Source: Mycobacteriales bacterium (GTDB lineage Bacteria; Actinomycetota; Actinomycetes; Mycobacteriales; QHCD01). Taken from it: 64,000 nucleotides of DNA. Positions 1 through 64,000 of the stretch are shown here, in pieces. The translations under genes were made by a program, and so were the position numbers. Within the stretch, counting starts at the first letter, position 1; every line of letters starts with the position of its first letter. Location: contig DASXJE010000018.1 of the NCBI GenBank assembly GCA_036497565.1, positions 5,313-69,312 of the forward strand, read 5' to 3'. The notes beneath the pieces were generated by a model that saw only the letters and a program-made list of their open reading frames with translations, was not told where the DNA came from and did not search any database.

Positions 1-1
1 G

Positions 2-859
2 CGCGGCATCCTGCCGCGGGGCGGCACCATCCTCGGCACGTCGCGCACCAACCCGTTCAAGGTCGACGGCGCGCCCGAGCGGATCAAGGCCACCCTCGCC
101 CAGACCGGTGTCGACGCCCTCGTCGCGATCGGCGGCGAGGACACCCTCGGGGTCGCCAAGCGGCTCTACGACGAGGAGCAGGTGCCGGTCGTCGGCGTAC
201 CCAAGACGATCGACAACGACCTCGGCGCGACGGACTACACGTTCGGCTTCGACACCGCCGTCAACATCGCGATGGAGGCGATCGACCGGCTGCACACCAC
301 GGCCGAGTCGCACCACCGGGCGCTGATCGTCGAGGTGATGGGTCGGCACGCCGGCTGGATCGCGCTGCACGCCGGTATCGCCGGCGGGGCCAACGTCGTC
401 CTCATCCCGGAGCGCCCGTTCAACATCGCCCAGGTGTGCGCGTACATCGAGCACCGCTTCCAGGACCACTACGCGCCGATCGTCGTCGTCGCCGAGGGCG
501 CCGTGCCCGTCGAGGGCACGATGGAGCTGGCCACCGGCGAGCTCGACGCGTTCGGCCACGTGCGGCTCGGCGGGATCGGGCAGCACCTCGCCGACGAGAT
601 CGAGAAGCGCACCGGCAAGGAGGCGCGGACGGCCGTGCTGGGTCACATCCAGCGTGGCGGCACGCCGTCGGCGTACGACCGGGTCCTCGCGACGCGGTTC
701 GGGCTGCAGGCGATCGACGCGGCGCACGAGGGCGACTTCGGGAAGATGGTGGCGCTGCGCGGCACCGAGATGGTGCGGGTGCCGCTCGAGGAGGCGACCC
801 GCGAGCTCAAGACGGTCCCGGCCGAGCGCTACGCCGAGGCCGAGGTCTTCTTCGGCTGA
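2..859 (+). CDS. pfkA: 6-phosphofructokinase, group III (5' end outside window)
   Basis: Frame is open from base 2: [39 protein letters not shown] and LGHIQRGG are PFK motifs. Confidence 0.95.
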
Positions 860-869
860 GTAGCCGCGC

Positions 870-3402
<2,533 letters not shown>

Positions 3403-3406
<4 letters not shown>

Positions 3407-4041
3407 TTGAGCAGGCGGCGTACCTCGTCGTCGCCGACCGGCGCGAAGTCGCCGTAGAAGGAGCCCACCGCGCCGAAGTAATCCGGCGTGACGACGACCA
3501 GGACGTCGTCGGCGTCGGCCCGTAGCGACTCCATGCTTTCCGCCGGCCCGACCGGCACCGCGAGGACGAGCAGCGCGGGGTCGAGCGCCCGGACGGCCTG
3601 CAACGCGACCCGCGCCGATGCCCCCGTCGCCACCCCGTCGTCGACGACGACGACCCGGCGGCCGCTCGCGTCGATCGGCGGTCGATCGCCCCGCAGCGAC
3701 CGTTCGACGTCGTCCAGGACCGTGCGCTCGCGTGCGACCGCGGCCTCGAACTGATCGTCGGAGATGTCGCTTCGGACCAGCACCTGCTCGTTGCGGACGA
3801 CGGAACCGCCGCCGGCTATCGCGCCCATGGCGAGCTCGGTATGCCCGGGTACGCCGACCTTGCGGACGCAGAACACGTCGAGCTCGGCCCCGAGCCGGGC
3901 CGCGACGGCGGCTGCGACCGGGACACCGCCCCGCGGCAGGCCGAGCACCAGGACGTCGTCCGACGTCTCGAGGTCCGGGTGTGCGTCGGCGACGACCGCG
4001 CCGAGTCGCTCGCCCGCCTCCCACCGGTCGGCGAACCTCAC
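3403..4041 (-). CDS. Type I phosphoribosyltransferase family protein
   Basis: [20 protein letters not shown] and the PRPP-binding [13 protein letters not shown] motif. Confidence 0.85.
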
Positions 4042-4077
4042 CGGGCCGGACCCCTCGCCGCGGTCACCGCCATCCGG

Positions 4078-5118
4078 TCAGGCCGCCACATGCTCCGCGC
4101 CGCGGCGGCCGAGCAGCGCAGGGATCGTCGTCGCGGCGACGCCGAGCTCGTCGAGCAGATCACCGGAAAGCGCCTGCGCCCCGTCGCACAGGGCCGTCTC
4201 GGGGTGCGGGTGCACATCGACGATGACACCGTCGGCGCCGGCCGCCATCCCGGCCCGGGCGAGTGGTACGACGAGATCCCGCCGCCCCGCGGCGTGGGAC
4301 GGGTCGATGATGACCGGCAGGTGCGACATCGCATGCATGCTCGGGACGGCGGAGATGTCGAGGGTGTTGCGGGTCGCGGTCTCGAAGGTCCGGATTCCCC
4401 GCTCGCACAGCACGATGTCGAGATTGCCGCGTTGCGCGATGTATTCGGCGGCCATGAGCCATTCGTCGTACGTCGCGGCGAATCCGCGTTTGAGCATCAC
4501 CGGCCGACCGGACTCGCCCACCGCCTGCAGCAGCGCGAAGTTGCTCATGTTGCGGGTGCCGACCTGCAGCATGTCGGCGTATTCGACCACCGTGGGCACG
4601 TCGTTGGCGTCGACCACCTCGGTGACGATGGGCAGGCCGGTCTCGGTGCGCACGTCGGCGAGGATGCGCAGGCCGTCGGCGCCGAGTCCCTGAAACGCGT
4701 ACGGCGACGTGCGCGGCTTGTACGCACCGCCGCGCAGCAGCGTCGCGCCCGCGTGTCGGGCCATCTGGGCCGAGGCCAGGGTCTGCTCGGGCGACTCCAC
4801 CGCACAGGGCCCGGCGATCAGGGTGAAGGTGTCCGGCCCGATCGGGACACCGGCCACCGAGACGGTCGACGTCCTGGTGTGGTTCTCCCGGCTGACCAGC
4901 TTGTACGGCGAGGTGATCCGCAGCACCTCGGAGACACCCGGGAGCTGGGCGATGTCGACACCTTCGAGGTGGTCGAGCACGGCGTCGTCGCCGACCACCC
5001 CGACGATGGTGCGGGTGACGCCGCTGGACACGAAGGCCTGACCCCCGGCGTGCTCGACGTAGCGGACCACCTCGGCCAGGTCGTCGCTGCCCGCCTGCGA
5101 TGCCATCACGATGACCAT
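4078..5118 (-). CDS. aroF: Class I-beta DAHP synthase with N-terminal regulatory (ferredoxin-like/ACT-like) domain
   Basis: IAGPCAVES, RGGAYKPRTSPYAFQG, LCERGIRTF and DPSHAAG motifs. GAAGGAG RBS upstream. Confidence 0.92.
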   Translation of the reverse strand: MVIVMASQAGSDDLAEVVRYVEHAGGQAFVSSGVTRTIVGVVGDDAVLDHLEGVDIAQLPGVSEVLRITSPYKLVSRENHTRTSTVSVAGVPIGPDTFTLIAGPCAVESPEQTLASAQMARHAGATLLRGGAYKPRTSPYAFQGLGADGLRILADVRTETGLPIVTEVVDANDVPTVVEYADMLQVGTRNMSNFALLQAVGESGRPVMLKRGFAATYDEWLMAAEYIAQRGNLDIVLCERGIRTFETATRNTLDISAVPSMHAMSHLPVIIDPSHAAGRRDLVVPLARAGMAAGADGVIVDVHPHPETALCDGAQALSGDLLDELGVAATTIPALLGRRGAEHVAA

Positions 5119-5178
5119 GGGTCTCCTTCGGTGAACTGATGATCAGCTGCGGTCCGCAGCCCTGCCGACCGCCGCACG

Positions 5179-7284
5179 CTAGACCACGACGATCTGCACG
5201 GTCGAACCTCGCACCGCAAGCTGGTCGGCGTTGGGGTCCTGCTGGGCGACGAGGCCCAGCGCGCCGCCGAAGTAGACCTTGACCTCGACGGCGAACCCGG
5301 CCTCCTTGAGCCGTTGCGTCGCGTCGGGCACCGACAGACCGGTCACCTTGGGCACCGTCACGTAGTCCGGGCCCTTCGACACGACCAGCGCGACCGTGTC
5401 GCCGCGTACGACCGTGCCCGACGAGGGCTGCTCGCTGACCACCGAGCCCTTGTCGACGGAGGTGCTGAACTTCTGGGTGGTCGTGGTTTTGAGATTCGCC
5501 TGGTGCAGGACTGCCAGCGCGTGGTCGGCGGGCATGCCCGTGACCTTGGGTACGCCGAACGGCTTCGGCCCCCGGCTGACGACCACGACGACCTGCTGGT
5601 CGCGTCGCATCGCAGTGCCCGGCGTCGGGGTGACCGACACGACGTGATCGTTCGGGACCGTCTCGTTGTAGGCCGGCCGGTAGGTCGTCGCGAGCGGCAG
5701 CGTGTGCAGCAGCGCGACGGCCGCGGATTTCGTCCCGCCGACTATCGAGGTGGGCAGCGTGTAGCGCTCCGGACCGGCGGAGAGCCGCGCCTGCACCGTC
5801 GTACCGCGCACGACCCGGGCCCCGATGGAGGGGTGCGTCCACGCGACCGCACCGGGCGGCACGCTTTCGCTGTGCATCCGCGACGGCATGATCTGCAGGT
5901 CGACGTTGGAGGTCCGCGCGGCGTTCTGCGCCTGCGAGATCGTCAGCCGGGTCAACTTCGGCACCGAGGTGTAGCGGCCGCTGCCGAACCACCAGCCGGC
6001 GCCGGCGGCCAGCGCTCCGATCAACAGGATCACCAGCAGCCCGATCAGGAAACGCCTCCGGCGCCGGTGCTGCTCGTCGGTCGTGGACGGCTCGTCCGGG
6101 TCCGCGCCGTCGGCGGACATCGCGTCCCCGGGCGCTTCGTCGCCGGCCCGCGGCGCCGGTCGTGCGGCGGGTGGCGGTCCGGTGGGTGGTGGCGGGGGCA
6201 CGGCCGCGGCCGCCGGTCGTGCGGCCGCCGACGCGACCGTCGGCGCCATGTCGGCCGTCGGTGTCGGCGCGGGCGGAGACGGGCGATCGACCCCGATCGG
6301 TGAGGTCGCCCCGAGGACCGTCGTACGGTCGGTGTCGTCGTCGCGGCCGGTGTCGTCGCTGGTGTCGTCGTCGCCCGTGTCGCCGGGGTCCTCCGCCGCC
6401 GAGGGGTCGGTGGGGCGCGGCGGCACGGGGACCCGGCGCAGCCCGAGATCGGTGCGCACGTCGTACAGCTCGGCGAGGAAGGCACCGGCGTCGGCCGGGC
6501 GCGCACCGGGCTCGCGCCGCGTGGCCCGCATGGTGATCGCGTCGAGTTCGTCGGGCAGGCCGGGCACGATGGCCGACGGCGGCGGTACGTCGTCGTGCAC
6601 ATGCCGGTAGGCCACCGAGATCGGGTTGTCACCGGAGTAGGGCGCGTAGCCGGTGAGCATCTCGTAGAGCAGGATGCCGGCCGAGTAGACGTCGGTGCGC
6701 GGGTCGGTGGTGCCGCGGGACACCTGCTCCGGTGCGACGTAGGCCACGGTCCCGAGCACCATGCCGGTGGCCGTCGTCACCGCGGCCTGCGCGACGGCGC
6801 GGGCCAGGCCGAAGTCGGCGACCTTCACGACGCCGTCGTCGGCGAGCAGGACGTTCTCCGGCTTGACGTCGCGGTGCACGAGGCCGGCCCGGTGGGCCGC
6901 GGAGAGCGCGGCCAGGATCGGCTCGAGGAGGGACACCGCGAGGTCGGGTGCCAACCGGCGCTGCTCGTGGAGCAGGTCGCGCAGGGTCCGGCCGGAGACG
7001 AGCTCCATCACCAGGAACACCCGGCCGGCGTCCTCACCCTGGTCGTAGACGGAGACGACGTTGATGTGGGAGAGCCGGGCCGACGCGCGGGCCTCCCGGG
7101 TGAACCGGTCGACGAACGCCGGGTCCAGCGCGAGCGCCGGTGCCATGACCTTGATGGCCACCGTGCGTTCCAGCCGCAGGTCGGTTCCGGTGTAGACCGT
7201 CGACATTCCGCCGTGCGCCAGCGGGCCCTCGACCCGATAGCGACCGTCGAGGACCGAACCGACCAGAGGATCGGTCACGGCCAT
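5179..7284 (-). CDS. Transmembrane Ser/Thr protein kinase with four PASTA domains (PknL-position/PkaF-like)
   Basis: HRDVKPEN, DFGLA and GTVAYVAPEQ motifs, then a Pro/Asp-rich linker, one TM helix and four PASTA-like repeats ending in VSxG-type motifs. Confidence 0.92.
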   Translation of the reverse strand: MAVTDPLVGSVLDGRYRVEGPLAHGGMSTVYTGTDLRLERTVAIKVMAPALALDPAFVDRFTREARASARLSHINVVSVYDQGEDAGRVFLVMELVSGRTLRDLLHEQRRLAPDLAVSLLEPILAALSAAHRAGLVHRDVKPENVLLADDGVVKVADFGLARAVAQAAVTTATGMVLGTVAYVAPEQVSRGTTDPRTDVYSAGILLYEMLTGYAPYSGDNPISVAYRHVHDDVPPPSAIVPGLPDELDAITMRATRREPGARPADAGAFLAELYDVRTDLGLRRVPVPPRPTDPSAAEDPGDTGDDDTSDDTGRDDDTDRTTVLGATSPIGVDRPSPPAPTPTADMAPTVASAAARPAAAAVPPPPPTGPPPAARPAPRAGDEAPGDAMSADGADPDEPSTTDEQHRRRRRFLIGLLVILLIGALAAGAGWWFGSGRYTSVPKLTRLTISQAQNAARTSNVDLQIMPSRMHSESVPPGAVAWTHPSIGARVVRGTTVQARLSAGPERYTLPTSIVGGTKSAAVALLHTLPLATTYRPAYNETVPNDHVVSVTPTPGTAMRRDQQVVVVVSRGPKPFGVPKVTGMPADHALAVLHQANLKTTTTQKFSTSVDKGSVVSEQPSSGTVVRGDTVALVVSKGPDYVTVPKVTGLSVPDATQRLKEAGFAVEVKVYFGGALGLVAQQDPNADQLAVRGSTVQIVVV

Positions 7285-7409
7285 ACGCACACGGCCGAGT
7301 CTACGGTGGGCCACCGGCCCGTCCCGGGAGGCGGCACCGGGCCCGTGGAGACGCCGACGCGGCGTCGGATGAGGGGCCGGAGCCGGCCCCGGCGATAGGC
7401 TGATCCGCG

Positions 7410-8591
7410 ATGCCCCCCCACCGTATCGTCGTGGTCGGCGCCGGACTGGCCGGCGCGCGCACCTGCCAGGAGCTGCGTTCCCGCGGATACGGCCATGAGC
7501 TGATCCTGCTCGGTGCGGAGCCGCACCAACCCTACGACCGGCCGCCGCTGTCGAAGGCATTGCTTCGCGGCGCCCTCGACGGCCTGGACGACATCCGCCT
7601 CGACGTGGACCTCGACGCCCTCGACGTGCGATTCCTGCGGGAGACCTCGGCGCAGGCGCTGGCCCACGGCGTCCTCGCGACCTCGGTGGGCGACCTCACC
7701 TGGGACGCCCTCGTGCTGGCGACCGGCGCCCGGCCGCTGCGCCCGCGGGGAGACCGGGGCGCCCTGGTGCTGCGCACCGTCGACGACGCCTTGGCGCTTC
7801 GGTCCGGCCTGGTCGCGGGCGCCCGCGTGGTGATCGTCGGCGCCGGCTGGATCGGCGCAGAGGTCGCAACCGCCGCGGCGGGTTACGGCTGCACGGTGAC
7901 CGTCATCGAGGCGGCGCCGGCTCCGCTGGCCGTACCGCTCGGCGTACCGGTCGGAGCGCGGACGACGCCGTGGTACGCCGAGGCGGGGGTCACCCTGCGT
8001 ACCGGGACCCCGGTGGTCGAGACCGCGCCGGACGGGGTGCTGCTCGCCGACGGCGAGTGGTTGCCCGCCGACGTCGTGCTGGCCGCGGTCGGGGTCCGGC
8101 CGGACGTGGCGTGGCTGGACGGTTCGGGCGTCGAGACCGGGGTCGGCGTACACACCGACGCGGGCCTGCGTACGTCGCTGTCCGGAGTCCTCGCGGTCGG
8201 TGACTGCGCCACCCGATTCTCCCCGCGGGCCGGGCGCCGGCTGCGGCTCGAGCACTGGGACGACGCGCTGCACTCGCCCGAGGTGGTCGCGGCCACCCTG
8301 CTCGGCGAGGACGCGACGTACGACCCGGTGCCCTACGTGTGGTCCGAGCAGTTCGGCCGCTACGTGCAGTGGGTCGGCTGGCGCACCGGCGACCCGGCGG
8401 TCTGGCGCGGCGATCCGGCGGACGGGCAGGGGTGGGCCGCCGGGTGGCTCGACGGGTCGGGCCGGCTCACCGGCTTCCTCGCCGTCGACCGGCAACGCGA
8501 CCTGCTGCAGGCGCGCAAGCTGATCGCCGCCGGCCGCGAGCCCGATCCGGCCCGGCTCGCCGATCCCGCGGTCCCCGTCCGCGACGCCTGA
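7410..8591 (+). CDS. FAD-dependent oxidoreductase (ferredoxin reductase-like)
   Basis: GAGLAG, PYDRPPLSK, GAGWIGAE, GDCA and RLEHW motifs. Confidence 0.88.
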   Translation: MPPHRIVVVGAGLAGARTCQELRSRGYGHELILLGAEPHQPYDRPPLSKALLRGALDGLDDIRLDVDLDALDVRFLRETSAQALAHGVLATSVGDLTWDALVLATGARPLRPRGDRGALVLRTVDDALALRSGLVAGARVVIVGAGWIGAEVATAAAGYGCTVTVIEAAPAPLAVPLGVPVGARTTPWYAEAGVTLRTGTPVVETAPDGVLLADGEWLPADVVLAAVGVRPDVAWLDGSGVETGVGVHTDAGLRTSLSGVLAVGDCATRFSPRAGRRLRLEHWDDALHSPEVVAATLLGEDATYDPVPYVWSEQFGRYVQWVGWRTGDPAVWRGDPADGQGWAAGWLDGSGRLTGFLAVDRQRDLLQARKLIAAGREPDPARLADPAVPVRDA

Positions 8592-8656
8592 ACCAGGCGG
8601 TAGGGCGGCCCCGGGCGGCCCGACGGGCGCTCCGGGCGCCGTCCTAGGCTGGCCTG

Positions 8657-8992
8657 GTGAGCGAACCGAAGGAGTGGCTGACCCTGGCGGAGGTCGGGGA
8701 GCTGCTCGGCCAGTCCCCGAACCAGGTTCGCCGGCTCGTCCGCGACCACCACCTCATCGGCCTGCGCCGGGACCGGGGGTTGGAGGTCCCGGCCGACTTC
8801 GTCCTCGACGGCGTGGTCGTGAAGGGTCTGTCCGGGACGCTCGTCCTGCTCTTCGACGCCGGCTACACCGACGAGGAGGCACTGCGGTGGCTGTACGCCG
8901 CCGACGACACGCTTCCCGGTCGGCCGATCGACGCACTGCGCGAGAACCGCGGCACCGAGGTCAGGCGGCGGGCGCAGGCCGCCGGCTTCTGA
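8657..8992 (+). CDS. Rv2175c-family DNA-binding protein
   Basis: N-terminal HTH (WLTLAEVGELLG), then VVKGLSGTLVLLFDAGYTDEEALRWL and RPIDALRENRGTEVRRRAQ, typical of the family. Confidence 0.85.
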   Translation: MSEPKEWLTLAEVGELLGQSPNQVRRLVRDHHLIGLRRDRGLEVPADFVLDGVVVKGLSGTLVLLFDAGYTDEEALRWLYAADDTLPGRPIDALRENRGTEVRRRAQAAGF

Positions 8993-9007
8993 CCGGGCCG
9001 GCCGACC

Positions 9008-9340
9008 GTGCGGCTCACCTACCTGGCGCTGCTCGCCGGGTGCCTGCTGGTGACCCTGCCGCTCGAGCTGTGGCTGCACACCCGGGTCTACTCGCGACCT
9101 GCGCGCTGGCTCGGCGCCATCCTGCCGCCCGCGGTGATCTTCGTCGGGTGGGATCTGTACGCCGTGGCGCGCCACCAGTGGTGGTACGACCCGGCGCAGA
9201 CCGTCGGACTGCGGCTGCCCGGCCGGCTCCCGATCGAGGAGGTCGGGTTCTTCCTCGTCGTACCGACCTGCGCGATCCTCGCCTTCGAGGCGGTACGCGC
9301 GGTGACCGGCTGGACCGCGGGCGACGAGGGCGCGCCGTGA
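9008..9340 (+). CDS. crtYc: Heterodimeric lycopene cyclase subunit
   Basis: Small hydrophobic protein with WDLYAV and LPIEEVGFF (PxEE motif). Confidence 0.8.
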   Translation: MRLTYLALLAGCLLVTLPLELWLHTRVYSRPARWLGAILPPAVIFVGWDLYAVARHQWWYDPAQTVGLRLPGRLPIEEVGFFLVVPTCAILAFEAVRAVTGWTAGDEGAP

Positions 9341-9645
9341 GCTACACCGTGCTCGCGTTCGCCGCGGCCGCGGCCGTGGTGGTCGTCGACCTGCTCGTGC
9401 TGCGCACCCGGCTGCTGATCCGGCCGATCTTCTGGACCGCGGAGGCGATCGTGCTGGCGTTCCAGCTGATCGTCAACGGCGTCCTGACCGGTCGCGGGGT
9501 CGTCCGTTACAACCCGCACGACATCATCGGCGCTCGGCTGGTCCATGCGCCGATCGAAGACCTCTTCTTCGGCTTCGCGTTGGTGACGCTCACGCTGTCG
9601 TTGTGGGTCTGGCTCGGCCGGCGAGCGGCGGCGCGGGCCGGATAG
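9337..9645 (+). CDS. crtYd: Heterodimeric lycopene cyclase subunit
   Basis: IVNGVLT and APIEDLFFGFA motifs. GTGA overlap with the upstream subunit. Confidence 0.8.
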   Translation: MSYTVLAFAAAAAVVVVDLLVLRTRLLIRPIFWTAEAIVLAFQLIVNGVLTGRGVVRYNPHDIIGARLVHAPIEDLFFGFALVTLTLSLWVWLGRRAAARAG

Positions 9646-9684
9646 GTGTTGCCTCGGCGCGGTCGGGTCGACAAGGATCGCGCC

Positions 9685-10038
9685 ATGGCGAGCAGCTGGT
9701 ACACGGTGGTCATCGATTCACACGACATCCACGCGCAGGCGCGCTTCTGGGCGGCGGTCCTCGGCTACGACATCGTCTTCGAGGTCGAGGAAGAGGTCGC
9801 CGTGGCGAAGAACGACCACACCTACCCGGGTCTGGTCTTCGTCCCGGTGCCCGAGACGAAGACGATCAAAAACCGGCTGCACATCGACCTCAATCCCGAC
9901 GACCAGAACGCCGAAGTCGAGCGGCTGCTTGCCCTCGGGGCGACCCGGACCGATGTCGGGCAGGGCGACAAGCCCTGGGTCGTGCTGGCCGACCCGGAAG
10001 GCAACGAGTTCTGCGTGCTCACCGCTCGCGAGGGGTAA
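9685..10038 (+). CDS. VOC/glyoxalase-like family protein
   Basis: ARFWAAVLG, KNRLHIDL and WVVLADPEGNEFCV motifs. Confidence 0.9.
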   Translation: MASSWYTVVIDSHDIHAQARFWAAVLGYDIVFEVEEEVAVAKNDHTYPGLVFVPVPETKTIKNRLHIDLNPDDQNAEVERLLALGATRTDVGQGDKPWVVLADPEGNEFCVLTAREG

Positions 10039-12064
10039 CAGCCACCATCTGGTGCCCGTCGATCCGCGGAACGGCGAAGTCGACGCGGGATCCGATCTGG
10101 TGGAACGGTAGATCGACGCCCTGCGGCTCGAGCCGGACGCTCCCGGTCTCAGTTGTGGTGCGCAGTGACACGTCGACGTCGAAGAGCGGCAGCACGTCCT
10201 CCACCGTGTCGAACTCCGTGCCCCGCCGTTCGGGGATGTAGTGCAGCAGGTGGACGACGTCGCGCCGATGCTGCGGCTGACTGGTCACCGACACCTCGAG
10301 CGTGCTCGGACCGCCATGCCGTACGACGGGATCGGGCAACAACAGTCCGACCGCAGCGAGGAACACGGTTTTGACCCATCGCGGTGCGTTGGTCTCGTAC
10401 TGCGTGTGGATCGGATGGCAGAAATAGACCACGCGGCCGCGGCGGACGACGGCGGGGCCGGCGGTCTCGCCGGTCGACGGGGCCTGCAGGTGGGAGATGT
10501 AGTGCTCCCAGGTGCGGTCGAAGTAGGGCAGCACGAGGTCGGCGAGGATCTCGGCGTCCGGGCTTGCGGACACGTCGAGACCGCGGATGTACATCGGGTG
10601 CTCGACGGTAGGCAGCCGGTCGGTGAGTCCAGTTCGCGGCCGCAGGTATTGGCAGTAGTCGTGTCGGTCGTAGACCTTCCCGCGGGCCGGCTCGCCGCGG
10701 GAGTCGCGCGGGCCGTCCGACTCGACCTGCACGCCCCACTCGGCCAGGGCGAAGTCGTCGCCCTCGACCGCCAGTCCCGACTCGTAGCTGGCGACGACCG
10801 ACCCGCCGTCGTCCAGGTAGCGGCGCAGCTTCGCCGCAACGACGGGCGTCAGGCGGATGTGGTCGGGCAGCACCAGGAGCCGGTAACGGGCCAGGTCGGC
10901 GGCGGAGTCGATGACGTCGAACTGGTGACCGCCCTCGACGAGCATCCGGACCGCACCCTGAATGCCCGGCGGCAGGTTCATCACCCCGCCGCCGAGGTTC
11001 TCCTCGGGGTTGAAGACGCCGATGTCCACCCGGGGGAGGGCTTGTGCGCACCAAGGTTCCTTGTGTTCCACCTGGGCGTAGACGTCGCCGACCACCCGGT
11101 AGGTCTCCGGATCCAGCACGCCCTTCGGGTGCAGCTGGTCCCCGATCGAACACCCCGCGCCCTGGGCGAGCATCCGGAATACCTCGTACTCCAGGGCCGC
11201 CGGGTTCTTCGTCGAGTGGAAGTCGCCCCACGTCGTATGGAACTTGCCGGTGGTGCCGACCACGTCCGGGCCGAGCGTCCGCGCGTAGCGGCCGGTGACC
11301 GGGAAGTACATGTAGCCCCAGCCACCGCTCGGCAGCGTCTCGAGCTCGAACTGGGTGTACGCCTCGGCGACCGTACGGTGCCGGAGACCTACGTGCCCGC
11401 CGTTGTAGGTCACCGGGCAGCCGGGCTGGATCGACCGGACGAAGGCTGAGAGTTCGAGCTCGAAGTCGTTGACGGTCTCCACGCCGAACTGCTCCACCCG
11501 GCGGGCGTCGGACGGATCCCATCCGCGCTCGCGCATTCCGCGCCGGCAGTAGCCGCAGACACAGTGGTCGGGGCGGATGAAGTCGAAGTAGAGGCCGTCG
11601 ACCGGGAGCGACGCCAGGATCTCCGCCGCGTGCTCCTTCATGAAGTCGCGGAACGGCGAGTTCAGGCACAGCTTGCGGTAGAAACCGGCTTCGAACGGCG
11701 GGGTCCCCTCGAGCCGGCCGTCGGCCAGCACGATGCGCCACTCGGGGTGCGCCTGCACGGTCAGGTCGTCCCATTGGACCGTGGTGTAGATCGGCACCCG
11801 GATTCCCAGCGCGTGGCAGGCGTCGATCTGCTCGGCGAGCAACGCGCGATCGAGTGTCGGATGCTTGCGGTCGGCGAGCTGCGTGCTGTCGTAGTAGACC
11901 CAGCCGTGGTGGCAGCGGGCGAAACAGAGCACGGAGTTGACGTGCGCGTCGGCCAGTGTCTTCGCGAATCCGGCCGGATCGAAGTCCGCTCCGACGCCGG
12001 GGATGAGGCCGGAGGTGTGGAAGTCGAGGTGTATCTGGCGGAGAACGGTGGGCGACGATTGCAT
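10019..12064 (-). CDS. Glycoside hydrolase, GH151-like putative alpha-L-fucosidase with beta-galactosidase trimerisation-type domain
   Basis: RQIHLDFHTS, FARCHHGW, GKFHTTWGDF and IGDQLHPKG motifs. No signal peptide visible. Confidence 0.7.
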   Translation of the reverse strand: MQSSPTVLRQIHLDFHTSGLIPGVGADFDPAGFAKTLADAHVNSVLCFARCHHGWVYYDSTQLADRKHPTLDRALLAEQIDACHALGIRVPIYTTVQWDDLTVQAHPEWRIVLADGRLEGTPPFEAGFYRKLCLNSPFRDFMKEHAAEILASLPVDGLYFDFIRPDHCVCGYCRRGMRERGWDPSDARRVEQFGVETVNDFELELSAFVRSIQPGCPVTYNGGHVGLRHRTVAEAYTQFELETLPSGGWGYMYFPVTGRYARTLGPDVVGTTGKFHTTWGDFHSTKNPAALEYEVFRMLAQGAGCSIGDQLHPKGVLDPETYRVVGDVYAQVEHKEPWCAQALPRVDIGVFNPEENLGGGVMNLPPGIQGAVRMLVEGGHQFDVIDSAADLARYRLLVLPDHIRLTPVVAAKLRRYLDDGGSVVASYESGLAVEGDDFALAEWGVQVESDGPRDSRGEPARGKVYDRHDYCQYLRPRTGLTDRLPTVEHPMYIRGLDVSASPDAEILADLVLPYFDRTWEHYISHLQAPSTGETAGPAVVRRGRVVYFCHPIHTQYETNAPRWVKTVFLAAVGLLLPDPVVRHGGPSTLEVSVTSQPQHRRDVVHLLHYIPERRGTEFDTVEDVLPLFDVDVSLRTTTETGSVRLEPQGVDLPFHQIGSRVDFAVPRIDGHQMVAVTPRER

Positions 12065-12200
12065 GGCGCAGTCCTTCCCGGCTTGCATCACTCTTCGCAA
12101 ACCGTGGCGGAATGCGGTTCCGCCCAAATGCTATGGCCGCTAGGTTTTCCGGACAAGCATGCTCCGGGCGGTGGGTCCGGGCTCGGAGGGCGGAACGGTG

Positions 12201-13580
12201 ATGCAGGCAGCGGAACGGGCCGAGCGCGCTCTCGAGGCGCGGCGGGCCGCCGTCGTACTGAATCGCCGGGACGTCCGCGCCGTCGCCCTGACCTACGTCG
12301 ACAACGCCGGCATCACCAGGGCCAAGACGGTTCCCCTCGGCCGGTTGGAGCACGCGGCCGGGTGGGGCGTGGGGATGTCACCGGTCTTCGACGTGTTCTG
12401 CGTCGACGACTCGATCACGACCAGCGCCCACATCGGCGGTCCGGACGGTGACCTGCGCCTGATGCCTGTCCTGGACCGGCTCACCCTGCTCGCGGCACAA
12501 TCCGGTTGGGCCTGGGCACCGGTGGACCGGCTCACCCAGGACGGCGAGGTGTATCCCGGCTGCCAGCGGTCCTTCGCCAGCCGCATGGTCGCGCGGGCGG
12601 CGGCGCGCGGCATCGAGGCGAAGATGGCCTTCGAGGTGGAGTGGATCATCGGGGCGGACGGCCCGGACGGCGGATTCGTCCCGGCCGCGCCAGGGCCGGC
12701 GTACGGCATGACCCGGATCATCGAACGCTCCGATTACTGCCGCGACGTGCTGGCCATGCTGGATCGGCAGGGCGTCGCCGTCGAGCAGCTCCACCCGGAG
12801 TATGCCCCGGGTCAGTACGAGGTGTCGGTGGCGGCGAGCGATCCGGTCGGCGCCGCCGACGTCGACGTGCTGGTCCGGCAGACGGTGCGCGCGGTCGGCG
12901 AGCGACACGGTGTGGCGACGTCGTTCGCGCCCTCGGTGGTCGCCGGGGAGGTCGGCAACGGCAGTCATCTGCACCTGAGCCTGTGGCGGGACGGACGCAA
13001 CCTCTTCACCGGCGGGACAGGCGAATCCGGGTGCACCGCGGAGGGCGAGTCGTTTCTCGCCGGCGTGCTCGACCGGCTTCCGGAGTTGGTGGGCGTTTCC
13101 GCGCCGAGCGTCGCCAGCTACGTGCGGATGGCGCCGTCGCGCTGGGCCGGCGTCTACCAGGTCTGGGGCGTGGAGAACCGGGAAGCGGCGCTCCGGATCG
13201 TGCCGGGAACGGTCGGCACCCGTGAGCGGTCGGCCAACGCCGAGATCAAGTGCGTCGACGGCAGCGCAAACCCTTATCTGGTAGTCGGATCCGTTCTCGC
13301 CCTGGGTCTCGCCGACTTGGGTGAGGGCCGGAGTCTTCCGCCTCCGGTCGTCGGTGATCCTGCGGGCCGTGATCCTGCCGAGCTGTCGGCGGCCGGGATC
13401 CGGCGGCTGCCGTCGTCGGCGGCGGAGGCGCTGGATCATCTCGCCGGGTCCGGCATCCTGCGCGAAGCTATGGGCGACCCGCTCTTCGAGGCGTTCCTCG
13501 CCGTACGCCGGGCCGAGATCGACGCCGCGGCCGACCGGAGCCCGGAGGACGTGGTCGCCGCCACGAGGTGGCGTTACTGA
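12201..13580 (+). CDS. glnA3: Glutamine synthetase-like protein, GlnA3 type (gamma-glutamylpolyamine synthetase-like)
   Basis: WGVGMSPVFD, PDGDLRL, QSGWAWAPVDR, HPEYAPGQYE, GNGSHLHLS and NREAALR motifs closely resemble Streptomyces GlnA3 as recalled. GGAGG RBS. Confidence 0.85.
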   Translation: MQAAERAERALEARRAAVVLNRRDVRAVALTYVDNAGITRAKTVPLGRLEHAAGWGVGMSPVFDVFCVDDSITTSAHIGGPDGDLRLMPVLDRLTLLAAQSGWAWAPVDRLTQDGEVYPGCQRSFASRMVARAAARGIEAKMAFEVEWIIGADGPDGGFVPAAPGPAYGMTRIIERSDYCRDVLAMLDRQGVAVEQLHPEYAPGQYEVSVAASDPVGAADVDVLVRQTVRAVGERHGVATSFAPSVVAGEVGNGSHLHLSLWRDGRNLFTGGTGESGCTAEGESFLAGVLDRLPELVGVSAPSVASYVRMAPSRWAGVYQVWGVENREAALRIVPGTVGTRERSANAEIKCVDGSANPYLVVGSVLALGLADLGEGRSLPPPVVGDPAGRDPAELSAAGIRRLPSSAAEALDHLAGSGILREAMGDPLFEAFLAVRRAEIDAAADRSPEDVVAATRWRY

Positions 13581-14716
13581 TGACCGGCCCGGTGCACCGG
13601 CTGCGGGCGCACCTCGACGAGCTGAGGCTCGTCGACCACCACACGCACAGCGTCGTGCGGGCCGACCTCGACCGGACCGGCCTCGAGGCGCTGCTCACCG
13701 AGGCGCACGTCCCGATCCCGGCGGTCTTCGACACCCCGCTCGGGGTCGCGGTACGTCGGTGGTGCGCGCCGGTGCTCGATCTGCCGGCACACGCCGACGC
13801 CGCGGCCTACGTTGAGCGGCGCGCGGAGCTGGGGCGCTCCGAGGTGACCGGGCGGATGCTGCGTGCCAGCGAGCTCGATGCGCTGATCGTCGACATCGGC
13901 TTCCGACCCGACGAACTGCTCGATCCGGCGTCGCTCGGCGGCGCTGCGGGTGCAGCGGTGCACGAGGTGGTGCGGGTCGAAAGCGTGGCGGAGGAGCTGG
14001 CGCGCGCCGGCGTACCCGCCCGGCAGTTCTCCTCGTCCTACCGCGATCTGCTCCGGGACCGGAGCGCGGACGCGGTGGGACTGAAGACGATCGCGGCATA
14101 CCGGACCGGCCTCGACGTACCCGCTCTACGACCGACCGACGACGAGGTGCGCGGTGCGGCCGAACGCTGGCTCTCCACAGTGGAGTCCTCCGGTGTCGCG
14201 CGGCTCGACGACCCGACGCTGATCGGCTTCGCCTGGTGGTGCGCGGTCGACACCGGGCTACCGCTGCAGGTGCACACCGGCTTCGGTGATCCCGACGAGA
14301 CGCTGCGTCGCGCGGATCCGGCCTGCATGCAGGAGTTTCTCGACGCGTCGGCGCCGGTCGGTACGCCGATCGTGCTGCTGCACTGCTATCCCTACCACCG
14401 GCAGGCCGCCTACCTCGCGCATGTGTATCCGCACGTGTACTTCGACGTCGGCCTCACGACCAACTACGTCGGTGCGTCGGCGCGCACCGTGATCGCCGAA
14501 GCGATGGAACTCGCGCCGTACGGCAAGTTCCTCTACTCCTCGGACGCCTTCGGCCTGCCGGAGTTGCACTATCTCGGCGCCGTGCTCTTCCGTCGTTCCC
14601 TCGCCGAGGTCCTCGCAGGCTGGGTCGACGCCGACGACATGACTCTCGACGACGCGCTGCGCTACGCCGACCTGATCGGCGCCGGCACCGCCCGCACGCT
14701 CTACCACCTCCCGTAG
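13580..14716 (+). CDS. Amidohydrolase family protein (FluG N-terminal-like)
   Basis: Metal-binding motifs DHHTH, QVHTGFGD and LLHCYPY, plus YSSDAFG. Coupled to glnA3 by a 1-nt stop/start overlap (TGATG). Confidence 0.85.
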   Translation: MTGPVHRLRAHLDELRLVDHHTHSVVRADLDRTGLEALLTEAHVPIPAVFDTPLGVAVRRWCAPVLDLPAHADAAAYVERRAELGRSEVTGRMLRASELDALIVDIGFRPDELLDPASLGGAAGAAVHEVVRVESVAEELARAGVPARQFSSSYRDLLRDRSADAVGLKTIAAYRTGLDVPALRPTDDEVRGAAERWLSTVESSGVARLDDPTLIGFAWWCAVDTGLPLQVHTGFGDPDETLRRADPACMQEFLDASAPVGTPIVLLHCYPYHRQAAYLAHVYPHVYFDVGLTTNYVGASARTVIAEAMELAPYGKFLYSSDAFGLPELHYLGAVLFRRSLAEVLAGWVDADDMTLDDALRYADLIGAGTARTLYHLP

Positions 14717-14734
14717 CCCAACTACTCTGCTCCA

Positions 14735-14798
14735 CCCCCATGATCAAGAGGGGATTTCGATACGAAACGCCGTACGAATCCCCTCTTGATCATGGGGG
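14735..14798. repeat. Palindromic element family C between convergent genes; possible bidirectional terminator
   Basis: CCCCCATGATCAAGAGGGGATT and AATCCCCTCTTGATCATGGGGG form perfect 22-bp arms. Same geometry as 59910-59973. Confidence 0.8.
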
Positions 14799-14809
14799 AG
14801 GAGGAAGGG

Positions 14810-15751
14810 TCAGCGGCGGCGGGCGAGGTAGGCGCGGGCGGCGGATGGCAGCCCGACGGCGAGACGACGCCGGGCGGGAATGGTGACCCGACCGGTCAGC
14901 ACCTGGTAGTCGGCCCGCTCGATCTCGTCGAGAATCCCGCCGTACAGAAGGAATGCGGCGCGCACACAGTCGCGGCTATCGGCGTGCAGCAGGCGGATGC
15001 CCGGTTCGGCGGCGCGATAGATCTCCCGGGTCCGCGCGATCTCATGGGCGAGCAGCCGCCGCACCGGTCCGTCGACGACACCGCGGACCAGATGTTCGCG
15101 ATCCACGCCGAACAGCGCCATGTCCTCGGCGGGAAGGTAGACCCGGCCGCGCTGCAGGTCTTCGCCGACGTCGCGGAGGAAGTTGGTGAGCTGGAAGGCG
15201 AGGCCGAGATCGGCGGCGTACGGCGCGGCGACCTCGCGGTCGGTCGTCGTCCCCAGCACGGGAAGCACGAGCAGGCCGATCACCGCCGCCGATCCCCACA
15301 TGTAGCCGGCGAGATCGTCATAGGTCCGGTAGCCGGTGACGGTGAGGTCGGTGCGCATCGAGTCGAGGAAGTCGGCGACATGACCGGCCGGCAGGTCGAA
15401 CCGGCGCATCGTGTCCCGTACGGCGCGCACCACCGGCGCGGCGTCCCGGTCGAGCACCCCGCCGGGCCCGGCTGGGCCGATGACCTGATCGTGCAGGCTC
15501 TCCAACCGGGCCGCGGCCGATACGACCTCTGGGTCACCGGCCCGGGTCGGGCCGAGCCGATCGACGAGATCGTCGGCGTAGCGGGCGAAGCCGTAGAGCG
15601 CGTGCACGTAGGGCCGCTTCGCCGGCGGCAGCAGCCGGGTGGCGAGGTAATACGTCCGGCCGTGGGTGGCGTGCAGCCGCCGGCAGGCGGCGTACGCCGA
15701 GCGCAGCGATTCGCCGTGGATCCCGGCTGCGTCGAGCTCATGGCTGGTCAC
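14810..15751 (-). CDS. crtB: Phytoene synthase
   Basis: HGRTYYLAT, YGFARYADDLVD, FQLTNFLRDVGED and GRVYLP motifs. GTGA overlap with the upstream gene. Confidence 0.93.
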   Translation of the reverse strand: MTSHELDAAGIHGESLRSAYAACRRLHATHGRTYYLATRLLPPAKRPYVHALYGFARYADDLVDRLGPTRAGDPEVVSAAARLESLHDQVIGPAGPGGVLDRDAAPVVRAVRDTMRRFDLPAGHVADFLDSMRTDLTVTGYRTYDDLAGYMWGSAAVIGLLVLPVLGTTTDREVAAPYAADLGLAFQLTNFLRDVGEDLQRGRVYLPAEDMALFGVDREHLVRGVVDGPVRRLLAHEIARTREIYRAAEPGIRLLHADSRDCVRAAFLLYGGILDEIERADYQVLTGRVTIPARRRLAVGLPSAARAYLARRR

Positions 15752-17238
15752 GACCGGCTCACCGGCCGGGGCACGATTCCGGCCGCTCGCCCGGCAGCGT
15801 CCGATGTGGACGGCCCGCTCGCCGACCCGAGTACGACGACAGTCGCGATCACGGCGGCGACCGTGGTCGCGATCAGCGCCGCCGGGCGGTCGTACAGCGT
15901 CGCGCCCTGCGGGGTGATCAGCATCGACATCGCCACGCTGACCCCGGCGATGAGTGCAGTGACGCCGGCGGGGAGGCTGAGCGCTGCAGCGACCGCGAAC
16001 GGCCAGACCAGATACCACGGCTGCACGATCGGGCCGAGCAGGACGACGGCGAGCAGCGCCAGGGCGAGCGCGCGGAGCACGCCGATCCGCTGAGCGAACG
16101 CCCACAACCCCAGGCTCACCACGCCCGCCACCACCTGGCCCGCCGTACGGAACGCCGCCACCACGCTCTCCCGGTGATCACCGGCACCGAACAGCCGGCC
16201 GATGAGGTCGGCGAGCAGCCCGAGGCCGCTCGACACCGACACCCAGGTGATCAAGGCGCCGGGCGTCGTCAGCCCATCGAGCCAGCCCACCCCGAGTCCG
16301 CTGAGCAGGGTCACGACCGTGAATACGGTCACCGAGACGACGACGACCCCGCCCAGGGCACGCCACCACCGGTGCGCGCCGTCGAGCCGGGCCGCCCACA
16401 GCGGCACACAGAAGGCCACCACGAGGCCGATCGGAGCCTTGACCGCGACACCGAGCGTCGCGATCGCGACTCCGGCGACGCCGTGGCCCTCCGCGACCAG
16501 TGCGAGGCCGGCGACCGCGAGACCGAGCATCAGCGCGTCGTTGTGACCGCCGGAGACGAAATGCAGCAACAGCAACGGGTTCGCGACGCCGAGCCAGAGG
16601 GCGACCCGCGGGTCGCCACCGCACGATGCGGCGAGCCTGGGCAGGTAGCGCACCAGCAGCAGTACGCCGAGCACCGACAGCAGCCGCATGACCTCGGCGG
16701 TGAGGATGACGTGGTCGCCGGTCACCGCGGCGACGCCCCGGCCCAGCATCAGCCATAGCGGGCCGTACGGCGCCGGTGTGTCGACCCAGATTCGCTGCAC
16801 CTGGTCGAGGTATGGCCCGGAGAGGACGTCCGGTCCGACCCGGTAGGGGTCGAGCCCGGCATGGGTCAGATTGGCCTGCGCGGCGTAGCTCCACACGTCG
16901 CGGCTGAACAGCGGCACGGAGAGCAGCAGTGGTCCGCCCCACCAGGCACAGGTCGCCAACAGCGCGCCGGGTGTCGTCCCCGGGTCCCGCCGGCGTACGG
17001 CGCGACCGAGGTAGAGCCACGCCAGCCCGAGTGTCGCGACGCCCGCGTAGACCAGTGCGAGTGCGATCCGTGGCCCCGCGCCGTGCCGGAGCAGGCCGAG
17101 GATCGGCCAGTGCACCGTGGGATCGGTCACCGGCAATGCACCCGCGCCGTAGGAGCCGACGACCGCGAGCACGACACCGACGAAACCCGCCCAGCGGGCG
17201 CGCAGAGCGAGCGAGCCGGTGTGGCCGGGCTCGGTCAT
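15748..17238 (-). CDS. mptA: GT-C polyprenol-phosphomannose-dependent mannosyltransferase-like membrane protein (MptA/MptB family, carotenoid-locus associated)
   Basis: LFSRDVWSYAAQ, APYGPLW, SGGHNDALM and QPWY motifs; polytopic membrane protein. Confidence 0.8.
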   Translation of the reverse strand: MTEPGHTGSLALRARWAGFVGVVLAVVGSYGAGALPVTDPTVHWPILGLLRHGAGPRIALALVYAGVATLGLAWLYLGRAVRRRDPGTTPGALLATCAWWGGPLLLSVPLFSRDVWSYAAQANLTHAGLDPYRVGPDVLSGPYLDQVQRIWVDTPAPYGPLWLMLGRGVAAVTGDHVILTAEVMRLLSVLGVLLLVRYLPRLAASCGGDPRVALWLGVANPLLLLHFVSGGHNDALMLGLAVAGLALVAEGHGVAGVAIATLGVAVKAPIGLVVAFCVPLWAARLDGAHRWWRALGGVVVVSVTVFTVVTLLSGLGVGWLDGLTTPGALITWVSVSSGLGLLADLIGRLFGAGDHRESVVAAFRTAGQVVAGVVSLGLWAFAQRIGVLRALALALLAVVLLGPIVQPWYLVWPFAVAAALSLPAGVTALIAGVSVAMSMLITPQGATLYDRPAALIATTVAAVIATVVVLGSASGPSTSDAAGRAAGIVPRPVSRS

Positions 17239-18731
17239 GGCCGGGTGGAGCCGGCGCCGACGATCCGTTCGGCGGCGAGCCGTCCGGAGATCATCACCAT
17301 GGGTACGCCGACGCCGGGAGTGGTCCAGCCGCCTGCGAATACGACGTTGTCCAGGCCGGGCACGAGGTTGGCGGACCGGAACGGACCCGTCTGCGCCGGC
17401 GTGTGGGCGGCCGCGAACGGTGTCCCGGCGGTGAGCCCGTCGGCCGCCCAATCGGCCGGGGTCACCAGCCGCTCGACCTCGACGGCGTCGCCGAATCCGG
17501 TGTAGCCGCGGGCGTGCAGCGTGGCGACGAGCTCGTCGCGGTAGCGCGGGCCGACGACCGACCAGTCCAGCCCGGACTCCGCATTGGGCGCCGGAGCGAG
17601 GACGTAGTAGGACTGGCGTCCGTCCGGCGCCATGGCCGGATCGGTGCGGCTGGGGTTGGTGACCAGCAGCGACGGGTCGCTCATCAACCGGTGCTTGCCG
17701 ATCAGTTCGTCGAACGTCGTGCGCCACGACTGTCCGAAGTGGACGTTGTGGTGCGCGGTCTGCGGGTAGTGGGCCGACGACCCGACATTCAGCACCACGC
17801 AGGACGGCGCCGGGCGCAGTCGCTCCACTCGTCCCGGCGTCGGATGGTCGGCGAGCAGATTCCGGTATGCACCAGGCAGATCGCCGGCCAGGACGACCGC
17901 GTCGGCGGTCAGACGCTCACCGTCGGCGGTGTGGACGGCGCGGGCCCGCCCGCCCGCGAGTTCGACCTTCGACGCCGTCGTGCCGTAGCGGAATGTCACG
18001 CCGTGCTTGGCCGCCGCGCCGGCGAGCGCGAGCGGCACCTCGTGCATCCCGCCGCGGGGGAAGCTGACGCCGTTGACGGTGTCGAGATAGGAGATCACGG
18101 CGTAGAGGGCCAGGGCACGGTACGGCGACAGACCGGCGTAGAGGGCCTGGAAGGTGAACATCCGCCGGACCCGCGGGTCGCGGATGAACCGGCGTACCGC
18201 CGGATCGAGCCGGCGCAGGCCGCCGAGCGCGACCAGCTTGGCGAGCGACGGCCGCAGCAGGTCGAGCGCCGAGTCGAGATTGCGGTCGATGAAGTCGCGC
18301 CGTTGCACGCGGTAGAGCGCCGTCAGCCAGCCGACGAGGCGCCGGTATCCGTCGGCGTCGCGGCTCCCGGCCAGCCGCGCGATTTCGGCGGCGGTGGCGT
18401 CGACGTCGGCGAAGATGTCGAGCCGCTCACCGTCGGGGAAGAAGCCGCGATAGACGGGGGAGAGCGGGACGAGATCGAGCCAGTCCTCGAGCGATTCGCC
18501 GACGCAGCCCAACGTGTCGGCCAGCAGGTCGGGCATCGTGAACACGGTCGGCCCGGTGTCGAAGACGTAACCGTCGAGCCGCAGCCGGCCGGCCACGCCG
18601 CCCGGCTGATCGTGCCGCTCGATCACCGTCACCTCGCGGCCGGCGCCGGCCAGCCGCAGCGCCGCCGACAGTCCGGCCAGTCCGGCGCCGACGACGACCA
18701 CGCGATCGGTCGGCCCGCTGACGGTACGCAC
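17235..18731 (-). CDS. crtI: Phytoene desaturase
   Basis: [31 protein letters not shown] and [17 protein letters not shown] motifs. Start 7 nt after TAGGCT. Confidence 0.93.
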
Positions 18732-18794
18732 CCGCGAAAGCCTACGGCCGCCGTACCCACGCCCCGACAAGGCACCGGCGCCCGGCCGCCCCCC

Positions 18795-18876
18795 GACCAA
18801 AACGCACTCCGAGTGCGTTTTGGGGGCTCTCACCGGCGTGTCGCGGACCAAAACGCACTCGGAGTGCGTTTTGGTC
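18795..18876. repeat. Palindromic element family D, two copies
   Basis: CCAAAACGCACTC-S-GAGTGCGTTTTGG at 18797-18823, and the extended form GACC...GGTC at 18846-18876. Confidence 0.85.
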
Positions 18877-18946
18877 GCCGCTCCGCCCGGCCACCAAAGG
18901 CACTAGTCGTGCGTTCGGGACGACGCCCGCCCACTACTCTGGGCCT

Positions 18947-19831
18947 ATGAACCGGACCGTCCGCGACCGTCTGGCCACGGGCCGGCCGACGTTCTCCTTC
19001 GAATTCTTCCCGCCAAAGACGCCGGACGGCGAACGCGCCCTGTGGCGGGCGATCCGCCAACTCGAGCCGTTGCACCCGTCGTTCGTGTCCGTCACCTACG
19101 GCGCCGGCGGCACCACCCGCGCCGGCACCGTGCGCATGACCGAGCGGATCGCCACTGACACCACGCTGCTCCCGCTCGCCCACCTCACCGCCGTCAACCA
19201 CTCCATCGCCGAGCTGCGCCAGGTCATCGGGCAGTACGCCGACGCCGGCGTACGCAACGTGCTGGCACTGCGCGGCGATCCGCCGGGGGATCCGCGGGCC
19301 GAATGGGTCAAGACGCCCGAAGGTCTCGAATACGCGGAGGAACTCGTCCGGCTGGTCAAGGCGCACGGTGACTTCTGCGTCGGAGTCGCCGCCCACCCGC
19401 AGGGGCATCCGCGGTCGACCAACCTCGACGTCGACGCCCGCCAGTTCGTCGCCAAGTGCCGGGCCGGCGCCGACTTCGCGATCACCCAGATGTTCTTCTA
19501 CGTCGAGGACTACCTGCGGCTGCGCGACCGGGTCGCCGCGCGCGGCTGCGACATCCCGATCATCCCGGAGATCATGCCGGTCACGAACATTCGGCAGATC
19601 GAGCGGTTCGCGGTCCTGTCCGGAGAGAGTTTTCCCGCCGATCTCGCCACGCGGCTGCAGGCCGTCGCCGACGATCCCGCCGCGGTGCGCGAGATCGGTA
19701 TCGCGGCCGCGAGTGAACTCTGCGACAAGCTGCTCGCGGCGGGCGCGCCGGGGCTGCACTTCCTGACCCTCAACCGGTCCACGTCGACCCGCGAGGTGTG
19801 GGGCAACCTCAACCTCGACGCGCGGGTCTGA
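18947..19831 (+). CDS. metF: 5,10-methylenetetrahydrofolate reductase
   Basis: [31 protein letters not shown] and GLHFLTLNR motifs. Confidence 0.95.
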
Positions 19832-21407
19832 CCCGGCCCGGCCACCACGACCGGCGCGGGTTCCGGTCGGCGAGGACGACGCTGGCCGCAGTGCGCCCGC
19901 TCGCGCCGAAGACGCCGCCTCCCGGATGCGTCGATGCGCCGGTGAGATAGAGATTGCGTACGCCGGGGACGCGGTGCCGGGCGAGCTCGGGTAGCGGTCG
20001 CAGCCCGAACATCGACTCCACCGTCATGTCGACGTGCATCACGTTGGCCCGCGGCAGTGCGAGCTCACGTTCGATCTCCGCCGGCGACTGCACGTGCACG
20101 TGTTCAACGGTGCCTGCGAACCCCGGCGCGGCCCGATCGACCTCGGCGACCAGCCGGTCGGCCTCCGCTCGGGCGATGTCGCTCCAACGGCCACCGTCGG
20201 CCAGGGCGTAGGGGTGCCACTGGCCCCACACCGAGACGTTGTGCCGCCCGGGCGGTGCGATGGTGTCGTCGAACGCGGAAAAGGTCATCGCCAATGCCGC
20301 CGGACGCGCCGGCGGGCGGCCGGCCAGGAAGTCGCCGTAGGCCGCGCGTAGCGCACCACGATCCGGCGCGAGCAACTGCAGCGCGCGGTACGCCGAGTCG
20401 TCCTTCGCCGCCGGGTAGCGCGGCAGGTCGGTCGTGCCGAGGCGGACCACCATGCCGATGCCCGAGCCGAGTTTGATCTGGCCGATCCGGTGCTGCAGCG
20501 CCGCCGGGAGCGCGTCACCGAGCAGGCCGAGTGTCTCGGTCACATGACAGCCGCCGACGACGGCATCCGCGCGCAGCACGTCGCCTGATGCCGTCCGCAC
20601 GCCCCGGACCGCGCCGTCCTGCACGAGGATCGCCGCCGCACCGTCGCCGAGTCGCAGCGATCCGCCATCAGCGGCAAGGCGGGCGGCGAGCGCCTCGCTG
20701 AGTCGGCCGCTGCCGCCTCGCGGGTGTCCGGGAGCGCGCTTGTGCAGGAGCGCCAGCCAACCGACCAGGTCGGCGGTTCCGGTTTCGTGCGTCGGCGGGC
20801 CGGACTGCGATCCCATCCACGCCAACGCCGTCTTCAGCCGCTCATCGGTGAAGTGCGCGTCGAGCAGCGCATCCGCGCTGCCGAGGAACTGCCGCACCAC
20901 CTCGCTGTTCGTGGCGTCGGCACCACGGCCGGCCCGCCACAGTGCGCGGCCGATCCGCGCGGGCGCCGGTTCGCCCGCGAATGCCGCGAACACATGCTCG
21001 TTACGCCGCCCCCAGTCGGTGACGAAACGGTGGTAGGCCTCCGCGTCGGCCGCCCCGCACACCGCGGCGATCGACGCGCAGGTGCGGTCGAGGTCGACCC
21101 AGAAGGTGATCGCGACCTGTTCGCCGGCCGGTGTCCAGAACGGCGCGAAACCCCACGGGTCGAGGTCGTCGTAGACCAGGCCGTACGACGCAAGGTCGAG
21201 CTCTTCCACGATGCCGGTGTGCCGGATCATCACGTGCGCGCTGGAGCCCCGATCGACGCGGTATCCGGGAAAACGCTCCACGGTCGAGACGGCGCCGCCG
21301 ACGACGGTGTCGCGTTCCACCACCTCGACCTCGAGGCCGGCCCGGGCGAGATAGCAGGCGGTGACTAGGCCGTTGTGCCCGGCGCCGATGACGACGACAT
21401 CAGGCAT
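19809..21407 (-). CDS. crtO: Phytoene-dehydrogenase-like FAD oxidoreductase, probable CrtO-type carotene ketolase
   Basis: [40 protein letters not shown] and [15 protein letters not shown] resemble Rhodococcus/Deinococcus CrtO as recalled. Confidence 0.72.
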
Positions 21408-21960
21408 GCGCGGCGAACGGGAGGTCGGCGCCGAGGATCGCGAACGGGCGACGGTCTCCGGGGAAGAAGTGGTCGCGCAGCACGTCGACGAAGCCGAGCG
21501 ACCGGTAGAGCTGCCAGGCCCTGGTGCGGCCCTCCGGCGTGGAGAGCAAGACGCGGCGTTCGGGGATCCCGTCGACCAGACGGGTGAGCAGCTCGCGGCC
21601 GACCCCGTTGCCCTGCCACACCGGGAGGACGTGCAGCTCGCACAGCTCGAAGCAGTCGACGAACCAGCGCGCCGCGATGTCGCGGTCGAGCGCGCCGTTG
21701 ACCTGGTCGTGCCACCACTGCCCGGTCTGGCTGGTGTATCCGTAGCCGAACCCGGCCAGAACGTCGCCGGCGATCGCGGCGGTGCAGCGGAACCCGGACC
21801 GGCTGGTGTGCGCCGCGGTGAAGCCGGCCCGGGACCGCCCGGTCTCGGCGGGGTAGCCCATCGCGGTCGTGTAGACGGCCATCGCTTCGTCGAGCCGCCG
21901 ACGCAGGTCCGCCGCACCCCACCGGACGATCGTGACCGGCTCCTGTTCCGACGACTCCAT
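21400..21960 (-). CDS. GNAT N-acetyltransferase (Rv2170-like)
   Basis: GFGYGY, WWHDQV, ELHVLPVWQGNGVGRELL, LLSTPE and LYRSLGF motifs. Confidence 0.85.
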   Translation of the reverse strand: MESSEQEPVTIVRWGAADLRRRLDEAMAVYTTAMGYPAETGRSRAGFTAAHTSRSGFRCTAAIAGDVLAGFGYGYTSQTGQWWHDQVNGALDRDIAARWFVDCFELCELHVLPVWQGNGVGRELLTRLVDGIPERRVLLSTPEGRTRAWQLYRSLGFVDVLRDHFFPGDRRPFAILGADLPFAAHA

Positions 21961-21963
21961 CGG

Positions 21964-22461
21964 TCAGTCGCCGACTTCGGCCGGTGTGCCGCCGGTGATG
22001 CGGACCAGCTCGTCATAGCTCGTGGGGAACACCGTGTGCGGCGTACCGGCGGCCGCCCACACGGTCGGATACTGCTGCAACGCCGTGTCGATGAGGGTGC
22101 GGACCGGCGCCGGGTGCCCCACCGGGGCCACGCCGCCGATGGCCTGGCCGGTGGCGGCGCGCACGAAATCGGGTGTGGCGCGCCGGATCCGGGCCACCTC
22201 GAGGAGGCGGGCGACCCGGTCGGTGTCGACCCGGTGGGCGCCGCTGGTCAGGACCAGCAAGGGCGCGCCGTCGGCGTCGAAGACCAGACTGTTGGCGATG
22301 GCACCTACCTCGATGCCGAGTTGCGCGGCGGCCGACGCCGCTGTCGTGGCCTGATCCGGCAGGGTGCGGAAGTTGGTGTCGGCGCCTGCGGCGGCGAGCG
22401 CCTCAACGACCCGTCGGGTGTTGGCATGCACCGGACGCGGGGACACCGGGTTGTTCGCCAT
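21964..22461 (-). CDS. YbaK/EbsC family aminoacyl-tRNA deacylase
   Basis: IANSLVF, SGAHRVD and ATGQAIGGVAPVGH motifs. Alternative start at 22470. Confidence 0.88.
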   Translation of the reverse strand: MANNPVSPRPVHANTRRVVEALAAAGADTNFRTLPDQATTAASAAAQLGIEVGAIANSLVFDADGAPLLVLTSGAHRVDTDRVARLLEVARIRRATPDFVRAATGQAIGGVAPVGHPAPVRTLIDTALQQYPTVWAAAGTPHTVFPTSYDELVRITGGTPAEVGD

Positions 22462-22504
22462 GTGTCCCATCCTGTCGCGCCCGTCTCCGCCGTGCGGCGG
22501 CAGG

Positions 22505-23209
22505 TCAGACGTGCAGCCCGCACTCCACCTTGTCGCGGCCGGCCCAACGACCGGCCCGGGCGTCTTCGCCGGGCTTGACGGCGCGGGTGCACGGTGCGCA
22601 GCCGACCGAGGTGTAGCCGGCGTCGATCAGCGGATTGATCAGCACGCCGTGCTCTGTGGCGTAGGCGTCGACGTCGTCCTGTGTCCAAGTCGCGAGCGGG
22701 TTGATCTTCACCATGCTGCGCTTCGCGTCCCACGCCACGACCGGAGTGTCAGCGCGGCTCGGCGACTCGTCGCGTCGTACGCCGGAACCCCAGGCGTGGT
22801 AGGAGGACAGCGCGGCCTCCAACGGCCGCACCTTGCGCATCGCGCAGCACTGGTCGGGGTTGCGCTCATACAGCCGTGGGCCGTATTCGGCGTCCTGCTC
22901 GGCGACGGTCTGGGACGGCTTCACCGACAGGACGGTCACCGGCATCGTCGACGCCACGGCGTCGCGGGTGCCGATCGTCTCGGCGAAGTGGTAGCCGGTG
23001 TCGAGGAAGACGACGTGGATCCCGGGGCGGGCGCGCGACGCGAGGTGGGAGAGCACGGCATCGGCCATCGAGGAGGTGATGCACAGACGGTCGCCGAATT
23101 CGTCGGAGGCCCAGCGCAGCACGTCGAGGGGATGTGCGTCTTCCAACTCCGGCCCCGCCGCCTCTACCAGCGACACGAGCCGTGCGTGCTCATAGTCGGG
23201 AGCACTCAC
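22505..23209 (-). CDS. cysH: Adenylyl-sulfate (APS)/PAPS reductase, Fe-S type
   Basis: FLDTGYHFAET, CCAMRKV, SVGCAPCT and KVECGLH. The CC...CxxC pattern indicates the 4Fe-4S APS reductase type. Confidence 0.93.
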   Translation of the reverse strand: MSAPDYEHARLVSLVEAAGPELEDAHPLDVLRWASDEFGDRLCITSSMADAVLSHLASRARPGIHVVFLDTGYHFAETIGTRDAVASTMPVTVLSVKPSQTVAEQDAEYGPRLYERNPDQCCAMRKVRPLEAALSSYHAWGSGVRRDESPSRADTPVVAWDAKRSMVKINPLATWTQDDVDAYATEHGVLINPLIDAGYTSVGCAPCTRAVKPGEDARAGRWAGRDKVECGLHV

Positions 23210-23382
23210 GATGCCTCCTTAGTCGTCAAACCCAGGAACCGTAGCCGCCAGGCCCGACGGCATGCCGCGCACCGCCAGACTCCGGCCTCATCGCCACTCT
23301 CTTCGTCGCGACTGGGTCGGATGTCTTCCTCTCCGCAGTATGGACAGTAAAACGGCGGAGCGTGGGAAACCCGGCTCGTCAC
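23206..23382 (-). CDS. Small CxxC...CxxC (zinc-ribbon-like) protein
   Basis: PFYCPYCGEE...WRCAAC. GTGA overlaps with both sir and cysH. Confidence 0.75.
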   Translation of the reverse strand: MTSRVSHAPPFYCPYCGEEDIRPSRDEESGDEAGVWRCAACRRAWRLRFLGLTTKEAS

Positions 23383-25022
23383 GCCAGCCACTCCTCATCC
23401 GCGCGGGCGACGTAATCGGCGAACGATTCGTCACCTTTGCAGCGTTCTTGATAGCCCCTCAGCACTCGCTCGACGTAATCCGCGGTATCGCTGGCGGCGA
23501 CCCGCAGTCCCCGGAACTTCCGACCGAGTGTCGGATCCGCCCCGAGTTGTCCGCCCAGGTGTATCTGGAAACCATCGACGTCCTCGCCGTTATTCCCTCG
23601 CATCACCATTCCCTTGAGGCCGATGTCGGCGACCTGGAAACGGGCGCAGGAGTTCGGGCAGCCGTTGACGTTGATGGTCACCGGCGTGTCGAAGTCCGGC
23701 ATCCGGCGTTCGAGCTCGTCGACCAGCCAGCTGGCGCGGCCCTTCGTCTCCACGAGCGCCAGCTTGCAGAACTCGATGCCCGTGCAGGCGATCGTGCCGC
23801 GCCGGAACGCACTCGGCCGGACGGCGAGCCCCTCACCCTCCAGAGCGGTGACGAGTGCCTCGACCTGCTCCTCGGCTACGTCGAGAACCACCAGCTGCTG
23901 CTGCGCGGTGGTGTTCACCCGGCCGCCGCCGTACTCGTGTGCGAGGTCGGCGATACGGGAGAGCTGCGTGCCGTTGGTGCGGCCGGACCGCAGCGCGAAA
24001 CCCACGGAGAAGCGCCCGTCGGACTGACGCTGCACGCCGAGGTGGTCGCGCGGGCCGGTCGGAGCCGCGGGTGGTGGGCCGTCCTGGAGCGGGGAGTCGA
24101 GGTAGTCCGACTCGAGGATCTCGCGGAACTTCTCCGGGCCCCAGTCGGCCATGAGGAACTTCAGCCGGGCCCGGTTGCGCGACTTGCGGTAGCCGTAGTC
24201 GCGGAAGACGGCGGTCACGCCTCGCCAGGTCTCCACCAGCCGCTCGACCGGCACGAACGCTCCCAGCCGGACACCGAACCGCGGATTGGTCGACAGCCCG
24301 CCACCGACCCACAGGTCGTAGCCGGCAACGCCGTCCGGACCGGTCACGCCGACGAAGGCGACGTCGTTGATCTCGTGGTTGGTGCAGTGCCGGCCGCAAC
24401 CGGAGACCGAGGTCTTGTACTTGCGCGGCAGGTTGGAGTATTCGGGGTCGCCGACGACCAGGTCGGCCAGCTCGGCGAGCTGCCCGGAAGGGTCGAGGAG
24501 CTCGTCCTCGGCCACCCCGGCGAGCGGACAGCCGAGCATCACCCGGGGCGTGTCACCGCACGCCTCGGTGGTGGACAGCCCGACCGCCTCGAGCCGCCGC
24601 CAGATCTCGGGCACGTCCTCGATCCGGATCCAGTGCAGCTGCACGTTCTGCCGGTCTGTGACGTCGGCCACGTCGCGGCCGTACTCCTTGGCGATTCCGG
24701 CCACGGTGGACAGCTGCCGGGACGAGAGCCGGCCCCCGTCGATGCGGATCCGCAGCATGAAGAATTCGTCTTCGAGCTCGTGCGGCTCGAGTACGGCGGT
24801 CCGGCGACCGGGGATCCCGGCGGCCCGCTGGGTGTAGAGGCCGTACCAGCGGAATCGCTGGCTGAGGTCGGCGGGATCGATGCTGCCGAAGCCGTTCTTC
24901 GAGTAGACGTCGATGATCCGCTGCCTCACGGCGAGGCCGTCGTCGTCCCGCTTCACTCGTTCGCTGGCGTTGAGCGGCTCGCGGTGGCCCAGCGCCCACT
25001 GGCCCTGTGCTGTCGTTGGCAT
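23379..25022 (-). CDS. sir: Ferredoxin-dependent sulfite/nitrite reductase (SirA/NirA)
   Basis: FRWYGLYTQ, TDRQNVQLHW, LPRKYK, and siroheme/Fe-S ligands CTGIEFC...GCPNSC. Confidence 0.93.
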   Translation of the reverse strand: MPTTAQGQWALGHREPLNASERVKRDDDGLAVRQRIIDVYSKNGFGSIDPADLSQRFRWYGLYTQRAAGIPGRRTAVLEPHELEDEFFMLRIRIDGGRLSSRQLSTVAGIAKEYGRDVADVTDRQNVQLHWIRIEDVPEIWRRLEAVGLSTTEACGDTPRVMLGCPLAGVAEDELLDPSGQLAELADLVVGDPEYSNLPRKYKTSVSGCGRHCTNHEINDVAFVGVTGPDGVAGYDLWVGGGLSTNPRFGVRLGAFVPVERLVETWRGVTAVFRDYGYRKSRNRARLKFLMADWGPEKFREILESDYLDSPLQDGPPPAAPTGPRDHLGVQRQSDGRFSVGFALRSGRTNGTQLSRIADLAHEYGGGRVNTTAQQQLVVLDVAEEQVEALVTALEGEGLAVRPSAFRRGTIACTGIEFCKLALVETKGRASWLVDELERRMPDFDTPVTINVNGCPNSCARFQVADIGLKGMVMRGNNGEDVDGFQIHLGGQLGADPTLGRKFRGLRVAASDTADYVERVLRGYQERCKGDESFADYVARADEEWLA

Positions 25023-25093
25023 CGGTTACCTCGCGGTTGTGACGCTCCTGCGCGGCGCTGCGTCAGTACGCCTGCTGGTCAGGGTCTGCGGTG

Positions 25094-25180
25094 TCAGATG
25101 GACACCGGACAGGCGGCGCTGATCGCGTGCTGCAGATCGACATGCAGCCTCGCGACGAGAGGTACACCGCGGTCCGTCAC
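25094..25180 (-). CDS. Putative leader peptide of the sir operon: MTDRGVPLVARLHVDLQHAISAACPVSI
   Basis: Translated by hand. GTG start lies 7 nt after TGTGCGATCCT; contains the HVDL...SA.C motif; paralog at 25264-25344. Confidence 0.8.
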   Translation of the reverse strand: MTDRGVPLVARLHVDLQHAISAACPVSI

Positions 25181-25187
25181 GCCGACT

Positions 25188-25256
25188 AGGATCGCACATG
25201 ATCACTCGGTTCGCACACCCTGTCTGTCGACCGATGTTGCCGACCTGTGCGATCCT
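25188..25256. promoter_or_regulatory. Back-to-back divergent promoters sharing TGTGCGATCCT (extended -10-like)
   Basis: AGGATCGCACA at 25188-25198 and TGTGCGATCCT at 25246-25256, each exactly 7 nt from a leader start codon. Confidence 0.7.
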
Positions 25257-25263
25257 GTGCTGC

Positions 25264-25344
25264 ATGTCTGCGACCGCGGTGCTCGTCGCTCGCCTGCATG
25301 TCGATCTGCAGCGGGTCGCCAGCGCGGTCTGTCCGTCCGACTGA
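25264..25344 (+). CDS. Putative leader peptide of the cysG operon: MSATAVLVARLHVDLQRVASAVCPSD
   Basis: Translated by hand. ATG lies 7 nt after TGTGCGATCCT; shares LVARLHVDLQ and SAxCP with the minus-strand leader. Confidence 0.8.
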   Translation: MSATAVLVARLHVDLQRVASAVCPSD

Positions 25345-25462
25345 ATCGGGTCGGCGCCTCTCCCGTCGCACCATCTCGCCTCGTCTGCAGGCGCCGGACC
25401 CGGGTACGTCGCCCCTCACGACTCGACGCCACGAGGACCGACCAGCAGACCAGGAGAGCCTC

Positions 25463-25525
25463 ATGACCATCATCCCGACGCCGGCGGAGACCGTCGCAGG
25501 CGGCCCGATCGGCGGTGCCCGGTGA
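25463..25525 (+). CDS. 20-aa mini-ORF MTIIPTPAETVAGGPIGGAR coupled to cysG
   Basis: AGGAG RBS at 25452-25456. Its TGA overlaps the cysG GTG (GTGA). Confidence 0.5.
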   Translation: MTIIPTPAETVAGGPIGGAR

Positions 25526-26718
25526 GCGTGGGCTACCCGGTCGTCCTCGACCTGACCGGCCGCCGGGTCGTCGTCGTCGGGGCCGGGCCGGTCGCCGAGC
25601 GGCGGGTCGCCGGGCTGCGCGACGCGGGCGCCGACGTACACGTCGTGGCACCCGTCGTCACGGGTCACTTCGACGCCGACGTCACCGTGCACCGGCGCTC
25701 CTACGTCGACGGTGACCTCGACGGGGCGTGGATGGCGCACGCCTGCACCGACGATCCCGCCGTCAACGCCGAGGTCGCCGCCGCGGCCGAGCAGCGGCAG
25801 ATTCCCTGCGTGCGGGCCGACGCCGCGCCGGACGGGACCGCCCGCACACCGGCCGTCGCCCGCTCCGGCGAGGTGGTCGTCGCCGTGTCCTCCGACGACC
25901 CGGTCCGCTCCGTCCGTATCCGCAACCGGATCTCGACCCTGCTCGACCGCTCCGAGCTGCCCGTCCGCCGGTCCCGTCGGGAGGGTGCCGGCCGGGTCAC
26001 GCTCGTCGGGGGAGGACCCGGCGACCCCGGTCTGATCACGGTCGAGGGGCGCGCGCTGGTGGCCGACGCCGACGTGCTGGTCGTCGACCGGCTGGCGCCC
26101 CGCGGCCTGCTCGACACGGTCGACGACGACGTCGAGGTGATCGACGTAGGCAAGGCGCCCTACCGACACGGGGCGACCCAGCAGGAGATCAACGAGCTGC
26201 TGGTCGACCGGGCCGGGCGCGGTCTGCACGTGGTGCGGCTCAAGGGCGGCGACCCGTTCGTGCTCGGCCGGGGCGGCGAGGAGGTCGCCGCGTGCACCGA
26301 GGCGGGCGTGCCGGTGCACGTCGTCCCCGGGGTCACGTCGGCTCTCGCCGGTCCGGCGATGGCCGGTATCCCGCTGACCCACCGCGGGATCGCCGCCGAC
26401 TTCGCCGTCGTGTCGGCGCATCTGGATCCCACCCACACCGGATCGACGGTCGACTGGGCGGCGCTGGCGTCCGGCCCGGCGACCCTGGTGCTGCTGATGG
26501 CGATGGAGCGGCTCGAGTCGGTGTGCCAGACCCTGATCGGGCACGGCCGGTCGGCCGACACCCCGGCCGCGGTGGTCCAAGAGGCGACGACGCCCGCCCA
26601 GCGCACGCTCACGTCGACGCTCGGCTCGCTGGCCGCCGACGTACGCCAGGCCGGAATGGGGTCGCCGGCCGTGGTGGTCGTCGGTGAGGTGGTCCGGCTG
26701 GCCCGGACGGTCGGATGA
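25522..26718 (+). CDS. cysG: Siroheme synthase-like fusion (precorrin-2 dehydrogenase + uroporphyrinogen-III C-methyltransferase)
   Basis: N-terminal VVVGAGPVAERR; C-terminal GGGPGDPGLIT, RLKGGDPFVLGRGGEE and VPGVTSA motifs. Confidence 0.9.
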   Translation: MSVGYPVVLDLTGRRVVVVGAGPVAERRVAGLRDAGADVHVVAPVVTGHFDADVTVHRRSYVDGDLDGAWMAHACTDDPAVNAEVAAAAEQRQIPCVRADAAPDGTARTPAVARSGEVVVAVSSDDPVRSVRIRNRISTLLDRSELPVRRSRREGAGRVTLVGGGPGDPGLITVEGRALVADADVLVVDRLAPRGLLDTVDDDVEVIDVGKAPYRHGATQQEINELLVDRAGRGLHVVRLKGGDPFVLGRGGEEVAACTEAGVPVHVVPGVTSALAGPAMAGIPLTHRGIAADFAVVSAHLDPTHTGSTVDWAALASGPATLVLLMAMERLESVCQTLIGHGRSADTPAAVVQEATTPAQRTLTSTLGSLAADVRQAGMGSPAVVVVGEVVRLARTVG

Positions 26719-27521
26719 CCGATCCGGTGCTGCTCGCGGTCGCCCACGGATCTCGGGACGAGCGGGCGGCACCGGCGCTGGACCGGCTGATCGAACGGGT
26801 CCGCGCGGGCGCGCCGGAGGTCGACGTACGGCTGTCCTACGTCGACCACACGTCGCCGTCGGTCACCCGCGCCCTGGAGGACCTGTCGACGCGGCCGACG
26901 GTGGTGGTCCCGTTGCTGCTCACCGCGGCGTCCCACACGAAGGGCGACGTGGCCGCGGCGGTGCGGGCCGCCCGGCGGCCGGACCGGCACCTGCACCAGG
27001 CCCGGCCGCTGGCGCCCCATCCCGGCCTGCTCGCCGCCCTGGACCGGCGCCTCGACGAGGCCGGCGTGGACCGGCGTACGGCGGTGGTGCTGGCGGCGGT
27101 GGGCTCGGCCGATCCGGACGCCAACGCCGACGTCGTCGCCGACGCCCGTCGGCTGTGGGAGTGGCGCCGCGCTTCGGCCCCGGTCGAGGCGGGGTTTGCC
27201 TCGGCGACCACGCCGACGGTCGCCGAGGCCGTCGACCGGCTCCGGCGGCTCGGCTACGACGAGGTCGCCGTCGCGGCGTACGCCCTCGCCCCCGGGAGAC
27301 TGCTCGACAAGGCCACCGCCGGCCTCGACGTGGCCACGGTCACCGAGGAGCTCGCCGACACCCCGGAGGCCGCGGAAGTGGTACTCGAGCGCTACCGGGA
27401 GGCCATCGCGGGCGACATCCGGATGGGCTGCGACACCTGCCTCTACCGGGTCGGGTGGCCGGGCCGCGAGGACCGCCAAGGCGCCCCCCAGCGGGTCCAC
27501 CCGCACCCAGACGACGCCTGA
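26715..27521 (+). CDS. sirB: Sirohydrochlorin chelatase (CbiX/SirB family)
   Basis: VAHGSRD, VPLLLTAASH and VGSADPDAN motifs. ATGA overlap with cysG. Confidence 0.85.
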   Translation: MTDPVLLAVAHGSRDERAAPALDRLIERVRAGAPEVDVRLSYVDHTSPSVTRALEDLSTRPTVVVPLLLTAASHTKGDVAAAVRAARRPDRHLHQARPLAPHPGLLAALDRRLDEAGVDRRTAVVLAAVGSADPDANADVVADARRLWEWRRASAPVEAGFASATTPTVAEAVDRLRRLGYDEVAVAAYALAPGRLLDKATAGLDVATVTEELADTPEAAEVVLERYREAIAGDIRMGCDTCLYRVGWPGREDRQGAPQRVHPHPDDA

Positions 27522-27545
27522 CCTCGCCGCTCCCAGCGCGCCCCC

Positions 27546-27866
27546 CATTCCGCTTGAACGGCACGTTCAAGCGCTCTATCCGCCTCAACGTGACGTTGAC
27601 GCGGAATGGAGGGCGTGCGTCGGCGTACGCGGCAGGTTGGGCCGACATCGTGCGTGCTACTCGCCGATCTGCCCCGGGGATGCGAGTACGGCGCACGATG
27701 TCGACGGGCTGACGGAGCCGCGGCCCAGCATTCGGCTTGAACGTGACGTTCAAGCCCCCTAGCGGCATCAACGTCACGTTGATGCTGAACGTTTGGGCAC
27801 CCCCATTCCGCTTGAACGGCACGTTCAAGCGCTCTATCCGCCTCAACGTGACGTTGACGCGGAATC
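27546..27866. repeat. Mosaic repeat cluster: family A (27546-27608), family B (27643-27703), family A (27729-27790), family A (27804-27866)
   Basis: 27546-27607 and 27804-27865 are identical over 62 bp. The others match copies at 870-1005 and 55399-55645. Confidence 0.9.
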
Positions 27867-27936
27867 AAGCGCCGCCTGGGGCGCCGCCGAACGCTGGGGA
27901 CGACGGTTGCGCGGGTGGTTCGGGGAGCGCTAATCT

Positions 27937-27952
27937 TCGAACACATGTTCGA
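27937..27952 (+). promoter_or_regulatory. LexA (SOS) box
   Basis: TCGAAC-ACAT-GTTCGA is a perfect actinobacterial consensus, immediately after the -10-like TAATCT (27931-27936). Confidence 0.85.
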
Positions 27953-27980
27953 ACACCGCGTCCCCGGGGAGGGTGCCGAG

Positions 27981-28403
27981 ATGAGTCCGACCCGCCTGCG
28001 ACCGCCGCCGTCACGGTCGTCGGTCACCATGCTGGATCTTGCGCAGACCTGCCTCGTTGAGGCAGCGGCCGCACAGCGCCCGGCCGAGCGCTATGTCGCC
28101 GCCCACCTCGCCGCCCTGCGGGGAGCCGCGGCGGTGCTCGCCTCGCGCGCCCATGCCGGTGCCGGCCGCCCGCGGCGACCGGTGAGTGCGTGGGCGCTGC
28201 TCGGCGCGCTTGCCCCGGAGCTGACGGAATGGGCCGCCTTCTTCGCCGCCGGGGCGGCGACGCGTCAGGCGGCCGAGGCGGGTGCGACCGGGGTAGTCAC
28301 GCAACGGGACGCCGACGATCTGCTGCGTGACGCCGAGACGTTCCTGGCGGTCGTCGCCGCGACCATCGAGCCCGCGCCGTGGCGCGGCATACCGGTGGGG
28401 TGA
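27981..28403 (+). CDS. SAV_6107-like HEPN-domain protein
   Basis: RYVAAHLAALRGAAAVLA, WALLGALAPELTEWAAFFA and RDADDLLRDAETFL motifs. GGAGG RBS. Confidence 0.75.
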   Translation: MSPTRLRPPPSRSSVTMLDLAQTCLVEAAAAQRPAERYVAAHLAALRGAAAVLASRAHAGAGRPRRPVSAWALLGALAPELTEWAAFFAAGAATRQAAEAGATGVVTQRDADDLLRDAETFLAVVAATIEPAPWRGIPVG

Positions 28404-30626
<2,223 letters not shown>

Positions 30627-30814
30627 GCGTGGTCGTGCGGTAACTCCGGGCACGGCCGAAAGGTAGATCTGCGCGCCCAGGTATCGTCGGGGACGAGTCG
30701 GGTATAGGTCACAGACGGCATCGTCGTAGCCACGGCTCAGCGTGCGAGACATGGTTCTCGTGGGCGGGGGCCCCGTCACCTTCGGGGTCGACGATCAGAG
30801 CAGGGAGTAGCTGT

Positions 30815-32071
30815 ATGAGACGAGCGTTCCGGACGAAACGACGCGCGTTGGTGACCGGTGCGGCAGTAGCCGCGGCCGCCGCCCTCGCTCTCGCCGGATG
30901 CTCCAGCGGCTCGTCCGGCAACAAAGCTTCCGGTTCCCAGAAGAGCTCCGGGAACCAGTCGCAGAACAAGCCGGCCGACCACAAGGCCTCCGCGTCTCCG
31001 ACGCCCTCCCCGAAGCCGGCCGCGGACGTGAGCATCAGCCCGCAGAACGCCCCGATGAACCCGACCGACCCCATCGTGGTGAAGGTCGACAAGGGCACGC
31101 TCAAGTCCGTCGTGGTCACCAGCCCCCAGGGCAAGCAGGTCAGCGGCGCCTACGGCGCGGACAAGACCACGTGGTCGACCAACGAGCCGCTCGGTTACGC
31201 CAAGGCCTATGCGGTCAGCGCCGACGCCGTCGCGAAGACCGGCGGCGCCGTGCACCGGACCGGGACGGTGCACACCCTCTCGCCGCAGGCGCAGGCCTAT
31301 CCGTCGTTCATCCCGCCGCCGAGTGAGACCGACGTCGGGGTCGGCCAGCCGATCGTCGTCCGGTTCGACCACCCCATCGCCGACAAGGCAGCGACCCAGA
31401 AGCGGCTCCAGGTCACGTCCACACCGGCGCAAGCCGGGGCGTGGTACTGGATCTCCAACACCGAGGTCCACTATCGCCCGGAGAAGTACTGGCAGCCCGG
31501 GACGACGATCAAAATGCACGCCGCCATCTACGGCGTCGATCTCGGCGACGGCGTCTACGGCCAAACCGACCGCGATCTGACGCTGCGCGTGCACGACTCG
31601 TGGGTCGCGAAGGCCAACGGCGCGACCAAGCGGATGTGGGTCTTCCACAACGGCAAGCTCGTGCGGAACATGGCGATCAGCCTGGGCACCACGCACACGC
31701 CGACCCACACCGGTATCCACGTGATCTCCGAGAAGTCTCAGAAGGTGATCATGGACTCGGCGACGTACGGCGTGAAGAAGGGCCAGCCCGGCTACTACCG
31801 GGAATCGGTCTTCTGGGACGAGCGGATCTCCAACGACGGCGAGTTCGTGCACGCCGCGCCGTGGTCGACGGGCCAGCAGGGAGCCTCCAACGTCTCCCAC
31901 GGCTGCGTGAACCTCTCGGTGCCCAACGCCCAGTGGTTCTACGCGCACTTCGGACCCGGCGACGTGGTCGAGGTCTCCAACTCCGGCGGTCCGCAACTGC
32001 CGGTCTACGACACCTACGGCGACTGGTCGGTGCCGTGGTCGACCTGGTCGGCCGGCAACACCAACAGCTGA
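30815..32071 (+). CDS. L,D-transpeptidase lipoprotein
   Basis: Lipobox LALAGC, Ig-like domains, GEFVHAAPWS and SHGCVNL catalytic motif. Confidence 0.93.
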   Translation: MRRAFRTKRRALVTGAAVAAAAALALAGCSSGSSGNKASGSQKSSGNQSQNKPADHKASASPTPSPKPAADVSISPQNAPMNPTDPIVVKVDKGTLKSVVVTSPQGKQVSGAYGADKTTWSTNEPLGYAKAYAVSADAVAKTGGAVHRTGTVHTLSPQAQAYPSFIPPPSETDVGVGQPIVVRFDHPIADKAATQKRLQVTSTPAQAGAWYWISNTEVHYRPEKYWQPGTTIKMHAAIYGVDLGDGVYGQTDRDLTLRVHDSWVAKANGATKRMWVFHNGKLVRNMAISLGTTHTPTHTGIHVISEKSQKVIMDSATYGVKKGQPGYYRESVFWDERISNDGEFVHAAPWSTGQQGASNVSHGCVNLSVPNAQWFYAHFGPGDVVEVSNSGGPQLPVYDTYGDWSVPWSTWSAGNTNS

Positions 32072-32081
32072 CGCCGCACCG

Positions 32082-32765
32082 TCAGAGCGCGCAGCGCCCG
32101 TCGCTGATGGTCAGGCCGATGCCGGCGAGGTGGGCCAGCCGGGCCACCTCGCTGGGCCGGAACGCCGGCCCGCCCGGCCGGCCGACGACGAGCACGTGCC
32201 CGGACCCGTCGAACGGGACGGCCATCAGGTCGGTCTCCATCGCGACGAACGAGTCCGGCAACAGGTCGGTGTCCGGGTCGAGGATGCGGGCCCGGTCGAA
32301 GGACATCGGGCCGAAACCGTCGAGGACCTTGCCCGGGTCGGCCGGCGCCGGCTTGCTCACCACCTCGACCACGGCCTGATCGGCACCGGTACGCCGGACC
32401 ACCACGCACCAGCCGGCCCGGAAGATCCGCGGGACGCCGGCGACGAGTTGGGCGACCGCCCGCGACGGATCGTCGGTCATCGCCTCGATCAGCTCCAGCT
32501 CGCGCTGGGTGTCCAGCGCGCCGGCATAGACCCGGATCGACTCGACCCGTACGTCCGCGACGGCTCTGGCCGCACTCACCAGGGTGTCCGGCAACCGCCC
32601 GTCGGGAAGCTCGACGACGAGGTCGTCGACCGCGCCTCCCTGTGTCCGCTCGACGACGTCGAGGCTGATGATGTCGGCGTCGACCGACCCGAGCGCGCTC
32701 GCGACTGCGCCGAGCATCCCGGGCCGGTCGGGGATCACGACCCGCAGCAGGAACGTCGAGACCAC
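32082..32765 (-). CDS. ACT-domain (amino acid-binding) protein
   Basis: LRVVIPDRPGMLGAVASALG and GRPGGPAFRPSE motifs. Confidence 0.8.
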   Translation of the reverse strand: MVSTFLLRVVIPDRPGMLGAVASALGSVDADIISLDVVERTQGGAVDDLVVELPDGRLPDTLVSAARAVADVRVESIRVYAGALDTQRELELIEAMTDDPSRAVAQLVAGVPRIFRAGWCVVVRRTGADQAVVEVVSKPAPADPGKVLDGFGPMSFDRARILDPDTDLLPDSFVAMETDLMAVPFDGSGHVLVVGRPGGPAFRPSEVARLAHLAGIGLTISDGRCAL

Positions 32766-32767
32766 CG

Positions 32768-33664
32768 CTAGAGCACCAGACCGATGGTCAGCAGGATGCC
32801 GAACGCCAGCTCCAGCTGGCCGGTCGCGACCAGTGTCGCGACCAGATCCCGACCGGTGTCACCGCGCATGACCCGGCGCACCGGATTCACCGCGACAGGT
32901 ATCGCGAGCAGGCCGACCGCCGCCCACGGGTGGAGCACCGCCGCGGCGATGACGAAGCCGAAGGCGACGACGATGCACGCGACGTATCCGATCCGGGTAC
33001 GCCGGTCGCCGAGCAGCACGGCCAGCGTGCGTTTGCCGACCTCCCGGTCGCGGGGGATGTCCCGGAGGTTGTTGGCGACCAGAACGGCCACCGCCAGGAG
33101 GCCGCACGGTACGGCGCAGACCACGGCGAGCGCGCTCACGTGCGGCGGTGTGGACGCGACGTACGCCGTGCCGACGACGGCGACCAGACCGAAGAAAACG
33201 AACACCGCGAGATCGCCGAGCCCGCGGTAGCCGTAGGGCCGGGAGCCGCCGGTGTAGAACCAGGCCGCGGCGATGCTGGCCGCCCCGACCAGGACCAGCC
33301 ACCACGACGTGACCGCGGCCAGGGTCAGGCCGACCCCGCCGGCGACGGCGAAGGACACCAGCGCGCCGGCGAGCACCCGTCGCGGTGACGCGAGGCCGGA
33401 GGCGGTCAGCCGCACCGGGCCGACCCGGTCGGTGTCGGTGCCGCGGATCCCGTCGCTGTAGTCATTGGAGTAGTTGACCCCGATCTGCAGGGCGAGCGAC
33501 ACGACCAGCGCGGCCGCGGCGCGCCACCAGGCCAACGGGCCGGCCGTCGCGGCCACGCCGCTGCCGACCAGCACCGGGACCACCGAGGCCGGCAACGTGC
33601 GGGGCCGGGCACCGGCCACCCACGCGGCGATGCCGGACGGCAGCGGCGAGGAGGTGCTACTCAT
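32768..33664 (-). CDS. menA: 1,4-dihydroxy-2-naphthoate polyprenyltransferase
   Basis: [32 protein letters not shown] and GKRTLAV motifs. Confidence 0.93.
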
Positions 33665-33745
33665 GGTTCCTATCCTGCCTGGCCGCTCCGGGCCGCGCTG
33701 CCGTGGGTGAAAGGTCGTCGTCGGGCCCGCCGTAGACTCGGGCCC

Positions 33746-34054
33746 ATGCCCGACCCCGCAGGCATCACCCGTGACGAGGTGGCCAACCTCGCCCGGCTCG
33801 CCCGGCTCGCCGTCACCGACGAGGAGCTGGACGTCTTCGCCGGCCAGCTCGACGTGATCCTCGGGGCGGTCGCCCGGGTCGGCGAGGTCGCCGCCGCCGA
33901 CATACCCCCGACGTCGCACGTCGTGCCGTTGACCAACGTCGCGCGACCCGACGTCGTCACGCCGTCGCTCCCGCGCGACGCCGTCCTCGCGGCCGCGCCG
34001 GCGGTCGAGGACCACCGCTTCCGGGTGCCGCGCATCCTCGACGAGGAAGGCTGA
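33746..34054 (+). CDS. gatC: Asp/Glu-tRNA amidotransferase subunit C
   Basis: [15 protein letters not shown] and FRVPRIL motifs. Start 7 nt after TAGACT. Confidence 0.93.
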
Positions 34055-34059
34055 CCCGG

Positions 34060-35556
34060 GTGCCCGACCTGATCCGAGCCACCGCGGCCGAGACCGCCGC
34101 CGCGATCGCGAGCGGCGACGTGTCCGCCGTCGAGGTCGCCCAAGGCCACCTCGACCGGATCTCGGTGGTCGACGATCGGGTGCACGCCTTCCTGCACGTC
34201 GACGCCGACGGCGCGCTCGCCGCCGCCAAGATCGTCGACGAGCGGCGTGCGGCCGGTGAGTCGGCCGGACCGCTGGCCGGCGTACCGCTCGCACTCAAGG
34301 ACGTGATCGTCACCGCCGGGCTGCCCACGACCTGCGGGTCGCGCATCCTCGACGGCTGGATCCCGCCGTACGACGCCACGATCACGACCAAGCTCCGCGC
34401 CGCGGGCGTCGTCGTGCTCGGCAAGTCCAACATGGACGAGTTCGCGATGGGCTCCTCGACGGAGAACTCCGCGTTCGGGCCGAGCCACAACCCGTGGGAC
34501 CTGGCCCGCGTGCCGGGCGGCTCCTCGGGCGGCTCGTCCGCGGCGGTCGCCGCCTACGAAGCACCGTTGGGCATCGGCACCGACACCGGCGGTTCGATCC
34601 GGCAGCCGGCCGCGGTCTGCGGCCTGGTCGGACACAAGCCGACCTACGGCGGGGTGTCCCGCTACGGCCTGGTGGCCTTCTCCAGCAGCCTCGACCAGGC
34701 CGGCCCGCTCGCCCGCACGGTCCTCGACGCCGCGCTGCTGCACGAGGTGATCGGCGGTCACGACCCGGCCGACTCCACCAGCATCGACGCCCCGCTTCCG
34801 GCGCTGGCCGACGCCGCCCGGCGCGGTGCGGCCGGCGACCTGTCCGGCGTCCGGGTCGGCGTCGTCACCGAGCTCGGCGGCGACGGCTACCAGCCGGCCG
34901 TCACCCAGCGGTTCACCGAGGCGGTGGCGGTGCTCGAGTCGCTCGGCGCCTCGGTCCGCGAGGTGTCCTGCCCGCACTTCGGCTACGGCCTTCCGGCCTA
35001 CTACCTGATCGCGCCCAGCGAGGCATCGTCCAACCTGGCCCGCTTCGACGGGGTGCGCTACGGCCTGCGGGTCGGCGACGACGGGCAGGCGAGCCTCGAA
35101 GAGGTCATGTCGATGACCCGCGACGCGGGCTTCGGTGCGGAGGTCAAGCGCCGGATCATCCTCGGCACCTACGCGCTCTCCGCCGGCTACTACGACGCCT
35201 ACTACGGCCAGGCGCAGAAGGTCCGCACCCTCATCAGCCGTGACTTCGACGCCGCCTTCGAGGACTGCGACGTGCTCGTGTCGCCGACGACGCCGACGGT
35301 GGCGTTCCCGATCGGTGAGCGGATCGACGACCCGATGGCCATGTACGCCGCCGACCTCGCCACCCTGCCGGCGTCGCTGGCCGGCGTACCGGCGATCTCC
35401 GTCCCCTGCGGCCGGTCCGAGGGCCTGCCGGTGGGACTGCAGATCATGGCGCCGGCGCAGGCCGACGACCGGTGCTACTTCGTCGGGGCCGCGTTCGAGA
35501 CCGCGGCCGACGCCACCCGCGGCCACCCCCTGCTCGACGAGGCGCCCGCACTGTGA
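34060..35556 (+). CDS. gatA: Asp/Glu-tRNA amidotransferase subunit A
   Basis: Amidase signature GGSSGGS and [11 protein letters not shown]. Confidence 0.96.
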
Positions 35557-35780
35557 GCGCGATGCCGGAGAACGGGCCCCGGGGCAAGCGCCCGACGCGT
35601 CTGGTCAGTGCGCGCGAAGTCACCCTCGTGATCTTCATCATGGGCTTCCTCGTCTCGGTCGGTGTCGGCGTCATCCTGTCCTCCGCCGAGGCCGCGACCT
35701 CCGCCCTCGTCGTCACCGTCGTCGTCTGCGCTGCGGTCTTCGCCGTCGTGTCGCTGACCCGGGCCCGGAAGGCGTCATGA
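35553..35780 (+). CDS. Small hypothetical membrane protein (2 TM) inside gatCAB
   Basis: Two hydrophobic stretches. GTGA overlap with gatA and ATGA overlap with gatB; alternative start 35562. Confidence 0.65.
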
Positions 35781-37276
35781 CTCTCACCCTCCCGACGTAC
35801 GACGACGTCAACGCCCGCTACGAGCCGGTGATCGGGCTGGAGACGCACGTCGAACTGGGCACCGCATCGAAGATGTTCTGCGGCTGCTCGACGACGTTCG
35901 GCGCCGAGCCCAACACCCAGACCTGCCCGGTCTGCCTCGGGCTGCCGGGCAGCCTGCCGGTGATCAACGCCACGGCGGTCGACTACGCCATGCGCATCGG
36001 GCTGGCGCTGCACTGCTCGGTCGCGACGTGGTGCCGGTTCGCCCGGAAGAACTACTTCTACCCCGACATGCCGAAGAACTACCAGATCAGCCAGTACGAC
36101 GAGCCGCTGTGCACCGACGGGTGGGTCGACGTCGACGTCGAGGGAACGACCTACCGCATCGGGATCGAGCGGGTGCACATGGAGGAGGACACCGGCAAGT
36201 CGCTGCACGTCGGCGGCGCGACCGGGCGGATCCACGGCGCGACGCACTCCCTCGTCGACTACAACCGGGCCGGCATCCCGCTCGTCGAGATCGTCACCAA
36301 GCCGATACCCGACATCGGTGACCATGCTCCGCAGGTCGCCCGCACCTACGTCACCGAGCTGCGCGACATCCTGCGCTCCCTCGACGTCTCCGACGTCCGC
36401 ATGGAGCAGGGCAGCCTGCGCTGTGACGTCAACACCTCTCTTGCGGCGCGCGGGGCGGAGTGGGGCACCCGGACCGAGACGAAGAACGTCAACTCGCTGC
36501 GCTCGGTCGAGCGCGCGGTGCGGTTCGAGATGCTCCGCCAGGCGGCGGTCCTCGACGCGGGCGAGCGGATCGTCCAGGAGACCCGGCACTTCCACGAAGA
36601 GAGCGGGGAGACGACCTCCGGCCGGAGCAAGGAGGAGGCCACGGACTACCGCTATCTGCCGGAGCCCGACCTCGTGCCGCTGGCCCCCGATCCGGCTGTG
36701 GTGGAGAAGATCCGCGCTGAGCTGCCGGAGCTCCCGGCCACTCTGCGGGCCCGGCTCGGCGCCGAGCTCGGCGCGACGCCGGAGCACATGCAGGCGATGG
36801 CCAACGCCGGCGTCGTCGACCTCGTCGCCGCGACCGTGACCGCGGGCGCGTCGATCGACGACGCGCGCAACTGGTGGCTGGGCTATCTCGCGCAGAAGGC
36901 CAACGCCACCGAGATCGAACCGGCGGAGCTGACCATCACGCCCGACCAGGTCGCCCGGGTGATCGAGCTGATCTCCGACGGGTCGCTGTCCACCGGGCTG
37001 GCCCGCCAGGTCGTCGACGGGGTGCTCGAGACCGGCCGTGACCCCGACGAGGTGGTCATCGAGCGCGGACTACGCCGGGTCACCGACACCGACGCGCTCG
37101 GCGCCGCGGTCGACGCGGCCATCGCGGGCCAGCCCGACGTCGCGGACAAGATCCGCGGCGGCAAGGTCGCGGCCGCCGGCGCGCTCGTCGGAGCGGTGAT
37201 GAAGGCCACCCGCGGGCAGGCCGACGCCACCGTCGTACGCCAGCTGATCCTCACCCGGCTCGGCGTCGACGCCTGA
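35777..37276 (+). CDS. gatB: Asp/Glu-tRNA amidotransferase subunit B
   Basis: [31 protein letters not shown] and [10 protein letters not shown] motifs. Confidence 0.97.
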
Positions 37277-37297
37277 CGTCGCGTCCGCCGGGTCGGA

Positions 37298-40420
<3,123 letters not shown>

Positions 40421-40468
40421 TCACCGTAGTCGACGGGCGTGCGAGGGAAAACCTCCGGCCGGTCCCGG

Positions 40469-41698
40469 TTAGAGCGGCGACATGGTCGTTCCCGACGGCG
40501 GCAGGATGCGCAGTACGCGGTCGTCGAGAGCGGTCGGGTGGCCGTGTCCGTCGCGGTTGGACGTGGTCACCCACAGCGCCCCGTCCGGCGCCGCCACGAC
40601 GCTCCGCAGCCGCCCGTACACGCGGGTGAGCAGGCTGCGGGCGGCGCCGGCCGGTCGTCCGGCCGTGTTGAGCGGCACGCTCAGCAGTCGCTGGCCGGTG
40701 AGTGCACCGACGAAGAGGCCGTAGCCGAGCACCGCGCAACCACCCGGCGAGGCCTCGGCGGGGGTGAGGGTGACGAGTGGGTCGACCAGCCCGCGGCGGC
40801 GGGCCGAACCCTCCGCCCGCGGCCAGCCGTAGTCCTTGCCGGGCCGGACGAGGTCGACCTCATCGGCCCGACGGCTGGCCGCGTCGGTCGCATACAGCTC
40901 CTTGCGCTGGTTCCAGCACAGTCCCAGCACATCGTGGAAGCCGGATGCGAAGACGGGGGAGCCGGGGACCGGGTTGCCCGGCGCGGGCTTGCCGAAGACG
41001 GTGATCCGCAGGACCTTGCCGGCGAGGCTGTGCCGGTCGCCCGCGAGCGCCGGGTGACCGGCGTCACCGGTGCCGACGTAGAGGTCGCCGTCGGGGCCGA
41101 AGGCGATGCGTCCGCCGTCGTCGCCGGGTCCCCGGGGGATCCCGGTGAATATCGGGGTCGGGGTGCCGCCGAGGGTGAACCGGACGATGCGGTCGTCGCG
41201 GGCGGTGCTGATGTAGGCGTAGACCAGTGCGTCCTCCTGGTAGGCCGGTGAGATCGCGATGCCGAGCAGGCCGCCGTCGCCCCGGGTGTCCAGATGATGG
41301 ATCGCCATGACCTCGTGGACCGGCTCCGGGTTGGGCTGCACCTGCAGAATCCGGCCGGTGTCCCGCTCCCCGACGAGGGCGGAGCCGTCGGGGAGTAGTG
41401 CGAGACCCCACGGCGCGGCCAGTCCCTGGGCGATCACGTTGGGGTCGCCCTTCCCGCCGGACCGGCCCGGTGGCAGCCCGGGGTTGCCCGGGTTGGGGTT
41501 ACCCGGTTGCCCGGGCGTCTGGCCGGGCACCTGCGGGTCGACCGCCGGGGGTGGGCCGGTCACCTGCGAGGACCAGGTGCGCGACGCCGAAGGATGCCCG
41601 CCGAACAGCCCACATCCCGCGAGAAGCGCGACACAGGCGGCCACCGCCAGCGATCGGACAGCGAGACGTCGGCCCTCGGGTGCGCCCCCGGCCCTCAT
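40469..41698 (-). CDS. Glucose/sorbosone (PQQ-dependent sugar) dehydrogenase family lipoprotein
   Basis: Lipobox LLAGC, PWGLALLPDG, GGLLGIA, GRIAFGPDG and GRLRSV motifs. Confidence 0.85.
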   Translation of the reverse strand: MRAGGAPEGRRLAVRSLAVAACVALLAGCGLFGGHPSASRTWSSQVTGPPPAVDPQVPGQTPGQPGNPNPGNPGLPPGRSGGKGDPNVIAQGLAAPWGLALLPDGSALVGERDTGRILQVQPNPEPVHEVMAIHHLDTRGDGGLLGIAISPAYQEDALVYAYISTARDDRIVRFTLGGTPTPIFTGIPRGPGDDGGRIAFGPDGDLYVGTGDAGHPALAGDRHSLAGKVLRITVFGKPAPGNPVPGSPVFASGFHDVLGLCWNQRKELYATDAASRRADEVDLVRPGKDYGWPRAEGSARRRGLVDPLVTLTPAEASPGGCAVLGYGLFVGALTGQRLLSVPLNTAGRPAGAARSLLTRVYGRLRSVVAAPDGALWVTTSNRDGHGHPTALDDRVLRILPPSGTTMSPL

Positions 41699-41894
41699 CG
41701 GACCACGCCCATGTCGTGTCCCCCGACCTTGCCGCGGCGCGGTTCCGTCGTCCCCGCAGCTCACACGCGCCCGCGGCCCCAGGGTACGGCCCGGCGGTGA
41801 CCCGCACGGGGTTATCCACCGGCCGGGACCGGCACCGGTCACGGGGCGGTGGTCGGCCGATCGACCGCTCGGCGCGGACGGTAGTTTTTCCGGC

Positions 41895-42815
41895 ATGGCG
41901 ACCCGATACGTGCTCCTCCCCACCGACGACGGCCGCGAGCTGATCGGCACCGTGCCCGCGGAGGTCGAGGTCGGGGTCTGGAACGGGACGGGTGACCTGC
42001 CGGAGGCCGCCCGGGCCACCGGGTTCTGGGTGCCGCCGTTCCTGAGCGGCTCGCAGCTGTCCAGTGCGGTGACCCAGATGTCCGACCTGCAGGTGGTGCA
42101 ACTGCTGTCCGCCGGCGCCGACGCCTACGTCGGACGAATCCCCGAGCACGTCATGCTGTGCGACGCGCGTGGTGTGCACACCAGCTCCACGTCGGAGTGG
42201 GTCCTCGCCGTACTGCTCGCCGCGCTGCGCGACATTCCCCGGTTCGTGCGCGCGCAGGAGGCGCACAAGTGGGATCAGAGCCGGACCGACGAATTGGCCG
42301 GCAAGCGGGCGCTGATCGTCGGCGCCGGCGCGATCGGCGACGGCATTCGGTCGCGGCTGCTGCCGTTCGATGTGGACGTGACGATGGTGGCCCGCACCCC
42401 GCGCGACGGGGTGCACTCGGTCGACGAGCTGCCGACACTGCTGCCCGACGCCGACATCGTCGTCGTCATCGTCCCGCTCACCGACGCCACCCGGGGACTC
42501 GCCGACGCGAAGTTCTTCGCCGCGATGCAGGACGGAGCACTGTTCATCAACGGCGCGCGGGGACCGGTCGCCGACACCGAGGCGCTGGCCGCCGAGGTGC
42601 TCTCCGGCCGGTTGCGGGCAGCCCTCGACGTCACCGACCCGGAGCCGTTGCCGGCCGAACACCCCCTGTGGGACGCCGAAGGGCTGCTGCTCACCCCGCA
42701 CGTCGGCGGCGCCGTCCCCGGCTTTCCGCGCCGGGCGTTCGGGCTCGTGGGCGAGCAGATCCGGCGGTGGGCCGCCGGTGAGCCGCTGATCAACGCCGTC
42801 GTCGACGGCTACTGA
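41895..42815 (+). CDS. D-isomer-specific 2-hydroxyacid dehydrogenase
   Basis: GAGAIG, NGARG, ALDVTDPEPL and TPHVGG motifs. Confidence 0.9.
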   Translation: MATRYVLLPTDDGRELIGTVPAEVEVGVWNGTGDLPEAARATGFWVPPFLSGSQLSSAVTQMSDLQVVQLLSAGADAYVGRIPEHVMLCDARGVHTSSTSEWVLAVLLAALRDIPRFVRAQEAHKWDQSRTDELAGKRALIVGAGAIGDGIRSRLLPFDVDVTMVARTPRDGVHSVDELPTLLPDADIVVVIVPLTDATRGLADAKFFAAMQDGALFINGARGPVADTEALAAEVLSGRLRAALDVTDPEPLPAEHPLWDAEGLLLTPHVGGAVPGFPRRAFGLVGEQIRRWAAGEPLINAVVDGY

Positions 42816-42838
42816 GTCGAGAGTTACTGGGCCGACGG

Positions 42839-43267
42839 CTACTGGGCCGGCGGCGATCCCCGCGACGGCTGCTCCTGTTTGTCGCCTGCCCGCGCCGTGA
42901 CGTCGGGCACCCGCCCGCCGCTCACCAGGGCGATCGCCGGGAGGTCGCGGGCCCGCACGAGCGGCATCCGAAGTAGCTGCCCGTCGGAGAGCACGAGCCG
43001 GACCTTGCGGGCGCCGTTCATCGACAACCCGCGGACCCCGTCCCAGCCGACCCTGCGGACCCCGAGCAGCGCGCGCACCGTGACGCCGTCGGAGTCGACA
43101 TCGGTGCCGACCCGGTAGATCCACAGCACCGCGAGAGCGGGAGCGAGGTAGAGGACGAGCAGCCACGACCGGACGAACGCCAGCGGAGTCACGCCGAAGA
43201 CCAGGAAGAGGACCGCGAGCAGCGCCGTGCGGTTGGTGCGCAGCCGCAGTACGCCGGGCGAGGTCAC
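42839..43267 (-). CDS. Bacterial PH-domain membrane protein
   Basis: Two TM segments, then GTDVDSDGVTVRALLG...VGWDGVRG. Confidence 0.7.
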   Translation of the reverse strand: MTSPGVLRLRTNRTALLAVLFLVFGVTPLAFVRSWLLVLYLAPALAVLWIYRVGTDVDSDGVTVRALLGVRRVGWDGVRGLSMNGARKVRLVLSDGQLLRMPLVRARDLPAIALVSGGRVPDVTARAGDKQEQPSRGSPPAQ

Positions 43268-43435
43268 CTGCTCATGGTCGCAGCAGGGGGCCGACCGCGG
43301 CGGACCGGGCAGCCCCTGCCTGCCGTGCGGGCCGCTCCGCCCGGGGCACTAGGCTGATCGCACCGCTCTGGCCGCCCGGCTGCCGCCTCGAATCGGAGGT
43401 CCGGCCGCCCTACCCGTCGACTCAAGGAACGCGTC

Positions 43436-45118
43436 GTGCCCCAGCAGCAGCACCGGAAGCCACGCAGTCACGAAGTCACCGACGGCATGCAACGTGCCGG
43501 CGCGCGAGCGATGCTCCGGGCCGTCGGGATGACCGACGACGACTGGGGAAAGCCGCAGGTCGGGGTGGCGTCGTCCTGGAACGAGATCACCCCGTGCAAC
43601 CTGTCGCTCTCCCGGCTCGCCCAGCGGGCGAAGGAGGGTGTCCGGGGTGCCGACGGTTTTCCGATGGAATTCGGCACGATCTCCGTCTCGGACGGCATCT
43701 CGATGGGCCACGAGGGCATGCGTGCCTCCCTCGTCAGCCGCGAGGTGATCGCCGACTCGGTGGAGACCGTCGTCTTCGCCGAGCGGCTCGACGGCATGGT
43801 CCTGCTCGCCGGTTGTGACAAGTCCGAGCCCGGCATGCTGATGGCGGCCGCCCGCCTCGATCTGGCCGCGGTCTTCCTCTACGCCGGCACCACCCTTCCC
43901 GGTCACCTCGACGGCCGGGACCTCACCATCATCGACGCCTTCGAAGGTGTCGGAGCCTGCGCCATGGGCAAGATCACTCGCGAGCAGCTCGACGACATCG
44001 AGCGCCACGCCTGCCCCGGTGAGGGTGCCTGCGGCGGGATGTACACCGCCAACACGATGGCCAGCGCCGCCGAGGCGATGGGGCTGTCCCTGCCGGGCAG
44101 CGCCGCGCCGCCGTCGGCGGACTCCCGACGCGACGTCTACGCCGAGCGCAGCGGCGAGGCGGTCGTCGCGCTGATCGACAACGGAATCACCGCGCGCCAG
44201 ATCCTCACCAAGGAGGCGTTCGAAAACGCGATCACCGTGGTGATGGCGCTCGGCGGCTCGACCAACGCCGTCCTGCACCTGCTCGCGATCGCCCACGAAG
44301 CCGGCGTCCGACTCGACCTGGACGACTTCAACCGGATCGGCGACCGCACCCCGCACCTCGCCGACGTCAAGCCGTTCGGTCGCTACGTGATGAGCGACGT
44401 CGACAGCGTCGGCGGTGTCCCGGTGGTGATGAAGGCACTCCTCGATGCCGGGCTGCTGCACGGCGACTGCCTCACGGTCACCGGACACACGATCGCGGAA
44501 AACCTCGCGGAGATCGCGCCGCCGGACATCGACGGCACGATCATCCGGTCGATGTCCAACCCGATCCACCGCACCGGGGGACTGACCGTGCTGACCGGAT
44601 CGCTCGCTCCGGAGGGCGCGGTGGTCAAGAGTGCCGGCTTCGACAACGACACCTTCGAGGGAACGGCCCGGGTTTTCGACGGCGAAGCGGGCGCGATGGA
44701 CGCCGTCACGCAGGGCACGCTGCGGCCGGGCGATGTGATCGTGATCCGCTACGAAGGCCCCAAGGGTGGACCGGGGATGCGCGAGATGCTGGCCGTCACC
44801 GGCGCGATCAAGGGCGCCGGCCTCGGCAAGGACGTGCTGCTCCTCACCGACGGGCGCTTCTCCGGCGGCACGACCGGGCTGTGCGTCGGGCACGTCGCCC
44901 CCGAGGCCGCCCACTGCGGACCGATCGCGCTGATTCACGAGGGTGACCCGATCAGGCTGGACCTGCCGGCCCGTCGACTCGATCTGCTTGTCGACGACGA
45001 CGAGCTGGCCCGCCGCCGGTCCGAATGGAGCCCGGCCCCGGCGCGGTACCCGACCGGCGTACTCGGGAAGTACGCCAAGCTCGTCGGATCCGCCGCGCAG
45101 GGCGCGGTCTGCGGGTAG
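43436..45118 (+). CDS. ilvD: Dihydroxy-acid dehydratase
   Basis: [28 protein letters not shown] and TDGRFSG motifs. Confidence 0.97.
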
Positions 45119-45127
45119 GGGACGCGG

Positions 45128-45901
45128 ATGTCGGCCTCCGACGCCCTGGTCACGGGTGCCACCGGCCAGCTCGGGCCAGCACTCGTCGCCGCTCTGCGTG
45201 AGCGGGGCTACGGCGTCCGAGCGCTCTCGCGCCGCCCTGGCACGGATCGGGTGGTGGCCGATCTGTCCACCGGCGGGGGCCTCGCCGAGGCCGTCGACGG
45301 GTGCCGGGTGGTCGTGCACGCCGCCACCGACCAGCACAACACCGAGGCGGTCGACGTCGAGGGCACCGAGCGGCTCGCCGACGCCTGCAAGGCCGCCGGG
45401 GTCGAACACCTCGTCTACGTCTCGATCGTCGGTATCGACCGCAATCCGATCGGCTACTACCGGGCGAAGCTCACCGCCGAGCAGCGGGTGGCGCGCTCCG
45501 GTGTCCCGTACTCGATCGTGCGCGCCTCGCAGTTCCACTCACTCGTCGCGACGATGCTGGGCAAGGCCAGGCGCGGCCCGGTCTGCGTCGTCCCGGCCGG
45601 CTGGGAGATCGAGCCGGTCGCGACGGTCGACGTCGCCCGGCACCTGGCCGACCGGGCGGCCACCGGACCTTCCGGCGCGGTGAGCGAATTCGCCGGCCCG
45701 GAGCGGCTCGGGTTGCGGGGCGTGGCCCGGGTCTGGCTCGCCGCCGGTGGCGGCCGTGCCGCCGTGCTTCCGGTCCCGATCCCGGGCAAGGCCGCCCGGG
45801 CGTTCCGCATGCGCAGCAACATCGCCTCGCCGGATGCGGCCCGCGGACAGGTCACGTGGGCCGACTGGCTGTCCCAGAATGCGGGATTGTCGTCCCGCTG
45901 A
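45128..45901 (+). CDS. NAD(P)H-binding SDR/NmrA-like oxidoreductase
   Basis: [15 protein letters not shown] and RASQFH motifs. Confidence 0.85.
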
Positions 45902-45902
45902 G

Positions 45903-45931
45903 TTGACCTCGTATGTCGCCCGACGTACGGT
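45903..45931 (+). promoter_or_regulatory. Housekeeping promoter of the ilvB leader
   Basis: TTGACC-N17-TACGGT, 6 nt before the leader GTG. Confidence 0.75.
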
Positions 45932-45937
45932 TCGTTC

Positions 45938-45967
45938 GTGCTCCGTTGCGTCATCGTACTTAGCTAG
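45938..45967 (+). CDS. ilvL: ilvB attenuator leader peptide MLRCVIVLS
   Basis: Five of nine codons are Leu/Val/Ile; followed by a hairpin and a terminator. Confidence 0.75.
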
Positions 45968-46023
45968 CGCGTCGACTCCTGTCGACGCGCTCACCCCTCC
46001 GTGCTTGGCACGAGGGGTTTTTT
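45967..46023 (+). terminator. ilvB attenuator: hairpin plus intrinsic terminator
   Basis: GCGCGTCGAC-TCCT-GTCGACGCGC (45967-45990), then CCCCTCCGTGC-TTG-GCACGAGGGG-TTTTTT (45994-46023). Confidence 0.85.
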
Positions 46024-46055
46024 GTTGCCACCGTCCGTCTTTCGAAGGTCGCCAC

Positions 46056-47846
46056 ATGACAGCCTCGAGCTCTCCGGCACAGTCTCCCCGGCAGGTCACC
46101 GGTGCACAGGCACTCGTCCACTCCCTCGAGTGCCTCGGTGTCGATGTGGCGTTCGGCATCCCGGGTGGCGCCATCCTGCCGGCGTACGACCCGCTCTACG
46201 ACTCCACGAGCGTGCGGCACGTCCTGGTGCGGCACGAGCAGGGGGCCGGGCACGCCGCGACCGGCTATGCCCAGGCCACCGGCCGGGTCGGCGTCTGTAT
46301 CGCCACGTCCGGTCCGGGCGCGACCAACCTGGTGACCCCGATCGCCGACGCCTACATGGACTCGGTGCCGATCGTCGCGATCACCGGGCAGGTCGGCCGG
46401 CCGCAGATCGGCACCGACGCCTTCCAGGAGGCGGACATCTGCGGCATCACCCTGCCGATCACCAAACACAACTTCCTGGTCCAGTCGGCCGACGACATCC
46501 CGCGGATCCTGGCCGAGGCGTTCCACATCGCCTCCTCCGGCCGCCCGGGGCCGGTGCTCGTCGACATCCCGAAGGACGTGCAGCAGGCCCAGACGACGTT
46601 CCGCTGGCCACCGACGATGGACCTGCCCGGTTACCGGCCGGGACTGCGGCCGCACGGCAAGCAGATCCGCGAAGCCGCCCGGCTCATCACGCAGGCGCGC
46701 CAGCCGGTGCTCTACGTCGGCGGCGGCGTGCTCAAGGCCCACGCCGCGGACGAGCTGCGGGCGCTCGCCGAGCTCACCGGAATCCCCGTCGTGACCACGC
46801 TGATGGCTCGCGGAGCGTTCCCGGACAGCCATCCCCAGCACCTGGGCATGCCCGGCATGCACGGCTCGGTGACCGCGGTGACCGCGCTGCAGAAGGCCGA
46901 CCTGCTCATCACCCTCGGCGCCCGCTTCGACGACCGCGTCACCGGAAAGCTCTCGACCTTCGCCCCGGACGCCGCGGTCATCCACGCCGACATCGACCCG
47001 GCCGAGATCTCCAAGAACCGCACGGCCGACGTGCCGATCGTGGGGGACTGCAAGGACGTGCTCGAGGCGCTGGTGCCGGCCGTGCAGGCCGAACGCGAAG
47101 CCACGCCGTCCGCCGACCTGTCCGCCTGGTGGGCGCAGATCGACAACTGGCGGGGCACCTACCCGCTCGGCTACGAGTGGCCCGCGGACGGTGAGCTGGC
47201 CCCGCAGTACGTCATCGACCGGCTCGGGAAGCTGGCCGGGCCGGACGCGGTCTATGTCGCCGGCGTCGGCCAGCACCAGATGTGGGCGGCCCAGTTCATC
47301 TCCTACGAGAACCCCTACACCTGGCTCAACTCCGGCGGTCTCGGAACGATGGGTTACGCCGTGCCGGCCGCGATGGGCGCCAAGATGGGACGTCCGGACG
47401 CGATGGTGTGGGCGATCGACGGCGACGGCTGCTTCCAGATGACCAACCAGGAGCTCGCCACCTGCGCCATCGAGGGCATCCCGATCAAGGTCGCCCTGAT
47501 CAACAACGGCAACCTCGGCATGGTCCGCCAGTGGCAGGCACTCTTCTACGAGGAGCGCTACTCCCACACCCGGCTCGGCACGATCGGACACGCGGACAAC
47601 ACCGTGCGGGTGCCCGACTTCGTCAAGCTCGCCGAGGCGATGGGCTGCGTGGGACTGCGGTGTGAGCGCGGCGAGGACGTCGACGCGACGATCGACAAGG
47701 CGATGGGCATCAACGACATGCCGGTCGTCTGCGAGTTCGTGGTCGGTCAGGACGCACAGGTCTGGCCGATGGTGCCGTCGGGTACGAGCAATGACGAGAT
47801 CCTGGCGGCCCGCGACGTGCGGCCCGCATTCGACGAGGTGATGTAG
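46056..47846 (+). CDS. ilvB: Acetolactate synthase large subunit
   Basis: [26 protein letters not shown] and the ThDP motif [10 protein letters not shown]. Confidence 0.97.
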
Positions 47847-48373
47847 TGAGCAGGCACACGCTGTCCGTCCTGGTGGAGAACAAGCCCGGCGTGCTCGCCC
47901 GCGTCGCCGGCTTGTTCAGCCGGCGCGGCTTCAACATCGAGTCGCTCGCGGTCGGGCCGACCGAGGTCGCCGAGATCTCCCGGATGACGATCGTGGTCAA
48001 CGTCGAGGAGCAGCCGCTCGAGCAGGTCACGAAGCAGCTGAACAAGCTCATCAACGTCCTCAAGATCGTCGAGCTGGAGTCGGCTCAGGTCGTGCAGCGC
48101 GAACTGCTGCTGGTGAAGGTGCGCGTCGACGCATCCGTGCGCAGCCAGGTGCTGGAGACGGCACAGCTGTTCCGGGCCCGGGTCGTCGACGTCGGCACCG
48201 AGGCCGTCACGATCGAGGCGACCGGGACCGTGGACAAGCTCGACGCCCTGCTCAAGGTCCTCGAGCCCTACGGCGTCCGGGAGATGGTGCAGTCGGGCAT
48301 GGTCGCGATCGGCCGTGGTCCGCGCTCCATCACCAGCGCCGCCGGGCTGCGCCCGGTCGAACGCAGCGCCTGA
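47846..48373 (+). CDS. ilvN: Acetolactate synthase small subunit
   Basis: LSVLVENKPGVLARVAGLFSRRGFNIESL. Confidence 0.96.
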   Translation: MSRHTLSVLVENKPGVLARVAGLFSRRGFNIESLAVGPTEVAEISRMTIVVNVEEQPLEQVTKQLNKLINVLKIVELESAQVVQRELLLVKVRVDASVRSQVLETAQLFRARVVDVGTEAVTIEATGTVDKLDALLKVLEPYGVREMVQSGMVAIGRGPRSITSAAGLRPVERSA

Positions 48374-48427
48374 ACCCCGTCGTTTCCCGTCGCCACACTT
48401 CCGACATCCTGAAGACCGAAATCCTGA

Positions 48428-49459
<1,032 letters not shown>

Positions 49460-49490
49460 CCGACGGGGCGCCGCCCACCGATCGGTGACA

Positions 49491-49514
49491 CGCCGCGCGG
49501 CTTCCCGCGCGGCG
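49491..49514 (+). terminator. GC-rich hairpin after ilvC (possible terminator lacking a U-tract)
   Basis: CGCCGCGCGG-CTTC-CCGCGCGGCG, a perfect 10-bp stem. Confidence 0.45.
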
Positions 49515-49580
49515 CGGCTCCCGGGTGCATGATCTTTCCGCAGTGCCCTGCGGCGCCCGGATCTGAAGGTGGTGGTGCGC

Positions 49581-51278
49581 ATGCCGCACGTCTTGGCTGC
49601 TACCACCCGCCTCGATGTCAACTCGCTCGACTACACGATCCTGGCGATCTACTTCGTGCTCGTCGTCACGATCGGGATCCTGGCCCGGCGGGCGATCGCC
49701 ACCAGCGAGGACTTCTTCCTGTCCGGACGCTCGCTGCCCGCGTGGGTGACCGGCCTGGCCTTCATCTCGGCCAACCTCGGGGCGATCGAGATCCTCGGCA
49801 TGGCTGCGAACGGTGGCCAGTACGGCTGGTCCACCGTGCACTTCTACTGGATCGGCGCCGTACCGGCGATGATCTTCCTCGGCCTGGTCATGATGCCGTT
49901 CTACTACGGCTCACGGGTGCACAGCGTGCCCGAATACCTGCGCCGCCGGTACAACGTCCCGGCACACATCCTGAACGCGTTGAGCTTCGCGCTCGCGCAG
50001 GTGCTCACCGCAGGCGTCAACCTGTACGCGCTCGCACTGGTGATCCAGAGCCTGCTCGGCTGGCCGATTCCGCTCGCGATCGTCGTCGCGGCGGCGTTCG
50101 TGCTCGCCTACATCACCCTCGGCGGGCTCTCCGGCGCGATCTACAACGAGGTCATGCAGTTCTTCGTCATCATCGCCGGACTGCTCCCGATCGTCATCGT
50201 CGGCCTGATCTCCGTCGGCGGGTGGAGCGGCCTCGAGAACAAGATCAACAACGGTACGGCGCTGGCCGGTAAGGCATTCGCCACGTGGAAGGGCACCGGT
50301 ATCCCGTGGAGCAACCCGCTCGGTGACTGGATCGGCATCGTCTTCGGTCTCGGCTTCGTCCTCTCCTTCGGCTACTGGACGACGAACTTCACCGAGGTGC
50401 AGCGGGCGTTGTCGGCCAAGGACCTCTCCGCCGCCCAGCGCACTCCGCTGATCGGGGCCTTCCCGAAGATCTTCATCCCGTTCCTGACCATCATCCCCGG
50501 GCTCATCGCCCTGGTCGTGATCCCGCACTTCGGAACCGGATCGAAGACCTACAACGACGCGATCCCGCTGTTGATGGGCAAGTTCCTGCCCAACGGCGTG
50601 CTCGGCATCGCGCTCACCGGGCTACTGGCGGCATTCATGGCGGGTATGGCCGCCAACGTGAGTTCCTTCAACACGGTCTTCACCTACGACCTGTGGATGC
50701 CCTACATCAGACGCGGCCGGCCCGACCGCTACTACCTCAACGTCGGGCGCATCGTCACCGTGGTCGGCGTCGTGATCGGCATCGGGACGGCGTTCATCGC
50801 CTCCGGCTACAGCAACATCATGAACTACATCCAGTTGCTCTTCTCCTTCTTCAACGCACCGTTGTTCGCGACCTTCATCATCGGCATGTTCTGGAAGCGC
50901 ACGTCGATCGTGTCCGGCTTCTGGGGCCTGCTGTCCGGCACGATCGCGGCCGGCGTCATGCACTTCGTCGGCTACAACATCAGCTACTTCTACCCCGGCG
51001 GCCACTACGACCCGACGCACAAGCTGGTCAACGCCCAGATGCTCAACTTCTACGGCGCGATCGCGGCGTTCGTCATCGACGCCGTGGTCACCGTCGGGGT
51101 GACCCTGTTCACCAAGCCGAAGCCGGTCGCGGAGCTCGCCGGACTGGTCTACGGCGTACCCGATCCGAGCGCGCCTGATCCCAAGTCCGTCCCGAAGCCG
51201 GAATGGTGGCGTTCGCCGAAGCTCTTGGGCTTCACGGCGTTGGGCATCACACTGGCCCTGTCGCTGATATTCGTCTGA
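49581..51278 (+). CDS. Sodium:solute symporter family protein (sugar-type)
   Basis: FFLSGRSLPAWVTG, SANLGAIEILG and YWTTNFTEVQRALSAKD motifs; about 14 TM. Alternative GTG start at 49569. Confidence 0.9.
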   Translation: MPHVLAATTRLDVNSLDYTILAIYFVLVVTIGILARRAIATSEDFFLSGRSLPAWVTGLAFISANLGAIEILGMAANGGQYGWSTVHFYWIGAVPAMIFLGLVMMPFYYGSRVHSVPEYLRRRYNVPAHILNALSFALAQVLTAGVNLYALALVIQSLLGWPIPLAIVVAAAFVLAYITLGGLSGAIYNEVMQFFVIIAGLLPIVIVGLISVGGWSGLENKINNGTALAGKAFATWKGTGIPWSNPLGDWIGIVFGLGFVLSFGYWTTNFTEVQRALSAKDLSAAQRTPLIGAFPKIFIPFLTIIPGLIALVVIPHFGTGSKTYNDAIPLLMGKFLPNGVLGIALTGLLAAFMAGMAANVSSFNTVFTYDLWMPYIRRGRPDRYYLNVGRIVTVVGVVIGIGTAFIASGYSNIMNYIQLLFSFFNAPLFATFIIGMFWKRTSIVSGFWGLLSGTIAAGVMHFVGYNISYFYPGGHYDPTHKLVNAQMLNFYGAIAAFVIDAVVTVGVTLFTKPKPVAELAGLVYGVPDPSAPDPKSVPKPEWWRSPKLLGFTALGITLALSLIFV

Positions 51279-51297
51279 CCGAGGGGAGGCGCCACCG

Positions 51298-51600
51298 ATG
51301 GAGATCGACAGCAAGGAAGAGGAAAAGGCCAGCGCATCATCCAATCTCTTCGACCTGCGGATGATCATCGGTGGACTCTTCACTCTCTACGGCATAATCC
51401 TCACGATCGTGGGGGCCTTGGACAGCGCGGCCGAGGTCGACAAGGCGGCCGGAGTCCGGATCAATCTCTGGATGGGTCTCGGGATGCTCCTCCTCGGCTT
51501 GTTGTTCCTGCTGTGGGTGTGGCTGCGCCCGCTGCACCCCGGGACGTCGGACTCCACGCCGCCGGCCCCGAGCGATGCCGGGGCGCCCGAGCGCACGTGA
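51298..51600 (+). CDS. Small two-TM membrane protein following the symporter
   Basis: LFDLRMIIGGLFTLYG...INLWMG; GGGAGG RBS. Confidence 0.8.
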   Translation: MEIDSKEEEKASASSNLFDLRMIIGGLFTLYGIILTIVGALDSAAEVDKAAGVRINLWMGLGMLLLGLLFLLWVWLRPLHPGTSDSTPPAPSDAGAPERT

Positions 51601-51611
51601 AAGTCTTCACA
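51596..51611. promoter_or_regulatory. Putative CRP/GlxR site upstream of serA
   Basis: CGTGA-N6-TCACA, overlapping the expected -35 of the TAGACT (51621-51626) promoter. Confidence 0.5.
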
Positions 51612-51632
51612 AGCCCTCGGTAGACTGCGGGC

Positions 51633-53267
51633 GTGACCAATCCGCCCGCCGCATCAGCCAGCAAGACGGGGGCCGCCCGGGCCGTCGTCCTCGTCGCCGA
51701 CCAGCTCGCTCCGGCCGCACTCGACGTCCTCGCGAAGGACTTCGACGTCCGTCAGGTCGACGGGACCGATCGGCCCGCGCTGCTGGCCGCGATCACCGAC
51801 GCCGACGCCGTACTCGTGCGCAGCGCGACCACGATCGACGCGGAGGCACTGGCCGCCGGGAGTCGGCTGAAGGTCGTCGCCCGGGCCGGGATCGGGCTGG
51901 ACAACGTCGACGTCGCGACCGCCACCACGCGCGGCGTGATGGTCGTCAACGCGCCCACCTCCAACATCCTCAGCGCGGCCGAGCACGCGGTCGCCCTGCT
52001 GCTGGCCGTCGCCCGACACGTGCCCGCCGCCGACGCGTCCCTCAAGAGCGGTGCCTGGAAGCGGTCCGCCTTCACCGGCGTCGAGGTCGCCGACAAGACG
52101 ATCGGCGTGGTCGGCCTGGGTCGGATCGGCGTCCTGGTCGCCCAGCGACTCGCGGCCTTCGGCACCCGCCTGATCGCCTACGACCCCTACGTCCCGCCGG
52201 CCCGGGCCGCGCAGGTCGGCGTACAGCTCGTCTCCCTTCCGGAACTGCTCGCCGAGAGCGACTTCATCACGATCCACCTCCCCAAGTCGCCGGAGACGCT
52301 CGGCCTGATCGGTGCCGAGGAGCTCGCGGCCGCGAAACCCGGCATCCGGATCATCAACGCCGCCCGCGGCGGGCTGGTCGACGAGCAGGCGCTGGCCGAC
52401 GCGATCGCGTCCGGTCACGTCGCCGGAGCCGGGATCGACGTCTTCGCGACCGAGCCGACCACCGACAGCCCGCTGTTCGGGCTGCCCGGAGTCGTCGTCA
52501 CCCCGCACCTGGGGGCGTCCACCCGTGAGGCGCAGGACAAGGCGGGTCTGGCCGTCGCCCGGTCGGTGAAGCTGGCCCTCGACGGCGAGTTCGTCGCCGA
52601 CGCGGTCAACGTGCAGGCCGCCGGAGTCGTCGCGGAGGAGATCCGTCCGGCGCTGCCACTGGTCGAGAAGCTGGGGCGGGTCTTCACCGCGATCGCCGGC
52701 GGCGTCGCCGCGAGCATCTCGGTCGAGATCCGCGGCGAGATCACCTCCTACGACGTCGGCGTTCTGCAACTGGCCGCGCTCAAAGGTGTGTTCGCCGACG
52801 TCGTCGAGGAGCAGGTGACCTTCGTCAATGCGCCGATCCTCGCCAAGGACCGCGGCGTCGACGTGGGCCTCGCCACGTACGCCGAGAGCGAGGACTACCG
52901 AAACCTGGTCACGGTGCGTGGCGTCCTCCCCAACGGCGAGCAGGTCAGCGTGTCGGGCACGCTCACCGGCCCCAAGCAGGTCGAGAAGTTGACCGAGATC
53001 AACGGCTTCGACGTCGACCTGCCGCCGGAGGACCACCTGCTCTTCTTCCGCTACCACGACCGGCCCGGCGTGGTCGGGATGGTCGGCGTGCAGCTCGGTG
53101 AGGCCGGCGTCAACATCGCCGGCGCGCAGGTCAGCCGGAGCCGGCGCGGCGGCGAGGCACTGATGGCGCTCGCGGTCGATTCCGCCGTTCCCGCCGACCT
53201 GCTTGCCGACATCGCCCGCGAGATCGGGGCCGAGGACGCGCGCAGCGCCGACCTCGACGGTGAGTGA
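51633..53267 (+). CDS. serA: D-3-phosphoglycerate dehydrogenase
   Basis: RAGIGLDNVD, GLGRIG, NAARGGLVDE and TPHLGAST motifs; C-terminal ACT domain. Confidence 0.96.
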   Translation: MTNPPAASASKTGAARAVVLVADQLAPAALDVLAKDFDVRQVDGTDRPALLAAITDADAVLVRSATTIDAEALAAGSRLKVVARAGIGLDNVDVATATTRGVMVVNAPTSNILSAAEHAVALLLAVARHVPAADASLKSGAWKRSAFTGVEVADKTIGVVGLGRIGVLVAQRLAAFGTRLIAYDPYVPPARAAQVGVQLVSLPELLAESDFITIHLPKSPETLGLIGAEELAAAKPGIRIINAARGGLVDEQALADAIASGHVAGAGIDVFATEPTTDSPLFGLPGVVVTPHLGASTREAQDKAGLAVARSVKLALDGEFVADAVNVQAAGVVAEEIRPALPLVEKLGRVFTAIAGGVAASISVEIRGEITSYDVGVLQLAALKGVFADVVEEQVTFVNAPILAKDRGVDVGLATYAESEDYRNLVTVRGVLPNGEQVSVSGTLTGPKQVEKLTEINGFDVDLPPEDHLLFFRYHDRPGVVGMVGVQLGEAGVNIAGAQVSRSRRGGEALMALAVDSAVPADLLADIAREIGAEDARSADLDGE

Positions 53268-53306
53268 CCTCTAGCGCGGATTCGACGGACCGGTAGCCTG
53301 CCAGCC

Positions 53307-54335
53307 ATGAAACTCGCGGTGATCCCGGGCGACGGTGTCGGCCCGGAAGTGGTCGCGGAGGGCCTGAAGGTCCTGCGCGAGGCAGTCCCCGACGTCGAGA
53401 CGACGCGCTACGACCTCGGCGCCGCGCGGTGGCAGCGCACCGGGGAGTTGCTGCCCGACTCCGTGCTGGGGGAGTTGCGGGCGCACGACGCGATCCTGCT
53501 CGGTGCCGTCGGCGATCCCGCCGTACCCAGCGGAATCCTCGAGCGCGGACTGCTGCTGCGGCTGCGTTTCGAACTCGATCACCACGTCAACCTGCGCCCG
53601 GTGCGGCTCTTCCCGGGGGTGACGTCGTCGCTGGCCGGCTCGCCCGAGATCGACATGATCGTCGTCCGCGAGGGCACCGAGGGTCCCTACGCCGGCACCG
53701 GCGGGGTCCTGCGCAAGGACACCCCGCACGAGATCGCGACCGAGGTCAGCCTCAACACTGCGTACGGCGTGCACAGGGTCGTCCGCGACGCGTTCCAGCG
53801 CGCGGCGGGCCGTCCCAAGAAGCATCTGACCCTGGTGCACAAGACCAATGTGCTCGTCAACGCCGGTTCCCTGTGGGCGCGGGCCGTCGAGGAGATCGGT
53901 AGCGACTACCCCGAGGTGACGGTCGCCTACCAGCACGTCGACGCCGCGTCGATGTACTTCGTCACCGACCCGTCCCGGTTCGACGTGGTGGTCACCGACA
54001 ACCTCTTCGGCGACATCCTCACCGACCTCGGCGCCGCGATCACCGGCGGCATCGGACTCGCCGCGAGCGGAAACCTCGACGTGAGCGGGGCCAACCCGAG
54101 CATGTTCGAGCCGGTGCACGGCAGCGCCCCGGACATTGCCGGCACCGGTGTGGCCGACCCGACCGCGACGGTGCTGTCGGTGGCCCTCATGCTCGATCAC
54201 CTCGGGCACGGCGACCAGGCCCGGCGGATCGAGGCCGGGGTCGCCTTCGACCTCGCCACGCGCGACCATTCCGCGCTCGGCCGGACGGTGGAGATCGGCG
54301 ACCGGCTCGCGGCGCTGGCCAGCAAGGCGGGATAG
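53307..54335 (+). CDS. leuB: 3-isopropylmalate dehydrogenase
   Basis: [25 protein letters not shown] and [13 protein letters not shown] motifs. Confidence 0.93.
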
Positions 54336-54421
54336 CTTCCCCGTACGCCCACCCGTCGCTCCGGTCGGCCGTAACGTGTGATGCAATCGTCGCGAATCGG
54401 TCGTGTGTCAAAGGAGTCGTT

Positions 54422-55348
54422 GTGCCCATCACGCCCACCTCGAAGATCTGGATGAACGGAACGCTCGTCGACTGGGACGACGCGACAATCCACGTCCTGA
54501 ACCCAACCATGCACTACGGATGGGGCGTCTTCGAGGGTATCCGGGCATACGCGACAGACAAGGGTCCGGCCGTCTTCCGGCTCACCGACCACATCGCCCG
54601 GCTGTACCGGTCCGCGCGGATCTACCTGCTGGAGCCGGAGTTCACCCCGGAGCAGCTCGTCGCCGCGACGAAGGAGACGGTGCGGGTCAACGACGTCGAG
54701 GCGTGCTACATCCGGCCGATCTTCTACCTCGGCTACGGCGAGATGGGGCTCAACCCGCTGCCCAGCAAGACCGAGGTGTCGATCGCGGTGTGGCCGTGGG
54801 GCTCCTACCTGGGCGAGGAGGCCAAGAACGCCGGCTGCCGGGCCGCGACCTCGAGTTGGCAGCACATCAACCACAACTCGATCCCGCCCACCGGCAAGGG
54901 CACCGGGCAGTACATGAATTCCTCCCTGGCCAAGGTGCAGGCACTCAAGGCCGGCTACGACGAGGCGATCCTGCTCAGCCCCGCCGGCCACGTCGTGCAG
55001 GGCACCGGCGAGAACATCTTCATCGTCTCCGATCGCACCGTGATCACTCCGCCGACCAGCGACGGGCTGCTGCAGGGGATCACCCGCGAGTCGGTCATGA
55101 CGATCGCCCGCGACCAGGGCTACGACGTGGTCGAGCGCAGCATCGTGCGCACCGACCTCTACCAGGCCGACGAGGCGTTCTTCACCGGCACCGCCGCCGA
55201 GTTGGTGCCGATCGCCGAGGTCGACGACCGGCCGGTCGGCCCCGGCAAGGTCGGCCCGATCACCCGCGAGATCGCCGAGATCTTCAGCGCCGCGACCGTC
55301 GGCGAGGTCGACCTCTACAAGTCGTGGAACGAGTACGTCCGCGACTGA
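54422..55348 (+). CDS. ilvE: Branched-chain amino acid aminotransferase
   Basis: HYGWGVFEGIRAY, GENIF, LQGITR and EAFFTGTAAE motifs. Confidence 0.93.
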   Translation: MPITPTSKIWMNGTLVDWDDATIHVLNPTMHYGWGVFEGIRAYATDKGPAVFRLTDHIARLYRSARIYLLEPEFTPEQLVAATKETVRVNDVEACYIRPIFYLGYGEMGLNPLPSKTEVSIAVWPWGSYLGEEAKNAGCRAATSSWQHINHNSIPPTGKGTGQYMNSSLAKVQALKAGYDEAILLSPAGHVVQGTGENIFIVSDRTVITPPTSDGLLQGITRESVMTIARDQGYDVVERSIVRTDLYQADEAFFTGTAAELVPIAEVDDRPVGPGKVGPITREIAEIFSAATVGEVDLYKSWNEYVRD

Positions 55349-55398
55349 TCGGCCGGCCCGCGGCGCCATGCCCGGTCCGATGGACCGGCGGCTGCGGT

Positions 55399-55645
55399 CG
55401 ACATCGTGCGCTGTACTCGCATAAATGCCGCCGGGATGCGAGTAGCACGCACGATGTCGCGGGTGGCGGCCTGCTCACCCATCGACATCGGACGATGTAC
55501 TCGCATTTCGAGGCGTCTTTTGCGAGTAGAGCGTCCGATGATGGCGGCGGGTCTCCGCTGACGGCGTCAGATCGCCGGCCGGGGCGACATCGTGCGCCGT
55601 ACTCGCACAAATGCCGCCGGGATGCGAGTAGGACGCACGATGATG
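55399..55645. repeat. Palindromic repeat family B, three copies (55399, 55483, 55585)
   Basis: About 61-bp units: CGACATCG..CG-N3-TACTCGC-N17-GCGAGTA-N3-CG..CGATG. A fourth copy is at 27643. Confidence 0.88.
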
Positions 55646-55719
55646 GCGGCGGGGCCCGATCGGCGACCCACGCGGCCACAGGGAAAGCGCCCAACGGGTG
55701 CCGATATCTCGCAGACTGG

Positions 55720-55746
55720 TGTCGATACGGCGCGATGCCGTCCGTC
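55720..55746 (+). promoter_or_regulatory. ECF42-type promoter
   Basis: TGTCGA-N17-CGTC matches the ECF42 consensus as recalled (TGTCGA / CGA or CGTC-type -10), upstream of the YciI-sigma pair. Confidence 0.6.
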
Positions 55747-55797
55747 GGTACTAGTGAGAGGCCCGGCACGCGGGCCACGGAGTAAGGGGACAGCGCT

Positions 55798-56145
55798 ATG
55801 GCGGAGTACCTGATCCTTATCTACGGCGACGAGCAGGTGTGGAGCAAAGCCACCGAGGCCGAGTTGGAACAGCTCATGAAGGGCCACATGGCCTTCGGCG
55901 AGAAGCACCACGATGTCCTGCGCGGCGGCAATGCCCTGCAGTCCACGCAGACCGCGACGTCGATCCGCAGAAACGGCTCGGGCGCTGCGGCGGTCACCGA
56001 CGGCGCATTCGCCGAGACGAAAGAAGCCCTCGGCGGCTACTACCTCGTCGAGGCCGCGAACCTCGACGACGCGCTGGCGATCGCCAAGGACGTTCCGGCC
56101 GACCACGGCGGCGTCGAGGTCCGCCCGATCCAGGTTTTCGACTGA
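55798..56145 (+). CDS. YciI/DGPF-family protein
   Basis: TDGAFAETKEALGGYY and GVEVRP motifs. Confidence 0.9.
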   Translation: MAEYLILIYGDEQVWSKATEAELEQLMKGHMAFGEKHHDVLRGGNALQSTQTATSIRRNGSGAAAVTDGAFAETKEALGGYYLVEAANLDDALAIAKDVPADHGGVEVRPIQVFD

Positions 56146-57419
56146 CCGGCACCGCACTACCTGTTGATCCGGGGGTCGCGGCTGCGGTCGCGGACGCGCA
56201 CCGTCGCGAGTGGGCATTCGTGCTCGCGGCGACGGTGCGCGTCACCCGGGATCTTGATCTGGCCGAGGAGTGCGTGCAGGACGCGTATGCCCAGGCCCTG
56301 GTGACGTGGGGGGACCGGGGGATACCGGACAACTGCGGGGGCTGGCTCACCACCGTCGCCCGGCGTAAGGCGCTGGATCTCCTCCGCCGCGACGCGACGC
56401 TACGACGCACCCTTCCACTGCTGCTCGACGACCAGGTCGAGGCCGGCCCGGACGACGTCGTCTCGACGGAACACGAGATCGTCGACGACCGGCTGCGGCT
56501 GGTTTTCACCTGCTGCCACCCGGCGATCGCCCAGGAGGCGCAGGTCGCGCTGACCCTCCGCCTGCTCTGCGGGTTGACCACTGCGGAGGTCGCCCGCGCC
56601 TTCCTGGTCGGTACGCCGACGATGGCCGCCCGGCTCACGCGGGCGAAGAAGAAGATCGCCGCCGCGCGCATCCCCTACCGCGTGCCGCCGGCCGAGGAGT
56701 TGCCGGCCCGCATCGACTCGGTCCTCACCGTCGTACATCTGCTCTTCACCACCGGCCACACCGCGCCTGCGGGCGCCGACCTGATCCGTCGCGACCTCGT
56801 CGAGCGCGCGCTCGACCTCGCCCGGATGCTCCGGACGCTGCTGCCCGCCGACCCCGACGTGGCCGGCCTGCTGGCGCTGATCCTGCTGACGGACGCGAGA
56901 CGTGACGCCCGCGTCGCCGACGACGGCCGCATGCTGCTGCTCGCCGAGCAGGATCGCACCCGGTGGGACCGGGGCGCGATCACCGAGGGCGTGGCGTTGG
57001 TGCGCGAAGCGCTCCGGAGCCGGCCACCCGGGCGGTTCGCGCTGATGGCGGCGATCGCGGCCGTGCATTGCGAGGCTCCGAGCTGGCCGGACACCGACTG
57101 GCGTGAGGTGGTGGCGCTCTACGACCTGCTGGTCGCGCTCTGGCCGTCCCCGGTCGTCGCGCTCAACCGGGCCGCCGCCGTCGGGCTCGCCGACGGACCC
57201 GCGGCCGGTCTCGCCGCGCTGGACGCGCTCGCCGACGAGCCGCAGCTCGCGGGTTACAGCTACCTCGCCGCGGCACGGGCGGACTTCCTGCGCCGGCTCG
57301 GCCGTCCCGCGGAGGCGAAAGAGGCCTACGCAGAGGCCCTGCTGCTGACCGAGAACGCCGTAGAACGGGACTTCCTCACCGCGCGGGTCGACGAGCTCGA
57401 CCGCAGCCGGCCGGATTAA
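56142..57419 (+). CDS. ECF42-type sigma factor with C-terminal TPR-like extension (start codon uncertain, CTG proposed)
   Basis: AEECVQDA, WLTTVARRKALD, DDRLRLVFTCCHP, QDRTRWD and SPVVALNRA motifs; linked to a YciI gene. Confidence 0.85.
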   Translation: MTGTALPVDPGVAAAVADAHRREWAFVLAATVRVTRDLDLAEECVQDAYAQALVTWGDRGIPDNCGGWLTTVARRKALDLLRRDATLRRTLPLLLDDQVEAGPDDVVSTEHEIVDDRLRLVFTCCHPAIAQEAQVALTLRLLCGLTTAEVARAFLVGTPTMAARLTRAKKKIAAARIPYRVPPAEELPARIDSVLTVVHLLFTTGHTAPAGADLIRRDLVERALDLARMLRTLLPADPDVAGLLALILLTDARRDARVADDGRMLLLAEQDRTRWDRGAITEGVALVREALRSRPPGRFALMAAIAAVHCEAPSWPDTDWREVVALYDLLVALWPSPVVALNRAAAVGLADGPAAGLAALDALADEPQLAGYSYLAAARADFLRRLGRPAEAKEAYAEALLLTENAVERDFLTARVDELDRSRPD

Positions 57420-57423
57420 CCGG

Positions 57424-58125
57424 GTGACGGCCCGGACGGACATCCGCGACACTGCGACCATGTTGTCCCAGCACTGGCCGCTCGCCGACCTGCGTCTCCG
57501 CACGCCGCGACTGGAGCTGTTCCTGCCGTCCCTCGGGCAGCTGGCCGACCTTGCCGACCTGGCCGCCGAAGGCATCCACGACCCGGCGTTCATGCCGTTC
57601 CTGCAGCCGTGGACCGACGAGTCGCCCGAGCAGCGCGCCCGCGGCACGATCCAGTACCACTGGCGGCAGTGGGCCTCCTGGACGCCGCAGCGGTGGAGCC
57701 TCGAACTCGTCGTCGCCCGGGACGGTGTCGTCGTCGGGACCCAGAGCATCGGCGGCAACGACTTCGGCGTGCTGCGCGAGGTGGGCACCGGCTCGTGGCT
57801 CGGCCGGAAGTACCACGGGGAGGGGATCGGCACCGAGATGCGGGCCGCCGTCCTGCATCTGGCTTTTGCCGGACTCGGCGCGCACTGGGCCAACTCCGGT
57901 GCCTTCGCCGACAACGCCGCGTCGCTCGCCGTCTCCCGCAAGCTCGGTTACGTCGAGAACGGCTATTCGCGTCACGTACGGCGCGGCGAACCCGTCGACG
58001 AGGTGGGATTCCGGATGAGTCGCGCCGACTGGGAGAGCCATCGCCGTACTCCGGTGGAGATCGACGGGCTCGAACCATGTCTGCCGATGTTCGGTCTCGG
58101 CGGCGCCGAGGAGACGGCGCGGTAG
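57424..58125 (+). CDS. RimJ/RimL-type GNAT acetyltransferase
   Basis: [25 protein letters not shown] and [13 protein letters not shown] motifs. Confidence 0.88.
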
Positions 58126-58162
58126 CCTCGCCGGGAGTCGAGATCCCATGGCGGAGGTGCCG

Positions 58163-59248
58163 ATGAGCCAGCAAGTGCGTGGAGTCGTCGCTCGGAGCAA
58201 GGGTGCGGCGGTCACGACGGAGACGATCGTGATCCCCGACCCCGGCCCCGGCGAGGCCGTGGTGCGGGTGCAGGCGTGCGGTGTGTGTCACACCGACCTG
58301 CACTACCGCGAGGGCGCGATCACCGACGACTTCCCGTTCCTGCTCGGCCACGAGGCGGCCGGAATCGTCGAGACGGTCGGCGACGGCGTCGACACCGTCG
58401 CACCGGGCGACTACGTCGTCATCGCCTGGCGGGCGCCGTGCGGGCACTGCCGCGCGTGCCTGCGGGGCCGGCCCTGGTACTGCTTCGACAGCCTCAACGC
58501 CAAGCAGCCGATGACGCTCGCCGACGGCACGCCGCTGACCGCCGCCCTCGGCATCGGCGCGTTCGCCGACAAGACGCTCGTCGCGGCCAAGCAGTGCGTG
58601 CCGGTCGACCCGGCCGCCCGGCCCGAGGCGGCCGGACTGGTCGGCTGCGGCGTGATGGCGGGCTACGGCGCCGCCGTCAACACCGGCGGAGTACGGCAGG
58701 GCGACACCGTGGCGGTCATCGGCTGCGGCGGGGTCGGCGCAGCAGCCATCGCCGGTGCGTCGATCGCGGCCGCCCGCACGGTAATCGCGGTCGACGTCGA
58801 CCAGGCAAAGCTCGAGACGGCGCGAAAGTTCGGCGCCACCCACACCGTCGATGCCAGCTCCGAGGACGTCGTGTCGCGCATCCGCGAGCTCACCGGCGGC
58901 TTCGGCGCCGACGTCGTCGTGGAGGCGGTCGGCCGCCCCGAGACCTACAAGCAGGCTTTCCTCGCCCGCGACCACGCCGGGACGCTGGTGCAGGTCGGCG
59001 TACCCGATCCGACGATGCGGGTCGACCTCGGCATGATCGATCTCTTCGGGCGCGGCGGTGCGCTGAAGTCGTCCTGGTACGGCGACTGCCTGCCCACCCG
59101 CGACTTCCCGACGTTGATCAACCTCTATCTCGCCGGCCGGCTCGACCTCGACGGCTTCGTCAGCGAGACGATCGCGCTCGACGAGGTGGAGCAGGCCTTC
59201 GACAAGATGAAGGCCGGCAAGGTGCTCCGCTCGGTCGTCGTGCTGTGA
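58163..59248 (+). CDS. mscR: S-(hydroxymethyl)mycothiol dehydrogenase / S-nitrosomycothiol reductase
   Basis: [27 protein letters not shown] and [13 protein letters not shown] motifs; adjacent MBL partner gene. Confidence 0.88.
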
Positions 59249-59865
59249 TCCGCGCCGAACGCGTGGTGACGTCCGGGATCTTTTCCCTGGACGGGCAGGA
59301 CTTCGAGGTGGACAACAACGTCTGGCTGGTCGGCGACGACGACGAGGTCGTGGTGGTCGACGCCGCCCACGACGCCGGCCCGATCCTCGACGCGATCGAG
59401 GACCGGCGGGTGCGGCTGATCGCCTGCACGCACGGGCACAACGACCACATCAACGCCGCGCGCGACGTGCAGGCGGCGACCCGGGCACCGATCGCGGTGC
59501 ATCCGGCCGACCGGATGCTCTGGGACGACGTGTATCCCGACGCCGGTCCGGACACCGATCTCAGCGACGGGCAGGAGATCCCGATCGCCGGGTCGACGCT
59601 GACCGTGCTGCACACCCCGGGCCACTCGCCGGGCTCGGTGAGCCTGCGTGGCGGGCGACTGCTCTTCTCCGGCGACACCCTCTTCGCCGGCGGGCCGGGC
59701 GCGACGGGCCGGTCGTACTCCGACTTCGACACGATCATCGCCTCGATCCAGGACCGGTTGCTCACGCTGCCGCGCGACACGATCGTGCACACCGGCCACG
59801 GCGACGACACGACGATCGGCACCGAGGCGCCGCACCTGGCCGACTGGATCGCCCGCGGCCACTGA
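59245..59865 (+). CDS. MBL-fold metallo-hydrolase (glyoxalase II-like, mscR partner)
   Basis: [21 protein letters not shown] and HTGHG motifs. GTGA overlap with mscR. Confidence 0.9.
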
Positions 59866-59909
59866 CCACCGCCTTCGCCCCCCGGCCTGCCTCCTTTTCC
59901 CGCTCCCGT

Positions 59910-59973
59910 TTTTCATGATCGTGATCGGAAATAGCCGCGAAACGCCGAACAAATCCGATCACGATCATGAAAA
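59910..59973. repeat. Palindromic element family C, second copy
   Basis: TTTTCATGATCGTGATCGG and CCGATCACGATCATGAAAA arms around a 26-nt loop containing CGAAACGCCG. Confidence 0.8.
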
Positions 59974-60067
59974 GGCGGAGGCCTGGAAAGGGGGGTACGG
60001 GCGGGGCGGCGTCTCACGATGCGGGATGCCTTGTCCATCGCGCGGCTGCTGTGCGAGACTCGTCGGC

Positions 60068-60097
60068 GTGCACCACCACGTCATCATTAGCACCTAG
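60068..60097 (+). CDS. cimA attenuator leader peptide MHHHVIIST
   Basis: Short GTG ORF directly upstream of a GC hairpin and a strong intrinsic terminator. Confidence 0.65.
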   Translation: MHHHVIIST

Positions 60098-60125
60098 CGC
60101 GCTCGCGATTTTGCCGCCAGCGCGC

Positions 60126-60156
60126 AGACCTCCCGCACCCGCGGGAGGTCTTTTTC
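60126..60156 (+). terminator. Attenuator terminator ahead of cimA
   Basis: AGACCTCCCGC-ACCC-GCGGGAGGTCT-TTTTT, 21 nt before the cimA ATG. Confidence 0.85.
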
Positions 60157-60177
60157 GTTGAAGGGGCTTCTGCCACC

Positions 60178-61758
60178 ATGACTGACGATCGGTTCCACCT
60201 ATTCGACACGACCTTGCGCGACGGGGCGCAGCGCGAGGGCATTTCGTATTCGGTGACCGACAAGCTCGCGGTCGCCCGGCTCCTCGACGAGCTCGGTGTG
60301 GGCTTCATCGAAGGCGGCTGGCCCGGAGCGATGCCGAAGGACACCGAGTTCTTCGCGCGGGCGGCCGGGGGCGAACTGTCCCTGCGCAACGCCCAGTTGG
60401 TGGCCTTCGGCGCAACGAGGAAGGCCGGCGTGCCGGTCAAGGAGGACGCCCAGGTGCGGGCCCTGCTCGACGCCCAGACGCCGGTGGTCACCCTGGTCGC
60501 CAAGTCACACGTACGCCACGTCACCGAGGCGCTGCGCACCACGCGCGAGGAAAATCTCGCCATGGTCGGAGACACCGTCGCCTTCCTCGTCTCCGAGGGC
60601 CGCCGGGTCTTCCTCGACTGCGAGCATTTCTTCGACGGGTACGCCGCCGACCACGACTACGGCGTGCAGGTGCTCGAGGCGGCTTTCCGCGCCGGTGCCG
60701 ACGTCGGCGTGCTCTGCGACACCAACGGCGGCATGCTGCCGATGGGCATCCACGACGTGGTCGCCGAGGTGCTGCAGCGCACCGGCGGCCGGATCGGGAT
60801 CCACTGCCAGGACGACACCGCCTGCGCCGTCGCCAACACCTTGGCCGCGGTCGACGCGGGCGCCACCCACGCCCAGTGCACCGCCAACGGCTACGGCGAG
60901 CGCGCCGGCAACGCCGACCTGTTCGGCGTGATGGGCGGGCTGGTGATGAAGATGGGCTACACCGACATCGTTCCCGAAGGGTGTCTGTCGGAGATGGTCC
61001 GCGTGTCCCACGCCATCGCCGAGATCGCCAACATCGCGCCCAACACCCACCAGGCCTACGTCGGCACCAGCGCCTTCGCGCACAAGGCCGGCCTGCACGC
61101 CAGCGCGATCAAGGTGAGCCCGGAGCTCTACAACCACATGGAGCCGGAGCTGGTCGGCAACGACATGCGGGTGCTGGTCACCGAGATGGCCGGGCGGGCC
61201 AGCGTCGAGCTCAAGGGGCGCGAGCTCGGGATCGACCTCGCCGGCCGGCCCGAGACGGTCGGTCGGGTCGTCGACCGGGTCAAGGATCTCGAGGCCGGTG
61301 GCTGGTCGTTCGAGGCCGCCGACGCGTCGTTCGAGCTGATGGTCCGCGACGAACTCGGCGAGCGCACCCGACCTTTCACCGTCGAGTCCTACCGGGTGAT
61401 CGTCGACCGCACCGCCGACGGCACGGTGGCCAGCGAGGCGACGGTGCGGCTCTACGCCAAGGGGGAGCGGGTCGTCGCCACCGGCGAGGGCGCCGGGCCG
61501 GTCAACGCGCTCGACCGCGCGCTGCGGTTGGCGCTCGAGCGGATCCACCCCGAGCTCGCCGGTCTGGAACTCGTCGACTACAAGGTGCGCATCCTGGAAG
61601 GCCGGCACGGCAGCGACGCGGTCACCCGGGTCCTCGTCGGTACCGGCGACGGGACGCAGGAATGGACCACGGTCGGCGTACACGAAAACGTCATCGAGGC
61701 ATCCTGGCTCGCCCTCGACGACGCGGTGCGTTACGGGCTGCTGCGCTCGTCGGCCTGA
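60178..61758 (+). CDS. cimA: Citramalate synthase (LeuA/CimA family)
   Basis: DTTLRDGAQREG, IEGGWPG, LCDTNGG, HKAGLHASA, GPVNALD and WTTVGV motifs. Confidence 0.85.
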   Translation: MTDDRFHLFDTTLRDGAQREGISYSVTDKLAVARLLDELGVGFIEGGWPGAMPKDTEFFARAAGGELSLRNAQLVAFGATRKAGVPVKEDAQVRALLDAQTPVVTLVAKSHVRHVTEALRTTREENLAMVGDTVAFLVSEGRRVFLDCEHFFDGYAADHDYGVQVLEAAFRAGADVGVLCDTNGGMLPMGIHDVVAEVLQRTGGRIGIHCQDDTACAVANTLAAVDAGATHAQCTANGYGERAGNADLFGVMGGLVMKMGYTDIVPEGCLSEMVRVSHAIAEIANIAPNTHQAYVGTSAFAHKAGLHASAIKVSPELYNHMEPELVGNDMRVLVTEMAGRASVELKGRELGIDLAGRPETVGRVVDRVKDLEAGGWSFEAADASFELMVRDELGERTRPFTVESYRVIVDRTADGTVASEATVRLYAKGERVVATGEGAGPVNALDRALRLALERIHPELAGLELVDYKVRILEGRHGSDAVTRVLVGTGDGTQEWTTVGVHENVIEASWLALDDAVRYGLLRSSA

Positions 61759-62030
61759 TCGGAGCCGGCCGAGGCGCCCGCGGCGGCCTGCGCGCACGCG
61801 CCGGCGCCGCAGTTGCACCCGGCGCAGCCGGCGGGCGGTGCGGTGCGGATGGTGGCGCGCGAGGCGACCGCCGGAAGCCTCGTGGTCGCGTAGCCGGCCA
61901 GCAGCCCGAGCAGGAGGAACGGCACGCCGAGCACCCGGGTGACGGTCGGGCCGCCGGTGGCCCACGGCAGGATGCCGGCGACGAGGAGTACGGCGGTCAG
62001 GGCGCCCAGCCGCACACGTGCGGCGGTCAC
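61731..62030 (-). CDS. Hypothetical membrane protein with Cys-rich tail
   Basis: Two hydrophobic segments, then GCAGCNCGAGAC; GAGG upstream. Overlaps the cimA 3' end by 28 nt. Confidence 0.5.
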   Translation of the reverse strand: MTAARVRLGALTAVLLVAGILPWATGGPTVTRVLGVPFLLLGLLAGYATTRLPAVASRATIRTAPPAGCAGCNCGAGACAQAAAGASAGSDQADERSSP

Positions 62031-62128
62031 CGGTCGACCTCGGGGGAGGCAGTCACCCGGTCAGTGTCCCAGCATGCCGCCGGTAGGCTCGACGGCGACC
62101 CCGTACCCCCGCCCGCAGAGGAGTCGTC

Positions 62129-62911
62129 GTGCGCATCGCCCGGTTCGCCCACCCTGAGGGGTTCGCCTTCGGCGTGGTCGGCGCGGGTGATCCGGCGACC
62201 GACTCGCTGACCGTCGCCGAGGTGGCCGAACACCCCTTCGGCCCGGTATCGCTCACCGGTCGGCAGTGGCCGCTGGCCGACGTCCGCCTGCTGGCGCCGA
62301 TGCTGCCGACCAAGGTGGTCTGCATCGGGAAGAACTACGCCGACCATGTGCGCGAGATGGGCGGGGACGAACCGCCCGCCGCGCCGGTCCTCTTCATCAA
62401 GCCGTCGACCTCGGTCGTCGGCCCCAACGACCCGATCCGGCTGCCGGCCGACGCCGGGCGGGTCGACTTCGAGGGTGAACTCGCCGCGGTGATCGGCGGC
62501 GTCGTCCGCGATGCGCCGGTCGAGAAGGCGCTCGACTCGGTCCTCGGCTACACCTGCGCCAACGACGTCACCGCCCGCGACCAGCAGCGCAGCGACGGCC
62601 AGTGGACCCGGGCCAAGGGCCACGACACCTTCTGCCCGCTCGGTCCGTGGGTCGAGACGACCGTCGACCCGGCCGACCTCGCGCTCCGCACCACGCTCGA
62701 CGGCGAGGAGCGGCAGAACTCGCGCACCTCGCTGCTGCTGCACGACGTCGCCGGCCTGGTGTCCTTCGTCTCCCACGTCATGACGCTGCTGCCCGGCGAC
62801 GTCGTCCTCACCGGTACGCCGGCCGGGGTCGGCCCGATGACCGCCGGCCAGACGGTCACGGTGAGCATCGACGGGATCGGCACCCTGAGCAATCCGGTGA
62901 CGACCCGATGA
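62129..62911 (+). CDS. Fumarylacetoacetate hydrolase family protein
   Basis: [26 protein letters not shown] and GDVVLTGTP motifs. Confidence 0.93.
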
Positions 62912-64000
62912 GCGAGCCGGTCCGGGTCCGCTTCCCCCCGTCGCCCACCGGCGACCTCCACGTCGGCAACGTCCGCTCCGCGCTGTTCAACTACGCGTTC
63001 GCGCGGCACAACGGCGGCGCATTCGTCCTGCGGATCGAGGACACCGACCTGGTCCGCAGCACCGAGGCGTCCTACCGCGGCCTGCTCGACGACCTGCGGT
63101 GGCTCGGTCTCGACTGGGACGAGGGGCCCGAGGCCGGCGGACCCTACGGGCCCTACCGGCAGTCCGAGCGCGGCGGCCTCTACGCCGACGTCGCCGCGCG
63201 GCTGCGCGACGCCGGTTTCGCCTACCCGTGCTACTGCACGCCGGCCGAGGTGGAGGCGCGGACGAAGGCGGCCGGGCGCCCGCCCGGCTACGACGGCCAC
63301 TGCCGTGACCTCAGCGAGGAGCAGCGCGCGGCGTACGACGCCGAGGGCCGCTCGTCGGTGCTGCGCTTCCGGATGCCCGACGAGGCCATCACGTTCACCG
63401 ACCTGATCCGCGGGCCGGTCCGGTTCGAGCCCGAGCACGTCCCGGACTACGTCCTGGTCCGCAGCGACGATTCCCCGCTCTACACCCTCACCAACCCGAC
63501 CGACGACGCGATGCAGCGGATCAGCCACGTGCTGCGCGGCGAGGATCTGCTCTCCTCGACGCCGCGCCAGATTCCGCTGCACCGGGCGCTGCGGGAGCTC
63601 GGCCTCACCGATGCGCCGATGCCGGAGTTCGGCCATCTGCCGTTCGTGCTGGGGGAGGGCAACCAGCGGCTGTCCAAGCGCAAGACGCCGGAGGCGTCGC
63701 TGCAGTTCGTCCGGGAGCAGGGCTACCTGCCCGAGGCGGTCCTCAACTATCTCGCCCTGCTCGGCTGGTCCTTCGGCGACGACCGGGAGCTGTTCAGCCT
63801 CGACGAGATGTGCCGCGCATTCAGCCTCGAGCGGGTCAACGCCAACCCGGCCCGCTTCGACGCCCGCAAGCTGCAGGCGATCAACGGGATCAAGGTGCGC
63901 GAGCTCTCGCCCGCGGACTTCATCGGCCGGATCGCCCCGTTCCTCGAGCGGGCCGAGCTGATCGCGAACCCGCCGACCGACGCGCAGCGGCAGTTGCTGC
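62908..64000 (+). CDS. gltX: Glutamate--tRNA ligase (3' end outside window)
   Basis: [31 protein letters not shown] and LSKRK motifs. Missing from the ORF track because it has no stop in the window. Confidence 0.96.

Follow-up and report, generated by a model that had tools for sequence, protein, structure and literature searches.

Two divergent, probably leaderless leader ORFs upstream of sulfur operons in a Mycobacteriales bacterium, members of a cysteine-codon leader family of Actinomycetota

Introduction

Two sulfur-assimilation operons run in opposite directions from a single intergenic region (25023-25521) in a Mycobacteriales bacterium known only from soil metagenomes. What in this region could adjust both operons to the supply of cysteine? 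The region lies in the stretch of 64,000 nucleotides analysed here (the window; contig DASXJE010000018.1 of assembly GCA_036497565.1), and the surrounding genes encode sulfite reductase, PAPS reductase, siroheme synthase and CbiX. A preliminary description of this DNA had offered a specific answer. On each strand, a hexamer overlapping the Cys codon of a short leader ORF (sORF) would pair with a downstream hexamer embedded in a 9-mer common to both sides, GACCAGCAG, and a ribosome stalled at the Cys codon would break this helix and de-repress the operon. Cysteine-responsive leader ORFs have so far been described only in Mycobacterium, where they are defined by polycysteine tracts. We asked whether the helices, or rather the leaders that carry them, are the conserved element of this locus.

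Two paralogous leader ORFs between divergent operons

As the preliminary description had it, both leaders are real, paralogous ORFs that contain a Cys codon and lie upstream of sulfur-assimilation genes. The features of the region are as follows.

25094..25180, minus strand: leader sORF 1, GTG start at 25180, 28 codons, VTDRGVPLVARLHVDLQHAISAACPVSI (ORF list, homologs, alignment with Ms4527A)
25264..25344, plus strand: leader sORF 2, ATG start at 25264, 26 codons, MSATAVLVARLHVDLQRVASAVCPSD (ORF list, homologs)
25106..25159: arm 1 of an inverted duplication of 54 nt, 80% complementary, coding core of leader 1 (inverted repeat I1)
25282..25335: arm 2 of the same duplication, coding core of leader 2 (I1)
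25188..25198, minus strand: -10-like box TGTGCGATCCT, extended -10 TGc-GATCCT, 7 nt upstream of the GTG (I9)
25246..25256, plus strand: -10-like box TGTGCGATCCT, 7 nt upstream of the ATG at 25264 (I9, homolog comparison)
25020..25032, minus strand: SD GAGG (25032-25029) and ATG (25022-25020) of sirA, whose N-terminus matches homologs
25452..25525, plus strand: SD AGGAG (25452-25456) and an ORF of 20 codons, 25463-25525 (sequence, ORF list)

The first sORF precedes sirA-cysH and has one Cys codon, UGU at 25111-25109, ahead of a stop at 25096-25094. The second precedes the cysG-cbiX operon, again with a single UGU (25330-25332; stop 25342-25344), and in both leaders the Cys codon stands 4-5 codons before the stop. 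They share the peptide core ..LVARLHVDLQ..SA.C.., and the two arms of the inverted duplication encode the same peptide with synonymous differences. Since Arg is AGG in arm 1 and CGC in arm 2, conservation here is of the peptide. For sORF 2, the start codon was assigned from homologs and from the position of the -10 box; longer versions of this plus-strand ORF (48 and 36 amino acids, with a Cys-Cys pair) were rejected because homologs carry stops or the -10 box there. Further downstream on the plus strand, the next ATG is at 25463, one position before the 25464 given earlier, and it opens the 20-codon ORF rather than cysG itself. The TGA of this ORF overlaps the GTG start of cysG at 25522 (GTGA coupling).

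No SD is present before either sORF of the window. The -10-like boxes form a 100% palindrome (25188-25198 with 25246-25256), and the distance of 7 nt between box and GTG start implies a leaderless transcript; both sORFs are probably leaderless, as judged from the placement of these boxes. Relatives have TGTGCGAYCCT at the position of the plus box, and in 83 of 84 leaders the sORF start is preceded, at a distance of 6-8 nt, by a NANNNT hexamer. A consensus scan of the region for promoters and terminators returned nothing.

A leader family in Mycobacterium and across Actinomycetota

The described sORF to which the window leaders can be aligned is Ms4527A (VTSARNSITGSLVARRHVDKRVCSCCCLP), located upstream of MSMEG_4527/Rv2391. 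A pairwise BLASTP comparison gave 9/17 identities (E=6e-4), and the window sORFs are homologs of Ms4527A/Rv2391A, an attenuator that responds to cysteine and precedes sirA in mycobacteria. Leader 1 lies upstream of sirA-cysH, as do its counterparts in M. smegmatis and M. tuberculosis; the peptide core LVAR(R/L)HVD..RV..S..C is shared, and probably so is the leaderless architecture. Unlike Ms4527A, the window leaders occur outside Mycobacterium, carry one Cys codon instead of a CSCCC tract, and include a second paralog before the divergent siroheme operon. Ms4527A heads a cysteine-responsive operon whose mechanism has not been dissected, and the Ms4527-encoded protein goes up at low cysteine (Canestrari et al. 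2020, bioRxiv 10.1101/834739 = Mol Microbiol 114:93; PMC13096801). Rv2391A is annotated as a Cys-responsive attenuator, with ribosome stalling upon tRNA-Cys cleavage. The published definition of 'Cys ribulon' sORFs asks for at least two consecutive Cys codons near the sORF C-terminus, and each window leader, with one UGU, falls short of this. What the window leaders have in common with that class is a position upstream of, and in an operon with, cysteine or sulfur genes (sirA-cysH, cysG-cbiX) and homology to a described member (LVAR.HVD..(R)..S..C with Ms4527A).

Beyond Mycobacterium, 107 distinct homologous leaders were collected from Streptomyces, Nocardiopsis, Nonomuraea, Geodermatophilaceae, Jatrophihabitans and MAGs. 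The homologous sORFs sit 37-355 nt upstream of sirA, cysC, cysH-like and cysD genes, cysDN genes included; in 80 genome loci the gene that follows them is almost always sirA. The plus leader has orthologs (MS..LVARLHVDLQRVASAVC) ahead of cysD-cysN-cysG in relatives. A pattern scan of metagenomes covered 120 loci and found leaders in only 23. Column statistics over the 107 leaders show an invariant L(-16) and nearly invariant R(-6), S(-3) and A(-2), and the conserved residues use synonymous codons freely, including a switch between AGC and UCN for Ser. The Cys codon behaves otherwise: it is UGU in all 107 leaders, and in 128/128 when Tyr variants are included, and the genes of the window prefer TGC over TGT by 24:2. 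It lies 0-5 codons before the stop across the family, and most homologs have only this one Cys codon (CC occurs in only 15). On these comparisons the sirA-type leader is a family that spans Actinomycetota, with a peptide conserved through synonymous codon changes, usually with one Cys codon and always with the rare UGU. It has been copied ahead of cysC, cysH-like, cysDN and siroheme genes. Searches for further leaders would do better to follow the peptide motif together with UGU than runs of Cys codons, and such unannotated sORFs could explain the co-regulation of sulfate assimilation without a dedicated transcription factor.

The symmetry of I1 and I9 about the divergent promoter region could also be read at the DNA level, with the 54-nt inverted repeat and the 11-nt perfect palindrome as transcription-factor operators for two divergent promoters and the sORFs as incidental. 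The TGTGCGAYCCT box conserved in relatives would fit such operators. We nevertheless reject this reading as highly improbable because conservation is found at the level of codons and peptide. The arms of I1 differ synonymously, including a three-base switch at Arg, and homologs keep the peptide with free variation at third positions. The 107 leaders, most of them single-copy without an inverted partner, retain the frame, the stop position and the Cys codon, and the I9 box occupies the place expected for the -10 element of a leaderless promoter.

Such conservation makes the peptide's own part in sensing a testable question. The nascent chain, L-x2-R-x-H/Y-x-D-x3-R-x2-S-A-x-C, might act in the exit tunnel to slow decoding of UGU or to sense cysteine or a sulfur metabolite, and the parked ribosome would then block Rho loading on the adjacent C-rich RNA. 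TnaC, which senses tryptophan, is a precedent for direct metabolite sensing. Maintenance of the peptide across orders through synonymous codon turnover is consistent with arrest, as are the invariably UGU-encoded single Cys close to the stop, the C-rich spacers and a set of conserved residues that extend ~16 positions back from Cys, about as far as the tunnel is long by comparison with SecM and TnaC. The same conservation, however, could mean a function in trans or overlapping RNA constraints, and the expansion of Cys tracts in mycobacteria fits simple sensing of tRNA charging. Conserved non-Cys residues had already been noted in mycobacterial leaders, with the suggestion of a ribosomal interaction (Canestrari et al. 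2020). We regard an arrest peptide as rather doubtful at this locus, and equally doubtful the broader proposal that peptide and invariant rare UGU form a ribosome-arrest sensor coupled to Rho termination, within an ancient pan-actinobacterial regulon from which polycysteine sORFs are derived. If true, this would mean either that a single cysteine codon suffices for sensing cysteine supply or that a sulfur metabolite is sensed directly.

The two helices and the shared 9-mer

The hexamers on which the preliminary description was built are present at the following positions.

25110..25115, minus strand: 5' arm CGCCUG, which includes the UG of the Cys codon (sequence)
25069..25074, minus strand: 3' arm CAGGCG (sequence, MFE)
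25326..25331, plus strand: 5' arm GGUCUG (sequence, pair probability)
25446..25451, plus strand: 3' arm CAGACC, which abuts the SD (sequence, MFE)
25072..25080, minus strand: GACCAGCAG copy 1, found in no other leader of the 107 (I22)
25440..25448, plus strand: GACCAGCAG copy 2 (window word count, strain variant)
25375..25391, plus strand: alternative partner, 14/17 complementary to 25442-25458, which covers the 9-mer and the SD (inverted repeat I2)

All strings of the earlier account were recovered: GGTCTG at 25326-25331 and CAGACC at 25446-25451 on the plus strand, with AGGAG directly after (25452-25456), CGCCTG at 25115-25110 and CAGGCG at 25074-25069 on the minus strand, and the 9-mer on both sides (25440-25448 plus, 25080-25072 minus), where it constitutes inverted repeat I22. 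The placement of the 3' arm next to the ribosome-binding site holds for the plus strand; on the minus strand 47-52 nt separate the arm from the downstream ATG at 25022 and 37 nt from the sirA SD, which speaks against the model for that side.

The logic of the model copies that of Ms5788A/Rv0815A, a leaderless sORF upstream of cysA2 in which stalling at Cys codons relieves downstream repression. Compensatory mutants established direct pairing between its run of eight Cys codons and the SD region, and the published mechanism is translational, termination within the leader having been excluded. This precedent of the same type favours the model, as does the fact that the two paralogs differ by two compensatory changes. 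In dinucleotide-shuffled versions of both spacers, one or another of the six registers overlapping the Cys codon had a 6-bp complement with P=0.21 (minus) and P=0.38 (plus); both leaders had one with P=0.081, and both in the same register with P=0.027; any 9-mer common to the two spacers had P=0.068. These values are nominally suggestive, for a pattern that was picked post hoc in spacers that are paralogous. The 9-mer is also a frequent word of the window, with 7 copies against 0.62 expected.

What had been called covariation is a comparison of two paralogs of one genome, and it was not reproduced among homologs. A complement in the proposed register occurs in 4/107 homologous leaders against ~4.8 expected, which is no enrichment, and the minus stem is found in 0/8 orthologous sirA leaders. 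On the plus side, five distinct cysD-linked orthologs (L203, L205, L207, L208 and L209) retain GGUCUG without CAGACC. Two other leaders do have the same complement beside the SD (L001 with CAGACC, L003 with CAGGCG). As for the shared element, GACCAGCAG is absent from every other leader of the set and is changed by a C>T SNP in a sister strain: copy 2 reads GATCAGCAG in strain L201 and in run X12. Its sub-words are at most ~2-5-fold enriched among spacer 6-mers (counts of 3-5), an analysis from which only SD-like words and CCCUUC emerged. All public runs with the window sequence are DNA soil metagenomes. Soil metagenome contigs showed 4 SNPs, none of them inside the stems, too little variation for a covariation test.

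Folding gave a similar picture. The ensemble probability of the stem was ~0.19 on the minus side, where it would cost only 0.8 kcal/mol, and ~0.007 in the full leader on the plus side, where the stem is present in the MFE structure of the 3' sub-sequence 25326-25470. Competing local pairings stand against both. In the minus MFE structure, CAGG of the 3' arm pairs with CCUG at 25083-25080; in the plus full-leader MFE structure, 25445-25450 (GCAGAC) pairs with GUCUGC at 25266-25271 instead, and the I2 partner competes for the same segment. Masking the Cys region in a partition-function model did not open the SD of either window leader (delta 0.00 and 0.04), and a ribosome-footprint scan of 58 leaders detected no SD opening at the Cys codon (family mean delta 0.006). 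Duplexes between the stall window and the RBS window (RNAduplex) had z = +1.84 and -0.47 in the two window leaders, with a weak signal across the family (mean z = -0.35, control -0.09). Unlike Ms5788A, for which alone pairing of Cys codons with the next gene's SD has been demonstrated, the window leaders thus have no such pairing that is conserved or predicted to gate the SD.

The two 6-bp helices and the 9-mer are probably not conserved functional parts, to judge from these comparisons, and we consider control by a Cys-stalled ribosome that breaks them unlikely. A lineage-specific function, above all of the plus stem that abuts the SD, is conceivable. The proposed stems add little to the account of this locus, and the underlying leader element matters more.

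A hairpin after the Cys codon and C-rich spacers

Two other structures are predicted in the leaders.

25089..25107, minus strand: post-Cys hairpin, CGGUGUC (25107-25101), loop CAUCU, GACACCG (25095-25089) (MFE and centroid)
25346..25403, plus strand: strong spacer hairpin, UCGGGUCGGCGCCU paired with AGGCGCC.GACCCGG (MFE)

The RNA feature with comparative support is the hairpin just 3' of the Cys codon. On the minus strand it spans the stop codon (-10.4 kcal/mol), and all 8 sirA orthologs have a hairpin at this position, with differing arm sequences. Of 60 leaders from outside Streptomyces, 15-17 contain, further downstream, a complement to the 6-mers that start at +4 to +6, counted from the U of UGU (4.4 expected). 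In a hairpin drawn by hand for Streptomyces 82.5% of the register is paired, compared with 28-35% when slid by 1-2 columns. Covariation of this Streptomyces hairpin was not above a shuffle control, and the sole output of RNAalifold on 36 Streptomyces leaders was an invariant 4-bp CAGC:GCUG stem. By local z-scores, structure in the post-Cys segment does not exceed that of the control, the 5' part of the sORF; the hairpin of the plus leader is weak (z = +0.48). The MFE of the whole leaders did not differ significantly from shuffles (z = -1.09 and +0.34). A search of 24500-26000 with Rfam cmscan (E<=10) gave only sub-threshold chance hits, none of them inside 25023-25521.

The spacers between leader and operon are uniformly C-rich, like Rho loading sites. 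Their C/G ratio is 1.29 and 1.55 in the window and has a median of 1.62 over the 107 leaders, of which none falls below 1. C-rich, rut-like RNA adjoins the leader stop codon, as in the Rho-dependent class typified by TnaC.

A possible attenuation mechanism

It is tempting to combine these features. The two divergent and probably leaderless sORFs, as homologs of Ms4527A/Rv2391A, are likely to be cysteine-responsive attenuators of the two sulfur operons. A ribosome would have to decode the single conserved and rare UGU near the end of the sORF, and where Cys-tRNA is scarce it would pause there. The paused ribosome would cover the last ~15 nt of the sORF and melt the hairpin just 3' of the Cys codon, and expression would rise, of sirA-cysH on the minus strand and of the coupled 20-codon ORF, cysG and cbiX on the plus strand. 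With plentiful cysteine, the ribosome would terminate and leave, the hairpin would reform, and 70-120 nt of C-rich untranslated RNA would be exposed.

The step by which this would be turned into output can be suggested only tentatively. The preliminary description expected translational or Rho-dependent control, a reasonable expectation given the Ms5788A precedent, the C-rich spacers of all 107 leaders and the lack of an intrinsic terminator. Premature Rho-dependent termination, or polarity on the C-rich spacer, may be the output; nearly as likely is a refolding of the RNA by which the ribosome-binding site becomes less accessible. The translational mechanism of Ms5788A, with leader termination excluded, argues against assuming Rho, and in one relative (L134-) the spacer measures only 34 nt, short for Rho loading.

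Known attenuators share parts of this design. TnaC, which controls E. coli tnaCAB by Rho-dependent attenuation via a stalled ribosome, is likewise a short leader with a conserved peptide, a sensing position near the stop and a C-rich spacer without an intrinsic terminator. The signal for TnaC is free tryptophan, and what it blocks is release at the stop codon; for the window leaders, Rho dependence and ligand sensing are proposals. The leu operon leader, reportedly the subject of work by Carter, Bartkus and Calvo in 1986, is said to use rare CUA codons, four in tandem, in a classical terminator/antiterminator switch. A rare synonymous codon at the sensing position is also what we find here, UGU being universal in genomes that prefer UGC; the window leaders differ in having one such codon and no terminator. 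As in ermCL and the cat leader, a ribosome stalled in the leader would remodel a downstream hairpin, but those systems are drug-induced and rely on a defined four-segment structure that sequesters the SD, and no such conserved structure was found in the window leaders.

An intrinsic terminator as output is very unlikely in the window. The absence of a U-tailed terminator noted earlier was borne out, as a consensus scan of 24900-25700 found none of the U-tract terminators typical of trp/leu-type attenuators, and the post-Cys hairpin is followed by CAGACCCUGACC and not by U residues. Elsewhere in the family, some homologs linked to cysH-like genes have a U-rich run after the hairpin.

Paralogous cysteine leaders between two sulfur-assimilation operons

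A 499-nt gap separates two divergent sulfur-assimilation operons in the genome of this uncultured soil actinobacterium, and holds two short leader ORFs (sORFs) as well as the two RNA stems proposed in the preliminary description. The closest SirA matches, at 99% identity, come from the same species in JGI soil metagenomes, and the next, at 72-79% identity, belong to Mycobacteriales MAGs, Geodermatophilaceae and Jatrophihabitans.

Features of the locus
Minus strand, after sirA and the small zinc-ribbon ORF: PAPS/APS reductase (cysH), same operon
23206-23391, minus: 61-aa zinc-ribbon-like ORF, between sirA and cysH
23379-25022, minus: ferredoxin-type sulfite reductase (sirA), first gene of the operon
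25180-25094, minus: leader peptide VTDRGVPLVARLHVDLQHAISAACPVSI
25109-25111, minus, and 25330-25332, plus: single leader Cys codon, TGT
25188-25198 and 25246-25256: perfect 11-nt palindrome TGTGCGATCCT, 7 nt upstream of each leader start
25264-25344, plus: leader peptide MSATAVLVARLHVDLQRVASAVCPSD
25463-25525, plus: 20-codon ORF MTIIPTPAETVAGGPIGGAR, ATG at 25463, strong Shine-Dalgarno (SD) sequence from 25452
25522-26718, plus: siroheme-synthase-like protein (cysG), GTG start
Plus strand, same operon as cysG: CbiX chelatase

Both sORFs run through an inverted repeat of 54 nt (arms 25106-25159 and 25282-25335, 80% complementary), which encodes the same peptide on either strand. Differences between the arms are synonymous (Arg, for instance, is CGC in one and AGG in the other), and conservation therefore acts on the peptide. 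Across LVAR.HVD..S..C this peptide aligns with Ms4527A (VTSARNSITGSLVARRHVDKRVCSCCCLP), encoded upstream of MSMEG_4527/Rv2391 (sirA) (supplementary table of Canestrari et al., 2020, PMC13096801). Leaderless polycysteine sORFs are cysteine-responsive attenuators; in Ms5788A the SD region is base-paired to the Cys codons and is released by a stalled ribosome (Canestrari et al., 2020, PMC13096801). Low cysteine raises the Ms4527 protein, the mechanism having been dissected for Ms5788A and not for Ms4527A (Canestrari et al., 2020, PMC13096801), and Rv2391A is now annotated as a Cys-responsive attenuator in M. tuberculosis. The two sORFs are paralogous, and homologs of a published cysteine-responsive attenuator. 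The descriptions of the leaderless class that we found are confined to mycobacteria; judged by sequence, the window leaders are a single-UGU, peptide-conserved and duplicated member of the Ms4527A/Rv2391A family outside Mycobacterium.

Searching reference genomes with SirA turned up 80 loci, and almost all of them have an sORF upstream of sirA. Adding a pattern scan of metagenomes and look-ups for the nearest SirA relatives brought the set to 107 distinct leaders, whose spacers (the RNA between sORF stop and downstream gene) measure 37-355 nt. A second leader type, LVARLHVDLQRV.SA.C, is found upstream of cysC and a cysH-like gene, and precedes cysD-cysN-cysG in the nearest relatives of the window and cysG alone in the window. 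Counted from Cys as position 0, L(-16) is invariant and R(-6), S(-3) and A(-2) nearly so; R(-13), H(-11), D(-9) and C(0) were demanded by the search pattern, so that their invariance is not independent evidence. Synonymous codons vary freely in the conserved columns (Leu CUN/UUG, Arg CGN/AGG, Ser AGC/UCN). All of 128 leaders across Actinomycetota have UGU as their Cys codon, a choice not imposed by the pattern, and TGC outnumbers TGT 24:2 in six window genes. Selection acts at the peptide level, with one invariant, rare Cys codon near the stop and sulfur-assimilation genes downstream.

A relaxed search revealed a clade with Tyr for His. In the closest relatives of the window (loci L203-L210) the sirA leader (e.g. 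L207:2874-2960) has a Tyr (LLVARLYVDLRRVASAACPV..) where His is constant elsewhere, and is longer, about 45 codons. In L210, cysG is directly divergent from sirA, but its side lacks a leader of the Ms4527A-type family. An ORF of 56-67 aa occupies the position of the zinc-ribbon-like ORF in relatives.

The TGA of the 20-codon ORF overlaps the cysG GTG at 25522 (GTGA), and the CysD motif FSGGKDS is absent from the entire 64-kb window. From its sequence, this ORF appears to be what a cysD'-'cysN deletion left behind, with translational coupling kept. In relatives, the ortholog of the plus leader precedes cysD-cysN-cysG and the cysN stop overlaps the cysG start likewise; their CysN C-terminus (..TGATVAAGMV..) is similar to ..AETVAGGPIGG.. 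of the 20-codon ORF.

Of 84 leaders, 83 carry a NANNNT hexamer 6-8 nt before the sORF start, in the window as TGTGCGATCCT; this fits leaderless transcripts. The palindrome itself could serve as a specialised extended -10 element or as a shared site for a regulator. The same TGTGCGAYCCT box is seen again in relatives.

The proposed stems in the window and in homologs

The preliminary description had paired the Cys codon of each leader with a downstream element, and read the differences between the two stems as covariation. The strings are in place: GGTCTG (25326-25331) and CAGACC (25446-25451), then AGGAG (25452-25456), on the plus strand; CGCCTG (25115-25110) and CAGGCG (25074-25069) on the minus strand; and GACCAGCAG at 25440-25448 (plus) and 25080-25072 (minus). 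The ATG following the plus-side SD is correctly placed at 25463, opening the 20-codon ORF. The sirA SD is GAGG (25032-25029, minus), 37 nt from the minus-side partner, which therefore does not adjoin an RBS. An intrinsic terminator search of the region found none, as had been described.

Chance estimates from dinucleotide shuffles of the two spacers, weakened because the pattern was chosen after the fact and both spacers derive from one duplication
Minus leader, 6-bp complement in at least one of the six registers that overlap the Cys codon: P = 0.21
The same, plus leader: P = 0.38
6-bp complement to Cys-codon registers in both leaders: P = 0.081
6-bp complement in both leaders, same register: P = 0.027
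9-mer common to both spacers: P = 0.068

The 9-mer is frequent in the window (7 copies versus 0.62 expected), probably because it reads as common codons. The ensemble probability is ~0.19 for the minus stem, with an energy penalty of 0.8 kcal/mol when it is imposed, and ~0.007 for the plus stem, with a penalty of 2.8 kcal/mol. The plus stem is present in the MFE structure if 25326-25470 is folded alone. Whole-leader folds of both leaders are no more stable than shuffles.

The covariation was not reproduced in homologs, the comparative outcome that the preliminary description had itself named as counting against the stems. In an alignment-free test, the reverse complement of each sORF 6-mer was sought in the spacer and compared with shuffled spacers. 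The proposed register (-4 to +1 from the U of UGU) found a complement in 4 of 107 leaders versus ~4.8 expected, namely the two window leaders and the homologous loci L001 and L003. The minus-stem complement occurs in none of eight orthologous sirA leaders (L210 matches 5/6), and the cysD-linked orthologs of the plus leader in L203-L209 all keep GGUCUG and all lack CAGACC. Among the 107 leaders, GACCAGCAG is confined to those of the window, and in a sister strain its plus copy reads GATCAGCAG. Forcing a 30-nt footprint around the Cys codon to be unpaired did not raise predicted SD accessibility (family mean +0.006; window leaders 0.00 and +0.04), and duplex strength between stall and RBS windows gave z = +1.84 (sirA leader) and -0.47 (plus leader). 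The pattern is real, but may be no more than coincidence plus common ancestry. What stands is the reading in kind, cysteine-sensing leaders without a terminator, under translational or Rho control; the two helices and the 9-mer are wrong or unsupported.

RNA features with comparative support

In the same alignment-free test, 6-mers whose first base lies +4 to +6 from the U of UGU have a complement downstream 3-4 times as often as expected; among leaders outside Streptomyces, 15-17 of 60 have one, where 4.4 would be expected.

Structural features of the leaders
25107-25101 with 25095-25089, minus: 7-bp post-Cys hairpin, CGGUGUC with GACACCG, -10.4 kcal/mol
25164-25180 with 25078-25094, minus: 5'-end complementarity (I3), 13/17 complementary
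25266-25278 with 25323-25329 and 25445-25450, plus: 5'-end complementarity, MFE helices

The sirA-leader hairpin spans the stop codon and appears in both MFE and centroid structures; orthologs place it likewise with other arms (CGGUCG/CGACCG, CGGUCA/UGACCG, GGGUGC/GCACCC, UGCCG/CGGCA). That of the plus leader is weak. In Streptomyces, a recurrent CCAGCACCGCC after the stop forms the 3' arm, with partner GGCGGGCUG(A), and the register is 82.5% paired versus 28-35% when slid by 1-2 columns; covariation of this hairpin was not above the shuffle control, and the post-Cys window holds no more structure than the 5' half of the sORF.

In a subgroup in front of a cysH-like gene (peptide MTSALELSYLHHD..; loci L028(-), L057(-), L089(+), L100(+), L117(+) and L156(-)), a hairpin extends between the G of UGU and the stop codon, followed 15-25 nt before the SD by a U-rich run, e.g. 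CCCUUCUUUUCUU. This arrangement looks like an intrinsic terminator, and the window leaders have nothing like it; output mechanisms may therefore differ among family members.

Mechanism

Under cysteine shortage, the ribosome would pause with UGU in the A site, cover the codons up to the stop and melt the post-Cys hairpin; when cysteine suffices, it would terminate and leave a naked C-rich spacer. Spacers have a median C/G of 1.62 (0 of 107 below 1; window 1.29 and 1.55), the kind of composition that Rho loading sites should have. For the output step our tentative first choice, by a small margin, is premature termination or polarity that depends on Rho; the Ms5788A precedent, where published work found translational control, speaks against taking Rho for granted. 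A close second is refolding of the RNA so that ribosomes gain less access, and neither option is more likely than not.

UGU is decoded by G:U wobble, and the leu leader reportedly has rare CUA codons at its sensing position; by analogy, the rare UGU plausibly makes the sensor more sensitive. The length and conservation of the peptide suggest that the nascent chain may contribute. In both leaders the opening codons of the sORF have complementary stretches close to the sORF end or beyond it, and such 5'-end pairing, as predicted, could affect translation initiation of a leaderless mRNA.

Strain SNPs within 24990-25540 (soil metagenome runs X8-X15) comprise 25099 T>A (Ile to Phe, in the post-Cys hairpin loop), 25187 T>C, the synonymous 25302 C>T and 25442 C>T, within the plus 9-mer. 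In many unrelated soil contigs the match is limited to the conserved core of the sORF (25280-25333), and the leader is therefore common in soil communities.

Follow-up and report, generated by a model that had tools for sequence, protein, structure and literature searches.

Within the 64,000-nucleotide stretch of Mycobacteriales DNA analyzed here (contig DASXJE010000018.1 of assembly GCA_036497565.1, referred to below as the window), two short open reading frames diverge out of a single spacer that lies between a sulfite-reductase operon and a siroheme operon. On the minus strand, the first of these operons comprises sir (23379-25022), which encodes a NirA-family ferredoxin-type sulfite reductase (with matches to Pfam NIR_SIR and NIR_SIR_ferr and to NCBIfam NirA-family models), and, downstream of it, the APS/PAPS reductase gene cysH (22505-23209; Pfam PAPS_reduct, and NCBIfam PRK02090 at 261.9 bits against a cutoff of 154). 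On the plus strand, the second comprises a cysG-like siroheme synthase gene (25522-26718), the product of which combines an NAD-binding siroheme-synthase N-terminal domain with a uroporphyrinogen-III C-methyltransferase (Pfam; TIGR01469 at 280.7 bits, cutoff 185; TIGR01470 at 71.5 bits, cutoff 62.3), followed by a gene for a CbiX/SirB-type sirohydrochlorin chelatase (26715-27521; Pfam CbiX, 99.1 bits). These domain profiles agree with the original prediction, made from the sequence of the window, that sulfur genes flank the spacer on both sides.

The minus-strand leader ORF, which reads toward sir-cysH and has sir as the first gene downstream, occupies 25094-25180 (28 codons and a TGA stop) and encodes V(M)TDRGVPLVARLHVDLQHAISAACPVSI; the plus-strand leader ORF, which reads toward cysG-sirB, occupies 25264-25344 (an ATG start at 25264, 26 codons and a TGA stop) and encodes MSATAVLVARLHVDLQRVASAVCPSD. 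The twin divergent micro-ORFs that had been predicted were recovered in both translations, together with their shared LVARLHVDLQ and SAxC sequences, and the initial methionine of the minus peptide, which had implied an ATG, is to be corrected to a GTG start at 25180. Each ORF contains one cysteine codon, as had also been claimed, and in each case that codon is a TGT (25111-25109 on the minus strand; 25330-25332 on the plus strand). The coding arms of the two leaders form a 54-nt inverted repeat (25106-25159 and 25282-25335) that is 80% complementary. A degenerate back-translation of AxLHVDLQ matched these two sites and no others across the 64-kb window (100 shuffles yielded 0 matches), and a motif HMM searched against the six-frame translation of the window returned the same two leader ORFs only.

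An exact 11-mer, TGTGCGATCCT, resembling an extended -10 promoter element (TGTGc + GATCCT), is found at 25246-25256 on the plus strand and, as an exact inverted repeat, at 25198-25188 on the minus strand; each copy is separated from the corresponding start codon (ATG 25264; GTG 25180) by exactly 7 nt, precisely as originally described. Both copies are 100% conserved in the close relative L243, and the 7-nt spacer between the element and the start codon on the plus side is identical at only 3 of 7 positions. Neither leader start is preceded by a Shine-Dalgarno (SD) sequence. Among the relatives described below, the pattern TGnNAnnnT was found 6-7 nt before an in-frame ATG or GTG in 34 of 47 Q-type and 27 of 28 B-type members (among the matches listed), with out-of-frame control positions being scattered, and type A members display a plain TACGAT -10 element 6 nt before the ATG. 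This -10-like spacing, extended in two subtypes and reduced to TACGAT in the third, fits leaderless mRNAs in all three, and lends support to the leaderless appearance that had been noted for both window ORFs. A scan of the region with the sigma-70 promoter consensus returned no match; because that consensus does not cover actinobacterial promoters, the promoter assignment rests on the family-wide spacing.

The window sequence and its comparison with L243 also bear upon the choice of start codons. In the minus leader an in-frame stop at 25204-25202 means that no earlier start codon is possible. Longer forms of the plus ORF, of 48 amino acids from an ATG at 25198 or of 36 amino acids from a TTG at 25234, were considered and rejected, because the upstream in-frame residues change freely in L243 and because the minus paralogue carries its in-frame stop at the equivalent place. 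The 36-residue version is the one found in the JGI gene call, and the 48-residue version is found in the NCBI/ENA record of L243. Gene callers either miss leader ORFs of this type or extend them wrongly.

Both window peptides carry the sequence LVARLHVDL..SA.C that ends the 19-position NCBIfam model NF042934 ('cis_reg_atten'; named 'putative leader peptide' by PGAP). The plus peptide scores 37.5 bits against that model (E 1.2e-9), above the cutoff of 27, with its residues 6-23 aligned to profile positions 2-19 of 19. The minus peptide, in which a histidine replaces the nearly invariant Arg11 ('QHAISAAC'), scores 17.0 bits, below the same cutoff, with residues 8-17 alone aligned, and 29.5 bits (E 4e-7) against our own HMM of the family; by these scores it is a divergent, sub-threshold relative of NF042934 and no formal member. 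Neither peptide reaches the cutoff of 45 for NF042936, the model of the Ms4527A family of Cys-rich leader peptides, to which the similarity is weak (plus 26.5 bits and minus 20.5 bits; E 3e-6 and 2.5e-4). The actinobacterial leader peptides ahead of sulfur genes to which the original prediction had pointed have a catalogued counterpart in NF042934, of which the plus peptide scores as a member and the minus peptide as a relative.

The motif is common to more than 300 called small proteins, many of which are named 'putative leader peptide' by NCBI. A set of at least 136 unique relatives was assembled; the query of the protein search was the concatenation of both window peptides, and unrelated long ORFs containing LHVDLQRV were removed from a metagenome pattern scan by demanding an SA.C tail and a nearby stop. 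The linkage to sulfur metabolism that had been anticipated for such a search was recovered, with 130 of the 136 unique relatives (among the matches listed) having a sulfur or cysteine gene on the same strand less than 700 nt downstream. These downstream genes include cysO-cysM, a transporter of the sodium:dicarboxylate symporter family (SDF), sir, cysC-cysD, cysH, ssuA-like genes, tauD, cbiX and cysG. Taken together, the profile and motif matches identify the window leaders as members or relatives of a widespread, already catalogued actinobacterial leader-peptide family. No paper was found in the literature that gives the LVARLHVDL motif or tests its function, and the name attached to NF042934 is an annotation label. 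A second protein search, seeking mycobacterial members of the Ms4527A and Rv2391A type, returned Streptomyces members only.

The mirrored placement of two leaders recurs elsewhere, with back-to-back pairs present in 17 of 40 non-Streptomyces loci (among the matches listed), usually with sir on one side and with varying partner operons. Multiple paralogues are found per locus, each co-oriented upstream of a different sulfur operon and 30-180 nt away from it, and twin copies lie 60-290 nt apart. Cryptosporangium and Jatrophihabitans are cultivable examples that carry a Q-type twin. The back-to-back layout is thus a common architecture and is not unique to the window; the remark that this arrangement was not known to have been described stands insofar as no paper describing it was found, and its implication of an unusual layout does not. 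The further suggestion that the pair arose as a duplicated promoter-plus-leader cassette is not supported, and the two are no recent local duplication: the minus peptide falls in with leaders that precede sir in other taxa and that share (V/M)T(D/S)RG..LVARLH..SAAC with it, and the plus peptide agrees with the general family consensus.

Several lines of evidence indicate that what is conserved at these sites is a translated peptide. Codon variation in the family falls mostly at third positions. At codons that lie outside the search patterns, Ser14 is encoded by AGY in 100 relatives and by TCN in 31, and Arg11 by CGN in 107 and by AGR in 28 (both among the matches listed), and within the lineage of the window itself Arg4 is encoded by AGG, CGC or CGA; such switches of codon class that retain the residue are signatures of selection on the amino-acid sequence. 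The 26 codons of the plus ORF show 5 changes relative to L243, all of them synonymous, as compared with 50 non-synonymous codon changes in the 388 codons of cysG. The minus ORF is 97% identical to L243, the changes being a synonymous arginine substitution (AGG to CGA) and an isoleucine to leucine replacement at the last residue. Conservation of the minus leader and its spacer as a whole (97-99% identical in L243, for which the baseline is about 85%) is, by this comparison, a mark of RNA-level constraint.

The conserved cysteine codon is TGT in 135 of 136 relatives (among the matches listed) and always lies eight residues past HVDL; other cysteine codons in the same peptides, at position 10, are TGC in 85 and TGT in 4. 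The spacing from HVDL to this cysteine is invariant in 239 of 239 called proteins, and the stop codon follows the cysteine at anything from 0 to 19 codons (0-4 in most members). The invariant codon and spacing mark the cysteine codon, on comparative grounds, as the functional ribosome position. Both the amino- and carboxyl-termini of the family peptides are hypervariable.

That same conservation could in principle reflect a nucleic-acid signal (a riboswitch, a small RNA or an inverted-repeat operator) within which the ORFs are incidental. The 54-nt inverted repeat formed by the two copies, the strong conservation of the minus leader RNA against L243, and the occurrence of TGTGCGA three times in the spacer are all features that such a signal might present. 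The switches between AGY and TCN serine codons and between CGN and AGR arginine codons, however, alter two to three bases per codon with the peptide kept; each transcript carries one arm of the repeat only; folding energies are ordinary; and no Rfam match was obtained, so that this account appears barely credible. A scan of 24500-26000 against Rfam at E values up to 10 gave chance-level matches only (the best at E of about 1 or more, far below gathering scores), none of which overlaps 25094-25344. The TGTGCGA repeats could be operator sites, with transcription-factor control coexisting with the leader ORFs and not replacing them. The third, imperfect copy of the promoter-like element, TGTGCGAACCGAGT, which lies in the inter-promoter spacer (25204-25217, minus strand) as both a direct and an inverted repeat, may be an operator, or else a -10 element that has degenerated; its TCGCACA core is kept in L243, and its flanking bases differ.

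Purifying selection at the level of amino acids, together with a conserved cysteine, might also be expected of small proteins that act in trans (for example as thiol or metal binders, or as regulators of sulfur enzymes) and that reside beside sulfur genes by coincidence. A diffusible product has no need of a copy for each operon, and that explanation is rendered highly improbable by the finding that a locus can hold several paralogues, each placed directly ahead of a different sulfur operon and reading in its direction, by the close spacing of twin copies, and by the hypervariable termini of the peptides.

The reading that is probably correct, as judged from these comparisons, is that the two leaders would be cis-acting, leaderless, cysteine-responsive ORFs heading sir-cysH and cysG-sirB, with starvation at the cysteine codon turning each operon on. 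The closest precedent comes from mycobacteria, where leaderless Cys-rich small ORFs, including those ahead of sirA (Ms4527; Rv2391A), have been reported to be cysteine-responsive attenuators (bioRxiv 10.1101/834739; PMC13096801). These polycysteine attenuators (Ms5788A, Ms4527A, Rv2391A and Rv2334A), described as mycobacterial leaderless small ORFs by Canestrari et al. 2020 (bioRxiv 10.1101/834739), operate through a defined mechanism, in which an RNA duplex sequesters the downstream SD sequence until a ribosome that has stalled on cysteine codons opens it (bioRxiv 10.1101/834739). The window leaders resemble them in (i) being leaderless (here by prediction) first-cistron ORFs of cysteine and sulfur operons, including those of sulfite reductase (Ms4527, Rv2391); (ii) lying upstream of and co-oriented with a sulfur operon, in this case sir-cysH and cysG-cbiX; and (iii) having a cysteine codon close to the 3' end. 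They differ in that polycysteine attenuators have two or more consecutive cysteine codons whereas each window ORF has one, in agreement with the distinction drawn originally; in that the window peptides carry a long conserved block that is free of cysteine; and in that folding did not recover an SD-sequestering duplex for the window leaders. The window pair is best read as related to the mycobacterial polycysteine attenuators. As a sensor of starvation, one cysteine codon is weaker than the cysteine runs studied in mycobacteria.

In the proposed mechanism we infer that transcription is leaderless and that ribosomes pause at UGU, and we also infer what the peptide contributes and in which direction and by what means the output changes. 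Each leader would have an extended -10 promoter of its own (TGTGCGATCCT), and its transcript would begin at or beside the start codon. The translating ribosome would arrive at the single invariant UGU, which would be wobble-decoded and rare in GC-rich codon usage, and would pause there when charged tRNA-Cys is scarce. At that moment the 16-residue conserved nascent chain would occupy the exit tunnel, with HVDL 8-11 residues behind the cysteine, and would probably slow or stabilize the one UGU decoding step enough for sensing. By changing what becomes of the RNA downstream, the paused ribosome would allow expression of the operon; when cysteine is plentiful, translation of the leader would be completed fast and expression of the operon would stay low. 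Since a sensor of one kind heads both operons, sulfite reductase and the supply of siroheme would respond together, which would explain how the reductase and its cofactor enzymes can switch together without a shared transcript.

The invariant TGT and the invariant spacing between HVDL and cysteine would fit the putative sequence-dependent ribosome-arrest sensor that had been put forward. In its fullest form, the LVARLHVDLxRxxSAxC chain would be a programmed slow-down or arrest peptide that makes one wobble-decoded UGU rate-limiting and reports tRNA-Cys charging as a regulon-wide switch, a proposal that is advanced tentatively as possible and short of probable. If true, it would define a distinct peptide-assisted amino-acid sensor and a common switch of the actinobacterial sulfate-assimilation regulon, and the mirrored pair in the window would couple sulfite reductase to siroheme synthesis. 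Among the loci sampled, a 17-residue motif with a single invariant UGU precedes most operons for sulfate assimilation, sulfonate uptake, CysO/CysM and SDF-family transporters, and experiments to date have been confined to the polycysteine cousins in mycobacteria. The family is a clean system in which to ask whether a conserved nascent chain makes one codon an amino-acid sensor.

A plain starvation attenuator would dispense with any such chain, in that only the cysteine codon and translation of the ORF would matter, and LVARLHVDL..SA would have no role in pausing, being kept for some other purpose, such as the efficiency of leaderless elongation, turnover of the peptide or overlapping constraints on the RNA. 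The mycobacterial model requires nothing beyond cysteine codons and an RNA duplex; the existence of subtypes with extra cysteine codons, as in the CRCMSAVCC of type B from Streptomyces and in the Cys-rich family of Ms4527A, suggests that the dosage of cysteine codons is what evolves; and synonymous sites of the minus leader are also conserved against L243. Yet a 16-residue block has been kept across orders through switches of codon class, and the invariance of its spacing to the cysteine, with the distance to the stop left free, is hard to account for unless the nascent chain acts in a position-specific way. Nor did the RNA within the ORF show consistent covariation: a candidate hairpin pairing Ala-Arg with Arg-Val codons around CUGCA..UGCAG was rejected when its predicted wobble-position partners did not covary (in type B, CGC still faces UGC, and in Q-type members CAG is faced by either CGC or CGG). 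A plain attenuator is, on this balance, unlikely.

Peptide-assisted sensing of tRNA-Cys charging, the reading preferred here, shares with known arrest peptides (TnaC, SecM, ErmCL) a short cis-acting ORF, conservation at the amino-acid level and a fixed spacing to the presumed stall codon. No known arrest peptide resembles the window peptides in sequence, and what the latter would probably sense is tRNA-Cys charging and not a bound ligand or a pulling force. An arrest peptide of the TnaC type, in which the chain itself stalls the ribosome on sensing a small molecule (for example cysteine in free form, O-acetylserine, O-phosphoserine, sulfide or some thiol), would share the strong peptide conservation and fixed internal spacing of known sensory arrest peptides, and would suit a cysteine that usually lies near the stop codon. 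Inhibition of release at the stop is unlikely, however, because the distance from the block to the stop ranges from 0 to 19 codons, and the invariant rare TGT, together with the extra cysteine codons of sister subtypes, indicates that it is the decoding of cysteine that is sensed; ligand sensing is accordingly judged very unlikely. Leader ORFs of the trpL, hisL and leuL kind offer a different parallel to the charging sensor, in that they contain codons for the end product and favor a rare synonymous codon where sensing takes place, the rare CUA of leuL being the counterpart of the rare UGU. The window leaders differ from these in having a single regulatory codon on a predicted leaderless mRNA. 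They also depart from trp- and his-type attenuators in their RNA: no U-tract terminator hairpin or other intrinsic terminator-like site (a hairpin with a T-run) was found in 24900-25650, and the leader RNAs fold no better than shuffled sequences (z -1.1 and -1.9).

The output step of the charging sensor might be unmasking of the SD sequence, on the mycobacterial pattern, or else a lifting of Rho-type termination along the C-rich spacer. Partition-function folding with a ribosome footprint masked at the cysteine codon, applied to the window leaders as well as to 53 leaders of type A and 16 of sir, is a weak test that treats equilibrium only; it showed no effect of a Cys-stalled ribosome on SD unmasking: predicted SD accessibility is 0.44 for type A leaders in all three states (free, Cys-stalled and at the stop), 0.46 free, 0.50 Cys-stalled and 0.48 at the stop for Q-type sir leaders, and 0.47 in all states for the sir leader of the window. 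RNAalifold gave no convincing consensus structure for 56 type A leaders, the spacer being too variable to align. A hairpin at the stop codon, just past the cysteine codon, occurs in both window leaders and in some relatives, and was rejected as a feature of the family when no enrichment was seen (mean z 0.08, -0.08 and -0.43).

The two spacers that follow the leaders are conserved to different degrees. On the minus side, 71 nt separate the stop of the leader from the ATG of sir (25023-25093, minus strand); this spacer, in which lie the hairpin around the stop codon and the SD sequence of sir (GAGGU), is identical to L243 at 70 of 71 positions, compared with the baseline of about 85%. In the spacer that follows the plus leader (25345-25463, plus strand), which contains a CCUCUCC complementary to the downstream SD, 17 bases of 25345-25364 are identical to L243, with the differences lying at the 3' end, and the remainder is 62% identical. 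It is followed by an SD-led ORF of 20 codons (25464-25526, plus strand) encoding MTIIPTPAETVAGGPIGGAR, which gave no match in NCBIfam and which is likely, given that its stop codon overlaps the cysG GTG at 25522 (GTGA), to be a translational-coupling ORF for cysG; its length, SD sequence, start and end are all retained in L243, at a nucleotide identity of only 68%.

Two micro-ORFs that diverge from a single spacer were located in the window: a minus leader directed toward sir-cysH (25180..25094, with the translation V(M)TDRGVPLVARLHVDLQHAISAACPVSI*) and a plus leader directed toward cysG-sirB (25264..25344, with the translation MSATAVLVARLHVDLQRVASAVCPSD*). To their left lie genes for a NirA/Sir-type sulfite reductase (sir, 25022..23379) and cysH (23209..22505), and to their right those for a cysG-like siroheme synthase (25522..26718) and a CbiX/SirB chelatase (26715..27521). 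The pair, its shared features and these flanking genes were thus all present as originally predicted, as was the identical element said to precede both starts: exact copies of TGTGCGATCCT, an 11-mer resembling an extended -10 promoter element, occur at 25246-25256 (plus) and 25198-25188 (minus), each exactly 7 nt ahead of its start codon. The coding arms of the two leaders form a 54-nt inverted repeat (80%), a degenerate back-translated AxLHVDLQ matched the window at these leaders only (shuffles, 0/100), and a motif HMM found no third leader copy in a six-frame translation of the window. While the predicted extent of the minus ORF stood, its start codon is GTG rather than ATG; an earlier start is excluded by an in-frame stop at 25204..25202.

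Comparison of both peptides with catalogued families placed them within the group of actinobacterial putative leader peptides to which the original prediction had likened them. The plus peptide scored 37.5 bits against NCBIfam NF042934 ('putative leader peptide', cutoff 27) and the minus peptide 17 bits, under that cutoff; matches of both to NF042936 ('Ms4527A family Cys-rich leader peptide') were weaker and sub-threshold. A search of 5.8 billion proteins, using the two peptides joined as the query, yielded 156 small called proteins. All 120 of the 120 matches listed contained LVARLH(V/I)DLxRxxSAxC, and many carried the NCBI name 'putative leader peptide'; their sources were Cryptosporangium, Frankia, Embleya, Jatrophihabitans, Streptomyces and Mycobacteriales MAGs. 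A second search, with Streptomyces-type sequences as queries, added 215 proteins. By these sequence comparisons the plus ORF is a member, and the minus ORF a divergent relative, of a leader family that, as the named matches indicate, has already been catalogued by an annotation pipeline; neither a published description of it nor a paper containing the motif was found in the literature searched.

A degenerate DNA motif pattern, scanned over one genome per species and over metagenome contigs, yielded after filtering 136 unique members of three subtypes: the Streptomyces types A (core LVARLHVDLCRLASAIC, two Cys codons) and B (core LVARLHVDLCRCMSAVCC.., up to five Cys codons), and the non-Streptomyces type Q (core LVARLHVDLQRVxSAxC.., usually one Cys codon, as in the window). 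When the first same-strand gene less than 700 nt away was classified by Pfam, 56 members were found to precede cysO (ThiS-like) and then cysM, 31 an SDF-family symporter gene, 18 sir, 10 cysC-cysD, 8 cysH, 4 an ssuA-like NMT1 binding protein gene, and one each tauD, cbiX and, in the window, cysG; in the remaining 6 the downstream gene was unmatched or the sequence too short. The predicted linkage to sulfur metabolism is therefore very strong, with 130/136 members preceding a sulfur or cysteine gene. At loci L246-L248, the leader-sir unit is immediately preceded by cysC and a gene for an Rrf2-family regulator, both in the same orientation (233-1296).

Conservation within the family follows the peptide. 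At codons left unconstrained by the search patterns, the residue is constant and the codon class is switched: Ser14 is AGY in 100 and TCN in 31 members, 107 members use CGN and 28 AGR for Arg11, and Arg4, which the genome pattern did not fix, is encoded by CGC, CGG, CGT, CGA or AGG. The remaining family variation lies at third codon positions. A similar pattern was observed against L243, a syntenic 622 kb ENA metagenome contig approximately 85% identical to the window overall, in which 32% of cysG third positions differ: all 5 changes over the 26 codons of the plus leader are synonymous, and the minus leader shows an Arg change from AGG to CGA and a single residue change, at the last position (Ile to Leu). 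Residues are thus kept inside the ORFs, and the in-frame residues just 5' of ATG 25264 vary freely between the window and P0001 (the NCBI/ENA record of the L243 ORF), which bears out the predicted ORF limits. Two longer versions of the plus ORF, a 36-aa JGI call and the 48-aa P0001, were rejected as over-extensions on account of that upstream variability. On the sir side the leader RNA is unusually similar to that of L243: identity is 97% in the ORF and 99% in the 71-nt spacer, whereas the cysG-side spacer is 62% identical and the overall figure is 85%. There is thus an RNA-level constraint on the sir side. The sir gene of L243 itself (2177-3474, minus) is called as two fragments of 107 and 332 aa, reflecting either a frameshift or pseudogene or an assembly error of the long-read contig.

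The spacing between promoter element and start codon is likewise conserved. A TG-extended -10 sequence, TGnNAnnnT, lies 6 or 7 nt ahead of an in-frame ATG or GTG in 34/47 Q-type members, and 7 nt ahead of the start in 25/28 type B members (with 2 more at 6 nt); type A has TACGAT, 6 nt and then ATG, and out-of-frame start codons lacked such spacing to TGnNAnnnT. In the window the element reads TGTGc + GATCCT, in keeping with this pattern, its two copies are 100% conserved in L243, and the 7-nt stretch between element and plus start is identical at only 3/7 positions and contains no Shine-Dalgarno (SD) sequence. Together these features support the original leaderless assignment and are good indirect evidence for leader transcripts whose 5' ends fall at or beside the start codon. 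An imperfect third TGTGCGA copy (25204-25217, minus) lies between the two promoters and is inverted relative to the plus-strand copy, from which 28 nt separate it. L243 retains the core of this third copy but not its neighbouring bases, and the copy could be a transcription-factor operator. In Streptomyces type B loci where the leader precedes the SDF-family symporter (L008, L011, L012 and others), a conserved palindrome, CTTTGA-N5-TCAAAG, extends from -39 to -23 relative to the leader start, adjoins the 5' side of the TGTTAACGT -10 element, and looks like a putative transcription-factor site.

Within the peptide, the codon of the conserved cysteine is TGT in 135/136 members, in hosts whose third positions exceed 90% G+C, whereas the other Cys position (codon 10 of types A and B) uses TGC 85 times and TGT 4 times; a pyrimidine follows the conserved TGT in 127/136. 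The Cys lies exactly eight residues past the L of HVDL in 239/239 called proteins, while anything between 0 and 19 codons separates it from the stop, so that the conserved block is positioned by the Cys codon and not by the stop. This speaks for a functional state in which the ribosome has the Cys codon at its decoding centre, and against a TnaC-like release block at the stop. HVDL would, when UGU occupies the A site, lie 8-11 residues from the peptidyl-transferase centre, the region that corresponds to the tunnel constriction in known arrest peptides.

In mycobacteria, leaderless sORFs rich in Cys codons are reported to act as cysteine-responsive attenuators, including ahead of sulfite reductase (Ms4527; Rv2391A); in that model, ribosomes stalled at those codons open an RNA duplex that hides a downstream SD (bioRxiv 10.1101/834739; PMC13096801; PMC9094748). 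The window leaders share with them position, a predicted leaderless architecture and weak sequence similarity, but have a single Cys codon within a long conserved peptide and lack the defining polycysteine run, a distinction that the original prediction had drawn correctly. Given what is shared, it is most likely that the window leaders work in the same way and, by analogy, the leaders are functional cousins of those experimentally studied attenuators: low charging of tRNA-Cys would cause a pause at the leader Cys codon and turn the operon on, and the nascent chain, together with slow wobble-reading of UGU, may make one codon sufficient. The arrest sensor originally proposed is a reasonable hypothesis, and with the invariant UGU, invariant spacing and amino-acid-level conservation around a single Cys, the idea of a peptide-assisted single-codon sensor lends itself to direct testing.

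The output step was sought in the leader RNAs. Predicted accessibility of the SD was unchanged when a ribosome footprint was masked over the Cys codon: each of the three states gave 0.44 for type A and 0.47 for the window sir leader, and the Q-type sir leaders gave 0.46 when free, 0.50 when Cys-stalled and 0.48 with the ribosome at the stop. The window leader RNAs folded no better than shuffles, a scan for intrinsic terminator-like sites (a hairpin plus T-run) found none, and hairpins after the Cys codon showed no family-wide enrichment. The spacers vary in length and sequence, and are consistently C-rich and G-poor (C ~0.40-0.51 and G ~0.20-0.31, versus 0.34-0.41 and 0.30-0.38 in downstream coding sequence), a bias that is weaker in the window's own spacers; this composition is compatible with, and only a hint of, Rho-type termination. 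On the cysG side, a 20-codon ORF, MTIIPTPAETVAGGPIGGAR* (25464..25526, plus), has a strong SD (CAGGAGA), and its stop overlaps the cysG GTG at 25522 (GTGA). Its SD, start, length and overlap are kept in L243 and its sequence is not (68% nt). Because cysG has no good SD of its own, its translation is probably coupled to this ORF, and any control by the plus leader must be exerted either on the 20-codon ORF or on transcription across the spacer.

The mirrored layout, for which no description was found in the literature searched, is common and not unique: divergent family pairs less than 400 nt apart occur at 17/40 Q-type loci, the window and L243 included. One side is almost always sir and the partner operon varies, being cysH-cbiX (L132, L141), cysC-cysD(-cysN-cbiX) (L050, L196, L209, L222, L245), an ssuA-like transporter (L003), cbiX-cysH (L231) or, only in the window lineage among the Q-type loci compared, cysG-cbiX. 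The minus peptide clusters with the leaders that precede sir in other taxa, (V/M)T(D/S)RG..LVARLH..SAAC, so the pair is a long-standing arrangement with a changing partner operon and not a recent local duplication of a promoter-plus-leader cassette. The two LVARL motifs are 62-66 nt apart in L132, L141, L162 and L237; in L132 (~770-835), the one of these four in which the sequence was read for it, the two -10 elements are halves of a single palindrome, GTGTGnCACAC.

Two further reading frames were noted in or beside these operons. A 61-aa ORF (23206-23391, minus) that contains two CxxC pairs (FYCPYCGEE...WRCAACRRAW) fills the gap from sir to cysH, overlapping both ends; near-identical copies occur in L001, L002 and L243, and tblastn relatives (E <1e-3, 43-63% identity) in 10 of the more distant fetched loci, including L050, the one locus with gene positions checked, where the match sits between sir and cysH. 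A gene for a SAV_6107-like HEPN-domain protein (27915-28403, plus) lies between cbiX and an NAD-dependent DNA ligase gene (28410-30626), in an order that is the same in L243.
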